This document shows positions 1-64,000 of a DNA stretch of 64,000 bases, piece after piece. Position 1 is the first letter of the stretch. Each line of letters opens with the position of its first letter. Source of the stretch: Candidatus Komeilibacteria bacterium. GTDB taxonomy: Bacteria; Patescibacteriota; Patescibacteriia; UBA1558; 2-01-FULL-52-15. Location of the stretch: positions 1,535 through 65,534 of the forward strand of contig JAZDLR010000016.1 of the NCBI GenBank assembly GCA_043801745.1, read 5' to 3'. The position numbers and the translations under genes are program-made. The notes beneath the pieces are model-generated. The model was not told the DNA's origin and did not search any database. It saw nothing but the letters and a program-made list of their open reading frames with translations.

Positions 1-8
1 TCCAACTA

Positions 9-326
9 ATGGAATCACAGGGCTATAATTATCAACCGGAATTTTGTAAATTTAATGAACGCTATTTTACCCGCGACGCGCCTTCAGGCGAACGGCTGGT
101 CAGTGTCCATGTCATGCAACCGGATAATCCCGAGGCGCAATCTCATATCTACCTAAGGGAGTATTTAAAGAGCCATCCTGAAGAAAGGGAAATTTATTCG
201 CGGGTTAAAAAGGAAGCTTATGAAAGTGGGGCCGATCGTCTAGAATACCCGCAAAAAAAGCAGAAAGTTTTGACAAAGATATTAGCAGCGGCAAAAAAGT
301 GGTATTACAAACAACCCAAACAATAA
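9..326 (+). CDS. GrpB/UPF0157-family protein (possibly N-terminally truncated by window edge or short form)
   Basis: C-terminal motif IYLREYLKSHPEEREIYSRVKKEAY resembles the GrpB family RDYLRxxPxxxxxYxxLK signature; ORF starts 8 nt from window start. Confidence 0.45.
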   Translation: MESQGYNYQPEFCKFNERYFTRDAPSGERLVSVHVMQPDNPEAQSHIYLREYLKSHPEEREIYSRVKKEAYESGADRLEYPQKKQKVLTKILAAAKKWYYKQPKQ

Positions 327-329
327 TTT

Positions 330-752
330 ATGCCCGAACAACCACCGCGACTTCCAGACAATAATATTGAATCAAACATTGAAAGTGTTGTGGTTGTGTT
401 AAAGCCGGGAGCCCAGGAATATTTGCAGCGTCTGGAAGATTTCTGCACTGAATATGGATTAACAATTCAAGACCGCGCAACTATTCAATTTGACGCCGAA
501 AGTATAAAAAAGTTCTACCCTTATGAGCGGCATCAGCAATATCACGATATGCTGACCGACAGCTTGTCTGCTAAACCATTAGAAGCGCTGCTGATCAGCG
601 GACCGCGGGCAGCTGATCTTTTAAATCGATTAAAGGGCCACGTTCGCGGCATTCTGCACTTACAACCTCCCGCCAATGGAATCCACACCTCTGACTCACC
701 GGAAGAAGCGGACCGCGAATGGCAAGTGCTTAAAGATGCCGCAGTAAAGTAA
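330..752 (+). CDS. nucleoside diphosphate kinase-like protein (divergent)
   Basis: N-terminal VVVVLKPGA and C-terminal NGIHTSDSPEEADREW resemble NDK beta1 and the NxxHGSDSxExAxRE active-site region (His retained). Confidence 0.5.
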   Translation: MPEQPPRLPDNNIESNIESVVVVLKPGAQEYLQRLEDFCTEYGLTIQDRATIQFDAESIKKFYPYERHQQYHDMLTDSLSAKPLEALLISGPRAADLLNRLKGHVRGILHLQPPANGIHTSDSPEEADREWQVLKDAAVK

Positions 753-853
753 GAGCTTATTCTGGCCCCGTTGCTACACTAAGCTTACTATTACCAAAAT
801 TTGAATAATGGTATATTATTAATGCCAGTAATTAACTTGTTTGAAAAAAACTT

Positions 854-1333
854 ATGAAACAAAAAAATTATCAGTATCTTATTCTTATTCTGTCAATCGC
901 CGCCGCTGAATTTGCCGGCGTTATCGGATCGTTCTTTACCTTTCCCAGTATTCCTAGTTGGTATTCTCTGTTAATCAAACCCTCATTTAGCCCTCCTGAC
1001 TGGCTTTTCGGTCCGGTTTGGATAATTCTTTACGCCTTAATGGGCACAGCCGCCTGGTTAATCTGGAAACAGCAGAAGAAAAGCGGCGTCTGCGAAGCCA
1101 ATGCTTTCTATGGCTTTCAACTGGCTTTAAATGTCCTCTGGTCCATACTATTCTTTGATGCTCACTTTATCGGCCTGGCTTTGCTAGAAATTGTTGTGTT
1201 GTGGCTCATGATACTGACTACCACAATTTTTTTCTTCCGCCTTTCCCGCACTGCCGCCTATCTGATGCTGCCCTATCTGGCTTGGGTAACTTTTGCTGTC
1301 GTGCTTAATTACAGTCTCTGGCAATTGAACTAG
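854..1333 (+). CDS. tspO: TspO/MBR family tryptophan-rich sensory protein
   Basis: 5-TM 159-aa protein with PSWxxxxxxPxxxPPxWxFGPVWxxLYxxMGxAxWLxW motif typical of TspO. Confidence 0.8.
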   Translation: MKQKNYQYLILILSIAAAEFAGVIGSFFTFPSIPSWYSLLIKPSFSPPDWLFGPVWIILYALMGTAAWLIWKQQKKSGVCEANAFYGFQLALNVLWSILFFDAHFIGLALLEIVVLWLMILTTTIFFFRLSRTAAYLMLPYLAWVTFAVVLNYSLWQLN

Positions 1334-1363
1334 CTTCTTTCCTCCCGTGTTTTTGCTATAATT

Positions 1364-2608
1364 TTGTCAAGATCATTAACCTCTCACTATATGCGAAAAA
1401 TATTCACTATCGCCATAGTTACGTTTTTTTTATTAACCGGCTGTAATATCTTAGCTGACGGCGAAAATAAGGTTGTCGACTTTGAAAAACCTAGTATCAA
1501 AGATGAGTTCTGCGGTGCGTACATCAATTTTCAATACTGCAAATGCGCTTTCCACGGACAATACTGCAAAGAAGTCGGTATGTCCAAATCCGAAGCCAAT
1601 AAGTATGTTCAGGACGAATACGAAAAGTGGCTTAACAACGGCACGCGTCTAACCTTTATAACTGACTGCGAAAAAGCTAATGCCTATTTTAGTGATGATA
1701 AATGCCATTATTGCGACGAGGGCTTCACTGCCGTGCCTAAGGAAAAAACCTGCAAACCCAGCAGTGAAGTGCCGAACATTCTTACCGACCTACCCGAGGA
1801 TCTTTTTAACACCGACTGTACTTTGGTCAAAGATAAGTACGACTCTGACTGGAAAAAATATTCTGACATTGATAATGCCATCCCCGTCACTGAACGCAGT
1901 AACGAAGCCCAGCAGGTCGTCGCTTCCTATGACACCATGATTGCTAAAATGGTAGAGCTCTATGAAACTCAGCGCGACTACGATATTGAAGCGCAGCTAC
2001 AGACTGATCTGACTGAATATAAACAGGCCTTGGTAAAAAACATTCAGACCAATCTACTTAAGGCCTTCTGGCGCTTATCTTATGTTACCTATTCTACCGT
2101 CAAGAGTGGTATAACTGCCGGAAAATCTTACAGCAATTTATTAACCGGTGCCGGCAGTGCAGTACAGAGTTTGGCTTCAGCTGGTAAAACCTTCCAAGCT
2201 ACTATTCCCAATAGTTCTGATCTAGCCATAGATAAATCAACTTATCTCGGTAAGGCAGAATCAGTTGGTGCCAAAACAGCGCTGGAAGCAGTAGAAAGCT
2301 TAGGCGACCCCAGTAAAATCGCCCAACGTCTGGCCAAGAGTTCTTTTGACGCTGTCATGCCCTCGGCTAATATCACCAAGGAAGAAGTAGAGATTCTTAA
2401 ACAACAGCAAATTAATAAAGGTGTCGTGGATCAGGCATTGGCCGACAGTAAGGCCGAAAATTCCGCCCGACAAGCAAAAATCACGCAATTAGAAGCTGAC
2501 ATCAAGGCGGCTGAAGCCAAAATAACCGAATGGGAAGGGAAAGAAAAGGAACGCGTGGCCGATTTAATTATTCAGGATTGCCAAAGGCAAATAAATAAAA
2601 CTAACTAA
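1364..2608 (+). CDS. lipoprotein with Cys-rich N-terminal domain and C-terminal coiled coil (hypothetical)
   Basis: Signal peptide ending in lipobox LLTGC; many Cys in first 130 aa; C-terminal heptad-like KAENSARQAKITQLEADIKAAEAKITEWEGKEKE. Confidence 0.5.
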   Translation: MSRSLTSHYMRKIFTIAIVTFFLLTGCNILADGENKVVDFEKPSIKDEFCGAYINFQYCKCAFHGQYCKEVGMSKSEANKYVQDEYEKWLNNGTRLTFITDCEKANAYFSDDKCHYCDEGFTAVPKEKTCKPSSEVPNILTDLPEDLFNTDCTLVKDKYDSDWKKYSDIDNAIPVTERSNEAQQVVASYDTMIAKMVELYETQRDYDIEAQLQTDLTEYKQALVKNIQTNLLKAFWRLSYVTYSTVKSGITAGKSYSNLLTGAGSAVQSLASAGKTFQATIPNSSDLAIDKSTYLGKAESVGAKTALEAVESLGDPSKIAQRLAKSSFDAVMPSANITKEEVEILKQQQINKGVVDQALADSKAENSARQAKITQLEADIKAAEAKITEWEGKEKERVADLIIQDCQRQINKTN

Positions 2609-2626
2609 TATTAACTTAGGGACGAA

Positions 2627-2809
2627 ATGAAAAAATGTATGCCTAAGGGTCAAGGCGGTAACGCCGTTTACGGCCTGGGTTTTATCGGAGCTGCTGTTTA
2701 CTACCTTAGCACAGCCGCAACATTCGGCGCCGGTGTTATTGGTTTTCTAAAAGCTCTGGTCTGGCCGGCTTTTCTGGTTTATGCGGCCCTGAAATTCTTG
2801 GGTCAATAA
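2627..2809 (+). CDS. small 2-TM membrane protein (hypothetical)
   Basis: 60-aa ORF with two Gly/Ala-rich hydrophobic helices; AGGGA-like RBS (gggacgaaATG) upstream. Confidence 0.35.
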   Translation: MKKCMPKGQGGNAVYGLGFIGAAVYYLSTAATFGAGVIGFLKALVWPAFLVYAALKFLGQ

Positions 2810-2901
2810 ATAGCAACCACAATCTGTCCAGCTTGACTTCCGATTTTAGCTCTGGTAAAACACCCCAATCTAGTAAGCTCCCTCACCTCAGGAGGCAACG
2901 C

Positions 2902-3159
2902 ATGGATAATAAGCATCAAGCTGATCCGCATTGCCTTATCTGCGGCGGTAATGGTCACTACCAGCCAACACCGGAGAGCCCGGAAGTTCCTTGTGAAGAG
3001 TGTGATGATTCCATTTTTTTTGATTTCATCAATGACCCATCCCTGCCGGAAAACTATCGTCAGGAAGTTGCCGCTCTACTTGCCCAGATAAGGCAACAGC
3101 GAAAAGAACGGTGGGAAAGAGCTCAACAGCAGTCCCAAATCAACCCCTCGCCGAGTTAA
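2902..3159 (+). CDS. small zinc-ribbon-like protein (hypothetical)
   Basis: GGAGG at 2891-2895 six nt before ATG 2902 (internal to track ORF 2833..3159); CLICGG...CEEC Cys pairs. Confidence 0.4.
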   Translation: MDNKHQADPHCLICGGNGHYQPTPESPEVPCEECDDSIFFDFINDPSLPENYRQEVAALLAQIRQQRKERWERAQQQSQINPSPS

Positions 3160-3195
3160 TGTAACGCGGCGGGGGGTTTGTGCTATACTCAACCC

Positions 3196-3831
3196 ATGAA
3201 ATACCTAATTATTGTTATTGTCGTTATTATATTGGCCGCTGGCGGAGTAGCCGGCTGGTATTATTATCGGCCACAACAACCCAGTCCAGTCGTACTACCC
3301 CCGACCGGACAACAAGTATATACTAATTCGTCCTACCATTTTTCGGCAAAATATAATCCGCCCATCATAGCAACCGAAGACAAACAACAAATGCAGACCT
3401 CGGGCTATATTCCCGGCTGTGATCCGGACACTAGTCTGGTTTGTTTTATTTATCCGGCTGATGCTTTTGGTAAAACTAATTTTGGTGGCGCCGGTGTCTC
3501 AGTTTCAGTGCTGGCAAATTTAACCAATGAAACCACTTGTCTGGCCACACAACAAAATGATGGCTTATTAGCCACATCAACAGTTATGAATAATCTTACC
3601 TGGCAAACCTGGAGTTTTAGCGACGCGGCCACCAGTCACCGTAGTAACGGCTATAATTATCGTTCTTGGCAAAACAATCTTTGCTGGCAACTACAAACCA
3701 GAATTAATAGTACTGTCTTTGAGGTTTATGCCCCCGGAATGATTGAACTTTTTACTGCCACCGAGGAAGAAACCGTCAACCAGGCTCTACAAAAAACTAT
3801 TAACAGTTTTCAGCCGCCAAAAAGCAGTTAG
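3196..3831 (+). CDS. secreted/membrane-anchored hypothetical protein
   Basis: N-terminal TM/signal anchor KYLIIVIVVIILAAGGVAGWYYY; extended -10 (tgcTATACT, 3180-3188) seven nt upstream of ATG 3196 suggests a leaderless start inside track ORF 3178..3831. Confidence 0.45.
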   Translation: MKYLIIVIVVIILAAGGVAGWYYYRPQQPSPVVLPPTGQQVYTNSSYHFSAKYNPPIIATEDKQQMQTSGYIPGCDPDTSLVCFIYPADAFGKTNFGGAGVSVSVLANLTNETTCLATQQNDGLLATSTVMNNLTWQTWSFSDAATSHRSNGYNYRSWQNNLCWQLQTRINSTVFEVYAPGMIELFTATEEETVNQALQKTINSFQPPKSS

Positions 3832-3852
3832 TTGACTCATTGACTGACCGCT

Positions 3853-3882
3853 CTTGCTATTTATATCTAAACGTGGTATTAT
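3853..3882 (+). promoter_or_regulatory. sigma70-like promoter upstream of RRM gene (-35 TTGCTA, 17-nt spacer, extended -10 TGgTATTAT)
   Basis: Sequence pattern only. Confidence 0.35.
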
Positions 3883-3959
3883 AGATTATGTGAGTAAACT
3901 CTTAGCATTTAACAGCGTAGAGTGGTCGAATCACTTTAATTAAGAACAATATTTAGTAC

Positions 3960-4271
3960 ATGTCCACCAAGTTATATGTAGGCGGTTTGCCCTACAGCAC
4001 CACTGACGCTGAATTGAAGGAAGCCTTCTCTCAAGCCGGTACTGTCGTCTCCGCTTCGGTAATTGTTGACAAAATGACTAATCGCTCCCGAGGCTTCGGC
4101 TTCGTGGAAATGAGCACCCCTGAAGAGGGACAAGCTGCCATTTCCATGTGGAACGGTCAAGATTTTGCCGGCAGAAAGTTGACAGTCAATGAGGCCCGCC
4201 CTATGGGTGATAAGCCTCGTAGATCCTTTGATCACGATTCCGATCGTGCTCCGAGACGATCATCCTGGTAA
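3960..4271 (+). CDS. RRM-domain RNA-binding protein
   Basis: RNP-2 LYVGGL and RNP-1 RGFGFVEM motifs; Arg/Asp-rich tail. Confidence 0.85.
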   Translation: MSTKLYVGGLPYSTTDAELKEAFSQAGTVVSASVIVDKMTNRSRGFGFVEMSTPEEGQAAISMWNGQDFAGRKLTVNEARPMGDKPRRSFDHDSDRAPRRSSW

Positions 4272-4313
4272 TCAACTATTACAAAACACCCTAACGATTC
4301 CGTTGGGGTGTTT

Positions 4314-4754
4314 TTAGTTATTACTTTCTGTTGTTTTCCCGTCAAAGTGTTCTTCCCGGGCTTCGGCTTCTGCTTTAGTAGCCCGCTCAATGCCATCCTG
4401 GTGCTCCGGTGGAGAATAAACCGTATACAACTTCATGGGCGTATCAGTAGAAGTATTAATGATATTATGCTTTGCCCCGGCCGGAACAACTACTGCATAG
4501 CCGTCTTTCAATTCATATTCAATATCATTTAAGATTGCCTTGCCATTACCGGAATCAATACGGATAAACTGGTCTAAGGTGTGTACCTCCATGCCGATAT
4601 CTTCACCTGGCAACAAACTCATCAGCACCAGCTGGCTGTGCTGGGCCGTATAAAGAACCTTACGGAATGAATTGTTCCCTAATGTTTCCTGCTCTAGATT
4701 TACGACGTAGCCCTTCATAAAACTATTGTAGCACGTAGCCCCTTTCAACCGCAA
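4314..4754 (-). CDS. cupin-domain protein
   Basis: Cupin_2-like two-His motifs (GMEVHTLDQF ... VVVPAGAKHNIINT); track ORF begins at TTG 4754, alternative ATG (MKGYV) at 4718. Confidence 0.65.
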   Translation of the reverse strand: MRLKGATCYNSFMKGYVVNLEQETLGNNSFRKVLYTAQHSQLVLMSLLPGEDIGMEVHTLDQFIRIDSGNGKAILNDIEYELKDGYAVVVPAGAKHNIINTSTDTPMKLYTVYSPPEHQDGIERATKAEAEAREEHFDGKTTESNN

Positions 4755-4772
4755 GCCCGTTAGAGTTTACGA

Positions 4773-5348
4773 TTGGCCATAATTACCGTACAATATAGCC
4801 ATATGAAAAGCCGCTACTATCCTTTCTTAGACGTAGTCTTAGACGTTTTTTATAGCATTATTCTCTATAATGTTTTTATTGCCTTTCCGGGATTACGCCT
4901 GGAATCATTATTAATGGTCTTTGCCTGTTTAATAATGTTGAATTATTGGTGGGATGCCCGATCAGACACATTATTCCCCAAACATTATCTTTTTGATTTT
5001 TATGCTGTCAGCGTCATCATGTTTATTTTCTCCCAATGGCCAACGCATTTTCTTAATCTTCACTATTTCTTATTGATAACCTCCACCTTTTTCTTCGCTG
5101 ATGGAATCTACGCTTTTATTGCTATCTACGCCCATAAAGAAACTGTCGACGAGACAGCTTTAAAATTGGATGTTGCTGTTGAGCTTTTTTTGGGAGCAAT
5201 CTATTTGCTTTTTGCTCAGATTATTACCGCCCTCACGGTCAGCACTATTATTGTTATATATGTCCCTTATCTAATCTGGTTCTGGACCAATATTAAAAGG
5301 GGCTATTTTAAACCGAAATTTTTAAATTCCGGTAATCAACCTTATTAA
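4773..5348 (+). CDS. polytopic membrane protein (hypothetical)
   Basis: Approx. 6 hydrophobic helices, no recognisable motif. Confidence 0.4.
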   Translation: MAIITVQYSHMKSRYYPFLDVVLDVFYSIILYNVFIAFPGLRLESLLMVFACLIMLNYWWDARSDTLFPKHYLFDFYAVSVIMFIFSQWPTHFLNLHYFLLITSTFFFADGIYAFIAIYAHKETVDETALKLDVAVELFLGAIYLLFAQIITALTVSTIIVIYVPYLIWFWTNIKRGYFKPKFLNSGNQPY

Positions 5349-5359
5349 CTAAAAAATAT

Positions 5360-5821
5360 ATGAAAAAAAGCTGGATAATTCTGACTCTTATTTTGGCGGT
5401 CGGCACATTATTTGCCTGGTACACAGTTTATAATGATTTCTCCCTATTTTATAATTTAGAGGGTACGGTGCTGAAAATCAATAACTGTGCCATTCCTAAT
5501 CCAGTAACCACTCCTTGCTTTTACGGCGCCTTTGCTTTTCTGATAGCTTTTATCTGGTCAATTATGCTACTGCGAAAACCGCTGCAATTGGCGCTTCAGG
5601 GCTTAAAAAAACTGCTCTGGCTGCTGGTCGCCAGCGTCCTGTTTGCCTGGGGTAACTTTGTTTACTCCTTGATAACCTTTTACCAAACCAAAGACAGCGG
5701 CCAAGCCATCGGCTGTTCCGGACAATTAGTCACTAACCCCTGGACTACACCCTGTTTTATCGGGGCCTGCATCTTCTTGACAGCCCTAGTGGTTGCTGTG
5801 ATACTCTACCGGCGGAAATAG
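5360..5821 (+). CDS. membrane protein with internal two-fold repeat (hypothetical)
   Basis: Repeated segments NPVTTPCFYGAFAFL and NPWTTPCFIGACIFL, each followed by a TM helix. Confidence 0.45.
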   Translation: MKKSWIILTLILAVGTLFAWYTVYNDFSLFYNLEGTVLKINNCAIPNPVTTPCFYGAFAFLIAFIWSIMLLRKPLQLALQGLKKLLWLLVASVLFAWGNFVYSLITFYQTKDSGQAIGCSGQLVTNPWTTPCFIGACIFLTALVVAVILYRRK

Positions 5822-5874
5822 AGATCGTTGTTTTGAACCTATAGTTCAGTAAGAGGATCCGCGACAACTTAGAT

Positions 5875-5948
5875 GGGCCCGTAGTAAAGTGGTATTACAC
5901 GGCATTCGCATTGCTGAGGCGGGAGTTCGATTCTCCCCGGGTCCACCA
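5875..5948 (+). tRNA. tRNA-Ala (anticodon CGC)
   Basis: Hand-folded cloverleaf: acceptor GGGCCCG/CGGGTCC with G3:U70, D-stem GTAA/TTAC, anticodon stem CGGCA/TGCTG with loop TTCGCAT, T-arm GGGAG-TTCGATT-CTCCC, encoded CCA. Confidence 0.75.
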
Positions 5949-5951
5949 TGT

Positions 5952-6020
5952 GGGTCCATCTGAGTTGTCAGGACATTCGCATTGCTGAGGTAAGGAGTTC
6001 GAGTCTCCTCGGGTCCACCA
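5952..6020 (+). pseudogene. degenerate tRNA-Ala-like copy (tRNA fragment/pseudo-tRNA)
   Basis: Shares anticodon region cattcgcattgctgagg and T-arm/3' end ggagttcgagtctcctcgggtccacca with the adjacent tRNA-Ala, but D and anticodon stems do not pair. Confidence 0.4.
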
Positions 6021-6088
6021 ATGGTTCGGGCAGTTCCCCGCCTCCATAAAATCAAATAGAGCGGGTCCGCCTTTGGCGGAGATTCTGC

Positions 6089-6137
6089 TCGCCTCGCTGA
6101 GCGAGAGCGAAGCGGGCCTAGGTCCACCATTTCAGAT
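6089..6137. repeat. 49-bp direct repeat, copy 1 (tcgcctcgctgagcgagagcgaagcgggcctaggtccaccatttcagat)
   Basis: Identical to 8503-8551; ends in tRNA 3'-end-like GGTCCACCA. Confidence 0.9.
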
Positions 6138-6184
6138 TTGCCGAAGCCTTGGGAACAACTGTTGAAAATTTATTCAAATAATTT

Positions 6185-8413
6185 ATGAATAATAATCTTG
6201 AACAACCAAACATTGAGAATCGGCCACCAGTTGAGGCAAAAAAGGAAATTCCGCAGTCGGTTAAAACCATAAAAAAACTTGCCGCGAAATACCCAGAAAT
6301 GGGCTGGCTCACCGGCGATATTGATGCTACGCCAGAGACGAGTATCTCGGATCAAACCGAGGGCACTATTGGTAAGTATATTTTCCCAAATCTTGACAAA
6401 AAAGATTTGATTGAGTTCGACAGAACCGCAGTCGGGATACTAACTCTCCAGTGGGCGGCAAATGGAGATTATGAAAGTTTTACTGCTTGCCAAAAGGGGC
6501 CGACAAAATTAACGCCGGAGGATTTTACAAAACTTCAAGAATATACAAAATCGATTTTACAAAACCCGGAAGATTTTGAGGCAATGGAAACTTTTATGGT
6601 CATCAACGACCTCGGTAAAATTAAGAGTGTTGTAGAAAATATCGCAGAGAAATCAGGAGTTAGAGATGTTGATCACGATAGAATGCTTCTTGTTGGGTTG
6701 GAGCAACACCCTGATATTTCACCGAGCTTTCAAAAATTATCGCCCCGCCACAAAGAGTTAATACTCAATGGCCTAAAGACAAAATTCAACATTGGACAAT
6801 TTATCCAAGGCGAAAATGTACCCGCGAGCCTTGAGGGGCTAAAAGGTATAGATGAGGAAAGCTTGAAATTCTATCTCTTGCATGCACTTTATGATATCGC
6901 TGGAGCGGCAGGTCACTCTGTACAAAATGGATCAATGGTAATGAACGAGCCAACATACGAAAATTTCCGCTTGGCAATCGACTCACTCGAAAAATTGGGT
7001 GAGGGGCAAACTACTGACGAAGCGTATGACGCGTATCTTGCCCAGAAAGCGGAAAAATTTGGTTTCGATATATCAGTTCAGGCGGATCGAGCCACTACAC
7101 GAATCTGTTGTATGCTTAGAACTTCTAAAGTGGGGGAAGCGCAGGAGGTTTTGCGGGTGTTTTCAGAACTGCCGCAAAATACTCGCGCGATACTCGAGAA
7201 TGACCTGAACATGCGAGGAACTAATGACGGTATCGCAACGCTGATTTACTATGCTCCTGCATTTCTTGCAAATCTTCAAAAAAAATTTAGTGAGAGCGGG
7301 GACCCAAATTCTTCTAAAAAAGCACTCGCGCTTGGTTTGGGTACTTTTGCCAGAGTATTTCAAGAGGCGCACATCGCAAATAAAGGAAGGGTAGGGAACG
7401 GTGTATATACTGTTATGGCGTCTCCACTTGCGAAAGTAGCTGCTGAAAACCCCGCTAAATTATTGACACAGGATATAAATCTAAAAACTATTGGTAATGA
7501 TGCGGAAATTGAGCTCACTGATGTTCCAGTAGTTGATAAGGATAAATTTCAAAAAATTGAAAGCTTGACAGAAATTCCCGGTAAGAAAATAGTTGTGGTG
7601 GGAATTGGCGGCGGGTCGGATTGCGTACAAGCAGCATTGCTTGCAGAGTTACTTAAAAAATCAGAAAAAGAATGTCCTTGTGTTATTTCAGTTCGGACAG
7701 AAAAAACAGGATCACAGGGTGCGGGCGGAAAAGTTGGAGAGAAAAGAACAGTAGAAAATCATGGCGGGGAAATTAAAAAGGGTGTTTATCTGATTACGCC
7801 AAAAACTACGGGGTCTGGTAGATTTTTGGAAAATATACCAACGAGTGATATCCCTGTATATTTAATTATCGAACAAGATGGCATTGGCTTGTCGGAACAA
7901 ATAAATTCTGTGTTAGAACAGGTCGGCGGCGTAGATACAGTTGTTGCAGTTGATACTGGTGGTGATGCTTTGTACTCTACAACTGGTCACGATGAAACAA
8001 AAGCAACGCCAGATCAGGATTTGCGAAGCCTTCAAGCGATCAGCAATCTTTCTGGAGTACAAAAAATAAGCTGTGAAATTGCTGTCGGGATAGACACACC
8101 GCCGAATGGTGAGAGTGTATTACTTGACGCAGAGGCAAAACACTACGAGCCAACGCCAGAGGAAGCGACCATGATTTTAGAAAAATATCGGGAGTGGCAA
8201 ATGGACGGTTCAAATGAAGCACGTTTTGGTAAGACACCTCTTGCTTGGCAAGAAGCACTACAAAACCATTTTGGTTTTCAAGAAATAAATTTGCCTAAAA
8301 GAGTAGTACTTGATAAAAAGAATCCGTGGAAACCCTTTGTGCATGTGCAACCAAGCACAAAAGGGATGTTCTTTATGGATGTTGAAAAACATTTGAAAAG
8401 TATTGGTAAGTGA
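6185..8413 (+). CDS. hypothetical 742-aa protein (orphan; C-terminal GIGGGSD ... DTGGD nucleotide-binding-like domain)
   Basis: Long ORF with different codon flavour (A/purine-rich) than neighbours; located exactly between the 49-bp direct repeats. Confidence 0.55.
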   Translation: MNNNLEQPNIENRPPVEAKKEIPQSVKTIKKLAAKYPEMGWLTGDIDATPETSISDQTEGTIGKYIFPNLDKKDLIEFDRTAVGILTLQWAANGDYESFTACQKGPTKLTPEDFTKLQEYTKSILQNPEDFEAMETFMVINDLGKIKSVVENIAEKSGVRDVDHDRMLLVGLEQHPDISPSFQKLSPRHKELILNGLKTKFNIGQFIQGENVPASLEGLKGIDEESLKFYLLHALYDIAGAAGHSVQNGSMVMNEPTYENFRLAIDSLEKLGEGQTTDEAYDAYLAQKAEKFGFDISVQADRATTRICCMLRTSKVGEAQEVLRVFSELPQNTRAILENDLNMRGTNDGIATLIYYAPAFLANLQKKFSESGDPNSSKKALALGLGTFARVFQEAHIANKGRVGNGVYTVMASPLAKVAAENPAKLLTQDINLKTIGNDAEIELTDVPVVDKDKFQKIESLTEIPGKKIVVVGIGGGSDCVQAALLAELLKKSEKECPCVISVRTEKTGSQGAGGKVGEKRTVENHGGEIKKGVYLITPKTTGSGRFLENIPTSDIPVYLIIEQDGIGLSEQINSVLEQVGGVDTVVAVDTGGDALYSTTGHDETKATPDQDLRSLQAISNLSGVQKISCEIAVGIDTPPNGESVLLDAEAKHYEPTPEEATMILEKYREWQMDGSNEARFGKTPLAWQEALQNHFGFQEINLPKRVVLDKKNPWKPFVHVQPSTKGMFFMDVEKHLKSIGK

Positions 8414-8502
8414 TGCCGCTGACGAAAAAACAGTCCGTCCGAGCGAGGACATGGCGAAAGGGGCGCGGGGAGAATTCCGCCATGCCCGAACGGATGAAAT
8501 TG

Positions 8503-8551
8503 TCGCCTCGCTGAGCGAGAGCGAAGCGGGCCTAGGTCCACCATTTCAGAT
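8503..8551. repeat. 49-bp direct repeat, copy 2
   Basis: Perfect copy of 6089-6137. Confidence 0.9.
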
Positions 8552-8581
8552 ATAAAATAATAGCTTTGACTATATAATATT

Positions 8582-10273
8582 GTGTCTGCGCTATCCCTAG
8601 AAACGATTCAGATTATTGCCTGGTCAAAAGTACTGTTATTTTTGGCCGTTATTGTTGCCTTGTTAATTGTCCGCTTTAAAAATAAACCCTGGGCCTGGAG
8701 CTTATTTGCCAGTATCACTGTCACTGCCAGCTACTTAATTATTTCCTGGCCGCTACAGAAAATGTGGTGGGGTAATAATGGCGATGAAATTTTCATTATC
8801 AGTTTCTTTACCCAGGCCCTAAAGTCTAATCCCTTTCAAGACTACTACTACCTAGGGTTACCGGCTTTCTATCCGCCGCTATATTTTCAAGTCATTGGTC
8901 TGGTTTCTCGGCTCTGGGCAGCTAATGCTATTAGCGCGGCCAAATTTGGAACGGCTCTCACTTTTTTCCTGTGGTTTAGCGGAACCTATCTGGGATTACG
9001 TCTGTGCCGGGGCAAACAATCAGAAAAAAGTTCCAGTGAAACTCTGACTCCTTGGCTCTGGTTCACAATACCATTGCTTTTTTTCTTTCTGGTTGATTTC
9101 AACGACTTGATACTTAAGCCCTACGAAACTTTTCCGGCCTTGCTGTCGGTTTTTTGGTTGGGTTTATTATGGCTATCACTTAATAAAAACCGCTGGTCAA
9201 TTAAGGAATATTTATTTTTTGGTATTTCTGGAGGCATCCTATTCTTAACCTACTATTTTTGGTGGTTGATATTAGTACCAGCACTAATAGGTCTGGCGTT
9301 AACTCATTCTCAACGTCTTATTAAATTCCTGCGAATAATTATAGTCGGCTTTATTACCTTTATTATCTCCGGTATATATCTTGTCCCCCTATTTTTGTCT
9401 TACAAATCCGGCATGGAAAATTGGCAAGCTCTTTTCTTTGTTCCGCAAGATTTTTCTACCTTTCTGCCCTTCGTCAACCTGTCTATCAAAACTCCTCTGC
9501 TAATTGCCGGTTTACTCGGCCTTATTATTTATTGCCGCCGGCCCTTTGTCCGAGCCAATTTGGCCATTTTAATTACCTGTTATTTATATCAAATAGTCAG
9601 CTTAGTATTATTTCTGGCCGGCGGCCATCCGTTTCAAGCCGCCAAACCCTTCCTTTTCCTGGGAACAGCCACTCTGACAGTTGGCTGCGCTTATTCACTT
9701 AGCGGACTCTGGAACCACTACGTTACTCCTTTAACCAGCGGCCGCCGGCAAATAATAAGCTTGGCACTAATCGTACTATCACTACCATTTTGGCCCATGA
9801 CTACCTTCATAGATGACGTAGTTGTCAGAAATCAGATTGAAAAGGACTTGAAGGCGCCATCGGCCTATTATTTGGCCAGCCATATTCAGCAAGCTGTTCC
9901 TGATTATCAAAATAAAATCTGGCTCAGTAGTGGTATCCCGGAAATTAACGCCTATTTACCGCTGCATTATTTTATTGCGCACAATCCTCACTTCAGTCAC
10001 CCGGCAGCCAAATACTCTGAGCGGGAGAAAGTTCTTAAAGAGTTAGTCTCGGCGACTGCAGCCAACTTTACGGCACTGGTCCGCGCGTCCGGGATCAACG
10101 CTTTATTACTTTATAAAACCGCCAATAGCGATTCTTATCCTTTATTCCTCTGGGCCGATAACTATCCTAATGGCGGCCTAGAGCGAGAATTACAAATTTC
10201 CAAAGTTCTGATTGATAGTCTGCACTGGAGAACTGTATACGAAGACAGCGAATGGCAAGTCATTATTCCCTAA
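8582..10273 (+). CDS. GT-C-type polytopic membrane protein (putative membrane glycosyltransferase, PMT/ArnT/YfhO-like)
   Basis: >10 TM helices followed by a soluble C-terminal domain; GTG start 3 nt after a TATAAT box (possibly leaderless). Confidence 0.45.
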   Translation: MSALSLETIQIIAWSKVLLFLAVIVALLIVRFKNKPWAWSLFASITVTASYLIISWPLQKMWWGNNGDEIFIISFFTQALKSNPFQDYYYLGLPAFYPPLYFQVIGLVSRLWAANAISAAKFGTALTFFLWFSGTYLGLRLCRGKQSEKSSSETLTPWLWFTIPLLFFFLVDFNDLILKPYETFPALLSVFWLGLLWLSLNKNRWSIKEYLFFGISGGILFLTYYFWWLILVPALIGLALTHSQRLIKFLRIIIVGFITFIISGIYLVPLFLSYKSGMENWQALFFVPQDFSTFLPFVNLSIKTPLLIAGLLGLIIYCRRPFVRANLAILITCYLYQIVSLVLFLAGGHPFQAAKPFLFLGTATLTVGCAYSLSGLWNHYVTPLTSGRRQIISLALIVLSLPFWPMTTFIDDVVVRNQIEKDLKAPSAYYLASHIQQAVPDYQNKIWLSSGIPEINAYLPLHYFIAHNPHFSHPAAKYSEREKVLKELVSATAANFTALVRASGINALLLYKTANSDSYPLFLWADNYPNGGLERELQISKVLIDSLHWRTVYEDSEWQVIIP

Positions 10274-11817
10274 TCATTGCTAAAATTCGGAAATTTTGTT
10301 GGGACAACCGATTTTTTTTAATTTTGGTTGTTTTTCTGGTTGTTATGACCGCTGCCACCTATTCACATTATCTCTACAATTGGGATGCCGGACAATTTGC
10401 TCTTGGCGCCAAACGCTTTTCTTTATCAGAACATCAACCACATCCACCCGGGTATTGGTTGTTTACTGAAACTATTAAATCTTTTAATCTTTTTTTAAGC
10501 GACGGCAACCTATCAATGATTCTGATCAATCTAGTGGCTAGTATGGCCGCGATTTTCTTCTTTTACCGGACAACCATGATGCTGACCGGCAAGCGTCTAC
10601 TGGCTTTTTGGTTAACCCTACTGTTACTAACCAACCAGGTTTTTTGGTTTTACCGTTCTGTTGCCAGCACCTACCTAATAGAAATATTAACTGTTTGCTT
10701 TTTACTCTATACATCAATCCGAATGCAAAAAGGTAGCCGCTCATTACTGCCATACAGCTGTCTGGCCGTGGCGCTTCTGGCCGGTTTTAGGCCTTCAGTT
10801 ATTTTGATCGCCGCCCCGTTATTACTCTACCAATTAATTTTGTCTCCACATAAAGTCTCCGCCATAATAAAAAGCTTGACCGGAGTGCTACTGGGATTAG
10901 CTCTTTGGCTACCCGCCTTAGCTGCCGCGGCCGGTGGCTATCAAGCCTTATATCACTTTATTATTGGTCAATTTATTATAGCCGAAACCTCGACAAGAGC
11001 GATTATTATCAGCCATGACATTTTTTTAGTGGCAACTATCCTGTACACAACCTTTGTACCTCTGATAATAGGCCTGCTGTTTTATAAAAAAATCTACAAC
11101 AGTATTCGCTCCTTCCATCTCTGGTTTATTGTAGCGACACTGGTCTGGCAAATTAGTATCTATCTGATACTACACTTTGATGAAGTTGGTTATATTCTCG
11201 GCCTCATACCTTTATCCTATATTCTTATTTTGCCAGCCTTAGAACATCTAGCTAGCAAGCGTAATCAACTGGTAATTTCCTGCCTAGTGATCTCGGGTCT
11301 GCAGTTAATACTATTTTTTACCGGCATTCCTCTGACCATTCAACCAAAAGTTCAAGCCCTAAACTACCAGGATATCAGCCGTCATGACCAACGGATACAA
11401 AGTCAACTAGCCTTTATTTCCAAATATGACCCGGCAACGACCTTAGTTATTATTACCCGCGGTCAATATCTAACTGCCGACAATGTGATAGCCTCCTACC
11501 CTTATAATGACATACGGCTAATGAGCTATTATTTGCCACAATACAAAATCTATGACCTACTAGGTGTTAAAAATAAATTTTATGTGGCGTCCAATTATAC
11601 CTACAGCGAAATTAACAATGAGACAGTGACCACTATGGCGCCGGCAATCAAACAAATTATTATTGTGGCTGACTATATTCATCCTACCTATCTGCCGCTT
11701 AATTTACAGTGGCGCAGTCTCTATCCGTCATTTAATATTAAAAATGTGTATTTCGCCGACTTAGGAGACCAAACAAACTTCATCTATAGCGGGCAAATCT
11801 TTAGTAAGAATCCCTGA
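10252..11817 (+). CDS. GT-C-type polytopic membrane protein (putative glycosyltransferase)
   Basis: Multi-TM N-terminal region plus C-terminal soluble domain; overlaps upstream gene by 22 nt. Confidence 0.45.
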   Translation: MASHYSLIIAKIRKFCWDNRFFLILVVFLVVMTAATYSHYLYNWDAGQFALGAKRFSLSEHQPHPPGYWLFTETIKSFNLFLSDGNLSMILINLVASMAAIFFFYRTTMMLTGKRLLAFWLTLLLLTNQVFWFYRSVASTYLIEILTVCFLLYTSIRMQKGSRSLLPYSCLAVALLAGFRPSVILIAAPLLLYQLILSPHKVSAIIKSLTGVLLGLALWLPALAAAAGGYQALYHFIIGQFIIAETSTRAIIISHDIFLVATILYTTFVPLIIGLLFYKKIYNSIRSFHLWFIVATLVWQISIYLILHFDEVGYILGLIPLSYILILPALEHLASKRNQLVISCLVISGLQLILFFTGIPLTIQPKVQALNYQDISRHDQRIQSQLAFISKYDPATTLVIITRGQYLTADNVIASYPYNDIRLMSYYLPQYKIYDLLGVKNKFYVASNYTYSEINNETVTTMAPAIKQIIIVADYIHPTYLPLNLQWRSLYPSFNIKNVYFADLGDQTNFIYSGQIFSKNP

Positions 11818-11890
11818 TGGTTATATTGCTTTTTCTCAGCTTTCATACTAGTATGCTCTTGCCTTAGTTCTATTTTTATCTTCTGATTAG

Positions 11891-11966
11891 CGGGGATTAG
11901 CGCAGTTGGTAGCGCGCACGATTCGGGTTCGTGAGGTCACCGGTTCGAATCCGGTATCCCCGACCA
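11891..11966 (+). tRNA. tRNA-Pro (anticodon CGG)
   Basis: Cloverleaf: acceptor CGGGGAT/ATCCCCG, D-stem GCGC/GCGC, anticodon stem CACGA/TCGTG with loop TTCGGGT (G37), T-arm ACCGG-TTCGAAT-CCGGT, encoded CCA. Confidence 0.85.
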
Positions 11967-11996
11967 TCAGCAGATAAAACACTTTATCCTGGATAG

Positions 11997-14234
11997 ATGA
12001 ATAAGTTTAAATTTGTCAGCAATACATATTTTGCAACAGGAATCGTATTAGTAGTTTTATTACTAATTTTTTTTTATCAGCCACTAGTAAATAAACGGAC
12101 GCTGGTCCCCTTAGATATTTTGCCGGAATTTGATCTGGCACTAAAAAACACCAGCCTCAGTCACAATTATTTACTTAGTGATCTGGTAGATCAATTTTAT
12201 CCTAACTACACTCTCCTCCGCCAAAGTTTAAGCAACGGCGAATTTCCTTTATGGAATCCGCATATTTTAACCGGCCTTCCTTTCATGGCTGATAGTCAAA
12301 CAGGAATTTTCGAATTCACCCATATACTATCGTATGCTGCCTCAATCTCACCACTGGCCTTTCCTTTATTTTCGGCCCTCATACTCCTCTTACTATTAGG
12401 ACTGTCTTTTTTTGTTTACCTGAAAAATTTGCGCTTTGATACTCTAGTGTCGTTGTTTGGGGCTGTAGTGCTGATGTTTTCCGGTACCACAATTGTTTGG
12501 TTAAACTATCCTCTGCTGGCAGCTTTTGTTTGGCTACCCTTACTGCTTTACTGTGTTGATAAAATAATTTTGGCCCACGAATACCGTTTTCTGCCGCTGC
12601 TGTCTGTGGTAATTTGCCTCTCATTGCTGGCTGGTTATCCGCAGATCGCTTTAATTAATTTACTGGTGACTGGGCTTTATTTCCTAATTAGGTGGTTACG
12701 GCATGGCTGCTTAAAATGGAATACGTTGACGCTGACAATTCTATTCGTGATCTTGGGTATTACTCTAAGCGCAGTTCAAACAGGACCGTCGTGGGACTTT
12801 ATTAGCGAAAGCCAATCCTATGAGGTGGGACGAGGTTTTTTTGCCCAAGATAATGTACTGGAGGTTGCCCAGAAACAAGTTACCAACCTAGGATCCAGTC
12901 TTAACGACGGCGTGCAGAGAATGGCCCGTTACGGAATCTTAGCTTTTGATCCTAACTACTATGGCTCGCCGCTGACCAGGAATTATAGATTTCCTGAAGA
13001 CAACCCTTATGCCAATTATAGCGAGCTGACAATTTATCCGGGTTTACTCACAATTATATTGGCGCTGCTGGCCATCATTTGGTCAAGAAAATGTAAGGCC
13101 ATAATTTTTTGGCTTGCTACAGCCGTTGTCACCTTTGGTTTAGCGGCCGATTTGCCTCTGCTAAACTTGTTAAAATATTTACCACTCATTAATAAAATTT
13201 CCTTGGGCCGCTTTAGGCCATTATTGGTTTTCGCTGTAGTACTCCTGGCAACTTATTCACTACAAAAAATAATCAATACTTGGAAAAATACTAAGCTGAA
13301 AACAATTGTGGTGATTTGTTTGATAGTAATAAGTTTCGGAGATCTGTTTTATTTCTTCCACACTTACAATTTAGGCACTAAAGCTGAGGCTGGTTTCATC
13401 ACTCAAAACCCAGTCGTTAAGTTTTTACAGGACAATACTACTTATGAGAGAATTGTTGGTTTGGGCCCGGTAAATCAGGGTTTCCGTACGCCCATCTTGC
13501 CCAACACCGGTATTCTTACCGGACTATATGATGTCCGGGGCTATAACCCGATAGTGGGCAAAAATTATATCACTTTTAGCGGCACTTATTTAACTCAGCG
13601 CGGATCTTTTATTCTAGCCGATGCGGTCTTTGATGACCAAGCAATTGACTTAATGAGTGTTAAATATCTTGTTTGTCCCGCTACCAGCTGTTTATTCGTC
13701 AACCAAACAGAAAAATGGGAGCAGGAATATGCCGATGCCAATGTTAAAATCATCAAAAATCCCGACTTCCTACCGCGCGCCTATATTGCCTATGATTATC
13801 TGGACGGACAAAATGAACAATTGATCAAATTATTTGAATCCAATACCCTGGACATTAATTCCCAAGTGTTGGTTGCTAATTCTATTGCCGCTACCGATTT
13901 GCAGAAACAGCCCGGTAGCCCAATCAAGCCAGCCGAGATTATTAAATATTCCAATAACAAGGTCATAATCAAAAGCCAAAGCGACCAAAGTGGGATACTG
14001 GTACTAACTGATAATTATGACGCCGATTGGCAGGTCACAGTCAATGGTCAGAAACAAAAAGTGCTCCAGGTAAATGGAATCTTTCGCGGTGTAATCGTGC
14101 CCGCCGGCACCAGTGAGATCGTTTTTACTTATTGGCCTAAGAATTTTGATCTCTATATCGCGCTGTCGGCCACCAGTCTATTAATACTTATTGCTTCGGG
14201 TATTATTATTAACAAAAAGTCAATCGGCATATGA
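11997..14234 (+). CDS. YfhO-like GT-C membrane protein (putative membrane glycosyltransferase)
   Basis: 745 aa with about 12 TM helices, a large extracytoplasmic domain and a C-terminal TM anchor. Confidence 0.5.
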   Translation: MNKFKFVSNTYFATGIVLVVLLLIFFYQPLVNKRTLVPLDILPEFDLALKNTSLSHNYLLSDLVDQFYPNYTLLRQSLSNGEFPLWNPHILTGLPFMADSQTGIFEFTHILSYAASISPLAFPLFSALILLLLLGLSFFVYLKNLRFDTLVSLFGAVVLMFSGTTIVWLNYPLLAAFVWLPLLLYCVDKIILAHEYRFLPLLSVVICLSLLAGYPQIALINLLVTGLYFLIRWLRHGCLKWNTLTLTILFVILGITLSAVQTGPSWDFISESQSYEVGRGFFAQDNVLEVAQKQVTNLGSSLNDGVQRMARYGILAFDPNYYGSPLTRNYRFPEDNPYANYSELTIYPGLLTIILALLAIIWSRKCKAIIFWLATAVVTFGLAADLPLLNLLKYLPLINKISLGRFRPLLVFAVVLLATYSLQKIINTWKNTKLKTIVVICLIVISFGDLFYFFHTYNLGTKAEAGFITQNPVVKFLQDNTTYERIVGLGPVNQGFRTPILPNTGILTGLYDVRGYNPIVGKNYITFSGTYLTQRGSFILADAVFDDQAIDLMSVKYLVCPATSCLFVNQTEKWEQEYADANVKIIKNPDFLPRAYIAYDYLDGQNEQLIKLFESNTLDINSQVLVANSIAATDLQKQPGSPIKPAEIIKYSNNKVIIKSQSDQSGILVLTDNYDADWQVTVNGQKQKVLQVNGIFRGVIVPAGTSEIVFTYWPKNFDLYIALSATSLLILIASGIIINKKSIGI

Positions 14235-14794
14235 AAAATATTTACTTTATAACCAGCAACAAATATAAATTTCAAATCGCTGAAGAGGGCTTCAAGGGTT
14301 CCGGCTTTAAACTGATTCAGAAAAATTTAGCCACACCGGAAATCCAAAGCACTGACCTGCGTGAAATTGCCGCCTATTCAGCCCAGTGGGCGGCTAACAA
14401 CTTAAAACATCCGGTCGTCCTAACCGATGCTGGCTGCTTTATTCCGGCCTTAAAAGGTTTCCCCGGGCCCTTTATCAAATACATTAACGGCTATTTAACG
14501 GCGCAAGATTATCTTAAGCTGATGGCCGGAAGAAAAAATCGAAAAATTATTTTTAAAGACTGTCTGGCCTACTGTGAGCCGGGCAAGAAACCCCTGTTAT
14601 TTTATTCCTCAGCCGCAGGCAGAATTTCAACCCGACCGGGTAAAAGAGGGCAAACTTCAATAAATGAAATTTTCATTCCCAAGGGATTCAATATGGTAGA
14701 ATCGGAAATACCCAGACAGCAAATGGTTATTTTTTGGAGTAAAAATAATTCTACCTACCGTTCATTGGTGAAATATTTAAGCAGCAGAATCTAA
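14231..14794 (+). CDS. non-canonical purine NTP pyrophosphatase (Ham1/RdgB/ITPase family)
   Basis: N-terminal [16 protein letters not shown] and [19 protein letters not shown] motifs; 4-nt overlap with upstream gene. Confidence 0.6.
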
Positions 14795-15724
14795 CTGACT
14801 GCGGAAATATTCAATAGTAGATTGTAAACCTTCTTCCAGTGGTACTTTGGGCTGCCAGTGCAATTTTTCTTTTGCCAGACTGATATCCGGCTTCCGCCTA
14901 CAGGGGTCGTCCTGGGGCAATGGTTGAAAAATAATCTTTGACTTAGAATCAGTCAGCCGAATAATAGTTGCGGCAATGTCCTTAATCGTTAGTTCCTGTG
15001 GATTGCCCAAATTAACCGGCCCGGTAAAATTATCGCTTTGCATCAATAGATATAAAGCCTCAACCAAATCTGACACATAACAAAAAGATCTTGTCTGTGA
15101 ACCGTCACCGTAAATGGTTAAATCCTGTCCTTTCAGCGCCTGTAAAATAAAATTAGACACTACCCGGCCGTCATTTACTGCCATAGCCGGACCGTAAGTA
15201 TTGAAAATCCTGGCCACAGCAATGGGCAGTGAAAATTTCCGGTGGTAGTCAAAAAATAATGTTTCGGCTACTCGTTTACCTTCGTCATAACATGACCTGG
15301 GACCAATGGTATTAACATTGCCCCAATACGATTCCTTCTGCGGATGCTCCAAAGGATCTCCGTAGATTTCCGATGTCGATGCCTGCAGAGTTTTGGCGGC
15401 GAATTTCTTGGCTAAACCCAGAACATTGATTACGCCTATGGTATTTGCTTTAACTGTCTTAATGGCATCCAGCTGATAATGAACCGGCGAGGCCGGACAG
15501 GCTAAATTATAAATTTGATCAATCTTGGTATCTAAAGAAATATGATCAATAATATCATGTTCAATAAACTGAAAATTGGGATCCTCCTCCAGCCGTAAAA
15601 TATTATTCCGGCTGCCGGTAAATAAATTATCCAGGCAGATTACTCGATTACCCCGGGTTAATAAAAAAGCGCACAAATGACTGCCGATAAATCCGGCGCC
15701 GCCGGTTACTAAAATTGTTTTCAT
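14777..15724 (-). CDS. uxs: UDP-glucuronate decarboxylase / UDP-xylose synthase (NAD-dependent epimerase/dehydratase)
   Basis: [17 protein letters not shown] Rossmann start, YxxxK catalytic region and strong overall UXS-like sequence; start taken at internal ATG 15724. Confidence 0.8.
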
Positions 15725-15839
15725 AATTATCAGTGACCCGCCAAGCTTAATACGAACAAGTAGAAAAATCAATTATTCTGGTTGACTGAATGGCTCCAGG
15801 GGGGTAAGCTTTAGCCGTTAATTTACTAACTTTTAACCT

Positions 15840-16604
15840 ATGTATTACTATCTGCTAATCATCGTGATTTTGCTGGTACTTTCCAGCCTGCGGATCGTCA
15901 AAGAGTATGAACGCGGCGTAATATTCTTCCTGGGCCGCTGTACCGGAAAGCGCGGGCCCGGCCTTATCTTCTTAATTCCGGTTTTGGAAAGAATGGTCAA
16001 AGTTACACTGCGGACCGTAACTATGGACATTCCGTCGCAGAAAATTATTACCAAGGATAATGTCTCTATTGATATTGCCGCCGTGGCTTATTACCACATA
16101 GTTGATCCGGTCAAAGCCGTACTATCAATTGAAAACATTTTCTACGCAGTAAACCAAATAAGCCAAACTACTGTCCGCAATGTCGTGGGTCAATTCATGC
16201 TAGACCAACTACTGTCACAAACAGTGGATATTAATAACCAGATCAAAAATGTTATTGATGCGCACACTGAACCCTGGGGCGCTCAAGTAACCGCAGTAGA
16301 GATCAAAGACATCTTTCTGCCGGATAATATGCAGCGCGCCATGGCTAAAGAAGCTGAAGCTGAACGCGAACGCCGCGCTAAGATCGTAGCTGCCGAAGGA
16401 GAATTCCAAGCCGCGGAAAAACTAGGCCAGGCCGCTGATCTGATCTCGGCTCATCCGGTCGCTCTGCAACTGCGTACTCTACAAACTATGGCCGAAATCA
16501 GCGTAGAGAAAAATTCTACTATTATCTTCCCGGCGCAGTTTATGAATACGGTTCAGGATGCCATTAATATTATTGCCAAAGATAATAAGGCGGCACTGAA
16601 GTAA
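15840..16604 (+). CDS. SPFH/band 7 (stomatin-like) membrane protein
   Basis: N-terminal TM helix followed by an SPFH domain ([14 protein letters not shown] ... [17 protein letters not shown]). Confidence 0.85.
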
Positions 16605-16639
16605 ATCGGTCAACTATTATAAGTAGGCCAGCTTATTAT

Positions 16640-17032
16640 ATGGAAAATATACCCGATGTAAGCAAGCGACAAGAGCGCAACAAACTGACTCCAGAAGAAA
16701 TGACTGCCAGACTCCATAATTATTTGAACGACTTTGACGACGACATTCCTCAGGAAAGAGTTACTGACGGTAATTTCAAGGTCAGAAATAATTGGTTACA
16801 AGGGGCGCTTAGTAATATAAGATATACGGCGCACTTTATTCTTGCTGATGCGTCGCTCCGCGAAGAAGCGGATATGCTTGTAAAACAAATCAATAATAGG
16901 AGACTACTGGGCGTAGAGGCAATGGAACGCGGCGAACAGACAGACAGTTTTGTGCCAACAACAAAAAAAGAGATAGAACAAGTTAATACTCTCCTAAAAA
17001 AAGCTATAGATAGTTTACAGGATAATATATAA
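16640..17032 (+). CDS. hypothetical protein
   Basis: ORF only. Confidence 0.35.
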   Translation: MENIPDVSKRQERNKLTPEEMTARLHNYLNDFDDDIPQERVTDGNFKVRNNWLQGALSNIRYTAHFILADASLREEADMLVKQINNRRLLGVEAMERGEQTDSFVPTTKKEIEQVNTLLKKAIDSLQDNI

Positions 17033-17044
17033 GTGTAGCCCACC

Positions 17045-17073
17045 TTGCCCCAACGTTAAACTTGACTTATACT
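17045..17073 (+). promoter_or_regulatory. promoter (-35 TTGCCC, 17-nt spacer, -10 TATACT) seven nt upstream of ATG 17081 (leaderless)
   Basis: Sequence pattern. Confidence 0.4.
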
Positions 17074-17080
17074 GAAAACC

Positions 17081-17245
17081 ATGGAAAATCAATGTAAAGC
17101 CTGCGGTATGGCGACCGAAGGGTTTAAATGCCTTACCTGTCAGGAAGAGCTGGCCGAATTTGACATTGACCATGTCTGCGGCAGCGATATGCTCCAACCC
17201 AAGTGCACCGGCTGTAATCAGGCCGAGAGTAACTGCGGTTGCTAG
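17081..17245 (+). CDS. small Cys-rich protein (54 aa, 10 Cys; zinc-ribbon/metal-binding-like)
   Basis: ATG-to-TAG ORF below the 60-aa track threshold (MENQCKACGMATEGFKCLTCQEE...KCTGCNQAESNCGC); promoter-like elements upstream and an intrinsic terminator downstream. Confidence 0.45.
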   Translation: MENQCKACGMATEGFKCLTCQEELAEFDIDHVCGSDMLQPKCTGCNQAESNCGC

Positions 17246-17254
17246 CCAATCATA

Positions 17255-17290
17255 AAAACAACTCCATCCGGGGTTGTTTTTTAAATCTAT
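17255..17290. terminator. intrinsic terminator (AACAACUCC-AUCC-GGGGUUGUU plus U-run), flanked by an A-run so possibly bidirectional
   Basis: 9-bp stem and T6 tract. Confidence 0.6.
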
Positions 17291-17408
17291 AGACCATCTA
17301 ACCTACCAACCTGCTCATATAGTGATAGATGAGGACTACTGACATAATTTAAAGGATCCCCGTGCATGTTGCAGAGGGGGATCCTCATTGTCTACTCCGA
17401 GCCAAAGG

Positions 17409-17861
17409 TCAACGTGTCGTGGTATACACGTACTCTGCCAGTACCAACTCACTTGTGCTGGTCTGGAACGGCAAAGTCAGAGAACTGAGATACAGTTTTT
17501 CGTTGAATGATGACGTTTTCGGCCATCCCTCGAGCATTGCCAGATGACGGAAATAGCCCACCTCAACAGCTGCCTCACTGGGGTACTGGCTGATACTCGT
17601 TGAAATGACGCGGTGACGATCGCCCACCTCATTCACTTCAACGGTATAATGGTAGCCGAACTTATCGACTATTTGGTTGTCATAGCGGCTCTTCAGGGAC
17701 TCCACGCCGCCACGTTTGAAGGTCTGTCTGATTTCCGTCTTCACCAGCTGAAAGCTGATCTGGGATTTGACCCAGCCAGGCACTGTCTGCGGCGCTGCCA
17801 GAAAATCAGCCAGCTGAAGAATCGCCAATATGATTAACAGATACCTTGCCCACGGTTTCAT
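17409..17861 (-). CDS. secreted hypothetical protein
   Basis: Signal peptide MKPWARYLLIILAILQLADFLAAPQ. Confidence 0.45.
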   Translation of the reverse strand: MKPWARYLLIILAILQLADFLAAPQTVPGWVKSQISFQLVKTEIRQTFKRGGVESLKSRYDNQIVDKFGYHYTVEVNEVGDRHRVISTSISQYPSEAAVEVGYFRHLAMLEGWPKTSSFNEKLYLSSLTLPFQTSTSELVLAEYVYTTTR

Positions 17862-17942
17862 CTCTCTGCTCCTTTGTTAGATAACATACAGCCCAATTGC
17901 TGTAATCGCCCAAAATACCATAGAATGCTTGCCGTGTCAATA

Positions 17943-17978
17943 TCTTAAAAAACAGCTCCCTCGGGGTTGTTTTAAAAT
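17943..17978. terminator. intrinsic terminator (AACAGCUCC-CUC-GGGGUUGUU), same family as 17255; likely terminates the minus-strand ABC operon and is bidirectional
   Basis: Stem-loop with A-run and T-run on either side. Confidence 0.55.
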
Positions 17979-18032
17979 CATCAAATAATCTTCGCTGATT
18001 TCTTTCTTACTACAAGCTACCCTCCTACCATC

Positions 18033-19271
18033 CTACTCATACCTCAACGCCTCGATCGGATTCTTCTTAGCCGCCTGGCGAGCCGGATATAGACCAAAGA
18101 CCAGACCTACAACAGTAGATACTACCAGACCTAAGATGGCTGCTGACATGGGGAAAGTAAAGGACCAGGCAAAGCCGGCATATTTTGCCACCAATAAAAT
18201 AATCAGATAAGAGAAAGAGGTGCCCAGAACTATTCCTATAAAGCCGCCTGCACCGGTCAGCGCAACCGATTCTAATAAAAATTGCGTCATGATATCGCTT
18301 TCGGTGGCTCCCACGGCTTTACGTAAACCAATTTCGCGGGTGCGCTCTGTTACTGATACCAACATAATATTCATAATGCCGATACCACCGACTAATAAAG
18401 AGATGGCAGCCACGGCAGCCAAGAATAAAGTCAATACATCAGTAATGGTTTTCACCATAGCCATAGCATCAGCTTGAGTTTCCACAAAAAAGTCATCCTT
18501 GTCCGGATCGGTAATTCCATGATTAGCCCTTAAGGTTAATTTTAAATCGCGTACTGTGGCAGCCACGTGCTGCTCACTGTCAGCCTCTATAACGATGCGA
18601 TTAAAATATTTTATACCCAGGATATATCTTTGCGCGGTCGTATAGGGAATAATTACCGCGTCATCAAAACTTACAAACGACGATTGACCCTTAGCCGACA
18701 TGACGCCGACAATCCGCAGGTTGCGTCCTTTAATCCTGACCTTCTGACCAATCGGATCAGAATTAGCAAATAGCTCGTTCTTCACTTTACTACCAATAAC
18801 GACCATATCAGCATAACCCTTGACGTCCTCCTCAGTAAAAGACACGCCTTGAGCCAGCTTAATGTCATAGATATCCATAAACATGGTATTAACTCCATAA
18901 AGAGTGGGCCGGTAAATCTGATTGCCATAAGACAGGGTCTCCGTGCCAAAAACCAAAGGCATTACCCGTACCAAATACGGCACATTGCTCTTATTCAAAA
19001 TAGCCGTTAGATCACGGTCTTTAAGTGAATCAGTAAACGCCGAGAGAGCATCCGACGGGCCTTTTGGCATCTTGCCCGGAGCGACCACGATGGTCTTGGC
19101 GCCAACGCTCTGAATCTGGTCAAGAATTAAATTTTGTGCGCCCTGACCCAAAGAAACAATAATCATAATCGCCATGATGCCGATCACAATACCCAAAATT
19201 GTCAAAGCTGCCCGCGTTTTATTTGTCCGCGGACCGACGACCGATGTTTGGAAATTGTGCTTAAGTTTCAT
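18033..19271 (-). CDS. ABC transporter permease (FtsX/MacB-like)
   Basis: N-terminal TM helix, large periplasmic domain and C-terminal FtsX-like 3-TM bundle; paralog of 19292..20530. Confidence 0.8.
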   Translation of the reverse strand: MKLKHNFQTSVVGPRTNKTRAALTILGIVIGIMAIMIIVSLGQGAQNLILDQIQSVGAKTIVVAPGKMPKGPSDALSAFTDSLKDRDLTAILNKSNVPYLVRVMPLVFGTETLSYGNQIYRPTLYGVNTMFMDIYDIKLAQGVSFTEEDVKGYADMVVIGSKVKNELFANSDPIGQKVRIKGRNLRIVGVMSAKGQSSFVSFDDAVIIPYTTAQRYILGIKYFNRIVIEADSEQHVAATVRDLKLTLRANHGITDPDKDDFFVETQADAMAMVKTITDVLTLFLAAVAAISLLVGGIGIMNIMLVSVTERTREIGLRKAVGATESDIMTQFLLESVALTGAGGFIGIVLGTSFSYLIILLVAKYAGFAWSFTFPMSAAILGLVVSTVVGLVFGLYPARQAAKKNPIEALRYE

Positions 19272-19291
19272 AACGATTATAGCTACGTCTC

Positions 19292-20530
19292 CTACTCATA
19301 CCGCAGCGCCTCAATCGGATTCTTGATGGCAGCTTGACGCGCCGGATATAAGCCGAAAACTAAACCGACAATAGATGATACGGCTAAACCCAAGATTGCG
19401 GCTGAAACCGGGAAAGTAAAGGACCAGGCAAAGCCGGCGTATTTGGCAATAATTACGATTATCAAATAGGAAAAAACCGTGCCTAAAATTATTCCTATCA
19501 AACCGCCCAGACCGGTCAGTGCGACCGATTCTAATAAAAATTGAGTAAGAATATCACCTTGGGTGGCTCCCACAGCTTTACGTAAACCGATTTCCCTAGT
19601 CCTCTCCTTAACCGATACCAACATAATATTCATAATGCCGATGCCACCGACTAAGAGCGAGATGGCGGCTACCGCGGCAAGAAGCATAGTTAAAACATCA
19701 GTCACGGTTTTTACCATGGCCATGGTGTCAGCCTGGGTTTCAATATAAAAATCGTCTTTGCCCGGATCAGTAATACCATGATTAATTCTGATAGTTGACT
19801 TTAGATCCTGCACTGTGGCGGCCACACGCTCTTCGCTGTCAGCCTGAACGATAATATGCTGAAAATGTTTGAAGCCAAAGATATAGCGCTGGGCCGTGGT
19901 ATAGGGCATTACTACTGCGCTATCAAAATTTACGAATGATGATTGCCCTTTGGCTGCCATCACACCAATAACGCGCAGATTACGGCCCCTGATCCTGATT
20001 CTCTGTCCAATTGGATCAGAATTGGCAAATAACTCATCTCTCATCTTACTGCCGATAATCGCCACATCGGCATAGCCCTTAACGTCTTCCTCTGTAAAGT
20101 AGTTACCTTGGGACAGCTGAATATCATAAATATCCGAAAATAATGGATTAGCTCCGTAAATTGTCGGCCGGTAAATCTCATTGCCATAAGACGCAGTCTG
20201 CACGCCAAAAACCAAGGGCATTACCTTGGCTAAATAGGGTACGTTGGCCTTATTTAAAATGGCGGCTAAATCCCGCTCCTTAAGTGAATCACTAAACATG
20301 GATAAGGCATCCGAGGCGCTTTTCGGTTGTTTACCCGGAGCAATGGTAATAGTCTTGGCGCCAACACTGGATATTTCTCCGATAATCAAATTCTGCGCTC
20401 CCTGGCCCAGTGACACAATGATCATAATCGACATAATACCGATTACGATACCCAAAATCGTCAAAGCTGCCCGACTCTTGTTTGTCCGCAGACCAACAAC
20501 TGAGGTCTGTAAATTATGTCTGAGCTTCAC
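19292..20530 (-). CDS. ABC transporter permease (FtsX/MacB-like), tandem paralog
   Basis: About 75% identical to 18033..19271 along the full length. Confidence 0.8.
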   Translation of the reverse strand: MKLRHNLQTSVVGLRTNKSRAALTILGIVIGIMSIMIIVSLGQGAQNLIIGEISSVGAKTITIAPGKQPKSASDALSMFSDSLKERDLAAILNKANVPYLAKVMPLVFGVQTASYGNEIYRPTIYGANPLFSDIYDIQLSQGNYFTEEDVKGYADVAIIGSKMRDELFANSDPIGQRIRIRGRNLRVIGVMAAKGQSSFVNFDSAVVMPYTTAQRYIFGFKHFQHIIVQADSEERVAATVQDLKSTIRINHGITDPGKDDFYIETQADTMAMVKTVTDVLTMLLAAVAAISLLVGGIGIMNIMLVSVKERTREIGLRKAVGATQGDILTQFLLESVALTGLGGLIGIILGTVFSYLIIVIIAKYAGFAWSFTFPVSAAILGLAVSSIVGLVFGLYPARQAAIKNPIEALRYE

Positions 20531-20532
20531 GG

Positions 20533-21252
20533 CTATTTTTTAAATTCTACTGCTGCCTCACGCCGCTGCCTAACTTCTTTATCGCTGACAATTTCGCCAT
20601 CTTTAAGGGCAATAATTCTACCGGCCATTTCTGCCGTATAGGTTTCGTGTGTGATTAAAACAATAGTATGACCCTCTTTCTCATTCAAACGCTGTAAAAT
20701 CTCCATCACTTGCTGGCCCGATTTGGAATCTAGGTTGCCAGTTGGTTCGTCAGCGAAAATCACAGCCGGGTTAGTCACTAGGGCGCGGGCAATAGCTACT
20801 CGTTGCTTTTCACCACCAGACAACTGTGAAGAAAAGTGGTTTGAACGATGCGACAGACCGACAGATTCAATAGCCTTCTTGGTTAGGTCGTCCCATTCTG
20901 ATTCCTTGATTTTAGAATACATCAGCGGTAATTTAACGTTATTGTAAACTGTGGTCTTGGGTAACAAATTAAAAGCCTGAAACACGAAGCCCATTTGCTC
21001 ATTGCGAACAGCCGCCTGTTCATCAGGAGAATATTCCGACTGGAGCTTACCATTAAAGCGGTACTGACCATCAGTAGTATCATCCAGAAAACCCAAAATA
21101 TGCAGCAAGGTTGATTTGCCGGAACCGGACGGCCCGATAATAGCCACAAACTCGCCCTTATCAATAGAAAAAGTAATACCTTTCAAGACTTCCGTCGTCA
21201 CGCCCTCATTAGCGAAAATCTTGGTAACGTTACTTAAGCTGATTAGAGACAT
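20533..21252 (-). CDS. ABC transporter ATP-binding protein (MacB/LolD-like)
   Basis: Walker [10 protein letters not shown], signature LSGGEKQR, Walker [12 protein letters not shown]. Confidence 0.9.
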
Positions 21253-21255
21253 AAA

Positions 21256-22899
21256 TTATTGAGTAGAAATATCTACCCGATCACCTTCATTAAGGCCGGA
21301 CATTATTTCAATGCGCCCATCTGAAGCCGTCATACCGGTAGTAATTTTCACTTCGGTAATAGTCGGCGACTTCTCATTGCCGGTTAAGACGCGCCCGAAC
21401 TTTTCTCCATCTTTGGCAATAACCGCTCTTTGGGGCACAGCCAATACTTGAGTCCGGCTGTCCGTGGCAATATCTAAATTAGCCGTCATGCCGGAACGTA
21501 TCCGGTCATCAGCCTGATCAAACTCCAAAGTGACTTTATACGTGGATACTCCGTCGATCATCGTTTCCGCCGGATCAATGGCAACTACCTTGGCAGTAAA
21601 AGTTACGTCGCCACCGTAAGCGTCTAAGGTTAAACTGGCCGGGTCAGCTATTTTTATCTTAGCAATATCCGCCTCCGGGATATTGGCCTCAATCTGATAT
21701 TGTTTATCACTGATCAACGACACCAAAGAGGTGTTAGGAGAAGTAACTTGACCGACCTTAGCGTCCTGTTTAGTAATTAAACCGGCAAAGGGCGCGCGGA
21801 TAATATTCTTGGCCAATTGTGCCTGATAATTTTGAACAATCGCTACCTGTTGCGCCACCATGGCATTTTGCGAATCCAGAGAAGCTTGCGCCTGACGCAC
21901 CACCGCTTCCTGACTAGCCAATTGTTCAGCCGTTGGCCCCGCCTGTTTCAAAGTCAGTTCATTGCGCCGTTGCTGGACGGTAGCTTGCTGGGCGGAAATA
22001 TATTGTTCAGCCGTGGCCACATTGGTATTGGCAGTATTAACATTAGTAATGGCGGTAGCCACATTAGTACGGTAAGTATCTAGATTGCTATCGGCCAAGG
22101 TACAGGAAGTAGTCAATACCTGATTTAAAACCAATAAAAAACTGGTAATCTTACTAAGATGATTTTGCGTCAAGTTAATTTCTTGATCATAGGCAGACTG
22201 ATCAACTGTCAGACTTAAAGATTGCAGTTCTTTCTGCCAAGCCTGTAACTCCAGCTCGCTATCATAGCGTCCACTGGTAGCATTATAAGACGTCTGGGCA
22301 TCGCAAGTAGCAAAAGTAAAAGAATAACTTTGTGAGCTGGCGGAAAAAATCGCTGCCGTTTTTGCCCGCACCGCATCATTGGCTTTGGAATAAGCGTCAT
22401 TAAGGGTATTTCTGACTGATAAATAATAATTAACCAAATCCTGTTCCGCTTTAGCCAGAGCCGCTTGCGAAACTGCTACGTCTTCTGAGCGGGCTCCCAG
22501 CTTCAATTCTTCTAACTTGGCCTGCTGATTAGCTAAAGCCGCACGATACTGCGATAATTGAGCTTGTGAGCTCTGCACACCAGCTTCAGCTTGCCGTAAC
22601 TGAGCCGCCACATCAGCGCTATCTAAAGCAACTAGTGTCTGACCAACTTGTACATGATCGCCCACCTTAACATAGGCGCCTGCCACCCGGCCGCTGCGCT
22701 CCAGAGCCAGCTCAACTTCTCGCGCCGGCTTGACTGAACCAGTAACAGAAACCTCCTGGCGTAAATCAGCTTTCTGGACCAGCACATATTCATAATTTTT
22801 TTTCGGTGAACCAGAAGTCAGAATTATTACCACTACCACCACAACAGCCAAAATAATACTGCCGATAATCCAACGCTTTTTTGTCATTCTAATAGCCAT
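21256..22899 (-). CDS. HlyD/MacA-family periplasmic adaptor (membrane fusion protein)
   Basis: N-terminal TM anchor, long coiled coils, biotinyl/lipoyl-like and beta-barrel segments. Confidence 0.75.
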   Translation of the reverse strand: MAIRMTKKRWIIGSIILAVVVVVVIILTSGSPKKNYEYVLVQKADLRQEVSVTGSVKPAREVELALERSGRVAGAYVKVGDHVQVGQTLVALDSADVAAQLRQAEAGVQSSQAQLSQYRAALANQQAKLEELKLGARSEDVAVSQAALAKAEQDLVNYYLSVRNTLNDAYSKANDAVRAKTAAIFSASSQSYSFTFATCDAQTSYNATSGRYDSELELQAWQKELQSLSLTVDQSAYDQEINLTQNHLSKITSFLLVLNQVLTTSCTLADSNLDTYRTNVATAITNVNTANTNVATAEQYISAQQATVQQRRNELTLKQAGPTAEQLASQEAVVRQAQASLDSQNAMVAQQVAIVQNYQAQLAKNIIRAPFAGLITKQDAKVGQVTSPNTSLVSLISDKQYQIEANIPEADIAKIKIADPASLTLDAYGGDVTFTAKVVAIDPAETMIDGVSTYKVTLEFDQADDRIRSGMTANLDIATDSRTQVLAVPQRAVIAKDGEKFGRVLTGNEKSPTITEVKITTGMTASDGRIEIMSGLNEGDRVDISTQ

Positions 22900-22901
22900 A
22901 A

Positions 22902-23324
22902 TTATATCCTCTCCCGAGTTAATTTAGTTAAAATCTTTATAAAGGTTAATCGCTCTTGATGATCCAGCCTGCCTAAAACGACGCGCAACTGCTGCTCCAG
23001 GCCTGCCATAGCCAGTTGTGTGGCCTCGCGGCCTTTGGAGGTTAAACGCAGAGCCACAGCCCTCTTATCAATTTTATCAGGTATGCGCTGCAGATGCCCA
23101 GAGTGCAATAAGCCCTTGATTAAGGATGTAGCTGAAGGTCTGGTAATGTGCAACTCTCCAGCTATGGCCGTCATAGAAGGGGTTTTTAGTTCAGATATCA
23201 AATGTAGCGTGCCTAATTGTAACATTGATAGGCCATGAGGCGTAAATTGGGGATGAAAACGCTCCCGTAGCTTACGGCTGGCGGAAAAAACCAAAGAAAT
23301 CAATTTATCCAGATTATCGGCCAT
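22902..23324 (-). CDS. MarR-family transcriptional regulator
   Basis: Winged HTH (LGTLHLISELKTPSMTAIAGELHITRPSATSLIKGL ... DKRAVALRLT). Confidence 0.8.
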   Translation of the reverse strand: MADNLDKLISLVFSASRKLRERFHPQFTPHGLSMLQLGTLHLISELKTPSMTAIAGELHITRPSATSLIKGLLHSGHLQRIPDKIDKRAVALRLTSKGREATQLAMAGLEQQLRVVLGRLDHQERLTFIKILTKLTRERI

Positions 23325-23499
23325 AATTATTGTCTAACATTGACAAGGTTATTCACCCGCCTACGCCCCTTCGGCCAGTGGCCGAGGGCTTCGGCGGGTT
23401 CGCCGCATCTTCATCCTCTCATGAGGGATTCGGTGCAGGCGAAAACTAGTTAGATGTTCTAAGTATATTACGGCTATTCGTGGTTGTCAACCCCGCTAG

Positions 23500-23640
23500 A
23501 AACTAAGTCCTAACGGGGTCAATTCGCTCAATTTCAAACAAATACCCCGCCATGATCGCCGCAGCTGCTATGTCCTTCTCCAGTATTTCGGTGGTGCTAA
23601 ATAGCGTGCGGCTGGCGAGGAAGAAGTTACTGTAAATATT
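23500..23640 (+). pseudogene. remnant of heavy-metal P-type ATPase C-terminus (gene fragment)
   Basis: Short frame encodes ...YPAMIAAAAMSFSSISVVLNSVRLARKKLL*, matching the conserved last TM helix/C-terminus of CopA/ZntA-type ATPases; no upstream gene body. Confidence 0.45.
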
Positions 23641-23824
23641 ATTTGAATACCTCACCTGTCCTCTCCTTAAAAAGGAGAGGAACGAAATTTAGGAGTACAT
23701 CCTCCCTCTCCTTTTCTAAGGAGAGGGTTGGGGTGAGGTTGTTAGTCTAAAGACAACCATCTAAAACTACTGGTCAATATCACCCGAATTGTAAAGCAAT
23801 AGTCGGCGAACGATCTTGTTACTT

Positions 23825-24763
23825 TTACTTTTTCCTTTCCCTTCCTTTAATATACCTTTCCAGGGCATCTTTTGAACTTAGCCAATTTCTACCTTCTTTA
23901 TAGGCCTCTATTTTACCTTGCCTAACTAATAGATTTAAATATTTAGCCGAATAAGGTGTGCCTTTGGCTAACTCGGTTAAAGAGATTAACTTTCCCGCGC
24001 CTTTCTTGGGCCCTAGTGTCTTTAGGTAGATATCAAAAGACCTCTCTATTGTTTGGGCAATAAAATTAACTAGCGGAACGTAATCACCGCCGTCGGCCTT
24101 GGCTAGGACGTTATAATATTTTTTCCTGTCATTCTTTAAAATGATTGTCAGCGGATAACCGGCTCTCATTAAGATCAGATTCATCACCAATCTGGCTGTC
24201 CGGCCATTGCCGTCAAAAAATGGATGAATACTTACTAATTTATGATGAAGCAGGGCGGCTAATTCAATGGCTGATATCTTCTTACTGTTTTGCTTCAACC
24301 AAACTATTAGGCCATTCATTAATTGAGGTACTTGAAAGGCCTCGGGCGGCGTATGCTTGGCGCCCATAATAAAAACATTGGCGGTTCTGTACTTTCCGGC
24401 TTGGTCTTTTTCCGTTTCTTGAACAACTATTTGATGAATGGAGCGGATTAAACCTTCGGAAACAGTATTCCGTTTGTCCTTATCAACTAAATCATAGAGG
24501 TATTCCAGGGCCGCATATTGATCTTTGGTTTCCAGATGATCCTTTAGGGGCTTGCCTTTAACAGTGATACCCTCATTAATAACTAAAAAGGTTTCTTTTA
24601 GGGTTAAACTATTACCCTCAATAGCGTTGGAGTTATAGGTCATTTCCAACCTAAACTTTTCCTGCAGTTTTTTCACAGCAGAGGCGCGTAATGGACGAAG
24701 TTTATTTAGTTCCTTCCTTTTAGCTTCCAAACGCGAGGCAATAATTTTATTCAAGTATTTCAT
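23825..24763 (-). CDS. Fic-family protein (AMPylase-type Fido domain)
   Basis: Fic motif HPFFDGNGRTARL; internal inhibitory-helix-like motif SNAIEGN; C-terminal wHTH-like region. Confidence 0.85.
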   Translation of the reverse strand: MKYLNKIIASRLEAKRKELNKLRPLRASAVKKLQEKFRLEMTYNSNAIEGNSLTLKETFLVINEGITVKGKPLKDHLETKDQYAALEYLYDLVDKDKRNTVSEGLIRSIHQIVVQETEKDQAGKYRTANVFIMGAKHTPPEAFQVPQLMNGLIVWLKQNSKKISAIELAALLHHKLVSIHPFFDGNGRTARLVMNLILMRAGYPLTIILKNDRKKYYNVLAKADGGDYVPLVNFIAQTIERSFDIYLKTLGPKKGAGKLISLTELAKGTPYSAKYLNLLVRQGKIEAYKEGRNWLSSKDALERYIKGRERKK

Positions 24764-24903
24764 AGATAATAACTTAATATGGTATAGGTGGCTTTTTAGA
24801 GTATACCATATTAGGGGAAAAAGTAAAGTTAGCTACCTAGCAATAAAATCCGTATAAATCGCCGCCAGTAGTGCCAACACCTCCAATCCCTCTCCCTGAT
24901 CAT

Positions 24904-25659
24904 TCATTTTATCGCCTCGATTTTCAAGCTCTCCAGAGCAATTCCCTGATATTGTCTTTTGCTGATAGCTTTATCTTCTGATAAAATTTTTACTTTAAAT
25001 CCCGCGTCCTTAATGATATTTAGATAATCATCTCTTAATAAAGCGCCACCGACACAGCCGGCGATTAATTCTTCGTTGCCTTTCTGTTCGGCTGACAAAT
25101 TATCTAATAATACAATATCTGAATTATACATTTTACCGCCCCGTTTAAGCACCCGGAAGGCCTCTTGGAAAACCAGCGATTTATCCGGAGCCAGATTAAT
25201 AACACAATTGCTTATAATCACATCAATGGAATCGTTTTCGACAGGTAACTTTTCTATATCTCCCAGTCTGAACTCAACATTACTATAGTTAAACTTTTTG
25301 GCATTTTCTGTGGCTTTGGTAATCATTTCTTGAGTCATATCTACTCCGATTACCCGACCAGAGCTTCCCACTTTTTTCGCGGCCAGAAAACAATCAAAGC
25401 CCGCGCCCGAACCCAAATCTAAAACAACATCGCCTTCTTTGATATTGGCCATTCCGGTCGGATTGCCGCAACCAAGGCCAAGATTGGCTTCAGAAACAGT
25501 TCCGATCTCCTGATCGGAATAGCCGATACTTTTCGCGATTAACTCATTAGTGGTATTTCCGCCACAGCCACAACTATTACCACAACAACCGGCGCTATTC
25601 TTGATGGCAATTTCACTGTAATGCTTTTTAACAATTTGCTTAACCTTGTCTTTCTTCAT
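24904..25659 (-). CDS. ArsM-like class I SAM-dependent methyltransferase
   Basis: N-terminal Cys-rich region ([11 protein letters not shown]) and SAM motif [11 protein letters not shown], both arsenite-methyltransferase-like. Confidence 0.65.
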
Positions 25660-25703
25660 TTTTTTAGTATAAAAGTGTTAAAATTATTGTCCATTAGAAG
25701 TCA

Positions 25704-26096
25704 TTATCTAACCAAAAAATCCGTATAAACCGCCACCAGTAACGCCAGGCCCGAAACCACGAAGATCACAATATAATTCCATTTTTCTTTGGATGATTCC
25801 AGACTATGTAAGACATATTGCAGACCTTCGCGCTCCCGCGCTGATAATCCCGGAGTATGGTCAACGGTTTCTATCAGCCGCTGATCGGCAATTACTTTGG
25901 CGCGGCGTTCGGAAATCTGGAAACGATGGGCGAAATAAATAATAAAGCCGATGGTGCCGATATACCAGGCAATATTAACCCAAATAGGATCAAACTTGCC
26001 CAAAAAATTTATTATACGATAAGCAATAGTAGCGATTATTCCTGCTAAGAAATAAAACCAGCGGAGGGCACTATTACTAAGTTTTGGTTGCGACAT
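25704..26096 (-). CDS. membrane protein (hypothetical)
   Basis: 3-4 TM helices. Confidence 0.4.
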   Translation of the reverse strand: MSQPKLSNSALRWFYFLAGIIATIAYRIINFLGKFDPIWVNIAWYIGTIGFIIYFAHRFQISERRAKVIADQRLIETVDHTPGLSAREREGLQYVLHSLESSKEKWNYIVIFVVSGLALLVAVYTDFLVR

Positions 26097-26099
26097 AAA

Positions 26100-27146
26100 T
26101 TAACGGATTGTAGTTAATAATTCATCCAGCTTGGATAATAGCAGCTGATTGCTAAAAGTTAATGTCTTAACTACTTGCGTAAAACGGGACAGCTGTGAGT
26201 GCCAACTATTAAAAACGTCGGCGGTTAATTCTTTGGTCATTAGTCCCAAGCCCAAGGCCTCTATCATACGGGCATTAAGAATCTGTTCGTACTGCATCTT
26301 TATCGGCATTGAGAGTATGGGCTTGCCCAAATATAAACTTTCTGACATCAAAGTAAAACCGCCATTAATAACCACGCCGCGCGCTCCGGCCAAATCATTA
26401 ACCACGCCACTGGGGCTAAATTCTTTAAATTGAAAGCGCGGTCCAAAATCCCGCCGCGCTGCATTGTAAATAATGAACTTCTCTCCGGTCTGATATAAGA
26501 CCTCGCCAAATTGATCAAAACAATCAGCTGTCAGATAACAGAAAAAATAATCTCCCGCCTGAGGTTGTGCCGCGTTAACTTCCGGCCGTATTAGTGGTGG
26601 GAATAACCAACTTTTACCTTCCCGGCTCTTCTTCAGAGGTGGGAAAAAGAAGGTCGTGATTAGTGAATAGTCGCGGTTCGGCGCCACTGATTCAGTATAA
26701 ACCTTAGTCACGACATAATCCGGATAATCCTGGCGCTTAATCGGCAATTTAGTGTCAGAAATAATATGCTGGTTATCGATACAGATCAAAGGCAAATCAT
26801 AAAATGACGCCAACACACTGGCTGATGGCTCAAAATCAGTAATAATAACGGTCGGCCGAAATGATTTGACCACCTCACCCAGAGCGCGCAAATCTTGAGG
26901 TAAACTTTTAACTTTAGCTAAATTCTTGGTTATAGTCCGGCTCTTCTTAACCCGCGTGCCGCTGTATTCCAATTTTAAACCATTAACTTCCAAATGCTGA
27001 GGATATCGCTGCGCTAAGTATTTATAAGCCTTACCGCTGGAAACTATGAAAACATCGTGTCCGCACGCCAGTAAATGATCGATAACCACCGAGCTACGGA
27101 AAGCGTGACCATTGCCGTCGCCACAAATAGTATAGAGAATCTTCAT
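26100..27146 (-). CDS. glycosyltransferase (GT1/GT28 MGT-like family)
   Basis: MKILYTICGDGNGHAFRS N-terminal G-rich loop, C-terminal UDP-sugar-binding-like region; start at internal ATG 27146. Confidence 0.6.
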   Translation of the reverse strand: MKILYTICGDGNGHAFRSSVVIDHLLACGHDVFIVSSGKAYKYLAQRYPQHLEVNGLKLEYSGTRVKKSRTITKNLAKVKSLPQDLRALGEVVKSFRPTVIITDFEPSASVLASFYDLPLICIDNQHIISDTKLPIKRQDYPDYVVTKVYTESVAPNRDYSLITTFFFPPLKKSREGKSWLFPPLIRPEVNAAQPQAGDYFFCYLTADCFDQFGEVLYQTGEKFIIYNAARRDFGPRFQFKEFSPSGVVNDLAGARGVVINGGFTLMSESLYLGKPILSMPIKMQYEQILNARMIEALGLGLMTKELTADVFNSWHSQLSRFTQVVKTLTFSNQLLLSKLDELLTTIR

Positions 27147-27281
27147 CTTAGCTATTATACCTAAAGGCCAGAAAAAAAACTGCCCCACTGTCAACCCTAT
27201 TAGAAAATAGTTTTCTTACTGGATAAGACTCACAATATACAAACGGGTCATAATCTAGTATAATAATAGACATATTATTGT

Positions 27282-28145
27282 ATGTCTCTGATCACTAAAG
27301 CTGTTATCCCCGTTGCTGGATTCGGAACCCGTTTTTTACCAGCCACCAAAGCGCAACCGAAAGAGATGTTGCCCTTGGTTGATAAGCCAATTATTCAATA
27401 TATTGTGGAAGAAGCGGTGGCTTCGGGTATAAAAGAAATAATTTTTGTCACCAACCAGAATAAGCGGGCCATTGAAGATCATTTTGACCGTAATTTTGAG
27501 CTGGAATATAGGCTGCGGCAGGGCAATAAAAAAACCCTGCTCAAATCTATCTCCAACATGTTCAAAATGGCACAATTTGTTTATGTGCGGCAACCGACGC
27601 CACGGGGACTGGCCGATGCTATAGCTCAGGCACAACATTTGGTGGGCGACGACCCCTTTGCCGTGTTCTTGGCCGACGACATTATTGACGGGCCAATACC
27701 GGCTATGAAGCAAATGATAAAAGTTTTTGAGACCTATCATAAGCCCGTCATTGGCGTTACCCGCGTGCCGCGTTCACAAGTATCGCGCTATGGTATTATT
27801 GACGGCCAGTTATTAAAAACCGGCGTCTACCAAGTCAAAACAATAGTCGAAAAACCCACAGTTCAACAAGCGCCCTCCAACCTGGCTGTCAGCCGCGGTT
27901 ACATTTTTACGCCCGAAGTTTTCCGTTACATCCGCCAAACTAAAACTAAAGCCGGAGAAGAAATTTACCTGACTAACGCCTTAAATCAGCTGGCCAAACG
28001 GAATAATTTACTGGCCTGCGCTTATCAAGGACAATACTATGATTGCGGTAATAAATTAGATTATGTCAAAGCTATGGTGGCTTATGGCCTCAAACATCCG
28101 GAGATCAAAAAACCGCTGAAAACCTGGTTAAAACAACACAAATAA
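27282..28145 (+). CDS. galU: UTP--glucose-1-phosphate uridylyltransferase
   Basis: KAVIPVAGFGTRFLPATKAQPKEMLPLVDKP motif typical of GalU. Confidence 0.85.
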   Translation: MSLITKAVIPVAGFGTRFLPATKAQPKEMLPLVDKPIIQYIVEEAVASGIKEIIFVTNQNKRAIEDHFDRNFELEYRLRQGNKKTLLKSISNMFKMAQFVYVRQPTPRGLADAIAQAQHLVGDDPFAVFLADDIIDGPIPAMKQMIKVFETYHKPVIGVTRVPRSQVSRYGIIDGQLLKTGVYQVKTIVEKPTVQQAPSNLAVSRGYIFTPEVFRYIRQTKTKAGEEIYLTNALNQLAKRNNLLACAYQGQYYDCGNKLDYVKAMVAYGLKHPEIKKPLKTWLKQHK

Positions 28146-28146
28146 T

Positions 28147-29499
28147 ATGTTCAAAAATAAATTTCTCATCATTGGCTTAATACTAATTGTTGTTCTGGGA
28201 ATTGCCATTGCCACCATCACCAGCTTACAAAATAGGGTCAAGATCGCTTCTATTCAACCGGTAACTCTGGAGTATTGGGGCGTCTGGGAACAGCCGGAAG
28301 ACATCTCGCTGCTAACCCAGGCCTATCACCAGCGCCACCCCTTAATTACCATTAATTACCGCACCTTTACACCCGCTGAATATGCCAGTGAGTTGATTAA
28401 GGCTTGGGCTCAAGATAAGGGCCCGGATATTTTCATGGTTCCCAATACTTGGATTAGAGAATACAAAAAATACTCTCAGCCAATGCCCGCCACTATGTCA
28501 GTGCCGGTACAGTACGTTCAGGGAACCTTAAAAAAAGAAACCATAACCCGTTTACAAAATTATGCCGGTTATAACCCAAAAAATATTAAGGATTTATTTT
28601 TGGACGTAGTTTACCACGATGTGGTTGATAATAATGCTATCTATGGTCTACCCTACAGCGTTGATACCATGGCTCTTTTCTATAACCGCAGCCTACTACA
28701 AGCTAATGGCCTAGCCGAACCGGCCAAAACCTGGCAGGAGATTGTTCAACAGGCCGGTAAAATTTCCAAGCTTAATGCCGATAATACCTTTGCCCAGTCA
28801 ACTATCGCTTTGGGCGGAACAACCAATATACCCAATGCTTTTGACATTATTTCTCTGCTAATGAGTCAGGTGGGAGTAACTATGGGCAACGATACTAGCG
28901 TTTCTTTTGCTGAAGATAAAAAATCTTTGTCGGCTCTGGAATTCTATAGCAGTTTTGCCCGGCCCAATACCACAGTCTATTCCTGGAATAAAGACCAGGC
29001 CAGCGCCTTAGATGTTTTTACTTCCGGGCGGCTAGCGTATTTTCTGGGCTATACCTTTCACGCTCCGCTGATCAAGCGTACCAATCCTAACCTGGATTGG
29101 GACGTTGTACCGGTGCCACAGGCCGAAGGCGCTACCAGTCAAATTACTTACGCCAACTACTGGGTCAATGCTGTGGCCAAAAAATCTAAGCATGCCGGTT
29201 TTGCCTGGCAGGCGGTGTACGAGATGACTCAGGCTGATAATGTTAAGTCATTCTTAAGCCGCACCGGTAGAACTACCGCGCTCCGCAGCTTGGTCAGCGA
29301 ACAACAGAAAGATCCGGTCATTGGACCCTTTGCCCAAAACCTTTTGACAGCCCAGAGCTGGTATCGAGGCTATAATTTCCCCTTAGCTCAAGAATACTTT
29401 TTTGCTATGATTAATACCATTGTTACTGGCGGCAATCCGACGCAAGCCCTGCAGGCGGCAGAAACCAAAATTCAACAAACCTATCAAGCACCAAAATAA
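28147..29499 (+). CDS. extracellular solute-binding protein (ABC-type, family 1-like)
   Basis: N-terminal TM anchor and SBP_bac_1-like fold cues; translationally coupled to galU and to the downstream pilin-like gene. Confidence 0.55.
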   Translation: MFKNKFLIIGLILIVVLGIAIATITSLQNRVKIASIQPVTLEYWGVWEQPEDISLLTQAYHQRHPLITINYRTFTPAEYASELIKAWAQDKGPDIFMVPNTWIREYKKYSQPMPATMSVPVQYVQGTLKKETITRLQNYAGYNPKNIKDLFLDVVYHDVVDNNAIYGLPYSVDTMALFYNRSLLQANGLAEPAKTWQEIVQQAGKISKLNADNTFAQSTIALGGTTNIPNAFDIISLLMSQVGVTMGNDTSVSFAEDKKSLSALEFYSSFARPNTTVYSWNKDQASALDVFTSGRLAYFLGYTFHAPLIKRTNPNLDWDVVPVPQAEGATSQITYANYWVNAVAKKSKHAGFAWQAVYEMTQADNVKSFLSRTGRTTALRSLVSEQQKDPVIGPFAQNLLTAQSWYRGYNFPLAQEYFFAMINTIVTGGNPTQALQAAETKIQQTYQAPK

Positions 29500-29501
29500 C
29501 C

Positions 29502-30146
29502 ATGTTTAATTTTCTATTTTCCTGGCTGTTACCAACCGCCGCCAAGGCACAAGCGCTTGGCCTGATTGATAATATTCCCTGCGTGCAAAATGGCTATATA
29601 TTACCTAGCGGCCAATGGTCGCCCGGAACCTGCACCCTGGATAACATCACAGCCGGGGTCGGCTATTTAATAAATTATGGTGTAGCCATTAGCGGCGCCC
29701 TGGCTCTACTGATGTTTATTATTGGCGGTTGGTATTTGGTGGCCAGCGCCGGCCGCAAAGACTGGATAACTCGCGGCAAAAACATTCTGATCAACACCGT
29801 GTTTGCTATCTTCTTCATCTTAGGAGCCTGGCTGCTGGTCAGGGGAGTACTGGACATTGTTGGCTCTAATATTATTTTCCAAAGCGGCGAAACAACTACT
29901 ACCAGCTGTCAGGGTGAGGGCACCCAATGTAATGTCACCGGCAAATGCAAAGTGGTGAATAATATTGGCGAGTGTGTTAATCCTTGTGTCTATTTAGCCA
30001 CCGATTCAAAACCCTATTCTTGCCACAATAGCCTAGACGAATGTTTCCCCGCTGGAACCGCGTGCGTCAACTATCCCGATAACTGCCTGGAAACTCAAGG
30101 TCTGTGTCTAAGTAATCAATATTGCTGTTTCCCGTCTGCCAGATAA
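29502..30146 (+). CDS. pilin-like protein (T4SS TrbC/VirB2-type 2-TM core) fused to a C-terminal Cys-rich domain
   Basis: Signal peptide plus two TM helices as in the downstream pilins, then a 90-aa domain with 14 Cys. Confidence 0.5.
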   Translation: MFNFLFSWLLPTAAKAQALGLIDNIPCVQNGYILPSGQWSPGTCTLDNITAGVGYLINYGVAISGALALLMFIIGGWYLVASAGRKDWITRGKNILINTVFAIFFILGAWLLVRGVLDIVGSNIIFQSGETTTTSCQGEGTQCNVTGKCKVVNNIGECVNPCVYLATDSKPYSCHNSLDECFPAGTACVNYPDNCLETQGLCLSNQYCCFPSAR

Positions 30147-30185
30147 TTCCAACTAAATGACATCCATTAATATTGCAAAAAAAAT

Positions 30186-30524
30186 ATGAAAAAAATCTTT
30201 TTTACTCTACTAACCTTGTTGCTCTTACCGGCCGCTGCTAATGCTGTTGAAGAAATACCGCCCGTCGTCCTACCCAATCCTCTGGGCCAAGAAGTTAATA
30301 ATATACCACTGCTCGTCAACCATATCATTGTTGGCATTTTGGGTATTGTCGGCGCCGTTGCTTTATTGGCCTTTATCTGGGGCGGCCTGCTCTGGATGAC
30401 CTCGCTAGGCAATGCCGACCGCGTCAAGCAAGGCAAAGAAACACTGATTTATGCCACCATCGGATTATTGGTGATTTTTATTAGTTATTCGGTAATTAAT
30501 TTTATTTTTAAATCGTTGACCTAG
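30186..30524 (+). CDS. pilin-like protein (TrbC/VirB2-type; CPR T4SS-pilin family)
   Basis: Signal peptide (AANA|VEE), two TM helices, WMTSxGN motif. Confidence 0.6.
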   Translation: MKKIFFTLLTLLLLPAAANAVEEIPPVVLPNPLGQEVNNIPLLVNHIIVGILGIVGAVALLAFIWGGLLWMTSLGNADRVKQGKETLIYATIGLLVIFISYSVINFIFKSLT

Positions 30525-30596
30525 CAGTTGATTTTTTGGCGCAAAATATTTATACTATAAACAATTACTATCTAATCCTCGAAAGGAGGTGAGTAC

Positions 30597-30980
30597 ATGA
30601 AAAAAATCGTTTCCCTATTATCAATTTCAGCCGCTGCCCTTACGGGATTATTCCAAGGTGTTTTAGTCAAAGCCCAAGCGTTGACGCCCTCCCTGGATAT
30701 ACCGGAAAGTTTTGGCGGTCTGGGCTCACAAGATCTCAAGATTACTATTGCTAACATTGTTCAGATAGTCTTGGGTTTCTTGGGTATCTTAACTGTCTTG
30801 ATCATCCTCTTGGGCGGCTTCAAATGGATGACTTCTGGCGGTAATGAAGATAAGATTGATGAAGCCAAAAAGCTGATCAGTGCTGGTGTTGTCGGTCTGG
30901 TGATCGTTCTGGCCGCTTATGCTATTGCCACCTTCATTGTCGGCAATATCGGTAACGCCGTCACCGGTACCACTTCATAA
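30597..30980 (+). CDS. pilin-like protein (TrbC/VirB2-type), paralog
   Basis: GGAGG RBS; signal peptide plus 2 TM; KWMTSGGNEDKIDEAKK motif. Confidence 0.6.
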   Translation: MKKIVSLLSISAAALTGLFQGVLVKAQALTPSLDIPESFGGLGSQDLKITIANIVQIVLGFLGILTVLIILLGGFKWMTSGGNEDKIDEAKKLISAGVVGLVIVLAAYAIATFIVGNIGNAVTGTTS

Positions 30981-31021
30981 ATATAGTCTAGACTATAACC
31001 CATCATCATTGACTGATCTAA

Positions 31022-31489
31022 TTGATGATGGGTTGGGGCTTACACTATAACTTCATGACTTTCCGTCTATTCTTTTTTTCAACCATTGCCTTTCTTTTGG
31101 CATCACCGCTAAAAGCGGCTGCCAGTCCGGCAGGTGATGGGTTACAAAAGGCAGTTAAAAATTCGGGCCTTCCCACTGGTTCAATCGAATCTATGGCGGC
31201 CAATTTTATTATCGTTGTCTTAGGAATTGTCGGCGTGCTTTTTATGCTGCTGATTCTTTATGGCGGTTATGTTTGGATGATGGGCAGTAGAGCCGGCAAA
31301 GAAAAAGAAATTAATAATGCCAAGACTATTTTAACTAACGCCACGATTGGTCTGCTGCTTGTGCTGGCCGCTTATGCTATTACTTATTTCATTGTCCAAC
31401 AAATCAACTTTGCCACTACCGGCACTTTGGAACCGGACCTTGATACCGGTGATCCCGGCGTACCCTATGTTGATCCTGGACCTGCTTAA
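31022..31489 (+). CDS. pilin-like protein (TrbC/VirB2-type), paralog
   Basis: Signal peptide plus 2 TM; YVWMMGSRAGKEKEI motif; start may be a downstream ATG. Confidence 0.55.
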   Translation: MMMGWGLHYNFMTFRLFFFSTIAFLLASPLKAAASPAGDGLQKAVKNSGLPTGSIESMAANFIIVVLGIVGVLFMLLILYGGYVWMMGSRAGKEKEINNAKTILTNATIGLLLVLAAYAITYFIVQQINFATTGTLEPDLDTGDPGVPYVDPGPA

Positions 31490-31494
31490 TAATT

Positions 31495-31914
31495 ATGAAA
31501 AAATATTTTTATCTCATTCTAGCGTATCTTCTGGCGCCTCATATTTCTTGGGCCGCTACTAGTGCGTCATCTTCCGGCGGCAGCCCGCTAGACAGCGTCA
31601 AGGCAATCGGTACTCTGGTCTATGGCGGCAGCGGCACACCTTACGATATTAAGCGGGTTATCTCCGGTCTTATCCAGATTTTCTTAGGCTTAATTGGAAT
31701 TATCTTTCTACTGCTGATCATCTGGTCAGGTTTCCGTTGGATGACTAGCGGCGGCAATGAGAAAACCGTGGAAGAGGCTAAAAAAACCCTGCAGAATTCT
31801 GTTGTCGGTCTGATTATCGTTGTTATGGGCTACTCCATTGCTTACTGGATAATAGTCTGGCTGGGGCAGGCGACCACAGGCGCCGGTACGACCGGGGGTC
31901 CTGTGATCGAATAG
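31495..31914 (+). CDS. pilin-like protein (TrbC/VirB2-type), paralog
   Basis: Signal peptide plus 2 TM; FRWMTSGGNEKTVEEAKK motif. Confidence 0.6.
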   Translation: MKKYFYLILAYLLAPHISWAATSASSSGGSPLDSVKAIGTLVYGGSGTPYDIKRVISGLIQIFLGLIGIIFLLLIIWSGFRWMTSGGNEKTVEEAKKTLQNSVVGLIIVVMGYSIAYWIIVWLGQATTGAGTTGGPVIE

Positions 31915-31929
31915 TAGATCTGTAAGTTG

Positions 31930-31970
31930 AACGACCCGCCACTCAATTGAGTAGCGGGTCGTTTTTTTCT
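31930..31970 (+). terminator. intrinsic terminator after the pilin cluster (ACGACCCGC ... GCGGGUCGU plus U7)
   Basis: 9-bp GC-rich stem followed by a T7 tract. Confidence 0.7.
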
Positions 31971-31980
31971 TGGTTACCCC

Positions 31981-32499
31981 CTAACGATAGATCGGGATTC
32001 GTACTTGGGGCCCTTGGAAAGCATCTCGCCCCTTGTCATAGACCGGTAGACACTTTCGGTAGAGTCTCCTGCTCCCATCGGGGCACTCTATCAGAGCAGT
32101 GATGGGATAGCAGGCAAAGGCCTTGTTCGGCTTGACCCGAATCAGGGTGGGCAATGTCTGCTGCTGGGGACCCAGGCGGAACTTGGGCTCATGTACCCAC
32201 TTGTACTCCACCCAGGAGGTGTCGGCGCCGGATCGGGTCCGGCCGTGATGCGGCCGCTCCTCCTGCAGTTCAAACTCATAGGCCAGGCGGACCGACACCG
32301 AACAGCCACAATCGCGTGCCGGTAAACGCTCACCAGTATCCTGATCAACATCGGTTCTGTTCATGACGTTTACGGTCAACCAGTCAGCCCGGTTTTCCGT
32401 AATGTCGCTGGAACTGTGGATCAGGACACTGGTAGAACAGCCTGTCAGCAGCACCAGAGCCGCAAGACAGAAAAGCACAACTACTGGCCAGGATTTCAT
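31981..32499 (-). CDS. lipoprotein (hypothetical), compositionally foreign (high GC)
   Basis: Lipobox LLTGC; local GC content well above neighbours. Confidence 0.5.
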   Translation of the reverse strand: MKSWPVVVLFCLAALVLLTGCSTSVLIHSSSDITENRADWLTVNVMNRTDVDQDTGERLPARDCGCSVSVRLAYEFELQEERPHHGRTRSGADTSWVEYKWVHEPKFRLGPQQQTLPTLIRVKPNKAFACYPITALIECPDGSRRLYRKCLPVYDKGRDAFQGPQVRIPIYR

Positions 32500-32648
32500 A
32501 GCACACCCCTTTCAGAGGGTTTTGGGTTAAAAGCAAGGAAAGGACTAGCTGAATAGTGGAATATACCATATAATATAGCTGCTGTCAACCCCATTAAAAC
32601 ACCCGCCTTTTAATGGGCTAATAGCCCCCTTGTTTATAAACTGTTACA

Positions 32649-34463
32649 ATGTTTCTCGTGAAACATCTTAGCTCTTGGCTCAATTACCGACCCCAAATTT
32701 TCCTTATTGCTGCTGCCTTTGTATTTGCTGCTTTCTTTGGCGCAGCAGTACTAATAAAATACAATTTCTTTCTCTATAATGGCCTGGATCTGGCTATTTT
32801 TAATAATTCTTTATGGAACCTGATCCACGGAAATAATTTGTATAACGCCATACATCCACCGACCTACTGGGCCGATCATGTGTCACCCTGGCTTCTCGTA
32901 TTGGCTCTACCCTACGCCCTTTGGGCCGATCCTCAATTTCTTTTGCTGTCACAGATCGTGGTTCTGGCTGCCTGCGTCTGGCCACTTTATTTAATTGCCA
33001 GGAAATACTTATCACCGCGGTTAGCCTGCCTTGTTGCCGGCCTTTGGCTAGTTAATCCTCTGATTCATAACATTAGTTTATATGAATTTAGTTTGGTGCC
33101 TTGGTCAATATTTTTTTTGCTTTGGGCTTATTACTGGTATGACCAGAAACACTGGGCGCGTTTTATAATTTTTTCTTTACTGGCCATTACAACCCGCGAG
33201 GACGTGGCTGTAATGTTGGTGGGTTTTTCTATTCTGGCCGCTATTGATAAGTGCAGCTGGAAATGGTGGTTAACGCCAGGAATAATTGGCCTTGGTTGGT
33301 TTGCTGTGACGCAATATATTATCAATCAGGCGTCTCTTATTGGTGTCTCTAAATTTGTTAATTATTACAGCTGGCTCTGGCAACCCTCACTGGCCGAAAT
33401 TAGTCGACATTTTTTAAACCTCGGCAATGTGCAGATATTTCTCGGGCTGCTTTTACCTTTATTATTTTTACCCTTACTAAGACCGAAAACGTTAATCCTG
33501 ACACTTTTGCCTCTGGGTATTCTGCGCTTGGCCAGTGGCGACGACGGCGCCGCAGTTTTGCGGGCTCATTATGGCGGCTTCTTGCTTTGGCCCTTGTTTA
33601 TTGCCACCATTCTTGCTTTGGCCACCGACAATCAGCCGCGCCTGTTACAAAAATTGACCAATTACCGCCTATTAATAATTTTGTCACTGCTGACGGCTAG
33701 TATTTACGCCAGCCTAACTTATGGCAATATTCTTCCCCTGGTTAATTATCACTGGAACAGTTCTCGGGCCGAAGAATATCGGCTGGCCTGGCAGCAAATT
33801 CCCGAGACAGCACGAGTCGCCTCCACTTATTCTTTCTTGACGCCCCTATCTTCACGGCAGCAATTACAGTTACTGCCCTATGCTTATGCCGGCATGGGAC
33901 AATTTGCCTTAACCAACTACCAACTTGACCCCCAAACTGAATATTTACTAATTGATTGGCAGGAGTGGTTAATAGCACAAGTTCATTACCCCGGCCGTTA
34001 TCCGCAAAAAGTTTCTCTAGCAGACATGACTACCTGTTGGCAAAGCTGGCAAGCGGATTATCGACCAATCTGGCAGCAAGGCGCTATAACCATATTTCAA
34101 CGACATCCGAATAATATATTAATAGCCACGGTCAAACCAACAAGCAATCAGGCGGCAACTTTAAATATATTTAGCAGCGCTGGGCAGTCCGAAGCCTATC
34201 TGACTAGCCCGGCTACGACCAGTCTACAGGCCCTGCAGCTAAGCACAGCCAACTCTACCTACTATCTGCCACTAGCCTACGGTTTATGGACCTCCACTAG
34301 CAGTTCGGCTGAGATTACCATGCCGCTGAATGACCCGGCAGTAAAAAAAATTGACCTCGTGGCCTTTCGCTGGCCGCAGATAATGCTTAATAACATCAAT
34401 ACTCTAGAGTTGCGGTGGAAATCGCTGATCACCGAAGCTACTGCTGATGTAAACGATAAATAG
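32649..34463 (+). CDS. polytopic membrane protein with C-terminal soluble domain (GT-C/DUF2079-like, putative glycosyltransferase)
   Basis: About 10 TM helices plus a 200-aa C-terminal domain. Confidence 0.45.
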   Translation: MFLVKHLSSWLNYRPQIFLIAAAFVFAAFFGAAVLIKYNFFLYNGLDLAIFNNSLWNLIHGNNLYNAIHPPTYWADHVSPWLLVLALPYALWADPQFLLLSQIVVLAACVWPLYLIARKYLSPRLACLVAGLWLVNPLIHNISLYEFSLVPWSIFFLLWAYYWYDQKHWARFIIFSLLAITTREDVAVMLVGFSILAAIDKCSWKWWLTPGIIGLGWFAVTQYIINQASLIGVSKFVNYYSWLWQPSLAEISRHFLNLGNVQIFLGLLLPLLFLPLLRPKTLILTLLPLGILRLASGDDGAAVLRAHYGGFLLWPLFIATILALATDNQPRLLQKLTNYRLLIILSLLTASIYASLTYGNILPLVNYHWNSSRAEEYRLAWQQIPETARVASTYSFLTPLSSRQQLQLLPYAYAGMGQFALTNYQLDPQTEYLLIDWQEWLIAQVHYPGRYPQKVSLADMTTCWQSWQADYRPIWQQGAITIFQRHPNNILIATVKPTSNQAATLNIFSSAGQSEAYLTSPATTSLQALQLSTANSTYYLPLAYGLWTSTSSSAEITMPLNDPAVKKIDLVAFRWPQIMLNNINTLELRWKSLITEATADVNDK

Positions 34464-36051
34464 CGCCGGTGGAATTTTTTTTAATCAGCTGCAAATATGG
34501 CGCTTCATCCAGCCAGGAAAAAAATTCTGCCGGATTTTTTGTAGTGTAGTGAACAACAATCAACGAGATCCGGTTATCAACTAAAAATTTGATCTTATCC
34601 AGGCCTGTATTAGCCGAAAAAAATTCGTCTGCCTTCTGCCGCTTCTGTAAATAGTTGATTGTCTGATGCTGGTGTCCGATATAAATAGTCTGACCCGTAA
34701 AAGCCGGGATCAACAGGCCAATGGGTTCATCAAAAGGCAAGACTATTTGTTCCACGGGTTGTTGTTTTAAACTACCCAGTAGCTCCTTCGTTTCAGCCGA
34801 TAAATAAAAGCGGTCATTGGTTTGATAGTAGGACATTGCCCGGAGATATACTGTCTGACTATACCAGGGTCCAAAAGTCACGGCCATAATAACAAATAAC
34901 CAATAGATGATCTGCCAATAATAATTTTGAATCCGCCGAGCCAAAGCTAGGGCACCCAAACCAGCCACCAAACTAACAGGAATTAGCCAGCCGTTAGCCA
35001 GTCGGCGATTATAGTCCAGTGGCAAATAAACCATAATCCAGGTGACCCAAGTCCAGATGACCAATAGCCGCCACCACTCGTTGTCGCGCCATTTAGTCCA
35101 CCAGTGATAGGTGCCTATCACAGCTAGGGGAAATAACAGGCCCCAAGCTAATAAATAATTATAGGGCGGCGGCGAATAAACTAAATTTTGAGCTGACCAA
35201 CCGCGCAGCGCTGTTTCGCTCATAACCAAACCCCAGACTAAGCCCGCGCTGGCCGCACACCAGAACCAATAGATTGACAGCTTATATAAGTAGCGTCTGT
35301 CCTGCGTCTGCCACCAGCGCCATAATGACCACAACGCCGGTATCGTAGCTAAGATCCAAAAATCATAGGGGTGAACCATAATTAATAAAGCCGCCAAAGC
35401 CCCTACCAGACTCTCTGATTGCCAACTTATAGTCTGTCGTTGTTTTATCCACAGATAGAATACCAACAACAATAATATGTGCGACAGAATAAATAGGGGC
35501 GATTGCTGAGCATTGGCTTGAAGTGATAATTCGCCCATGTAAATATCTACCGGCTTAGTCGTTAACGGCGCAAAATCACTAGCTAAGATACTGGGTTGAA
35601 ATAAGGCCTTGGCCCACCCCCAACCTCCGGCGAATAACACAAACAGCCAGAGCCACAACCTCTCATTATACTTACTAGTCAGGCGCCTTAACCAAAAAAA
35701 CAAAACCACCATTGTTACCAGCACCAACAAAATCCTCCACCCATGATAGACGGGTATCACACCCAGAGAAAAAAGATTAGCCGTTTGACCGATTAGCCAC
35801 CAATGAGGACCAATCAGACTGCCCACCTGCAGCTCGCTAGTGTGAATATTTTTTTGTAGCAATTGGCCCAACCGGCCCTGCTCAATCATAGAGTAGTAAA
35901 CCAATTTATCCGCCGAAGCCGCTAGATTGATGCCCGTATAACTACTGCCGGACGGTGCCGCAAGGGCCGACCATAAATATAAAATATTAGTAAACACCAA
36001 AAAAATTACTATCAGACAAATGCTGGCCAGATAATACTGCTTTTTAGTCAT
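34438..36051 (-). CDS. polytopic membrane protein (GT-C-like, putative glycosyltransferase)
   Basis: >10 TM helices, Trp-rich; C-terminal soluble domain. Confidence 0.45.
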   Translation of the reverse strand: MTKKQYYLASICLIVIFLVFTNILYLWSALAAPSGSSYTGINLAASADKLVYYSMIEQGRLGQLLQKNIHTSELQVGSLIGPHWWLIGQTANLFSLGVIPVYHGWRILLVLVTMVVLFFWLRRLTSKYNERLWLWLFVLFAGGWGWAKALFQPSILASDFAPLTTKPVDIYMGELSLQANAQQSPLFILSHILLLLVFYLWIKQRQTISWQSESLVGALAALLIMVHPYDFWILATIPALWSLWRWWQTQDRRYLYKLSIYWFWCAASAGLVWGLVMSETALRGWSAQNLVYSPPPYNYLLAWGLLFPLAVIGTYHWWTKWRDNEWWRLLVIWTWVTWIMVYLPLDYNRRLANGWLIPVSLVAGLGALALARRIQNYYWQIIYWLFVIMAVTFGPWYSQTVYLRAMSYYQTNDRFYLSAETKELLGSLKQQPVEQIVLPFDEPIGLLIPAFTGQTIYIGHQHQTINYLQKRQKADEFFSANTGLDKIKFLVDNRISLIVVHYTTKNPAEFFSWLDEAPYLQLIKKNSTGAIYRLHQQ

Positions 36052-37615
36052 ATTTTTTTACAATCTCAAAAATTTTGGCAAATGGTCCTTGATAACGCAA
36101 AACGAAATTCTTGTCTTGACTTAATTGATCGATCAAGTCGTGATTGCCGTTTCCCACCAGGAGAAACCGTGAATGAAAAACTTTAGTAATAATCTGAGCA
36201 ATGTCTCCCGTAGCCTTACCCTCACTAACGCTTGACCACAAGGCCCATAATTCTGGGCTTTGATTATACATAAAAGTCGGGTCCAGGCCGACAATATAAT
36301 AATTGGACCGATTATAATAAAAAAGCGCCGGCCAATAATCCCAGTTAGAATTAAAAACAATTTCTCCCGGCCTACTATTCTCCTGCAGCCACTGTGACTC
36401 GGCAGCTAATTGGTTAACGGTAAAAGTTGTTTGGCTTTCATTGGCCCTAACAGCCATAACGTCTTTGAAAATTAAAAAAATGAAGGTCGGAATAATAAAT
36501 ACTATGACCAGAAAAGCATAAAATTTAATTAACCAACCAAATTTTCCCGGCAACGATAACTGCTGCTTGAGCCACCGGGCAGTTATCTGGGGCAAACAGC
36601 GGACCCAGAGTACCGCCGTGGCAATAAATAAGAGGGGGTCTGACAGCTCAACGTAGCGCCGCGATTTCCAGGTCAAGCCCACAGCAATAAACGACAAAAT
36701 AACTAAAAACCAGTCGTCGCGCCTTAACTGACGGAAGCGGTGCCAACCAAAAATAATAATTATTGCCAGAATCACCAGAGGATAGACGTGAAAATTGATC
36801 ACGTCTCTCCAGGATAGGGACAGCCATTCAGCACCTACTCCCACTGCCTGACCATAATTAATTACGCCGATTTGAACAATCTGCTGCCAATAAAAATATA
36901 AATTATGCGGCCAGTAGGGATTAAGTACAATCCCCGCCAAGCTGCCTGCCAGGGTCACTACTAGTAAACCAAATGAACGGGGACGGAATAACCGACAAAC
37001 TAATGATTTTTCGCGGCTGCTCCAGCCGGCAAGGACATCAACGCACCAATACAGGCCGACCGTCATGATACCAAAAATCCAGCCACCATAAAGCCAGACA
37101 TAAATAATTTGCAAAAAAAATAATAACCAGATTTTTTTCTTCAATAAAGCATAGAGAATCAAAACCACAACAATCAAGGAAACACTGTTGGCTTTAACTA
37201 AGGCCAGACGGAAAGCAAAAGTTGAGGAGAACAATAATAACGCTGTCCAAATTAACGCTAGCTGCGGCGCCAAGCGACGCAAGAACCAATAAAAAACCGT
37301 AAAAAAGCTGGCGCCAAATAAAATTGTACCCAGCTTAATGGCATAGAGTGGATTGCCCAGCTTCATTAAGGGAGCCAACAATAAGTGGTAGAGCAGGTGG
37401 TGATCAGTAAAATGTTGGCTTAAAGTTGTAAACTGCATCCAGGGCAAGCTACGCAATAAAACCCCTTCAGATAATAATTGTGCTATAGCTGCGTGATAAA
37501 AGACATCAGGATCACCAAAGGCCAGATGGAATTGCCAAAAAGCCAGAAATAAAAAAGTAACAAAAAAAACCAGCAGATACTCCATCTGTTGGTAATACTT
37601 TTGCCGGTCAGTCAT
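36044..37615 (-). CDS. polytopic membrane protein (GT-C-like, putative glycosyltransferase)
   Basis: >10 TM helices plus C-terminal soluble domain; 8-nt overlap with downstream paralog-like gene. Confidence 0.45.
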   Translation of the reverse strand: MTDRQKYYQQMEYLLVFFVTFLFLAFWQFHLAFGDPDVFYHAAIAQLLSEGVLLRSLPWMQFTTLSQHFTDHHLLYHLLLAPLMKLGNPLYAIKLGTILFGASFFTVFYWFLRRLAPQLALIWTALLLFSSTFAFRLALVKANSVSLIVVVLILYALLKKKIWLLFFLQIIYVWLYGGWIFGIMTVGLYWCVDVLAGWSSREKSLVCRLFRPRSFGLLVVTLAGSLAGIVLNPYWPHNLYFYWQQIVQIGVINYGQAVGVGAEWLSLSWRDVINFHVYPLVILAIIIIFGWHRFRQLRRDDWFLVILSFIAVGLTWKSRRYVELSDPLLFIATAVLWVRCLPQITARWLKQQLSLPGKFGWLIKFYAFLVIVFIIPTFIFLIFKDVMAVRANESQTTFTVNQLAAESQWLQENSRPGEIVFNSNWDYWPALFYYNRSNYYIVGLDPTFMYNQSPELWALWSSVSEGKATGDIAQIITKVFHSRFLLVGNGNHDLIDQLSQDKNFVLRYQGPFAKIFEIVKKYD

Positions 37616-37654
37616 AGTCTCAAAAGGCGCTCCACAAGCATGGGTCGGAGCGCC

Positions 37655-38680
37655 TTATTTATCTCCTAATTCTTGCTTCAATAAATCTACCCAAGGTATC
37701 GCCGTGGCATCTAACTGCTCTTTACCGGCCAATTTAAGAGTTAGAGCCGAACTCCACCAGAGCATTTTCAGTCCCTGCTCTAAACCATTGCCAATAAACG
37801 ACTGCTTTAAAACCTTTATGCCTAAGCGTTGCAATATTTTTTCTGTCAGACGGTAACGTTTCTTGGTCCTGACATAATAATCTGATGATTCCAGCATTAC
37901 CGCTACCCATTTCTTACTCTGACTGCCTAGATTAGACAAACCTTCTAATAAATGGTGATTCAATTCAGGTAGAGCAAAGTAAGCAGCAAAAAGTTTAGCA
38001 GTCTCATTTAGTTGGTTACTCATAATATGGGCCGCACCAGTCAAATGTTCAGAGGCAATAATCAGACAATTTTTATTCAACATTTGCCGCGCTGGCGCCG
38101 TTAATAATCCCCGGCCGCCTCTCATTGTCATAGCAGCGCGCCGCAATTCTGCCAAGTCCAGCTGCAATATACCGGCGCTTTTCAAACTAAGGGCAAAGGC
38201 TGCCAGCATATAGCCCAAACCCAGGCGCGGCTGTCCGCTGGGGTTAAATTTAGTGGTAAAAATAAAGTGCGGTATTTTATCCGCTGCGGCCGCCTCAGCC
38301 AATTGGCCGCCACTGGTAATTACCAAAGCCGATAAACGTCTTTTTCTGGCTTCTTGAAAACAACCTAGGGCCTCTTCAGTCGCCCCGGAATAACTAGCGA
38401 TTATCACCAGACTATCGGCCGACGCCAGACCAGGCAACTGATAATTATTAACTATAATAACCGGCACCTTTAACTGGCGCCAATAAATATACCGCAGTAG
38501 GTCAGCGGCCAGAGCCGATCCACCCATACCACAAACAATGACCGAGTTATATTTCTTCCTAGCCAACAGTCTTTTCCTGGGCCAATGATCCAGAGTCCAG
38601 ATAATTTGCTCTGGCAACTGCTCGACCGAAGCAGCCACCAAAGAATTGTGCTGAGACCGTTGTTGTTTGAGGGACAACAT
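37655..38680 (-). CDS. bifunctional phosphoglucose/phosphomannose isomerase-like SIS-domain protein
   Basis: SIS motif VIVCGMGGSALAADLL; archaeal/bacterial PGI-PMI-like length and organisation. Confidence 0.65.
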   Translation of the reverse strand: MLSLKQQRSQHNSLVAASVEQLPEQIIWTLDHWPRKRLLARKKYNSVIVCGMGGSALAADLLRYIYWRQLKVPVIIVNNYQLPGLASADSLVIIASYSGATEEALGCFQEARKRRLSALVITSGGQLAEAAAADKIPHFIFTTKFNPSGQPRLGLGYMLAAFALSLKSAGILQLDLAELRRAAMTMRGGRGLLTAPARQMLNKNCLIIASEHLTGAAHIMSNQLNETAKLFAAYFALPELNHHLLEGLSNLGSQSKKWVAVMLESSDYYVRTKKRYRLTEKILQRLGIKVLKQSFIGNGLEQGLKMLWWSSALTLKLAGKEQLDATAIPWVDLLKQELGDK

Positions 38681-38816
38681 AATGTTCTCATTATGTCTTT
38701 TCCTTTACTGACAGTCAAGAGCGGGCTAATAAATTGCCACTGTCCAACCTTGATTTTCTCTAATGAAAATGCTAATGTAGCGGGGTTAAATCACTCTATT
38801 TTTTTAAATTTTTTCT

Positions 38817-38848
38817 CCCCGCCCAGAGGGCGGTCGCCCCGTGGGCGA
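38817..38848. repeat. double-hairpin repeat element, copy A (CCGCCC-AGA-GGGCGG / TCGCCC-CGT-GGGCGA)
   Basis: Second copy at 51755-51784 has identical stems and different loops. Confidence 0.7.
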
Positions 38849-38868
38849 TACAACCTAACCTCTAATCA

Positions 38869-39576
38869 ATGTCCGGCCATTCCAAGTGGGCCACTACCAA
38901 ACGCCAAAAAGCGGTTACTGACGCCAAGCGCAGTAATCTTTTTACTAAGTTGGCGAAAAACATTGCTGTGGCTGCCCGCGATGGAGCCGATCCGGCTATG
39001 AATTTTAAATTGCGCATTGCGATTGACAAGGCCAAAGAGTACAGCATGCCCAAAGATAATATTGAACGGGCTATTGCCCGTGGTAGCGGTACCGGCGGTG
39101 GTCAGGCAGTTGAAACTATTCTGTACGAAGCTTATGGCCCGGAAGGAATAGCTTTATTGATTGAAACCGTAACTGATAATAAAAATCGTTCGGCCGGCAC
39201 AGTTAAGGCTATCTTGAGTAAAAACGGCGGTAGTTTGGGCAGTGCCGGCAGCGTTCAGTGGCAATTTAATCTTCAAGGGATTCTGACTTTAAAAATTTCG
39301 AAACTTACTGACGAGCAAGAGTTACAATTAATCGATGCGGGGGCCGAAGATTTCATTGAACTGGGCGATTTGCTACAAATTATCTCAGCTCCAGAAAATT
39401 TGGAAAAGATCAAACATCAAGTTCAAGCTTTAAATCTGCCGCTAACCGACGCCGCCCTAGAATACCGACCCAAAGATTTGATTACGCCTAAAGATCCCGA
39501 GAGAATAATCCATCTCTTAGAATTACTGGAAGACGACGAAGACATCAATAACGTTTATACCAACGCCAACGTCTAA
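38869..39576 (+). CDS. yebC: YebC/PmpR-family DNA-binding transcriptional regulator
   Basis: N-terminal MSGHSKWATTKRQKAVTDAKR ... motif; conserved linkage with ruvC. Confidence 0.9.
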   Translation: MSGHSKWATTKRQKAVTDAKRSNLFTKLAKNIAVAARDGADPAMNFKLRIAIDKAKEYSMPKDNIERAIARGSGTGGGQAVETILYEAYGPEGIALLIETVTDNKNRSAGTVKAILSKNGGSLGSAGSVQWQFNLQGILTLKISKLTDEQELQLIDAGAEDFIELGDLLQIISAPENLEKIKHQVQALNLPLTDAALEYRPKDLITPKDPERIIHLLELLEDDEDINNVYTNANV

Positions 39577-40064
39577 TGGCCACACCAGCCACACTAATTT
39601 TGGGTATTGACCCTGGCTTTGCCGATACTGGCTGGGGCGTGATTAGTTTTGCTGGTCAGGGACAAATGCTGGCCTGCGGCAGCATCAGTACACCCAAAAG
39701 CGACTCCTTTTCTGACCGTTTATTAGCTTTGGGTCAACAACTGACAACCATAATCAAAACCTACCGGCCCGACATGGTAGCAATTGAAGAGCTATTTTTT
39801 AATACCAATGTTACAACCGGCATTAAAGTTGCCATGGCCCGCGGAGTCATTATGTATGTCTGCCGTCAGGCCGGATTGCCGGTACGTGAATTCACTCCAG
39901 GACAGATTAAGCTGGCACTGACTTCTGACGGCAGGGCTTCCAAAGCTCAAATGGGCAAAATGATCCAACTATTACTTAACCTATCTGTCCTACCACAGCC
40001 GGACGACGCAGTTGATGCTCTAGCCTGCGCCCTAACCTGTGCTCACACCAAACTCTACGTTTAA
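39576..40064 (+). CDS. ruvC: crossover junction endodeoxyribonuclease RuvC
   Basis: ILGIDPG catalytic Asp region, E67-like residue, C-terminal DAxDALAxA motif. Confidence 0.9.
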   Translation: MATPATLILGIDPGFADTGWGVISFAGQGQMLACGSISTPKSDSFSDRLLALGQQLTTIIKTYRPDMVAIEELFFNTNVTTGIKVAMARGVIMYVCRQAGLPVREFTPGQIKLALTSDGRASKAQMGKMIQLLLNLSVLPQPDDAVDALACALTCAHTKLYV

Positions 40065-40067
40065 TTT

Positions 40068-41570
40068 ATGGCTAATAAAGAATTGACCATTGTTTCTGTC
40101 ACGTCAGAACTTGACCCCTATTTCAAAATCGGAGGACTAGGCGACGTGGCCCGAGCTTTACCAAAATCATTGCAACGTCTGAAACAGCACGTTAGCATTT
40201 TCACGCCCTATTACAAATTACGCCTGGATGAAAAAAAATATCCGGTCAAAAAAATTATTGATAGCGCCTCAATCGTAATTGATGACTCGTTTCTTATTAA
40301 AGCCAGTCTTTATCAGGCAGAGTTGGCTCATAAACTGCCCGTCTATTTTGTCTCTATTGATCGCTTCTTTGGCCGCTCAAAAAAAGTTTATTACGGTTCC
40401 AGCACCGACAGTATCCGTTATTTTGCCTTTAATATTGCTGTCTTAGAATTTATCCGTTTACTAAAACTACAACCAGATATTATTCAGTGTCATGATTGGC
40501 CGGCAGGTTTAATTCCAGAACTACTGAAAAAGCGCTATAAAAACGATCCTTTACTTAAGTCGGCTGCTAGCGTTTTTACTATTCATAACCTTAGCTATCA
40601 ATTGGGTCAGGCCTGGTGGAGCATTCCGGTAACCAAAAGAGATAACGGAAGAACCCCCTTGCCATTATTTTCTAACACTGCCGGCGTTAAGCGGATAAAC
40701 TTTACTAAACGCGCCATTCTTTATGCCGATGCTATTAACGCCGTGTCAGAAGCTTACCGTGAAGAAATTATGCAGCCGCACTTTGGCCAAGACCTACATC
40801 GTATTTTACGAAATCGCGAAAACAAGCTCTATGGAGTTGTTAATGGCATTGATTACCACGAATTTAATCCCGCCAACGATCCCAATCTAAAAACTCAATA
40901 TAACTATACGACTATTGAAAAGAAATTAGAAAACAAGCGGGCGCTGCAAAAACGCTGCGGTTTAAAAATTAGCAACGACACTCCGATTATGGTAATGAGC
41001 AGCCGTATTATTGAACAAAAGGGCTTTGATCTATTTTTGCCGTTGCTACCCTACCTGCTACACAAGGACGTGGAAATAATTATTTTGGGAGAAGGGGACA
41101 AAAAATACACCGAACACTTTCAGGCCCTAGCTAAAGCCAACCCCACTCAATTATCATTATTCTCTTTTGATAAGTATTCAGCTTTGGAAACCCTGATGTA
41201 CGCTGGCGGCGACATATTACTACTACCCTCACGGTTTGAACCCTGTGGCACCAATCAACTAAAGGCCCTACGTTATGGTTGTGTGCCTTTGGTGCGGGAA
41301 GTTGGCGGCTTAGGAGAAACAGTCACCAATTACGATCCAAAAACTAACCCCGACGGCATTGGTTTTGTTTTTAATGCCTATAGTTCTCATACATTGATGT
41401 TTACTATAGCCCGCGCTTTGGAAACTTATAAATACCCCGATATTTGGCGTCAATTAATGGTACGCGGAATGAAGGTTTCTTTCTCTTGGGATCTGCCGGC
41501 CAGAAAATACCTTAAACTGTTTCATCTGGCATTAAAGTTTAAGCAAAAAGAAACCACTAATGGTAATTAA
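40068..41570 (+). CDS. glgA: glycogen/starch synthase (GT5, GlgA-like)
   Basis: K-[IV]-GGLGDV N-terminal motif; GT-B architecture. Confidence 0.8.
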   Translation: MANKELTIVSVTSELDPYFKIGGLGDVARALPKSLQRLKQHVSIFTPYYKLRLDEKKYPVKKIIDSASIVIDDSFLIKASLYQAELAHKLPVYFVSIDRFFGRSKKVYYGSSTDSIRYFAFNIAVLEFIRLLKLQPDIIQCHDWPAGLIPELLKKRYKNDPLLKSAASVFTIHNLSYQLGQAWWSIPVTKRDNGRTPLPLFSNTAGVKRINFTKRAILYADAINAVSEAYREEIMQPHFGQDLHRILRNRENKLYGVVNGIDYHEFNPANDPNLKTQYNYTTIEKKLENKRALQKRCGLKISNDTPIMVMSSRIIEQKGFDLFLPLLPYLLHKDVEIIILGEGDKKYTEHFQALAKANPTQLSLFSFDKYSALETLMYAGGDILLLPSRFEPCGTNQLKALRYGCVPLVREVGGLGETVTNYDPKTNPDGIGFVFNAYSSHTLMFTIARALETYKYPDIWRQLMVRGMKVSFSWDLPARKYLKLFHLALKFKQKETTNGN

Positions 41571-41576
41571 ACTATT

Positions 41577-42641
41577 ATGATCCTGGACTTTGGCCATTCA
41601 CTGACTGATGTGCCCCGCTTACGGGAAGGAGATTTTTTGCAGGCGGTGGTAACACAAATTTGCCAGCAGTGTTATAGCATCACTGCTCCCGTCAAAGTTG
41701 AATATTTTCACATTTACAAATACCGCTATCATAAACCAGAAAGTTTTTCGGCTGTTATTGGCTGCAAAGTTACCTGGGTCAGTAATTCCGTCAATCATCG
41801 CCTTAAACTTTTCGTTGGTGCCGCCAGCAATGATTCCAAGCTGCGCGCTTATCATAACCTGAACTGGTTGCGCGCCCATGGTTTTGATCAGGGGACCCTG
41901 CAGGTAATAAAACCCATAGTTTATCTAACAGACCTCAAGGCCCTAGTTTATGAAGCTTCTGAAGGTCAAACGCTTTATTGGCACCTTAAGCGCCGCCCAG
42001 CGCCCGAGCAGCTGCTTTGGCCGCTACACTTATCCGCCGAATGGTTAAAAAAACTGCACTCCATCACGGCCACGGACCTGCCACCAACTATGAGTGAAAA
42101 TAATGATCAAGGAATTATTAAAAGTTTAAGGCGAGCGCAAGAAAAATATGGCCAGCTCCAACCAGAGCAAGGAGAAAAATTTACAGCCGTACTTGAAAAA
42201 ATCCACTCCTTCCTGCCTACCACCAATACTTCTGGCTCCTTAATTTACGGCGATTATCATCCGGAAAATATAATTTTTCATGACCTTGAATCCCGTCACC
42301 TAACCATGATCGATTTAAGCGATGTTACCCTGGGCAGCCCTTACCGCGACGTTGGTACTTTTGTTCAACAATTTGATTTTATGTCTCAATCATTTCTGGT
42401 TCGTGAGGACATCAATAGGCTGAAACGTTATTTTATTGAACAGTATACCGGGCTGCCTTTCGACTCTATCCCCGCTAAAGAGATAAATTTAATTAATCTT
42501 TATCAGGCCTTAACAGCCGTGCGTAGCTCGGTTTGGTTATTTGAACCAGAGTCACGCCGCGTCAGCCTGGAATTATTAGATGATGCCCGATTATTAATTG
42601 AAAAGGTGGCCCAAAATCAACATTCTATCAATCTACGCTAA
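41577..42641 (+). CDS. phosphotransferase-family kinase (APH/choline-kinase/maltokinase-like)
   Basis: Brenner-like motif YGDYHPENIIF and IDLSDV (DFG-equivalent). Confidence 0.5.
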   Translation: MILDFGHSLTDVPRLREGDFLQAVVTQICQQCYSITAPVKVEYFHIYKYRYHKPESFSAVIGCKVTWVSNSVNHRLKLFVGAASNDSKLRAYHNLNWLRAHGFDQGTLQVIKPIVYLTDLKALVYEASEGQTLYWHLKRRPAPEQLLWPLHLSAEWLKKLHSITATDLPPTMSENNDQGIIKSLRRAQEKYGQLQPEQGEKFTAVLEKIHSFLPTTNTSGSLIYGDYHPENIIFHDLESRHLTMIDLSDVTLGSPYRDVGTFVQQFDFMSQSFLVREDINRLKRYFIEQYTGLPFDSIPAKEINLINLYQALTAVRSSVWLFEPESRRVSLELLDDARLLIEKVAQNQHSINLR

Positions 42642-42743
42642 TTAGCTAAGCTACTGGTCATATATTTCACGGTCAATTTCCGCTATAATATCAACGGATT
42701 GACTGCGACTCATTTATAAACATTAAAAGATACCAACGCTCTC

Positions 42744-43643
42744 ATGACTAAAACTATATCCGCTGCCACCAAAATTAAGGGCCCCTTTATTGATCTGCAA
42801 TTCCATTCACATTTCTCCGACGGCTCAAAAAGCCCGACTGAACTGGCTAAAATTATGCACGCCAAGGGCGTGGGCGTGGCCGCCCTGACTGATCACAACA
42901 CCGTTCATGGTCAGTATGAATTTCAAGCCGCCTGTAAACCTTTCAATATTAAGGTCATACCGGCAGTAGAAATCTATGCCCGTTATAAAAAATATAATTT
43001 GCATATCTTGGGCTATAACATTGACCTAAATAACGCCGAATTACATGACTATTTGCGCGAATCCCAGGTAAAACGCAAAAAAATGATTGAGTCTTTGGTG
43101 CCCCTGCTTAAGCGGCGTAGTATCAAGCTAGACATTAGCGTGCTCTTTTCTCAGCCGGCGACTTACATTGGTATGGTTAATATTATCCGTCAAATCCGTA
43201 GTCAGCAAATTAATAAACCTATTTTACGGCGCTTGCTGAAAAAAAATAATTATGATTATTATGAGATCTATAACGCCATATTCTCCCGCCATCAAAGTAC
43301 TCATTTAAGCGAAGTTTACCTGCCATTGGCGGCCGTCGTTCGATTAATTAAACGCTGCGGCGGTGTGCCGGTTATAGCTCACCCCGGACAGCAGTTAGGT
43401 TTTGAACACGATCAAATCGTGCCGGAGCTGAAAAGGGTCGGGGTAGAGGGTATTGAGTGCTTTTCATCTCATCACAATTGGGACCAGACAGCTCATTACA
43501 TTATGTTGGCTGGCCGGCAAAATATGATTATCACCGGCGGTAGTGACTATCACGGTGATCTGCCCGGCGACTACATTGTTGATAATTATCTTAACTATAC
43601 CTCTCTGCCTCTGACTATTTACCAACAGATAAAAAAGTTTTAA
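42744..43643 (+). CDS. PHP-domain phosphoesterase
   Basis: IDLQFHSHFSDGS ... ALTDHNTVHG ... IAHPG ... SDYHG metal-binding His motifs. Confidence 0.75.
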   Translation: MTKTISAATKIKGPFIDLQFHSHFSDGSKSPTELAKIMHAKGVGVAALTDHNTVHGQYEFQAACKPFNIKVIPAVEIYARYKKYNLHILGYNIDLNNAELHDYLRESQVKRKKMIESLVPLLKRRSIKLDISVLFSQPATYIGMVNIIRQIRSQQINKPILRRLLKKNNYDYYEIYNAIFSRHQSTHLSEVYLPLAAVVRLIKRCGGVPVIAHPGQQLGFEHDQIVPELKRVGVEGIECFSSHHNWDQTAHYIMLAGRQNMIITGGSDYHGDLPGDYIVDNYLNYTSLPLTIYQQIKKF

Positions 43644-45070
43644 TGCCTATCAAGCCCAGTGTCCTACACGTCGCTGCTGAATGCTCGCCTTTTATTAAAG
43701 TTGGCGGCCTAGCCGATGTTGTTGGTTCATTACCTCAAGCCATAGCTGTTGGCGGCTGGCAGAGTGGCGTTATTTTACCTTGTTATCACCGTTCTCAACT
43801 ACGGAATCTAACTGACGTTACTGCTCAAAAAATTAGCTTAAATTTTTCTGGTGCTCTCACCACTATTACGATCCACCACGGCAAATTGAAAAATAATCCG
43901 GTTGACTATTGGTTTATTGAGCACCCCTTATTATCGCGCCAACATCCTTATAGTAATAATATTCCGGCTGATATTGAAGTCTTTAGCTTTTTCTCTTACT
44001 GCGTTGTAGAACTTTTAGGCTCAATTGTGCCACGACCGGACATTCTCCACTGTCACGATTGGCATACCGGTCTAATACCGACATTGATTGATGCTCGTTA
44101 CCAGCGAGAAAGTACTTGGTCAACAGTACCAACTGTTTTTACTATTCATAACCTGTCCCACCAGGGAATTGGCAGCCACGACATCTTATCTAAAATTAAG
44201 CTGACGCCGGATAAGGAGTTGGCTTTGTTGGAAGCTTATAGTGAGGACCAAATTCTCAATATTCTTAAGGTGGCGATTCTTTCGGCCGACAAAGTTACCA
44301 CCGTCAGCCCAACCTATGCCCGGGAAATTATCCATGGCTCACAAGACTTTGGTTTGGCTCCTTACATTAGGCGCCGTAGGGCAGATTTTCACGGCCTGCT
44401 TAATGGTATTGACGGAAAGATTTTTAATCCTCAGACCGATACGGCAATTTATCGGCGCTTTTCTTCTGCCACCTGGCAACAAGGCAAGGCCACAAATAAA
44501 AAGCGGCTGCGCCAAGAGCTTGGCTTACCAAACAATAATCTGCCCTTGGGAATAATTATTTCCCGTCTAACACCGCAGAAGGGGTTAGATATTTTATTGC
44601 CTCTGCTACCGCGGTTGGCCGAAAAAATGCAGTTGGTAATCCTGGGTCAAGGGGAGACAATTATAGAACAGGAGCTGCGCCTGGCAGCTAAAATCCACCC
44701 CCAGTCGTTAATTTTCCGTCCTCAACTGGATCTTGCTCTGGCACAAAAACTTTACGCCAGCGCCGATATACTTCTTATGCCTTCACGATTTGAGCCGTGC
44801 GGCTTAGGACAGATGATAAGCATGCGTTATGGCACCATTCCTCTTGTCCGCAGCACCGGCGGGCTAAAAGATAGTGTAAAAAACCTGTCTACCGGCTTTA
44901 CTTTCTCCGCCTATTCCTCTGCCGCTCTCTGGTCTTCCCTGCGCCGGACGCTGGCGGTATACCAAACGCCCCAACGCTGGTATACTATAGTTAATCGTTG
45001 TTTACAGCAAGATTTTTCTTGGGCTGCCTCAGCGAAAAATTATCAGAAAATCTATCAACAATTATTATGA
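43643..45070 (+). CDS. glgA: glycogen/starch synthase (GT5, GlgA-like), second copy
   Basis: VKVGGLADVV motif; about 30% identical to the first copy. Confidence 0.8.
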   Translation: MPIKPSVLHVAAECSPFIKVGGLADVVGSLPQAIAVGGWQSGVILPCYHRSQLRNLTDVTAQKISLNFSGALTTITIHHGKLKNNPVDYWFIEHPLLSRQHPYSNNIPADIEVFSFFSYCVVELLGSIVPRPDILHCHDWHTGLIPTLIDARYQRESTWSTVPTVFTIHNLSHQGIGSHDILSKIKLTPDKELALLEAYSEDQILNILKVAILSADKVTTVSPTYAREIIHGSQDFGLAPYIRRRRADFHGLLNGIDGKIFNPQTDTAIYRRFSSATWQQGKATNKKRLRQELGLPNNNLPLGIIISRLTPQKGLDILLPLLPRLAEKMQLVILGQGETIIEQELRLAAKIHPQSLIFRPQLDLALAQKLYASADILLMPSRFEPCGLGQMISMRYGTIPLVRSTGGLKDSVKNLSTGFTFSAYSSAALWSSLRRTLAVYQTPQRWYTIVNRCLQQDFSWAASAKNYQKIYQQLL

Positions 45071-46014
45071 TCCGTCGACCAGAGATTCGTAAAGATTATA
45101 TTCAAGATAAATACGTTATCATTGCGCCGCGCCGTGGTAAGCGTCCGCGTTTAGTGAGAAAACCCGAGCAACCGCGTCCCTCGCTGAAGGATTCTATCTT
45201 TAGCCCACAAAATATCAACTCCACCCAAGCCCTTTATACTGTCGGCCCAAAAAATAATTGGCGGATTAAGGTTGTACCCAATAAATTCCCGGCCGTTTCC
45301 GTCTCCAACCCCAAAGCTTATGGTCGGCAAGAGGTAATTATTGAGACTCCTAATCCACGGCCGGAATTACACCAATTATCAGTAAAAAATATTGCCGAAC
45401 TTTTGAAAACTTATGGTTTGCGGGCCGATGAATTAGTCAAAGACAAAAAAATTCAGTACATCTTAACTTTCAAAAACGCCGGTGGTGGCTCTGGTGCCTC
45501 TTTGATGCACTCCCATTCACAAATATTCGCTTCTGATTTTATTCCGCCTCACCTGCTGGATAAATCACAAAAATTACAGGAATATAAAATTCGCACCGGC
45601 CGCTGTATTTATTGCGACATCATAAAAAAGGAAATAAAAGGCCCGCGGAAAGTTTATGCCGATAAACATGTTGTCGCCTTCACTCCCTATGCATCGATGT
45701 ATAATTATGAGTGCTGGATTATGCCTCTGCGGCATCATGACAACATTTCTGTGCTTGATCATGAGGAATACTATGCCTGGGCCAAAATCCTAAAACACCT
45801 TCTAAAAAAAGTCGACACTTTAAAACTGGCCTACAATTACTATTTACACCGCGTGATTAATGACAATGACCAACACGTTTACATGAAAATTGTGCCTCGC
45901 GGCGAAATCTGGGGCGGGGTTGAAATTGGTTCGGGCGTGGTAATCAATCCGATTGATCCTGATGAGGCGGCCAAATATTATCGCCGGGGTTTAAATAAGC
46001 GGTCGAGTAAATAA
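45067..46014 (+). CDS. galactose-1-phosphate uridylyltransferase-like HIT-family protein (GalT-like nucleotidyltransferase)
   Basis: HIT-like HSHSQIF motif and CIYCD zinc motif; ATGA start/stop overlap with upstream glgA. Confidence 0.55.
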   Translation: MIRRPEIRKDYIQDKYVIIAPRRGKRPRLVRKPEQPRPSLKDSIFSPQNINSTQALYTVGPKNNWRIKVVPNKFPAVSVSNPKAYGRQEVIIETPNPRPELHQLSVKNIAELLKTYGLRADELVKDKKIQYILTFKNAGGGSGASLMHSHSQIFASDFIPPHLLDKSQKLQEYKIRTGRCIYCDIIKKEIKGPRKVYADKHVVAFTPYASMYNYECWIMPLRHHDNISVLDHEEYYAWAKILKHLLKKVDTLKLAYNYYLHRVINDNDQHVYMKIVPRGEIWGGVEIGSGVVINPIDPDEAAKYYRRGLNKRSSK

Positions 46015-46574
46015 ACAGCACAAATTAGTAGGACCAGAAGAATTAATAGCCCAAGGAAAAATAGTTGAAAAAATTGCGGCGGATACAACTGAATAATCTT
46101 GTCTGTAGCCGAATCAAACTCCCAATTACCGTTAGGAAAAATAAGCTGGTGAGCCGCTCTAAAGAGCGGCTCAAATTGTATTAGGGTTAGTAATCCCAAC
46201 ATTACAATTACTCCACCAACTGTTAAAAAGCCTGGCTCTAAACTTGAAAAAAATTGCTGCCAGCCAGTCCGGCGTTTTATTACTAGAAACGCCGCACCAA
46301 ATAGCAGAATGGTTAACCAAACAATACATTGTTCATTAACTATCAATCGATCAATGTCTTGAACGTGCCTAAGCTCGTTGGCTGATAAATGAAGTAATTC
46401 TATCTCCGAACCGACACGAAAATGATTTAATAAATACATTCTTTCAGCCCGTAACTGTGGGACCTGTCCTAAATAATCAAAAATCAGCCCGTGCCACCAA
46501 GGATTTAATAGTAAGGCCTGAAGTAGCAACAGTATTGTTACTAGGGCGGTTGCGACGCCAAAAAAATACTTCAT
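45978..46574 (-). CDS. membrane protein (hypothetical)
   Basis: 4 TM helices. Confidence 0.4.
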   Translation of the reverse strand: MKYFFGVATALVTILLLLQALLLNPWWHGLIFDYLGQVPQLRAERMYLLNHFRVGSEIELLHLSANELRHVQDIDRLIVNEQCIVWLTILLFGAAFLVIKRRTGWQQFFSSLEPGFLTVGGVIVMLGLLTLIQFEPLFRAAHQLIFPNGNWEFDSATDKIIQLYPPQFFQLFFLGLLILLVLLICAVYLLDRLFKPRR

Positions 46575-46599
46575 ACTATTACTATATCATGGCCCTATT

Positions 46600-47235
46600 G
46601 ACAAATCTATCGGATTATTAAATACTAATGTTCTGTTCCTTGAGTTATTGGATATTCAGAGACCGTGAACTACTGGCGCCTTGCAATCACCACGACCTCT
46701 CACCAGGTCGTGAAGCTGCGCTAGAATTCGCGGTCTCTCCTTTTTGGCCCTAGGTATCCTGCGATTTCTAACCGGGGGGTTAGACTCTTCTAATCCGTAG
46801 AAAGGAGAAACTACACGTAAGGCCGTCAACGAAACACGTTGGCGGGAAATCCACCTTGTTCCGGTGAGGGAACAAAAAACCATGATTTGCACTAGCACCG
46901 AACGTCAGGAAGACTTCCGGCGGAGAACCTGTACCACCAAGGCGCAAGTTAATCCTCCCTGTGTCTATGGATCGCCCCAGCGGGTCAACTGCCACGGTCT
47001 GGTTGCAGGGTTTACTCCTTGTAAATTTTGCGGCCGGGACATGTACACCGGCAAGACCCGTTCTGACATCCTGAAGGGACTGGAAGAAAAACACGCCCTG
47101 ATGACCGCCCGTTCGGCCCCTAACCTAGCCCAGAGCTAGACGTGCAAATCTCTGAAGCCTCAACCTAGACGGCATCTGGCGTTTCAGAGGCAACAAGTTC
47201 GGGCCCGCTCAGTTTTTTGAGCGGGCCCGTTATAT
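46600..47235 (+). other. GC-rich, hairpin-rich non-coding region (candidate structured ncRNA locus; unassigned)
   Basis: GC far above genome background; overlapping ORFs on both strands; long-range stem 46657-46740 followed by T5; strong terminator 47193-47225. Confidence 0.3.
47193..47230 (+). terminator. intrinsic terminator (GGGCCCGCUC-AGUUUUUU-GAGCGGGCCC then U-rich)
   Basis: 10-bp perfect stem. Confidence 0.6.
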
Positions 47236-47254
47236 TTTCACAGCCAAAAAAAGT

Positions 47255-48463
47255 TTATTTAAGTTTAGTGCGACCGAAACTAACCCTTCGAAATTTTCTG
47301 CCTAGTCGTACAATGTCGCCGCTATCAATGCTGCGCTTAAAGTCCTTAACCTTCTCGTCATTAATATAAACCGCGCCTTCTTCAATCTTTCTTCTGGCTT
47401 CAGAATTTGATGTTGTTAAACCGGCTTTGACCAGAACAGAAATGATGGTTTTTTCCGGCGACAGAATCCTCACTTCTTGAATGTCATCGGGCGCCATTTT
47501 ATTACTGAACTGGTTAATAAAGTTTCGGTGCTGCTTGCTGGCTTCAGATTTATTAAAATAGACAGCCACAATACTAGCGGCCAAAATTAACTTAATGTCC
47601 CGCGGATTAGCCCCTTTTTTCAGCTGGCTTTCGTGTCGCTTTACTTCCTCCAGGGGAACGCGGGTACAATGAATAAAATAGTTAATTATTGCTTCGTCCC
47701 GCAGACTCATAACCCGACCAAACATGTCGCCGGCAGTATCAGTTAAATTAATGGTGTTGCCCCAACTGGAAGACATTTTACGTCCATCAGTGCCTTCAAT
47801 TAAGTTATTCATTAATAAATCCTGCGGCTGTTGTTTATAGTACTGCTGCAGCGCGCGTCCTGACAACAAATTAAAGCGCTGATCAGTCCCCCCCAGCTCA
47901 ACGTCGGCTTTAACCCTAACCGAATCATAGCCCTGCATTAAAGGATAGAGTATTTCGCGCAAGGAGATGCGCTTACCGCTCTTGTAACGCTTAGAGATAT
48001 TTTCCCGAGCCATAAATTCAGCTAAGGAAAACTGATCGGCCTGCTCACCGATTTCCGCGTAATTTAATTTGCCCAGCCATTCAGAATTATGATGCACCTC
48101 GGCTTGAGCTAAATCAATGATTTTGCTGGCCTGCTGTAAATAGGTTTTCAGGTTGCTTTTGACCTGCTGTGGTGTAAGCATCGGCCTTTCGCTCTCTTTG
48201 TCGCTGGTATCACCAATTGTGGCTGTAAAATCACCGACAATAAATACCGCCCTATGGCCCAGTTTTTGAAAATCGCCCAGCTTTAGTAAGGGGATGGAGC
48301 GCCCCAAATGAAGGTTGGGACTGGTCGGGTCAATGCCCAGCTTGACACGTAGCTGCTTGCCAGAACACAGCCGTTGTTCTAAACTTTTACGCTCAATGAC
48401 CTCGGCCACGCCTCGCTCTAAAAGTTCCTTAATTTTTTTCTTATCAGTACTAATTTTGCCCAT
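47255..48463 (-). CDS. tyrS: tyrosine--tRNA ligase
   Basis: HIGH-like PTSPNLHLGR, KMSSS (KMSKS variant), C-terminal S4 domain. Confidence 0.9.
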   Translation of the reverse strand: MGKISTDKKKIKELLERGVAEVIERKSLEQRLCSGKQLRVKLGIDPTSPNLHLGRSIPLLKLGDFQKLGHRAVFIVGDFTATIGDTSDKESERPMLTPQQVKSNLKTYLQQASKIIDLAQAEVHHNSEWLGKLNYAEIGEQADQFSLAEFMARENISKRYKSGKRISLREILYPLMQGYDSVRVKADVELGGTDQRFNLLSGRALQQYYKQQPQDLLMNNLIEGTDGRKMSSSWGNTINLTDTAGDMFGRVMSLRDEAIINYFIHCTRVPLEEVKRHESQLKKGANPRDIKLILAASIVAVYFNKSEASKQHRNFINQFSNKMAPDDIQEVRILSPEKTIISVLVKAGLTTSNSEARRKIEEGAVYINDEKVKDFKRSIDSGDIVRLGRKFRRVSFGRTKLK

Positions 48464-48530
48464 AGATTAGCTTAAATATTGTCTTAATTTGCTTTCATTA
48501 TACCTGATTGTTGGCTATAATAAAACAACT

Positions 48531-51362
48531 ATGCCCATTTCTCCGCTTCGCCCAGCCTTTCAAACCAAACCCCTAGGATCCACTAATTTCCCTCGGTCTC
48601 CCCGACACCACCGAGGTGGTTTTTGGCGTATCTTTTGGCAACGTATTATACCAATAATTATTCTCTTAACTCTAGTTGGTGGAATTTTTGTGGTTGGTGC
48701 TTTTGTTTGGTATTCGCATGATTTACCAGACCCCAATAAACTAATTGACCGTAGCGTAGCCCAGAGCACAAAAATTTATGATCGCACTGGAGAGCATTTG
48801 CTTTATGAAATCCATGGCACTCAAAGGCGCACCCTAGTTAATCTTGATCAGATTCCTAAATATGCGGTTGAGGCAACTATTGCCATTGAGGACAAAACCT
48901 TTTATGAACACCGGGGCTACAATGTGGCGCGTATTATCAAATCATTATTAATAAATGTTTTAACTGGCCAAAAAGCTCAGGGCGGCTCTACGCTAACACA
49001 ACAATTGGTCAAGAACGCTATCTTAACCACCGAAAAGGCGTATTCCCGAAAAATTAAAGAGTTGGTGCTTTCTTACCGCATAGAACAAAAATTCACCAAG
49101 GATGAAATCTTAAAATTATACTTCAACGAAATCCCTTACGGTTCCACGGCCTATGGTATCGAATCGGCTAGTGGTATCTATTTTGGCAAGTCGGCTAAAG
49201 ATTTAACCCTGGCCGAAGCGGCCGTATTAGCCGCTCTACCTCAAGCTCCGAGCTTCTACTCTCCCTATGGCTCACATAAAGACCAGCTGCTAGAGCGTCA
49301 GCGTTTGGTTTTAAAATTAATGCGGGAGCAGGGATATATTACGGCTGATCAGGAGCGGGCCGCCGCTTCAGAACAGGTTGTTTTTAAAACTAAACGTGAA
49401 GATATTACTGCGCCACACTTTGTCTTTATAGTTAAGGCCGAGCTGGCAGAAAAATACGGCGACCGGATGGTGGAACAGGGTGGTTTAAAAATCACCACAA
49501 CCCTTGATTGGGAGAAACAACAATTAGCCGATGAAACCGTGCAGCAAATTGGCTCTCAGCTGCAAACCAAGTATGGAGCCAACAATGCCAGCTTAGTAAC
49601 AATCGATGTGGTCAGTGGTGATGTCTTGGCTTTGGTTGGATCACGGGATTACTTCGACGACTCTATTGATGGCCAAGTTAACGTAGCGATCCAACCGCGT
49701 CAACCAGGAAGCTCACTCAAGCCTTTTGTTTACGCTCAATTATTTACCAAGGGATTTGGCCCGTCTTCATTACTATTTGACCTAGTAACCTCTTTTGGTT
49801 CTAATGGTGCTGGCGGCGAATACAAACCCCATAATTACGACGGTAAAGAGTATGGTCCGGTTTCTATCCGCCAAGCTTTAGCTGGTTCTCTTAACATTCC
49901 AGCTGTTAAAGCTCTTTACTTGGCTGACCCAGTTAAAGTAATCGAACTGTTAAAAAACTTTGGTTACACCAGCTTTACCGACGCTTCCCGCTATGGCCTG
50001 TCCTTGGTTTTGGGCGGCGGAGAAGTGGAGCTGATAGAGCATACCAATGGCTACGCTGCCCTGGCGCGCGAAGGGGTCTATCAAAAATATTATGATGTTT
50101 TAAAAGTTGAAGATTCAACCGGTCGGGTGTTAGAAGAGAAAGAACAACCCGAACAAAAAAGAATTCTGGAAGCGCAAGTCGTCCGCGAAATTACCAACAT
50201 TCTGTCTGACAATGATGCCCGCGCCTATATTTTTGGTGTGAATAACAATTTAACCCTTGGCGGACGTCCAGTAGCAGCTAAATCCGGAACTACCAACGAC
50301 TATAAAGACTCTTGGCTTATGGGCTATACGCCGCAGTTAGTCACCGGTGTCTGGGTGGGTAATAATAATAATAAGCCCATGAACCAGGCTACTGGTGCCA
50401 ACGCTGCCGGTCCTATCTGGCAAAGCTACATGGCTAAAATTCTAGCCGCTTATCCGGCTGTCGGCTTCACGGCTCCTGAAACAACCGTTTGCGATAAAAT
50501 AATGATTTGCGGCCAATTGGCGCGCGAAGTAACGATTCCTGTTGACCGCGTAACTGGGCAACCGGCCACAGCGGCCACTCCACCGGAAAACATCGAACAG
50601 CGTACCGTTAAAGAGGTTCATGATATCTTACAATACGCAGACAAAAATGATCCGCTCAACCCCTCATATCCGGCCCATCCAGAACAAGATCCTCAGTATG
50701 AAAACTGGGAGGCGCCGGTGCGTAAGTGGGCCCAAACTAATGGTTACGTTAGTAGTCTGCCCAACCAGGGAGTTAATGACCGAATTAAAATCAGTTGGGT
50801 AGAGCCCAGTAATAATGACCAGCTCTCGGGACAGTCAATTCATTTGGCTGTAGGCGCCGACGCTCCTGATGGAATAAGCCGCGCGGATTATTATTTGAAT
50901 AATCAATTTTTAGGCAGCTCATCCAAGCCGCCGTTTGATATTACAGTTAGTCAACAAGCTTCTTGGCCTTCCGGCACTCAATCGTTACGCGCTATTGTCT
51001 ATGATTCTATCGGGGCCAGTAACTCTGCTTCTTTAACGGTTAATATTAGCCAGATGATTATTACTGCGCCAAAAATACAATGGACCAGTCCGCAAAATTA
51101 TACAGTCTATACCACTGAAACTTGGCCCAAGACCATTTCCGCCACACTGGATTCAATCAGCACAGTGGCCAAAATAGATTTCTACTACGTCTTTGGTGAC
51201 CAGACTAATTTTGCCGGCGTTATTGACAAACCCACCTCACCAGTAATTAGTATTCCGTTAAAACAGAATGGCCCCAAGGGAAACTATAAATTCTATTTAA
51301 TTACTACTGACAGCGCTGGCGGAGTACATACCAGCGACAGTATTTCGGCTACTCTTCAATAA
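48531..51362 (+). CDS. class A penicillin-binding protein (transglycosylase/transpeptidase, PBP1A-like)
   Basis: GT51 motifs (EDKTFYEHRG, GGSTLTQQL), transpeptidase SxxK/SxN/SGTT; start at ATG 48531, 9 nt after a TATAAT box (track ORF starts 48489). Confidence 0.85.
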   Translation: MPISPLRPAFQTKPLGSTNFPRSPRHHRGGFWRIFWQRIIPIIILLTLVGGIFVVGAFVWYSHDLPDPNKLIDRSVAQSTKIYDRTGEHLLYEIHGTQRRTLVNLDQIPKYAVEATIAIEDKTFYEHRGYNVARIIKSLLINVLTGQKAQGGSTLTQQLVKNAILTTEKAYSRKIKELVLSYRIEQKFTKDEILKLYFNEIPYGSTAYGIESASGIYFGKSAKDLTLAEAAVLAALPQAPSFYSPYGSHKDQLLERQRLVLKLMREQGYITADQERAAASEQVVFKTKREDITAPHFVFIVKAELAEKYGDRMVEQGGLKITTTLDWEKQQLADETVQQIGSQLQTKYGANNASLVTIDVVSGDVLALVGSRDYFDDSIDGQVNVAIQPRQPGSSLKPFVYAQLFTKGFGPSSLLFDLVTSFGSNGAGGEYKPHNYDGKEYGPVSIRQALAGSLNIPAVKALYLADPVKVIELLKNFGYTSFTDASRYGLSLVLGGGEVELIEHTNGYAALAREGVYQKYYDVLKVEDSTGRVLEEKEQPEQKRILEAQVVREITNILSDNDARAYIFGVNNNLTLGGRPVAAKSGTTNDYKDSWLMGYTPQLVTGVWVGNNNNKPMNQATGANAAGPIWQSYMAKILAAYPAVGFTAPETTVCDKIMICGQLAREVTIPVDRVTGQPATAATPPENIEQRTVKEVHDILQYADKNDPLNPSYPAHPEQDPQYENWEAPVRKWAQTNGYVSSLPNQGVNDRIKISWVEPSNNDQLSGQSIHLAVGADAPDGISRADYYLNNQFLGSSSKPPFDITVSQQASWPSGTQSLRAIVYDSIGASNSASLTVNISQMIITAPKIQWTSPQNYTVYTTETWPKTISATLDSISTVAKIDFYYVFGDQTNFAGVIDKPTSPVISIPLKQNGPKGNYKFYLITTDSAGGVHTSDSISATLQ

Positions 51363-51384
51363 ATTATTACCTGGAAAAGAAAAA

Positions 51385-51545
51385 GCCCCCGCGAGTAATT
51401 GCGAGGGCCAGGTTGGTGGAACCGGCCGGATTTGCCGCGCCCCGCTGCCTAGCGTCAGCTATGGCGGCCGGGGAACCGACGATCTCCCTGGGGTCAACCA
51501 GAGCGCCTTAAACACTTGGCCACGGTTCCGATATCACGGAAATAA
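51385..51545 (-). other. GC-rich segment co-transcribed downstream of tRNAs, ending in an intrinsic terminator (candidate small ncRNA or processed trailer)
   Basis: Minus-strand terminator CCCUCGC-AAUUACU-CGCGGGGG plus U5 near 51385-51410; about 60% GC, no convincing ORF. Confidence 0.3.
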
Positions 51546-51547
51546 GT

Positions 51548-51652
51548 TGGAGCGGGTGATGGGATTCGAACCCACGACGTCTTCCCGAGGTAAGAGGCAG
51601 ATCACACATACCCCGCCAGAAGAAAGCGCCCTACCTCTGGGCCACACCCGCT
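51548..51652 (-). tRNA. tRNA with ~29-nt insertion in anticodon loop (anticodon CUG/Gln-like if insertion removed at 37/38)
   Basis: Acceptor GCGGGTG/CACCCGC, D-arm GCCC-AGAGGTA-GGGC, T-arm GTGGG-TTCGAAT-CCCAT, CCA encoded; anticodon stem CTTTC/GGAAG interrupted by hairpin GGGGTA...TACCTC. Confidence 0.5.
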
Positions 51653-51666
51653 CTAAAAGAACGAAT

Positions 51667-51743
51667 TGGAGTAGCCAACCGGACTCGAACCGGCAACCTC
51701 CTCACCGAAGGGGTGAGCCGCTCTACCTTTGAGCTATGGCAAC
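51667..51743 (-). tRNA. tRNA-like gene with atypical anticodon loop (CCCUUCG; anticodon unresolved, CUU/UUC-like)
   Basis: Acceptor GTTGCCA/TGGCTAC (one mismatch), D-arm GCTC-AAAGGTA-GAGC, anticodon stem CTCAC/GTGAG, T-arm GCCGG-TTCGAGT-CCGGT, CCA encoded. Confidence 0.45.
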
Positions 51744-51754
51744 ATCTTGTCTTG

Positions 51755-51784
51755 CCGCCCACCGGGCGGTCGCCCTGTGGGCGA
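51755..51784. repeat. double-hairpin repeat element, copy B (CCGCCC-ACC-GGGCGG / TCGCCC-TGT-GGGCGA)
   Basis: Same stems as 38817-38848; sits inside a 40-bp segment flanked by 13-bp direct repeats (51732-51744 and 51785-51797, agctatggcaaca). Confidence 0.7.
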
Positions 51785-52029
51785 AGCTATGGCAACAAAA
51801 AATATCTCTGAAGCCTACCCGCCTATGGTGGGCAGCGACACGAATATAGATATTAATACAACTCAAAATCAGTGTCAATTACTATTACTTGACATTATCT
51901 TAATAATATGATAAAAAATAATGTTCTTTGAAATCATGGGCCTGTTATGGCCTTGTATATATAGAACTCCATACGGAGGTTGCCGACAACGCGTCGGCAT
52001 AGACACAAAACCGCCATGAACCGAGGAGG

Positions 52030-52428
52030 ATGAGTATCGTGGCTAGCAAAACCCTGTATGGAAAGGTGGGGGTGACGCGGCCTAACGAGCCAACACTAAT
52101 AGTGACCACCTTTCGCCTTCACATTGGTGAGGTAGTGAAAAGGCTAGGTCTCTACCCCTCTCCTAACGGGAACGAGTATGTCGTCGACCAACTGCGCGAT
52201 GGCTTGGAGATTAGGATGCCTTCGTCGGCTATTCTTTTTCTCTGCACCATACCAACTCCCTGCGTTATCTATGAGCGTGAGATTTATCTAGGAAAGGATC
52301 ACGGGGAGTCGGGCCCATTCCTCTTGAAAGAGGGCGCACGTTTCATGCGAGGCAACACGAACGACCTCTTCGTGGAAGCTCTTTCATCCTTTTTGCAAGC
52401 TACCACCCCGGACATCAATAACGCTTAG
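52030..52428 (+). CDS. hypothetical protein (high-GC island ORF1; GTG start)
   Basis: GAGGAGG RBS 7 nt upstream; GC about 58-60%. Confidence 0.5.
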   Translation: MSIVASKTLYGKVGVTRPNEPTLIVTTFRLHIGEVVKRLGLYPSPNGNEYVVDQLRDGLEIRMPSSAILFLCTIPTPCVIYEREIYLGKDHGESGPFLLKEGARFMRGNTNDLFVEALSSFLQATTPDINNA

Positions 52429-52477
52429 CGGGCCGAAACCTACCCACCCAAACACAGACATACGACTGGAGGATCTT

Positions 52478-52717
52478 ATGATTTTCGTAGAATTCACCCC
52501 CAAAGAGACTTCTCCCATGAGGCGCAAATACTTTTTCGTCGGCGCCAGTTTGGAGGACGTCCTCGCGGACACAAGCGGTGGTACGGAATTTGGATTCGTC
52601 ACCTTCGCCTCTCACCGCGAGATTTCCGAGGAAGAAGCTCGCAGCCTGAAGCTGGGCTACCTGGACAAGGGCATTCAGGCCGTGAAGAACGGCTGCAAGA
52701 GCTACATGCTGGACTAG
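52478..52717 (+). CDS. hypothetical protein (high-GC island ORF2)
   Basis: GGAGGA RBS; 79 aa acidic protein. Confidence 0.45.
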   Translation: MIFVEFTPKETSPMRRKYFFVGASLEDVLADTSGGTEFGFVTFASHREISEEEARSLKLGYLDKGIQAVKNGCKSYMLD

Positions 52718-52778
52718 GCTTTTAGCGCGCAGACAACTGCGCACACGATCACTAGACCCCCACAGGAGGTAGCAACAC

Positions 52779-53438
52779 ATGAAACGGATCATTCTGATCG
52801 CTCTGCTTGCCTGTCTGTTCGTGATCCCGACGTTCACCACCGTCTGCCTGGCTGCAGATCAGCCGGCAGTCAACACCACCTCCACCGGCCTCACCCCCGA
52901 GGACATCGCGCAGCTGCAGAAGAACGTGACGGCGTTTGCGAAGGTCCTGGGTTTGGCTGACACCACCACCGCCAAGTCCGGGACTCGGCTGTCAATGGCC
53001 GATGTGGCTGACAAGTTCCTGGAGTACTCCAAGGCGGCCATTCTGGCGACTGTCGGTACCATCGAGAAGGTTGCTCCACATGTTTGGGCTGTGTTGGTAC
53101 GACAGCAATACGCCAAAGCTTTCTCTTCGTTGGCAGCCCCAGTCTTCATCTTCATCTTCCTGTTGCTCTTTCGACTGTGGGTCGTGAGGAAGAGGAAGAG
53201 CGTCACTGCGACAGAAAACGACGTACTCGTTGTAGTGAACGGCAACCTCGATCCAGTCGAGATCAAACTGACCGGTTTGGGTCAGTGGGCCAACGTCCTG
53301 GCGCTTCTTGGAATGGTCACTGCAGCCCTGTTCGTGGCAGCACGGATTGCGCCGGCAGTCAGACTCCTGGTCAACCCCGAGTACTATGCGCTCCGCGACC
53401 TCATTCTCCTGCTCCTGAACAAGGGCCAGGGGATGTAG
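52779..53438 (+). CDS. hypothetical membrane/secreted protein (high-GC island ORF3)
   Basis: GGAGG RBS; signal peptide then Thr-rich region and two TM helices. Confidence 0.5.
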   Translation: MKRIILIALLACLFVIPTFTTVCLAADQPAVNTTSTGLTPEDIAQLQKNVTAFAKVLGLADTTTAKSGTRLSMADVADKFLEYSKAAILATVGTIEKVAPHVWAVLVRQQYAKAFSSLAAPVFIFIFLLLFRLWVVRKRKSVTATENDVLVVVNGNLDPVEIKLTGLGQWANVLALLGMVTAALFVAARIAPAVRLLVNPEYYALRDLILLLLNKGQGM

Positions 53439-53468
53439 GTCCTCAACATCCACCACGGACAACAACAA

Positions 53469-53502
53469 ACGCCGGTCGCGCTCTGCGGCCGGCGTCTATT
53501 TT
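53469..53502 (+). terminator. intrinsic terminator closing the high-GC cassette (ACGCCGG ... CCGGCGU plus U-run)
   Basis: GC-rich stem followed by TCTATTTT. Confidence 0.6.
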
Positions 53503-53526
53503 ATACTTTAATATCCTACCCAACTA

Positions 53527-54810
53527 CTAATACATTATCCTGGGCGGATAGATATTTATTCCTGATTTAAACAGAACCAAATAGAAAATCAGGAAAACCA
53601 AATACCAGATAAGTTCCGCCACAATGATCGCCAGGAATGATTTCCAGCCGTGCTTTATGGCCACAATAATGGCCAGCCCAAAAACAAAGAAGACATAAAG
53701 CAGGATAACAATAATAAAAGCAATAATACTAAACGCCGTATCACTACTTAAGGAGTAAAAGAAGTTCTGCTTGGTTAGATATTGAAACCCATAGGTGATT
53801 ATAACTACCGCCAAAGCCGATATAAAACCTAAAACTGCGTGCAAGGGATCAACAATACTTAGCGTTTCATTTTTCGACGGCGTTGCTTCAGTTGAAGTTG
53901 AGGCGTTCTTTCTTTTTTTTGATCTACGTGTCAAGAAAAATAACAACAGAAAGATGACAATTATAATACCAATAGTCCAAAGAATGCCGGACAGATAAAG
54001 CCGAAACCAATTGGTAGAATATTCTCCCTTTACAACAAACGATTCATTGGCAGCCAAGTTCTTCGCCTGTTTCATTAGGGCACCATAGGAGCCGATCTGA
54101 CTTACACTGCGGTCTAGTTCGGCGCTGGGAAGTCCGGCTAATTTAGCCGGGGAGGCGGTATCAGAGTTTGATACGGTGCCATAATTGACGTTAGCTTGTT
54201 TTCCTTTGAGCAACAGGTCACTATCAACATCAACACTGACATTTATTGTTTCGATTCTGGCTGGAACTTTAATGGTTTCAAATCTGAATTTCTGTAGTCC
54301 TAAAAAATTTGTCACATAGCCCTTAGCAGCATAAGCAATAACTAGGGCACCGGATTTAGACGGAGCAATTGGGGTGGGGAAAGTTAATTTATAGCTATTT
54401 CCTTCTTTGGTGTATTTTACCTTTTGATAACTACTGGCCTGACTACCACCCTTATAGGCAACATCATAACCAACTCCGGCCGAGTATGCGGCATAATTGG
54501 GATCACCATACTCCAGGCAAGGTTGTGTTGGATTGTTGTAATCCGCCCGCAGACAAGGCCGAGGAAGTTGCTGCTGAATAATAACCATTTCTGACGGGGT
54601 CACACCCGGTATCTCAAAACTAAAATCAGTCATCGGTGTGTCTTGAGAATTGGTAATAGCAATCTTGGCGTAAACAATCGCCTCGCCATTGCCGCGAAAA
54701 ACCACACTATAATAATGACTTTGTCCAAAAAGAAGCTCCGACTGTGCCGACGCTCCGAAAGAAAATAGGATCAATAATAAAGGTATAATTTCTCTGATGA
54801 TTTTTTTCAT
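53527..54810 (-). CDS. hypothetical exported protein with C-terminal multi-TM region
   Basis: Signal peptide; large beta-rich ectodomain; Lys-rich stop-transfer then 3 TM helices. Confidence 0.45.
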   Translation of the reverse strand: MKKIIREIIPLLLILFSFGASAQSELLFGQSHYYSVVFRGNGEAIVYAKIAITNSQDTPMTDFSFEIPGVTPSEMVIIQQQLPRPCLRADYNNPTQPCLEYGDPNYAAYSAGVGYDVAYKGGSQASSYQKVKYTKEGNSYKLTFPTPIAPSKSGALVIAYAAKGYVTNFLGLQKFRFETIKVPARIETINVSVDVDSDLLLKGKQANVNYGTVSNSDTASPAKLAGLPSAELDRSVSQIGSYGALMKQAKNLAANESFVVKGEYSTNWFRLYLSGILWTIGIIIVIFLLLFFLTRRSKKRKNASTSTEATPSKNETLSIVDPLHAVLGFISALAVVIITYGFQYLTKQNFFYSLSSDTAFSIIAFIIVILLYVFFVFGLAIIVAIKHGWKSFLAIIVAELIWYLVFLIFYLVLFKSGINIYPPRIMY

Positions 54811-54884
54811 ATTTTTATAGATTAATGACTAGGTATAGTATAGCAATTCTGAAGATTTTAGTCCCGATCTATCAGAAGAACCCC

Positions 54885-55148
54885 CTATTCAAATTCAATA
54901 ATGTACATTCCTTTTTGTTCCAGCTCCTCTACTGTCCAGTACTTAGTCGGACTATTGTGCTTGGTTACTCCTTTAACAGTCCTAATATATTCCCGTCCGG
55001 TATATTCTTTGGTCTTTGGGTCCCATTCTCTAAACCTAATTTGGTCTCCTTCTTCTAGATCAAAATCGGCCAGCCGAAAATCAACTGGCGACTTCTGATC
55101 TTTATCAAACATCTCTGGCCAAATTTTTTTATCGATAGTTCTCATCAA
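54885..55148 (-). CDS. small ASCH/DUF3850-like protein
   Basis: 87-aa protein with DQIRFREWD ... EYTGREYIRTVKGV pattern typical of DUF3850-like ASCH-fold proteins. Confidence 0.35.
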   Translation of the reverse strand: MMRTIDKKIWPEMFDKDQKSPVDFRLADFDLEEGDQIRFREWDPKTKEYTGREYIRTVKGVTKHNSPTKYWTVEELEQKGMYIIEFE

Positions 55149-55166
55149 AATTAAGCTTGGCCCGTC

Positions 55167-56906
55167 TTACATCTCAAAATAAGATTCCTTAATACCTTGG
55201 GTCATGTCCAGTCCCAGTTTCTGAATAACCGACCTCACCTTATCTTCGTTGGCCCCTTTGTTGGTGGATCTAATTTCAACAAAGCTACCCAAATCAACTT
55301 CTTGACCATCTTCGTTTTTGGACACCCTGTCAGCAGATAATGTAACTCCGTCAAGCTGATATAGTGTTCTCTCCTTGGTAATCGTTTTTTTCTTACTGCC
55401 ATAAATATCCAAAAAGGCTGCTTCTGTTTCGGCGTCAATAGCAAATTCAAATTTGGGCCGCTCTCTAAATTCTGACTCTACTTTAGGTCCTTTATAGGTT
55501 AACATAATCTCCTCTCCCTCTTGCCTAATTCTTAAAATTTCCCCGGTCTTCATTAAATCTCGATCTTTGGGATTATAATAATTATCCACTTGCCTGGTGG
55601 TGCCGAGTTTTTCGCCGCCCAATCTTCTTATTTTATCTTGATCCAAATTACTCTTAAATTTAAGTTGCACTTCGTGTAAACCGGAGCGCTCCGCCTCTAC
55701 TTCAGGGTTGTATTCATTATTAATTATTAAGTCAGCATTTTTTCTGGTGCTTTCTATATATTTGTCATGCATCGGTTCGACAACTTGGGAAAAATATTTA
55801 AGAATATCCGCTGGTTTCTGTCCGGTTCTCTCAACGTCTCTCAATAAACGCCTGACAATCCGTCCGTGAGTGCCGATATCAATGAAGGCTTTAACGTCGC
55901 CAACGTCTTTTACTGTGTCATCTAAAACAAACAGGCCTTCAGCAATAATTATTTTCTTAGGCTTAACGGTTTCTGTGCCGGTTACTTCAGCCGTTTTAAA
56001 ATCGTAGCTTGGTTTGGCAATTTCTTGGCCGCGTTTAAGTTGTTCCAGATGTTCGCGAAACAACGGTAGATTGATAGCCTCTGGTTGGTCCCAGTTTAAT
56101 ACGTTTCCTTTCTTGGCCTCAGCTATCATAAATGGCTTACCGCGGTAATAATCATCAGCGGAAAGTATCATGGCCTCTTCACCGAAAATTCTTTTTATGG
56201 TATCAGCTATGGCGCTGGTTTTACCCGAAGCTGATCCACCAGCTATTTCAACAACTACATTTCCCTCGCTTTGGGCCTCCCTCTCCTTAATAAGCTCAAC
56301 CAGTCTGACCAGGCCCTCTTCTTTGTTAAATTCAGGAATCTCCAACCTTTCTTTGGCTGGTCCCTGGGTCTGGTCCTTAATTTTTGGTCTTCCCTGAACG
56401 GCCAAGTTTTGGTTCTTATATCTTTTGTCATTAGAAACATCTGAACCAAGCCAATCGGGCGGAACAAACTTATCACACTCTTCTAGGGTAGCGAACTCTT
56501 TTTCAACCGTTATTAGTCCGGTAAGATCTCCGCCGTAAATATCCAATTCTAAAACTCCCCCCTCGTGAGGTATATAATAACGTGTTTTTATGATTCTCTT
56601 ACCTTCGGTCGCTGACCAGAAAGTCTCGAATTGTTCTTGATTAATTTCGGTTTCTGCCTCGTGTCTTGTTTTTCCGACGCCACTCTTTACTGTTTGAAAA
56701 TATTTCTCTCCTTTTTTCCTCAACCTAACCTCCGTACCATCTTCAGTTATAGCTAAATAGCCCTGAGCGATCTCCTCGTGGGGATATTGCTCCAAATTTT
56801 CTGGTAATTTCTTAATTAAAAATTTCCTCTCAATTTCTAGCGGTTGAGTTTCTTTCTCTTCCTTTCTATCGCCCGGTATTACGCCTTCAATTTTAGGATC
56901 ACTCAT
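55167..56906 (-). CDS. CYTH-domain / uridine-kinase-family (P-loop) fusion protein
   Basis: N-terminal CYTH signature EIERKFLI, central Walker A VVEIAGGSASGKTS with Udk/PRK-like fold cues, second CYTH-like region C-terminal. Confidence 0.55.
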   Translation of the reverse strand: MSDPKIEGVIPGDRKEEKETQPLEIERKFLIKKLPENLEQYPHEEIAQGYLAITEDGTEVRLRKKGEKYFQTVKSGVGKTRHEAETEINQEQFETFWSATEGKRIIKTRYYIPHEGGVLELDIYGGDLTGLITVEKEFATLEECDKFVPPDWLGSDVSNDKRYKNQNLAVQGRPKIKDQTQGPAKERLEIPEFNKEEGLVRLVELIKEREAQSEGNVVVEIAGGSASGKTSAIADTIKRIFGEEAMILSADDYYRGKPFMIAEAKKGNVLNWDQPEAINLPLFREHLEQLKRGQEIAKPSYDFKTAEVTGTETVKPKKIIIAEGLFVLDDTVKDVGDVKAFIDIGTHGRIVRRLLRDVERTGQKPADILKYFSQVVEPMHDKYIESTRKNADLIINNEYNPEVEAERSGLHEVQLKFKSNLDQDKIRRLGGEKLGTTRQVDNYYNPKDRDLMKTGEILRIRQEGEEIMLTYKGPKVESEFRERPKFEFAIDAETEAAFLDIYGSKKKTITKERTLYQLDGVTLSADRVSKNEDGQEVDLGSFVEIRSTNKGANEDKVRSVIQKLGLDMTQGIKESYFEM

Positions 56907-56939
56907 TTTATTTTATTATTTATTCTTATAATGACCGAG

Positions 56940-57290
56940 TTAACTCGTCTCTTTTTCTACCACCAATTTAAGTTTTTCGTTCACCTCTGTGTCTCGCGGC
57001 ATATTCCTGTTTTCAACCTCTAATTGACCCCAAACATTTATATTAATGGCATATATACCAGACCTTGGTCTTAACTCTCGCCTTTTTCCTAAACTCTCCC
57101 GACATACCTCCGGCGATAGACCCTCTCCTTGTGTGCTTAGGGCATCGTATAGCCTTATTCCTAGCTCTATTAATTCCTCTTTTTTACCGGAAATTACATA
57201 CGTAGCTCTACGGGCATCAAACTCAACAGTTAGCGGTTTAACTTCATTCAACTCTTGGCCCGGCCCAACACTATTATCCTCTGTTATCAT
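56940..57290 (-). CDS. hypothetical protein
   Basis: ORF only. Confidence 0.35.
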   Translation of the reverse strand: MITEDNSVGPGQELNEVKPLTVEFDARRATYVISGKKEELIELGIRLYDALSTQGEGLSPEVCRESLGKRRELRPRSGIYAININVWGQLEVENRNMPRDTEVNEKLKLVVEKETS

Positions 57291-57334
57291 GCAAATTTAT
57301 TAAACTATTATTATTACCCAAACACTCCGGCAAT

Positions 57335-57637
57335 TTATTTAGATTCTTTACTGAATAATTCCAATACCGCGTTAGCATCGGCTCCGATTTGTCTTTCTTG
57401 TTCTTCAGTAAAATAACTGGTGGCACCATGTTGTTTCAAGGCTTGCCTTATAGCGGCCTTGGCTTTCAGCTGATTAATCAGTTGCGCCGCAGCGATTGAA
57501 AATTTAGGATCAGCCTCAAGGGCTAAGGCTGCTTCCTGTAAAACAACATCCCGATCAATACTAATCTCTTGGAAATCAGCTCCGGTAAAAACATAGTTTC
57601 TGCCTTCTGTTTTTAAGGGTAATTCGTCAAACCTCAT
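57335..57637 (-). CDS. hypothetical protein
   Basis: ORF only; immediately downstream of dnaN. Confidence 0.35.
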   Translation of the reverse strand: MRFDELPLKTEGRNYVFTGADFQEISIDRDVVLQEAALALEADPKFSIAAAQLINQLKAKAAIRQALKQHGATSYFTEEQERQIGADANAVLELFSKESK

Positions 57638-57678
57638 GGTGTGAATTTTATACTGTTTTAAATCAAAAAAATATCTAA

Positions 57679-58788
57679 TTATTGTTTTATCGGCATTATC
57701 AAATAACGGAAACTGGTGTCGCTTTCCGGCGACATTAAAGCCGGACCGCTACTATCATTAAGTTTAATTTTTCCTTTATCATTATTAAGATTATTAATAC
57801 CATCTAATAGGTAGCGGTAATTAAATACTATTTCTCCCGCCTTACCGTCAACATCAGCCTGAACCCGTGAAATATTGTCTCCTGACATACTATTCTGCGC
57901 CCGCAACTGAATTTCTTTAGTGTCGGGAACATAAGAAACCCTAACATCATTAATTCCTGGCTGGCAAAATAATGCAGTAGTTTTAATAGTCGGAGCTAAA
58001 GATGAGACCTGAAAAGAAATAGTGCTGGTAAAACTAGTTGGTATAATCTGCTGATAATCCGGATAGTGGCCAACAACTATCCTGGATATTACTTCGGTTG
58101 GTCCAATTACTACCTTAATTTGATTATCATTAACCATAATTATTGTCTCTTCTGTTTCGTTATCTTCTGCCAATATTTTAGCTAATTGCTGCACAGTTTT
58201 AAGAGGAATAATTAATTTCTGTTCCTTGTCTGATCCTTTGATCAGGGCCAGGTGTTTTTCCGCCAACCGATAGCTATCGGTTGCCACCAAAGTCAGTTTA
58301 TCTTCAATAAAACTAAAAAATACCGCATTAAGCTCTGGTCGTCCCTCATCACTACTAGCAGCAAACAATACTTGATTAAGACCGTCTCGCAGAATGGCAG
58401 TTGCTATAACTATTGTCGTCTCGGGAGATATTTCAGGAATTAGCGGAAAATCATTAGCCGACTCCCCTTTTATCTTGGTGGTGTGATTCTCCCCCTGAAT
58501 GACCAGGGTGTTTTCCTGCAGTTCAATACTAATATTTTCCCTTTTTAGCGAGTGGACAAAGTCTCCTAGCAGTTTAGCATTGACTGTAAAGCTACCTGCC
58601 TCTTCAATTTTACCTCTGACTTTACTTTTTATTCCTATCTCAAGGTTAGTGGTAACTAAAGTTAGGCCTTCTTTATCGGCTTGCAAAAGAACATTATTTA
58701 AAATCGGTAAATTAGGATGTTTACCGGCTAGTCCAAAAATCAACTGTAAACCTTTGGACAAATTTTCCTGTGTACAACTTAATTTCAT
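57679..58788 (-). CDS. dnaN: DNA polymerase III subunit beta (sliding clamp)
   Basis: Three-domain clamp length; N-terminal MKLSCTQENLSKGLQ typical; adjacent to dnaA. Confidence 0.9.
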   Translation of the reverse strand: MKLSCTQENLSKGLQLIFGLAGKHPNLPILNNVLLQADKEGLTLVTTNLEIGIKSKVRGKIEEAGSFTVNAKLLGDFVHSLKRENISIELQENTLVIQGENHTTKIKGESANDFPLIPEISPETTIVIATAILRDGLNQVLFAASSDEGRPELNAVFFSFIEDKLTLVATDSYRLAEKHLALIKGSDKEQKLIIPLKTVQQLAKILAEDNETEETIIMVNDNQIKVVIGPTEVISRIVVGHYPDYQQIIPTSFTSTISFQVSSLAPTIKTTALFCQPGINDVRVSYVPDTKEIQLRAQNSMSGDNISRVQADVDGKAGEIVFNYRYLLDGINNLNNDKGKIKLNDSSGPALMSPESDTSFRYLIMPIKQ

Positions 58789-59037
58789 ACTATATGTATA
58801 TATAAAGATAAGATAATAATAGAAGAGAGGTGGATACTGTTGATGACTGACGGAATTAGTGAATTAACTTAGAGAAAACGACGTAATCTCTCCCCAGTAG
58901 CATGTGAATATAGTTGGTGGTAAGTGACTAGTTGTTCACACCTGATTAATTTTGTGAAAGGTGACGAAGAAATAGAAGTGGTTTGTTAACAGGTTTGTGG
59001 ACTTTTTATACACACGGCCGGTGGATAAAAATAATTA

Positions 59038-60402
59038 CTATAATTGATAAATTTTTTGTCGTAAAAGAGCGACGTCATTTTTTATTTTTTCATCTCGCTG
59101 CAAACTTTCTTTGATTTTATTGCAGGCATGCATGGCAGTGGTGTGGTCACGGCCACCCAACTCCTGTCCGATGTTGGGGAAAGAGGCGTTCATTTCTTCT
59201 CGCATTAACCACATAGTAATCTGGCGGGGAACTACCAGCTCTTTCTTGCGGCAGGTTCCGACTAAATCGTCAATACTAATTTCAAAAAATTCAGCCACTG
59301 ATTGGATTAGGCGGCGCGCTGTCAAACCGCCCTTCTTAGGGTTGCTACTAATAGTAGATAAGATGCCGCGGGTGGACTCTACCGTTGGTAAGGAGTTGTT
59401 AAGTTGATGAAAAGCAATAATACGGTTTAAGGCGCCCTCTAATTCACGGATATTATCTTTAATATTTTCAGCAATGGACTGAATAATTTCCTTGTCCAGA
59501 GAAAAGGCTCTTTCTTGGCATTTGGCTTGTAAAATAGCCACCCTGGTCTCAAAATCTGGGGCAGAAATATCAGCGATCATTCCCCATTCAAAGCGCGAAA
59601 CCAGGCGGTTTTCAATAGCTGGAATAGCTTTGGGTGGTCGGTCAGAACTAATAATTATCTGTTTATTGGCTTGGTGTAGGGCGTTGAAGGTGTGAAAAAA
59701 TTCTTCTTGGGTCTGCTCCTTGCCGGCGATAAATTGAATATCATCGATCAGTAGAACGTCAACATTACGGTAGGCCTTTTTAAATTTTTCCGTTTCCCCG
59801 GTTTTAATAGAGGCGACAAAGTCATTGGTAAACTTTTCACTATTAATATAGAGAATCTTGGTACCGGGGTTCGTTTCCAGAATATGATTACCGACAGCCT
59901 GAATTAAATGAGTTTTTCCTAGCCCTACCCCACCATAAAGAAATAGCGGATTATAAACTTGTCCCGGCTTGGCAGCAACAGCCTTGGAGGCAGCATGCGC
60001 CAACTCATTACCCTTGCCGACTATGAAACTGTTAAAAGTGTATTTTTTATTAAGACCAAATTTATTCTGCGTAAAAGTATTGGTGTCGTTGGTGGTTGGT
60101 CCCAGCTTTTCTTCGGTATTGCGGTGTACTGCTTTTTCTACTGGCGCCGATTGAGCGGAAACTTTGTAGCTAATTTTCAATTTTCTATCACCGCCCAACA
60201 AATTATTAACAGCCGTAGCAATTTGTTGGTGATATTTATTTTCCAGCCAAGCTTTAGTAAAGGCGTTGGGCACACCAACAATTAAAATATCAGGCTCACG
60301 ATCAAAAACAAAAGTATTTTTAAACCAAGTGGTAAAATTAGCTTTAGAAATTAACAGTTCAAGTTCGCCAAGAACTGCTTGCCAGAGTTGATTATTGTCC
60401 AT
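59038..60402 (-). CDS. dnaA: chromosomal replication initiator protein DnaA
   Basis: AAA+ Walker A GGVGLGKTHL, Walker B LLIDDIQF, sensor and C-terminal DNA-binding domain. Confidence 0.9.
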   Translation of the reverse strand: MDNNQLWQAVLGELELLISKANFTTWFKNTFVFDREPDILIVGVPNAFTKAWLENKYHQQIATAVNNLLGGDRKLKISYKVSAQSAPVEKAVHRNTEEKLGPTTNDTNTFTQNKFGLNKKYTFNSFIVGKGNELAHAASKAVAAKPGQVYNPLFLYGGVGLGKTHLIQAVGNHILETNPGTKILYINSEKFTNDFVASIKTGETEKFKKAYRNVDVLLIDDIQFIAGKEQTQEEFFHTFNALHQANKQIIISSDRPPKAIPAIENRLVSRFEWGMIADISAPDFETRVAILQAKCQERAFSLDKEIIQSIAENIKDNIRELEGALNRIIAFHQLNNSLPTVESTRGILSTISSNPKKGGLTARRLIQSVAEFFEISIDDLVGTCRKKELVVPRQITMWLMREEMNASFPNIGQELGGRDHTTAMHACNKIKESLQRDEKIKNDVALLRQKIYQL

Positions 60403-60676
60403 GGGGTAAGGAATAATCCGATGCTTAAACCACTATAGCACAGTGTGTGGATAGGCAGAATATAGCACAAGTGCAAAAAATGTGAATAGACGGTGGAGAA
60501 CAGGAATTAGGAGTTGGGCTATGGCCTCTTAGGTGTGGGGTTGTGGATTATTAAACTACTCTTAAGTCTAAGTATTACAACCTTTACAAATTTAAGAGCG
60601 CGTGTTATTTTTGATCAGTAATTATATTAATATTTTCTGACTAATTTCTAATTCCTAACTCCTAAAGCCTAACAAT
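60403..60676. promoter_or_regulatory. probable oriC: DnaA-box-like 9-mers (TGTGGATAG 60446-60454, TGTGAATAG 60481-60489, TGTGGATTA 60532-60540) plus AT-rich unwinding stretch about 60600-60660
   Basis: Motif matches to TTATCCACA/TGTGGATAA with 8/9 or 7/9 identity; classical rpmH<->dnaA divergent layout. Confidence 0.55.
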
Positions 60677-60814
60677 ATGCCAAAAAGAACCTATCAGCCG
60701 AAGAAGCGTAAGCGGGCAAGAACTCACGGATTCCGCGAACGCATGTCTACGCCAACTGGTCGCCGAGTTTTAAAAAGACGCCGCGCCAAGGGACGTAAGC
60801 GCCTAACAGTATAA
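60677..60814 (+). CDS. rpmH: 50S ribosomal protein L34
   Basis: 45-aa [26 protein letters not shown]... (below the track threshold) directly upstream of rnpA. Confidence 0.85.
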
Positions 60815-60821
60815 TAATCCT

Positions 60822-61163
60822 ATGTTGCCCGCAGATAATCGTTTGAAGCGGGACCAAGACTTTCAAAAGGTAGCTGCCAAAGGAAGATATGGCTACTCCG
60901 CGTTACTAACGGTCAAGTATTGCCCCAACCATTTGCCGGTTTCCAGGTTTGGTTTCGTGATTTCTACTAAGGTTGATAAAAGGGCAGTGGTGCGTAACCG
61001 TATTAAGCGGCGCGTTAGGGAGATAATTAGGCTAAAATTAGACGAAATAAAGTTAGGTTTTGATATTGTAATTATTATGAAAAAAGCCAGCGTAGAAGCC
61101 AAATACGCCGATTTTAGTCAGGATTTATTTTTGGTCTTGGAAAGAGCCAACCTATTATGTTAA
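60822..61163 (+). CDS. rnpA: ribonuclease P protein component
   Basis: RNR-like motif region [15 protein letters not shown]; position after rpmH. Confidence 0.85.
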
Positions 61164-61411
61164 AGATATTAAATAAATGGCTGAAATTAGCCATTTTGTC
61201 ACTTATTTGGTTATACCGGAGGACTCTTTCTCCGGATGAGGGTTGGTTTTCCGGCCTCTACCCCAACGGTTTCTGTCCTTATGAGCCGCACTGTTCAGTC
61301 TATTGCTATCAAGCAATTGAAAAATATGGTATTGTCAGGGGCGCCTACAAGGGACTGGCAAGAATTTTGCGCTGCCATCCCTGGACGGCCGGCGGACATG
61401 ATCCGGTTTAA
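61157..61411 (+). CDS. yidD: membrane protein insertion efficiency factor YidD
   Basis: Conserved [11 protein letters not shown] ... [12 protein letters not shown] ... [11 protein letters not shown]. Confidence 0.85.
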
Positions 61412-61462
61412 TTAGTTGAAAGTTATAAGTTGTCAGTTATAAGAATAAGATAAATTTTTTTC

Positions 61463-62188
61463 ATGAATATTTTAGTAACAATTTTTTATCAGCCACTATT
61501 TAATCTGTTGGTTTGGTTATATAACGTTATTCCCGGACATGACATGGGAGTTACAATTATTGCTTTGACAGTGATTATTCGTTTGATTCTATATCCTCTG
61601 GCCCAGAGGGCTATTGTTTCGCAGCGGGCTATGCAAACCTTACAACCCAAGATCGATCAGTTACGCGAAGAGCTCAAGAATGACAAAGAGAAACTGTCAA
61701 AGGAGTTGATGGAGCTGTACAAGCGGGAGAAGATTAATCCGGTATCGTCTTGCTTGCCGGTGTTGATTCAATTACCCTTCCTTTTCGCCTTATTTGCCGT
61801 GTTCAATAGCGGTTTGAATAATGGTGGCTTTGAGTTGCTTTATCCTTTTGTGAAGAACCCGGGGTCGCTAAACACCATGGCTTTTGGTTTCTTTGACTTA
61901 GTTCAGAAAAACATACCCCTGGCAGTAATCACCGGTATTTTACAGTTTGTGCAAACTAAAATGTTAATGGTGAGCAATAAAAATAAAACCATGGGCACCA
62001 GTACTATGACCAAAGCCATGAATCAGCAGATGCTCTACATGATGCCGATCTTTACTATAATTATTGGCGCTTCTTTAGCGGCCGGTATAACCCTTTATTG
62101 GTTAATTACAACCCTATTTTCTATTGGGCAACAATATTTTTTGTTGCGGCACAAACCACCAACTTCAACACCAGAGATCATTGGTTAA
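61463..62188 (+). CDS. yidC: YidC/Oxa1-family membrane protein insertase (short form)
   Basis: 5-TM core with PLAQRAIVSQRAMQTLQPKIDQLRE and LPxLIQLPFLFALF motifs. Confidence 0.8.
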   Translation: MNILVTIFYQPLFNLLVWLYNVIPGHDMGVTIIALTVIIRLILYPLAQRAIVSQRAMQTLQPKIDQLREELKNDKEKLSKELMELYKREKINPVSSCLPVLIQLPFLFALFAVFNSGLNNGGFELLYPFVKNPGSLNTMAFGFFDLVQKNIPLAVITGILQFVQTKMLMVSNKNKTMGTSTMTKAMNQQMLYMMPIFTIIIGASLAAGITLYWLITTLFSIGQQYFLLRHKPPTSTPEIIG

Positions 62189-62264
62189 TGTTGGGGTCCC
62201 GCTCGCGGGGGTAATTTTAAAATTACGCATTCTCTGGAATTCGTCATCTGGGATAGTCTGAAAA

Positions 62265-62573
62265 AAGAGAACGCCACGGTCGAATGATCGTGGCGTTTTG
62301 ACGCAAGGTCCGCACAAGCCGCAGATGGGCAAGATGGGCGAAACCCGCAGATGATATAACCTTATTGGCTTTTTGCCGGCACCATAGGGGGCTATCCCCC
62401 ACAGGTACCGCGTCACCCCCTTTATCGAAGTATCGGGGGCTTGCTCGCCCACTGGGCGACGGCAGGGTTGGGGCACATTGGCCCCGTTAGCCGAGGAGAC
62501 ACTCGTCGGACCGCTGAGCTCTAGCGGCCAAACAGGCGTTTCCTTTCTAAACCCTCGATCCCTGGGCGTCCCC
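62265..62573 (-). other. GC-rich structured non-coding region; tentative tmRNA-like element
   Basis: Minus strand begins GGGGACGCCCAGGGAUCGAGGG (resembles tmRNA 5' GGGGCUGAUUCUGGAUUCGACGGG); 3' side has hairpin CCACG-AUCAUUCGAC-CGUGG then CGUUCUC that can pair with the 5' end; no tag ORF identified. Confidence 0.2.
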
Positions 62574-62733
62574 TGGGATCAATGTACTAATAACCTTTTA
62601 TCATATATATAAAATTGTGTCAACCCCGAAAACCGAAGTAAATTAAAATAATGGCTAGTTTTGGCCAATTTAGGTGCTAATCATACTATGTTTGAGTGTT
62701 CGGGTCCCAAGTTGCAAGCCACAAGTCCCCTCT

Positions 62734-63474
62734 TCAAAAACTCCTTTGACTGCCAACAATGATTTTTAAGCGGCCGGGGGCGATTTCAATGCTGGCTGGG
62801 GTTTTCATGACCAGCTGTTCGTCAGTAACAATAGACACCGGTTCGCCGACCAGGCTATTGATCATTAGTTTCTTAAACGGCAAAACCGTGGATTTTAAGG
62901 GGTGACCACCGGAAAGCCAGCCAGAACGCCAGGGCGTAATCACGGCCTCCATAATACCATCAGTCGGATCACAATGAATCGCCTCATGACTAAAATTACA
63001 CAGTTGAATGGTATGACGTTCGGTTGTTGGTGCAATCTGAAAAGAATCACACAATAATGATACCGGAGCGTTTACTACTTCGGCTGAATGCATAAAATAC
63101 TGATTATTAATGCGGCCCAAGTCTAATTTTTTAATTATCCTACCAGAGACAACCTCACAAGCCAGCTCGCGTGGCGGCACGCCAAGAATTTTGGCAATTT
63201 TACTTTTGTCATCTACTGGTATAATACCCAAAACCACATCGAGATCAGCCACAACATTGATAACCTTGGCAAAGGTTTGGTCATCACCAATGGCCACCAC
63301 AGTTTTTACTCCGTCTTTAACAGCATCAGCAATCAACTCTTTTAAATTTTTGAGAATAGATAAACGGGCGATGCGGCCTTTAATATCCAGGTCAGTAACG
63401 CGCTGCTCAACCCTGGCCAGAAGGGTGGCGTATTTGGGCTGATTTAAAAAAGAGTCGTAAATGTACAGATACAT
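62734..63474 (-). CDS. diacylglycerol-kinase-family lipid kinase (YegS/BmrU-like)
   Basis: DAGK_cat-like VVAIGDDQTF (GGDGT variant) and downstream GIIPVD region. Confidence 0.55.
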   Translation of the reverse strand: MYLYIYDSFLNQPKYATLLARVEQRVTDLDIKGRIARLSILKNLKELIADAVKDGVKTVVAIGDDQTFAKVINVVADLDVVLGIIPVDDKSKIAKILGVPPRELACEVVSGRIIKKLDLGRINNQYFMHSAEVVNAPVSLLCDSFQIAPTTERHTIQLCNFSHEAIHCDPTDGIMEAVITPWRSGWLSGGHPLKSTVLPFKKLMINSLVGEPVSIVTDEQLVMKTPASIEIAPGRLKIIVGSQRSF

Positions 63475-63482
63475 AACAACGA

Positions 63483-63917
63483 TTACATTTCGGCTTTACG
63501 TTCTTTTAAAGGTTCTGATTTGTTAACTTCCGGTTTGGCGGTTTCGCGTTCGGTTTTTTCTACCGAAGCAGCCATATTAAGTTGTCCATTGATGACACCG
63601 CCGGACTCCACTGACAAAACAGTTGTTCGGACATTGCCGACAATTTGTGCAGTAGCGGTTAACTCTAGTTTGCCCTTAATACTAACATTACCTTTAACCC
63701 GACCGGCAACGTAAGCGTTCTTAGCTTTGATCTCCGCTTCCACGACCGCACCCGGACCAATACGCAAATTATTATTAGTCACCAGGTTGCCGACAACCGT
63801 GCCTTCAATGATTAAATCGCCTTCACCGGTAAAGTCCCCCTCCACCCGGACCGATGGTCCAATGAACGTTTCCACTGTCTTTTTGTTTACCTCGGTAGAG
63901 TTTTTGGCAGCAAACAT
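63483..63917 (-). CDS. bactofilin-family cytoskeletal protein
   Basis: Repeated GxVxGNV/IxGxV beta-helix repeats (IEGTVVGNL, VAGRVKGNVSIKGKL, IVGNVRTTVL) with charged C-terminal tail. Confidence 0.7.
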   Translation of the reverse strand: MFAAKNSTEVNKKTVETFIGPSVRVEGDFTGEGDLIIEGTVVGNLVTNNNLRIGPGAVVEAEIKAKNAYVAGRVKGNVSIKGKLELTATAQIVGNVRTTVLSVESGGVINGQLNMAASVEKTERETAKPEVNKSEPLKERKAEM

Positions 63918-64000
63918 AGATGTAGATTAATGCTTAATTTACCTATAGAGTAGGGGCTTTTGACAGCCTTGTCAATTTACAAAATGTCAGAATTATTTTA

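Follow-up and report, generated by a model that had tools for sequence, protein, structure and literature searches.

The 545-nt gap between yidC and a convergent lipid-kinase-like gene in a Candidatus Komeilibacteria genome is read here, with a probability of about one half, as the site of an orphan, independently transcribed and structured non-coding RNA (~327 nt) that lies on a lineage-specific insertion of ~500 bp. The segment is an insertion without coding signal, its minus strand has a strong predicted fold between promoter- and terminator-type sequence signals, and it matches no described RNA family. Transcription from its own promoter is predicted from these signals, and that the RNA is functional is a further inference. 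The DNA available to the analysis was one 64 kb stretch (referred to below as the window), with a mean GC content of 44%, and the positions given are those of this stretch. The source lineage belongs to the CPR/Patescibacteria, which have small genomes and a non-coding RNA content that is almost unexplored.

The inserted segment at the yidC-kinase site

The gap lies in the gene order dnaA (-), rpmH, rnpA, yidD, yidC (+), gap, kinase-like gene (-) and bactofilin gene (-). The genes for YidC and the DAG/lipid-kinase-like protein are convergent, and both are intact. The features that define the locus are as follows.

61463-62188, plus strand: yidC
62189-62733: gap between yidC and the kinase gene, 545 nt
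62189-62200: left copy of a direct repeat, TGTTGGGGTCCC, one base past the yidC stop codon
62194-62226, plus strand: yidC hairpin of terminator type, TCCCGCTCGCGGGG then GTAATTTTAA, with the perfect palindrome GTAATTTTAAAATTAC after it (terminator scan)
62624-62696: spacer separating the promoter from the right repeat, AT-rich and unstructured; belongs to the inserted segment
62697-62708: right copy of the direct repeat, TGTTCGGGTCCC, matching 62189-62200 at 11 of 12 positions
62734-63474, minus strand: DAG/lipid-kinase-like gene

The loci of relatives were fetched via homologs of YidC and of the kinase. In nine relatives with 56-86% identical YidC or kinase (loci L001/L002, L003, L004-L007, L016, L018/L019, L041, L044 and L046), the two genes are separated by 1-130 nt, against 545 nt here, and in the closest insert-free relatives the whole gap measures only 40 nt (L016) or 45 nt (L041). 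The distance from the right repeat copy (62697) to the stop codon of the kinase gene is 37 nt, which matches the whole gap of the insert-free loci. When the first 60 nt of the gap were compared with its last 60 nt, a match as good as 11/12 was obtained in 30 of 5000 shuffles (p about 0.006). No terminal inverted repeats were seen on reading the ends defined by the direct repeat, no ORF for a transposase, integrase or recombinase is present in the segment, and the element occurs as a single copy within the 64 kb window. On this comparison of sequences, and with a GC content of 59% against 44% for the window, the ~500 bp segment (roughly 62201-62696) is an insertion between yidC and the kinase gene that is found in this lineage only.

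The closest relative (loci L008-L014; kinase 89% and YidC 81% identical) contains an unrelated insert of ~1.5 kb at the same site, and no similarity was found between this insert and the element. The sister insert ends in an RNA-like unit of ~210 nt, which lies between a promoter and a terminator and has the same orientation as the element; its positions are as follows.

L010, 5020-5250, plus strand of the locus: RNA-like unit of the sister insert
L008, 985-1225, minus strand: RNA-like unit of the sister insert

This unit has a TTGACA promoter, a terminator that it shares with yidC and a fold with z = -7.2, and no Rfam family was found for it. Its two variants differ at seven positions, including one compensatory change from U-A to C-G in a hairpin. 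The sister insert also holds an ORF of 268-299 aa (L010 4078-4977, plus strand) with two predicted membrane segments and no match in Pfam, PHROG, PADLOC or NCBIfam. In another relative (L043), a pilin-like gene and a second ORF occupy the same site. Since the contents of the site differ between the relatives, the site is variable and the element in the window is specific to its lineage.

Transcription signals, predicted fold and coding potential

Within the insertion, a promoter-like site and an intrinsic terminator on one strand bracket the non-coding segment, the promoter being a sequence prediction. The promoter was used to place the 5' end of the candidate RNA (~62588), and the U-run to place its 3' end.

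62262-62588, minus strand: candidate non-coding RNA, ~327 nt, 59% GC (ends predicted, fold computed)
62595-62623, minus strand: promoter-like site, TTGACA at 62623-62618 followed by TAAAAG at 62600-62595
62557-62580, minus strand: 5' hairpin GAUCCC-A-GGG-GACG-CCC-A-GGGAUC, which holds the GGGGACG read as a tmRNA acceptor strand
62446-62458: hairpin CGCCC-ACT-GGGCG, one of five copies in the window, found as a double hairpin elsewhere
62303-62353: tandem repeat of ~26 nt in two copies with 76% identity, on the RNA strand CAUCUGCGG...CUUGC
62261-62297, minus strand: intrinsic terminator of the candidate RNA, with the stem AACGCCACG/CGUGGCGUU, an inner 2-bp extension, CUC and UUUUUU

The two hexamers of the promoter-like site are separated by a 17-nt spacer with TG at -15/-14, as in an extended -10 promoter. 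The -10 hexamer TAAAAG is without the usual conserved T at position 6, and a promoter scan omitted the site for this reason. The underlying pattern, TTGACA-N14-TGnTA, occurs four times in the window compared with an expectation of 0.12.

17916-17940, minus strand: upstream of a secreted protein at 17860
32564-32588, minus strand: upstream of a lipoprotein at 32499
51889-51913, plus strand: upstream of a GC-rich island, whose first gene is at 52030
62599-62623, minus strand: upstream of the RNA candidate

Each of the other three sites is followed after ~55-120 nt by a plausible small gene in matching orientation. All four precede DNA of 51-59% GC (genome 44%), and the four units may represent a class of acquired cassettes with strong promoters. 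At the opposite end of the candidate RNA, the only matches to Rfam at E<=10 in a 391-nt region were the terminator portions of two sRNA models, on the minus strand. No terminator was found between the kinase gene and the element (62585-62745, minus strand), and read-through from the kinase gene into the element is therefore also possible. This stretch of ~160 nt is AT-rich, with a folding z-score of +1.9.

The sequence-only reading had described the region as GC-rich and strongly folding, which is borne out: the core of the element has 56-65% GC in 100-nt windows against 44% in the whole window, and the minus strand (62588-62262) has a minimum free energy of -147.9 kcal/mol with z = -4.6, none of 100 dinucleotide shuffles folding as well. 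In the predicted minus-strand fold, the 5' hairpin and the terminator are accompanied by four short hairpins with GC clamps and by a single long, branched domain. Two alternative partners are available to GGCGUUCUCUUU (62275-62264), the 3' half of the terminator: a local AACGCC and AAAGGAAACGCC at 62546-62535. Pairing with the latter, read from complementarity, would close the whole domain. In a scan of 330-nt windows over the 64 kb, which used few shuffles (15 per window), the background had a mean z of -0.7 (sd 1.35) and the element a z of about -5, which is among the most negative of the sampled windows and not uniquely extreme. The plus strand of the element folds almost equally well (-142.7 kcal/mol, z of -3.4 to -3.9), and the G:U counts of 12 and 9 do not separate the strands. 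As both strands fold similarly and the G:U counts are uninformative, the hairpins could be palindromes at the DNA level.

In the same coarse scan, with its 15 shuffles only, two other segments gave unusually strong folds: 46401-46730 (minus strand) with z = -4.8, similar to the element, and 49601-49930 (minus strand) with z = -6.1, which is the opposite strand of a long ORF at 48489-51362 (plus strand).

Stop codons are scarce in the region, as had been stated, and one minus-strand frame is open for 137 codons (103-137 codons, from 62578 or 62476 to 62165). A protein-coding gene or pseudogene in this frame would account for its length, which is considerable given the composition, and for a GGGG located 5 nt upstream of a GTG at 62476. 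However, the GC contents of the three codon positions are flat (0.57-0.64 in all six frames of the element), whereas real GC-rich genes of the window have GC2 of 0.39-0.46 and GC3 of 0.59-0.74, so that the codon-position periodicity of a gene is absent. In addition, a six-frame search of the element gave no match in Pfam or PHROG, and a search of the 137-aa translation against 1.84 billion representative proteins found no relative save a tandem-repeat artefact (P0241). The frame also crosses the terminator hairpin and its U-run and overlaps the end of yidC. The coding reading was rejected on the flat GC1/2/3, the empty six-frame searches and the want of a true homolog, and its probability is very small.

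Comparison with described RNA classes

The region had been tentatively assigned to a tmRNA (ssrA) gene in the sequence-only reading, and the sequence features on which this assignment was based are present. The minus strand from 62573 reads GGGGACGCCCAGGGAUCGAGGGUUUAGAAAGGAAACGCC (starting GGGGACGCC...), the hairpin AACGCCACG...CGUGGCGUU is located at 62297-62270 on the minus strand, and CGUUCUC at 62273-62267 can form seven pairs, two of them G:U, with GGGGACG, followed by six U at 62266-62261. A tmRNA, in one piece or permuted, would thus find a suitable size (~330 nt), a GGGG start and a possible 7-bp pairing of its ends. The resemblance of the 5' end to tmRNA is nevertheless at chance level, since 881 of the 63,958 42-nt windows (1.4%) of the same sequence score at least as well against the 5' 37 nt of E. 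coli ssrA. Moreover, GGGGACG is buried in the local 6+3-bp hairpin at 62580-62557, which sequesters the 5' strand and leaves no free acceptor strand. A T arm (5-bp stem and 7-nt T-loop of the GUUCRANYC type) is absent on reading; the 3' hairpin is instead a terminator stem of 9+2 bp (11 bp) with a 4-nt loop, followed by CUCUUUUUU, and no CCA is encoded. A tag-peptide frame with a resume codon, which the sequence-only reading had already missed, is not reported by ARAGORN, and in the possible 7-bp stem G3 would pair with C and not with U70.

The two database checks that had been suggested for the tmRNA were both negative. ARAGORN found no tmRNA in the region at the default, 95% or 80% thresholds, and in the whole window it found three tRNAs and zero tmRNAs; only at a 60% threshold were spurious permuted 'pseudogene' tmRNA calls returned on the region. 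In Rfam 15, tRNAs alone were found in the window at gathering thresholds. When the filters were relaxed and matches up to E = 10 were admitted, regions of 901 and 391 nt around the element gave no match to the tmRNA clan, or to any RNase P, SRP, 6S, intron or riboswitch family. The relatives' site is furthermore empty, and an essential single-copy gene would need to have moved here. On ARAGORN, Rfam (gathering and E<=10) and the chance-level 5' similarity, the tmRNA was rejected, and its remaining probability is negligible. What holds from the earlier interpretation is a structured, non-coding and probably minus-strand RNA.

RNase P or 6S RNA, which had been offered as a fallback, fares no better: there is no Rfam match at E<=10, and the locus is absent in relatives. 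RNase P RNA has the conserved motifs CR-I (GGAAAGUCC) and CR-V (ACAGAA), neither of which was seen on reading the element. A loose resemblance of GGAAACGCC to GGAAAGUCC was discarded, since ACAGAA and the P4 partners are lacking, Rfam gives no match and the synteny excludes an RNase P gene. SRP RNA was rejected together with 6S and RNase P on the same Rfam search and on the 1-130 nt gap of the nine relatives. Because a lineage-specific insertion is absent from relatives, an essential single-copy housekeeping RNA (tmRNA, RNase P, SRP) is not expected there, and the element is not a housekeeping RNA.

Group I introns are numerous in Patescibacteria; some have diverged so far that RF00028 or ARAGORN misses them, and some occur in 'unknown loci' (PMC13011429). 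The element was therefore compared with divergent group I introns and with other mobile RNAs, either ribozymes or guide RNAs (omega RNA, bridge RNA, for example): there is this precedent for introns that escape the models, and the size of the element, its GC-richness and its insertion would suit. However, RF00028, HEARO and the other models give no match at E<=10, tRNA exons are absent in the ARAGORN intron search, and no host gene is interrupted. On either strand, the P, Q, R and S core elements known from two Patescibacteria tRNA-Asn introns (PMC13011429, Table S3) are missing or stand in the wrong order. For a mobile-element RNA, no TnpB, IscB, IS110 or reverse-transcriptase gene is adjacent. 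Such an RNA is thus very unlikely here. Two tRNA-related candidates were also dropped: an intron-bearing tRNA is not found at the element by ARAGORN with introns of up to 600 nt, and a tRNA-Ser call at the 70% threshold is noise, with 199 such calls across the 64 kb.

Several other observations were made in the window. At 51551-51651 (minus strand), a tRNA that scores 51.7 bits in Rfam has an insertion of ~29-33 nt in its anticodon loop, and the ARAGORN intron search reports it as tRNA-Gln(CUG) with a 29-nt intron; such an insertion is unusual in a bacterium and much too short to be a group I intron. In a 116-nt tRNA-like sequence at 51414-51529 (minus strand), GGAACCG and CGGUUCC form a 7-bp acceptor pairing, the ACCA end is encoded and the D arm (GCCAAGUGUUUAAGGC) is class-II-like; a terminator follows at 51409-51375. 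The sequence is called neither by ARAGORN nor by the Rfam tRNA model (E<=1), and may be either a tRNA-like element or a tRNA that carries an insertion. The double hairpin CCGCCC-NNN-GGGCGG-T-CGCCC-NNN-GGGCG occurs in two copies on the plus strand (38818-38847 and 51754-51783), one in the 5' region of a YebC-like gene and the other beside the 5' end of tRNA-Lys. The latter sits between two copies of AGCTATGGCAAC (51731-51742 and 51787-51798) and, judged from this arrangement, looks like a small insertion with a target duplication. Adjoining the tRNA cluster is a GC-rich island (51950-53500, 55% GC or more) with three small ORFs that have strong GGAGG ribosome-binding sites. Its 219-aa ORF (52779-53438) matches the membrane protein PHROG 1486 (4.7e-12), and the island is probably a prophage or mobile-element remnant.

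Relatives of the element itself were sought in several collections. Blastn against phage and plasmid collections gave no relative, and nhmmer detected no homolog in any of the 48 fetched loci or elsewhere in the window. A search of viral contigs with four k-mers of the element returned one random 19-mer match only, while metagenome contigs (two 19-20-mers) and GTDB genomes (one 18-mer) gave random matches of 18-21 nt, none of which extended. No copy of the element was located near a viral relative of the GC-island protein. The absence of homologs is partly a limit of sampling, as the organism was seen once in the protein collection and the scans need exact words; zero homologs from these near-exact-word scans also means zero support from covariation or conservation.

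Interpretation and comparison with known systems

In the preferred reading, a segment of ~500 bp would have entered the short spacer of the convergent yidC and kinase genes in a single Komeilibacteria lineage. The segment would be a self-contained minus-strand transcription unit consisting of a sigma-70-type promoter with an extended -10, an RNA and a Rho-independent terminator, and the GC-rich RNA of ~327 nt, which is without coding signal, would adopt a compact multi-hairpin fold. The site also hosts cargo in sister lineages, including another structured RNA-like unit, which speaks for this reading. Against it stand the absent homologs, the imperfect -10 hexamer, the similar fold of the plus strand and the kinase gene that is without a terminator.

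A serious rival, and the main one, is a non-functional remnant: decayed, GC-rich and palindrome-rich foreign DNA (a REP/BIME-like sequence or a fragment of a mobile element) that would persist between the convergent genes and at most supply the kinase gene with a 3' UTR and a terminator. A 3' UTR of the DAG-kinase-like gene had also been a fallback of the sequence-only reading, and it keeps some probability, as no terminator was found between that gene and the element. The single copy without detected homologs, the nearly equal folding of both strands and the internal tandem duplication would all be expected of such a remnant. So would the short hairpins made of G and C only, of which CGCCCNNNGGGCG occurs in five copies in the window against 0.06 expected, and other GC-rich foreign DNA is present in the window at 51950-53500, with its PHROG membrane-protein match. 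However, on one and the same strand the element is directly preceded by a complete promoter of the enriched type and directly followed by a good terminator, the z-score of -4.6 is beyond the expectation from composition, and the whole unit is unrepeated, unlike the usual REP clusters; in the REP/BIME test the 13-nt hairpin type was found five times in 64 kb, whereas the whole element was unique in the window. The remnant is regarded as a possible, though not the favoured, explanation.

A more far-reaching interpretation of the independently transcribed RNA is that it belongs to an undescribed class of RNA-only accessory cassettes in CPR, each of ~500 bp, with a 12-bp direct repeat, a strong promoter of its own, a fold-dependent RNA of ~330 nt (a ribozyme, a protein sponge or a defence-related RNA) and a terminator. 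Insertion would then occur at a variable site near the gene cluster of the replication origin, and the sister unit would be a second example. This proposal is speculative and improbable. For the element as such, the most likely role would be that of an accessory, horizontally acquired structured RNA that acts via its fold, for example by binding protein or RNA.

If it is functional, such a well folded accessory RNA (327 nt), brought in on an insertion, would point to new RNA biology in CPR, and the yidC-kinase spacer, next to dnaA, would be a landing site for RNA genes. As a single-sequence orphan, the RNA candidate is of moderate to low interest until homologs or transcripts become available. 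The practical value at present is that of negative evidence: to annotate the element as the tmRNA, RNase P, SRP or 6S gene of the genome would be an error.

The element shares features with several known systems. With tmRNA (ssrA; Rfam clan CL00001: RF00023 and RF01849-RF01851) it has in common a length of ~330 nt, a GGGG-initial segment and a 7-bp complementarity of the 5' and 3' ends; it differs in having no T-loop, CCA, G3:U70 pair or tag ORF, and in being a lineage-specific insertion, whereas tmRNA has a conserved locus. Like the element, the group I introns described in Patescibacteria (Nakagawa et al., 2026; PMC13011429) are GC-rich, structured RNA insertions of ~200-350 nt in reduced CPR genomes and are missed by standard annotation, but the element interrupts no gene and has no flanking exon and no P/Q/R/S core. 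Orphan HEARO and omega RNAs (of IscB and TnpB) are also structured, GC-rich RNAs of a few hundred nucleotides that arrive by insertion; the element, in contrast, has no HEARO match in Rfam and no adjacent nuclease or transposase gene, and is present in a single copy. REP/BIME clusters resemble it in their short GC-rich hairpins between convergent genes and in the recurrence of one hairpin type elsewhere, whereas in the element the 330-nt unit is unrepeated, the hairpins are heterogeneous, and a promoter and a terminator are present. Compared with typical base-pairing sRNAs, the element, known here from its sequence alone, is much longer (327 nt) and more structured. With strain-specific sRNA genes in variable intergenic islands, it shares a stand-alone promoter and terminator, the lack of an ORF, horizontal acquisition and absence from close relatives.
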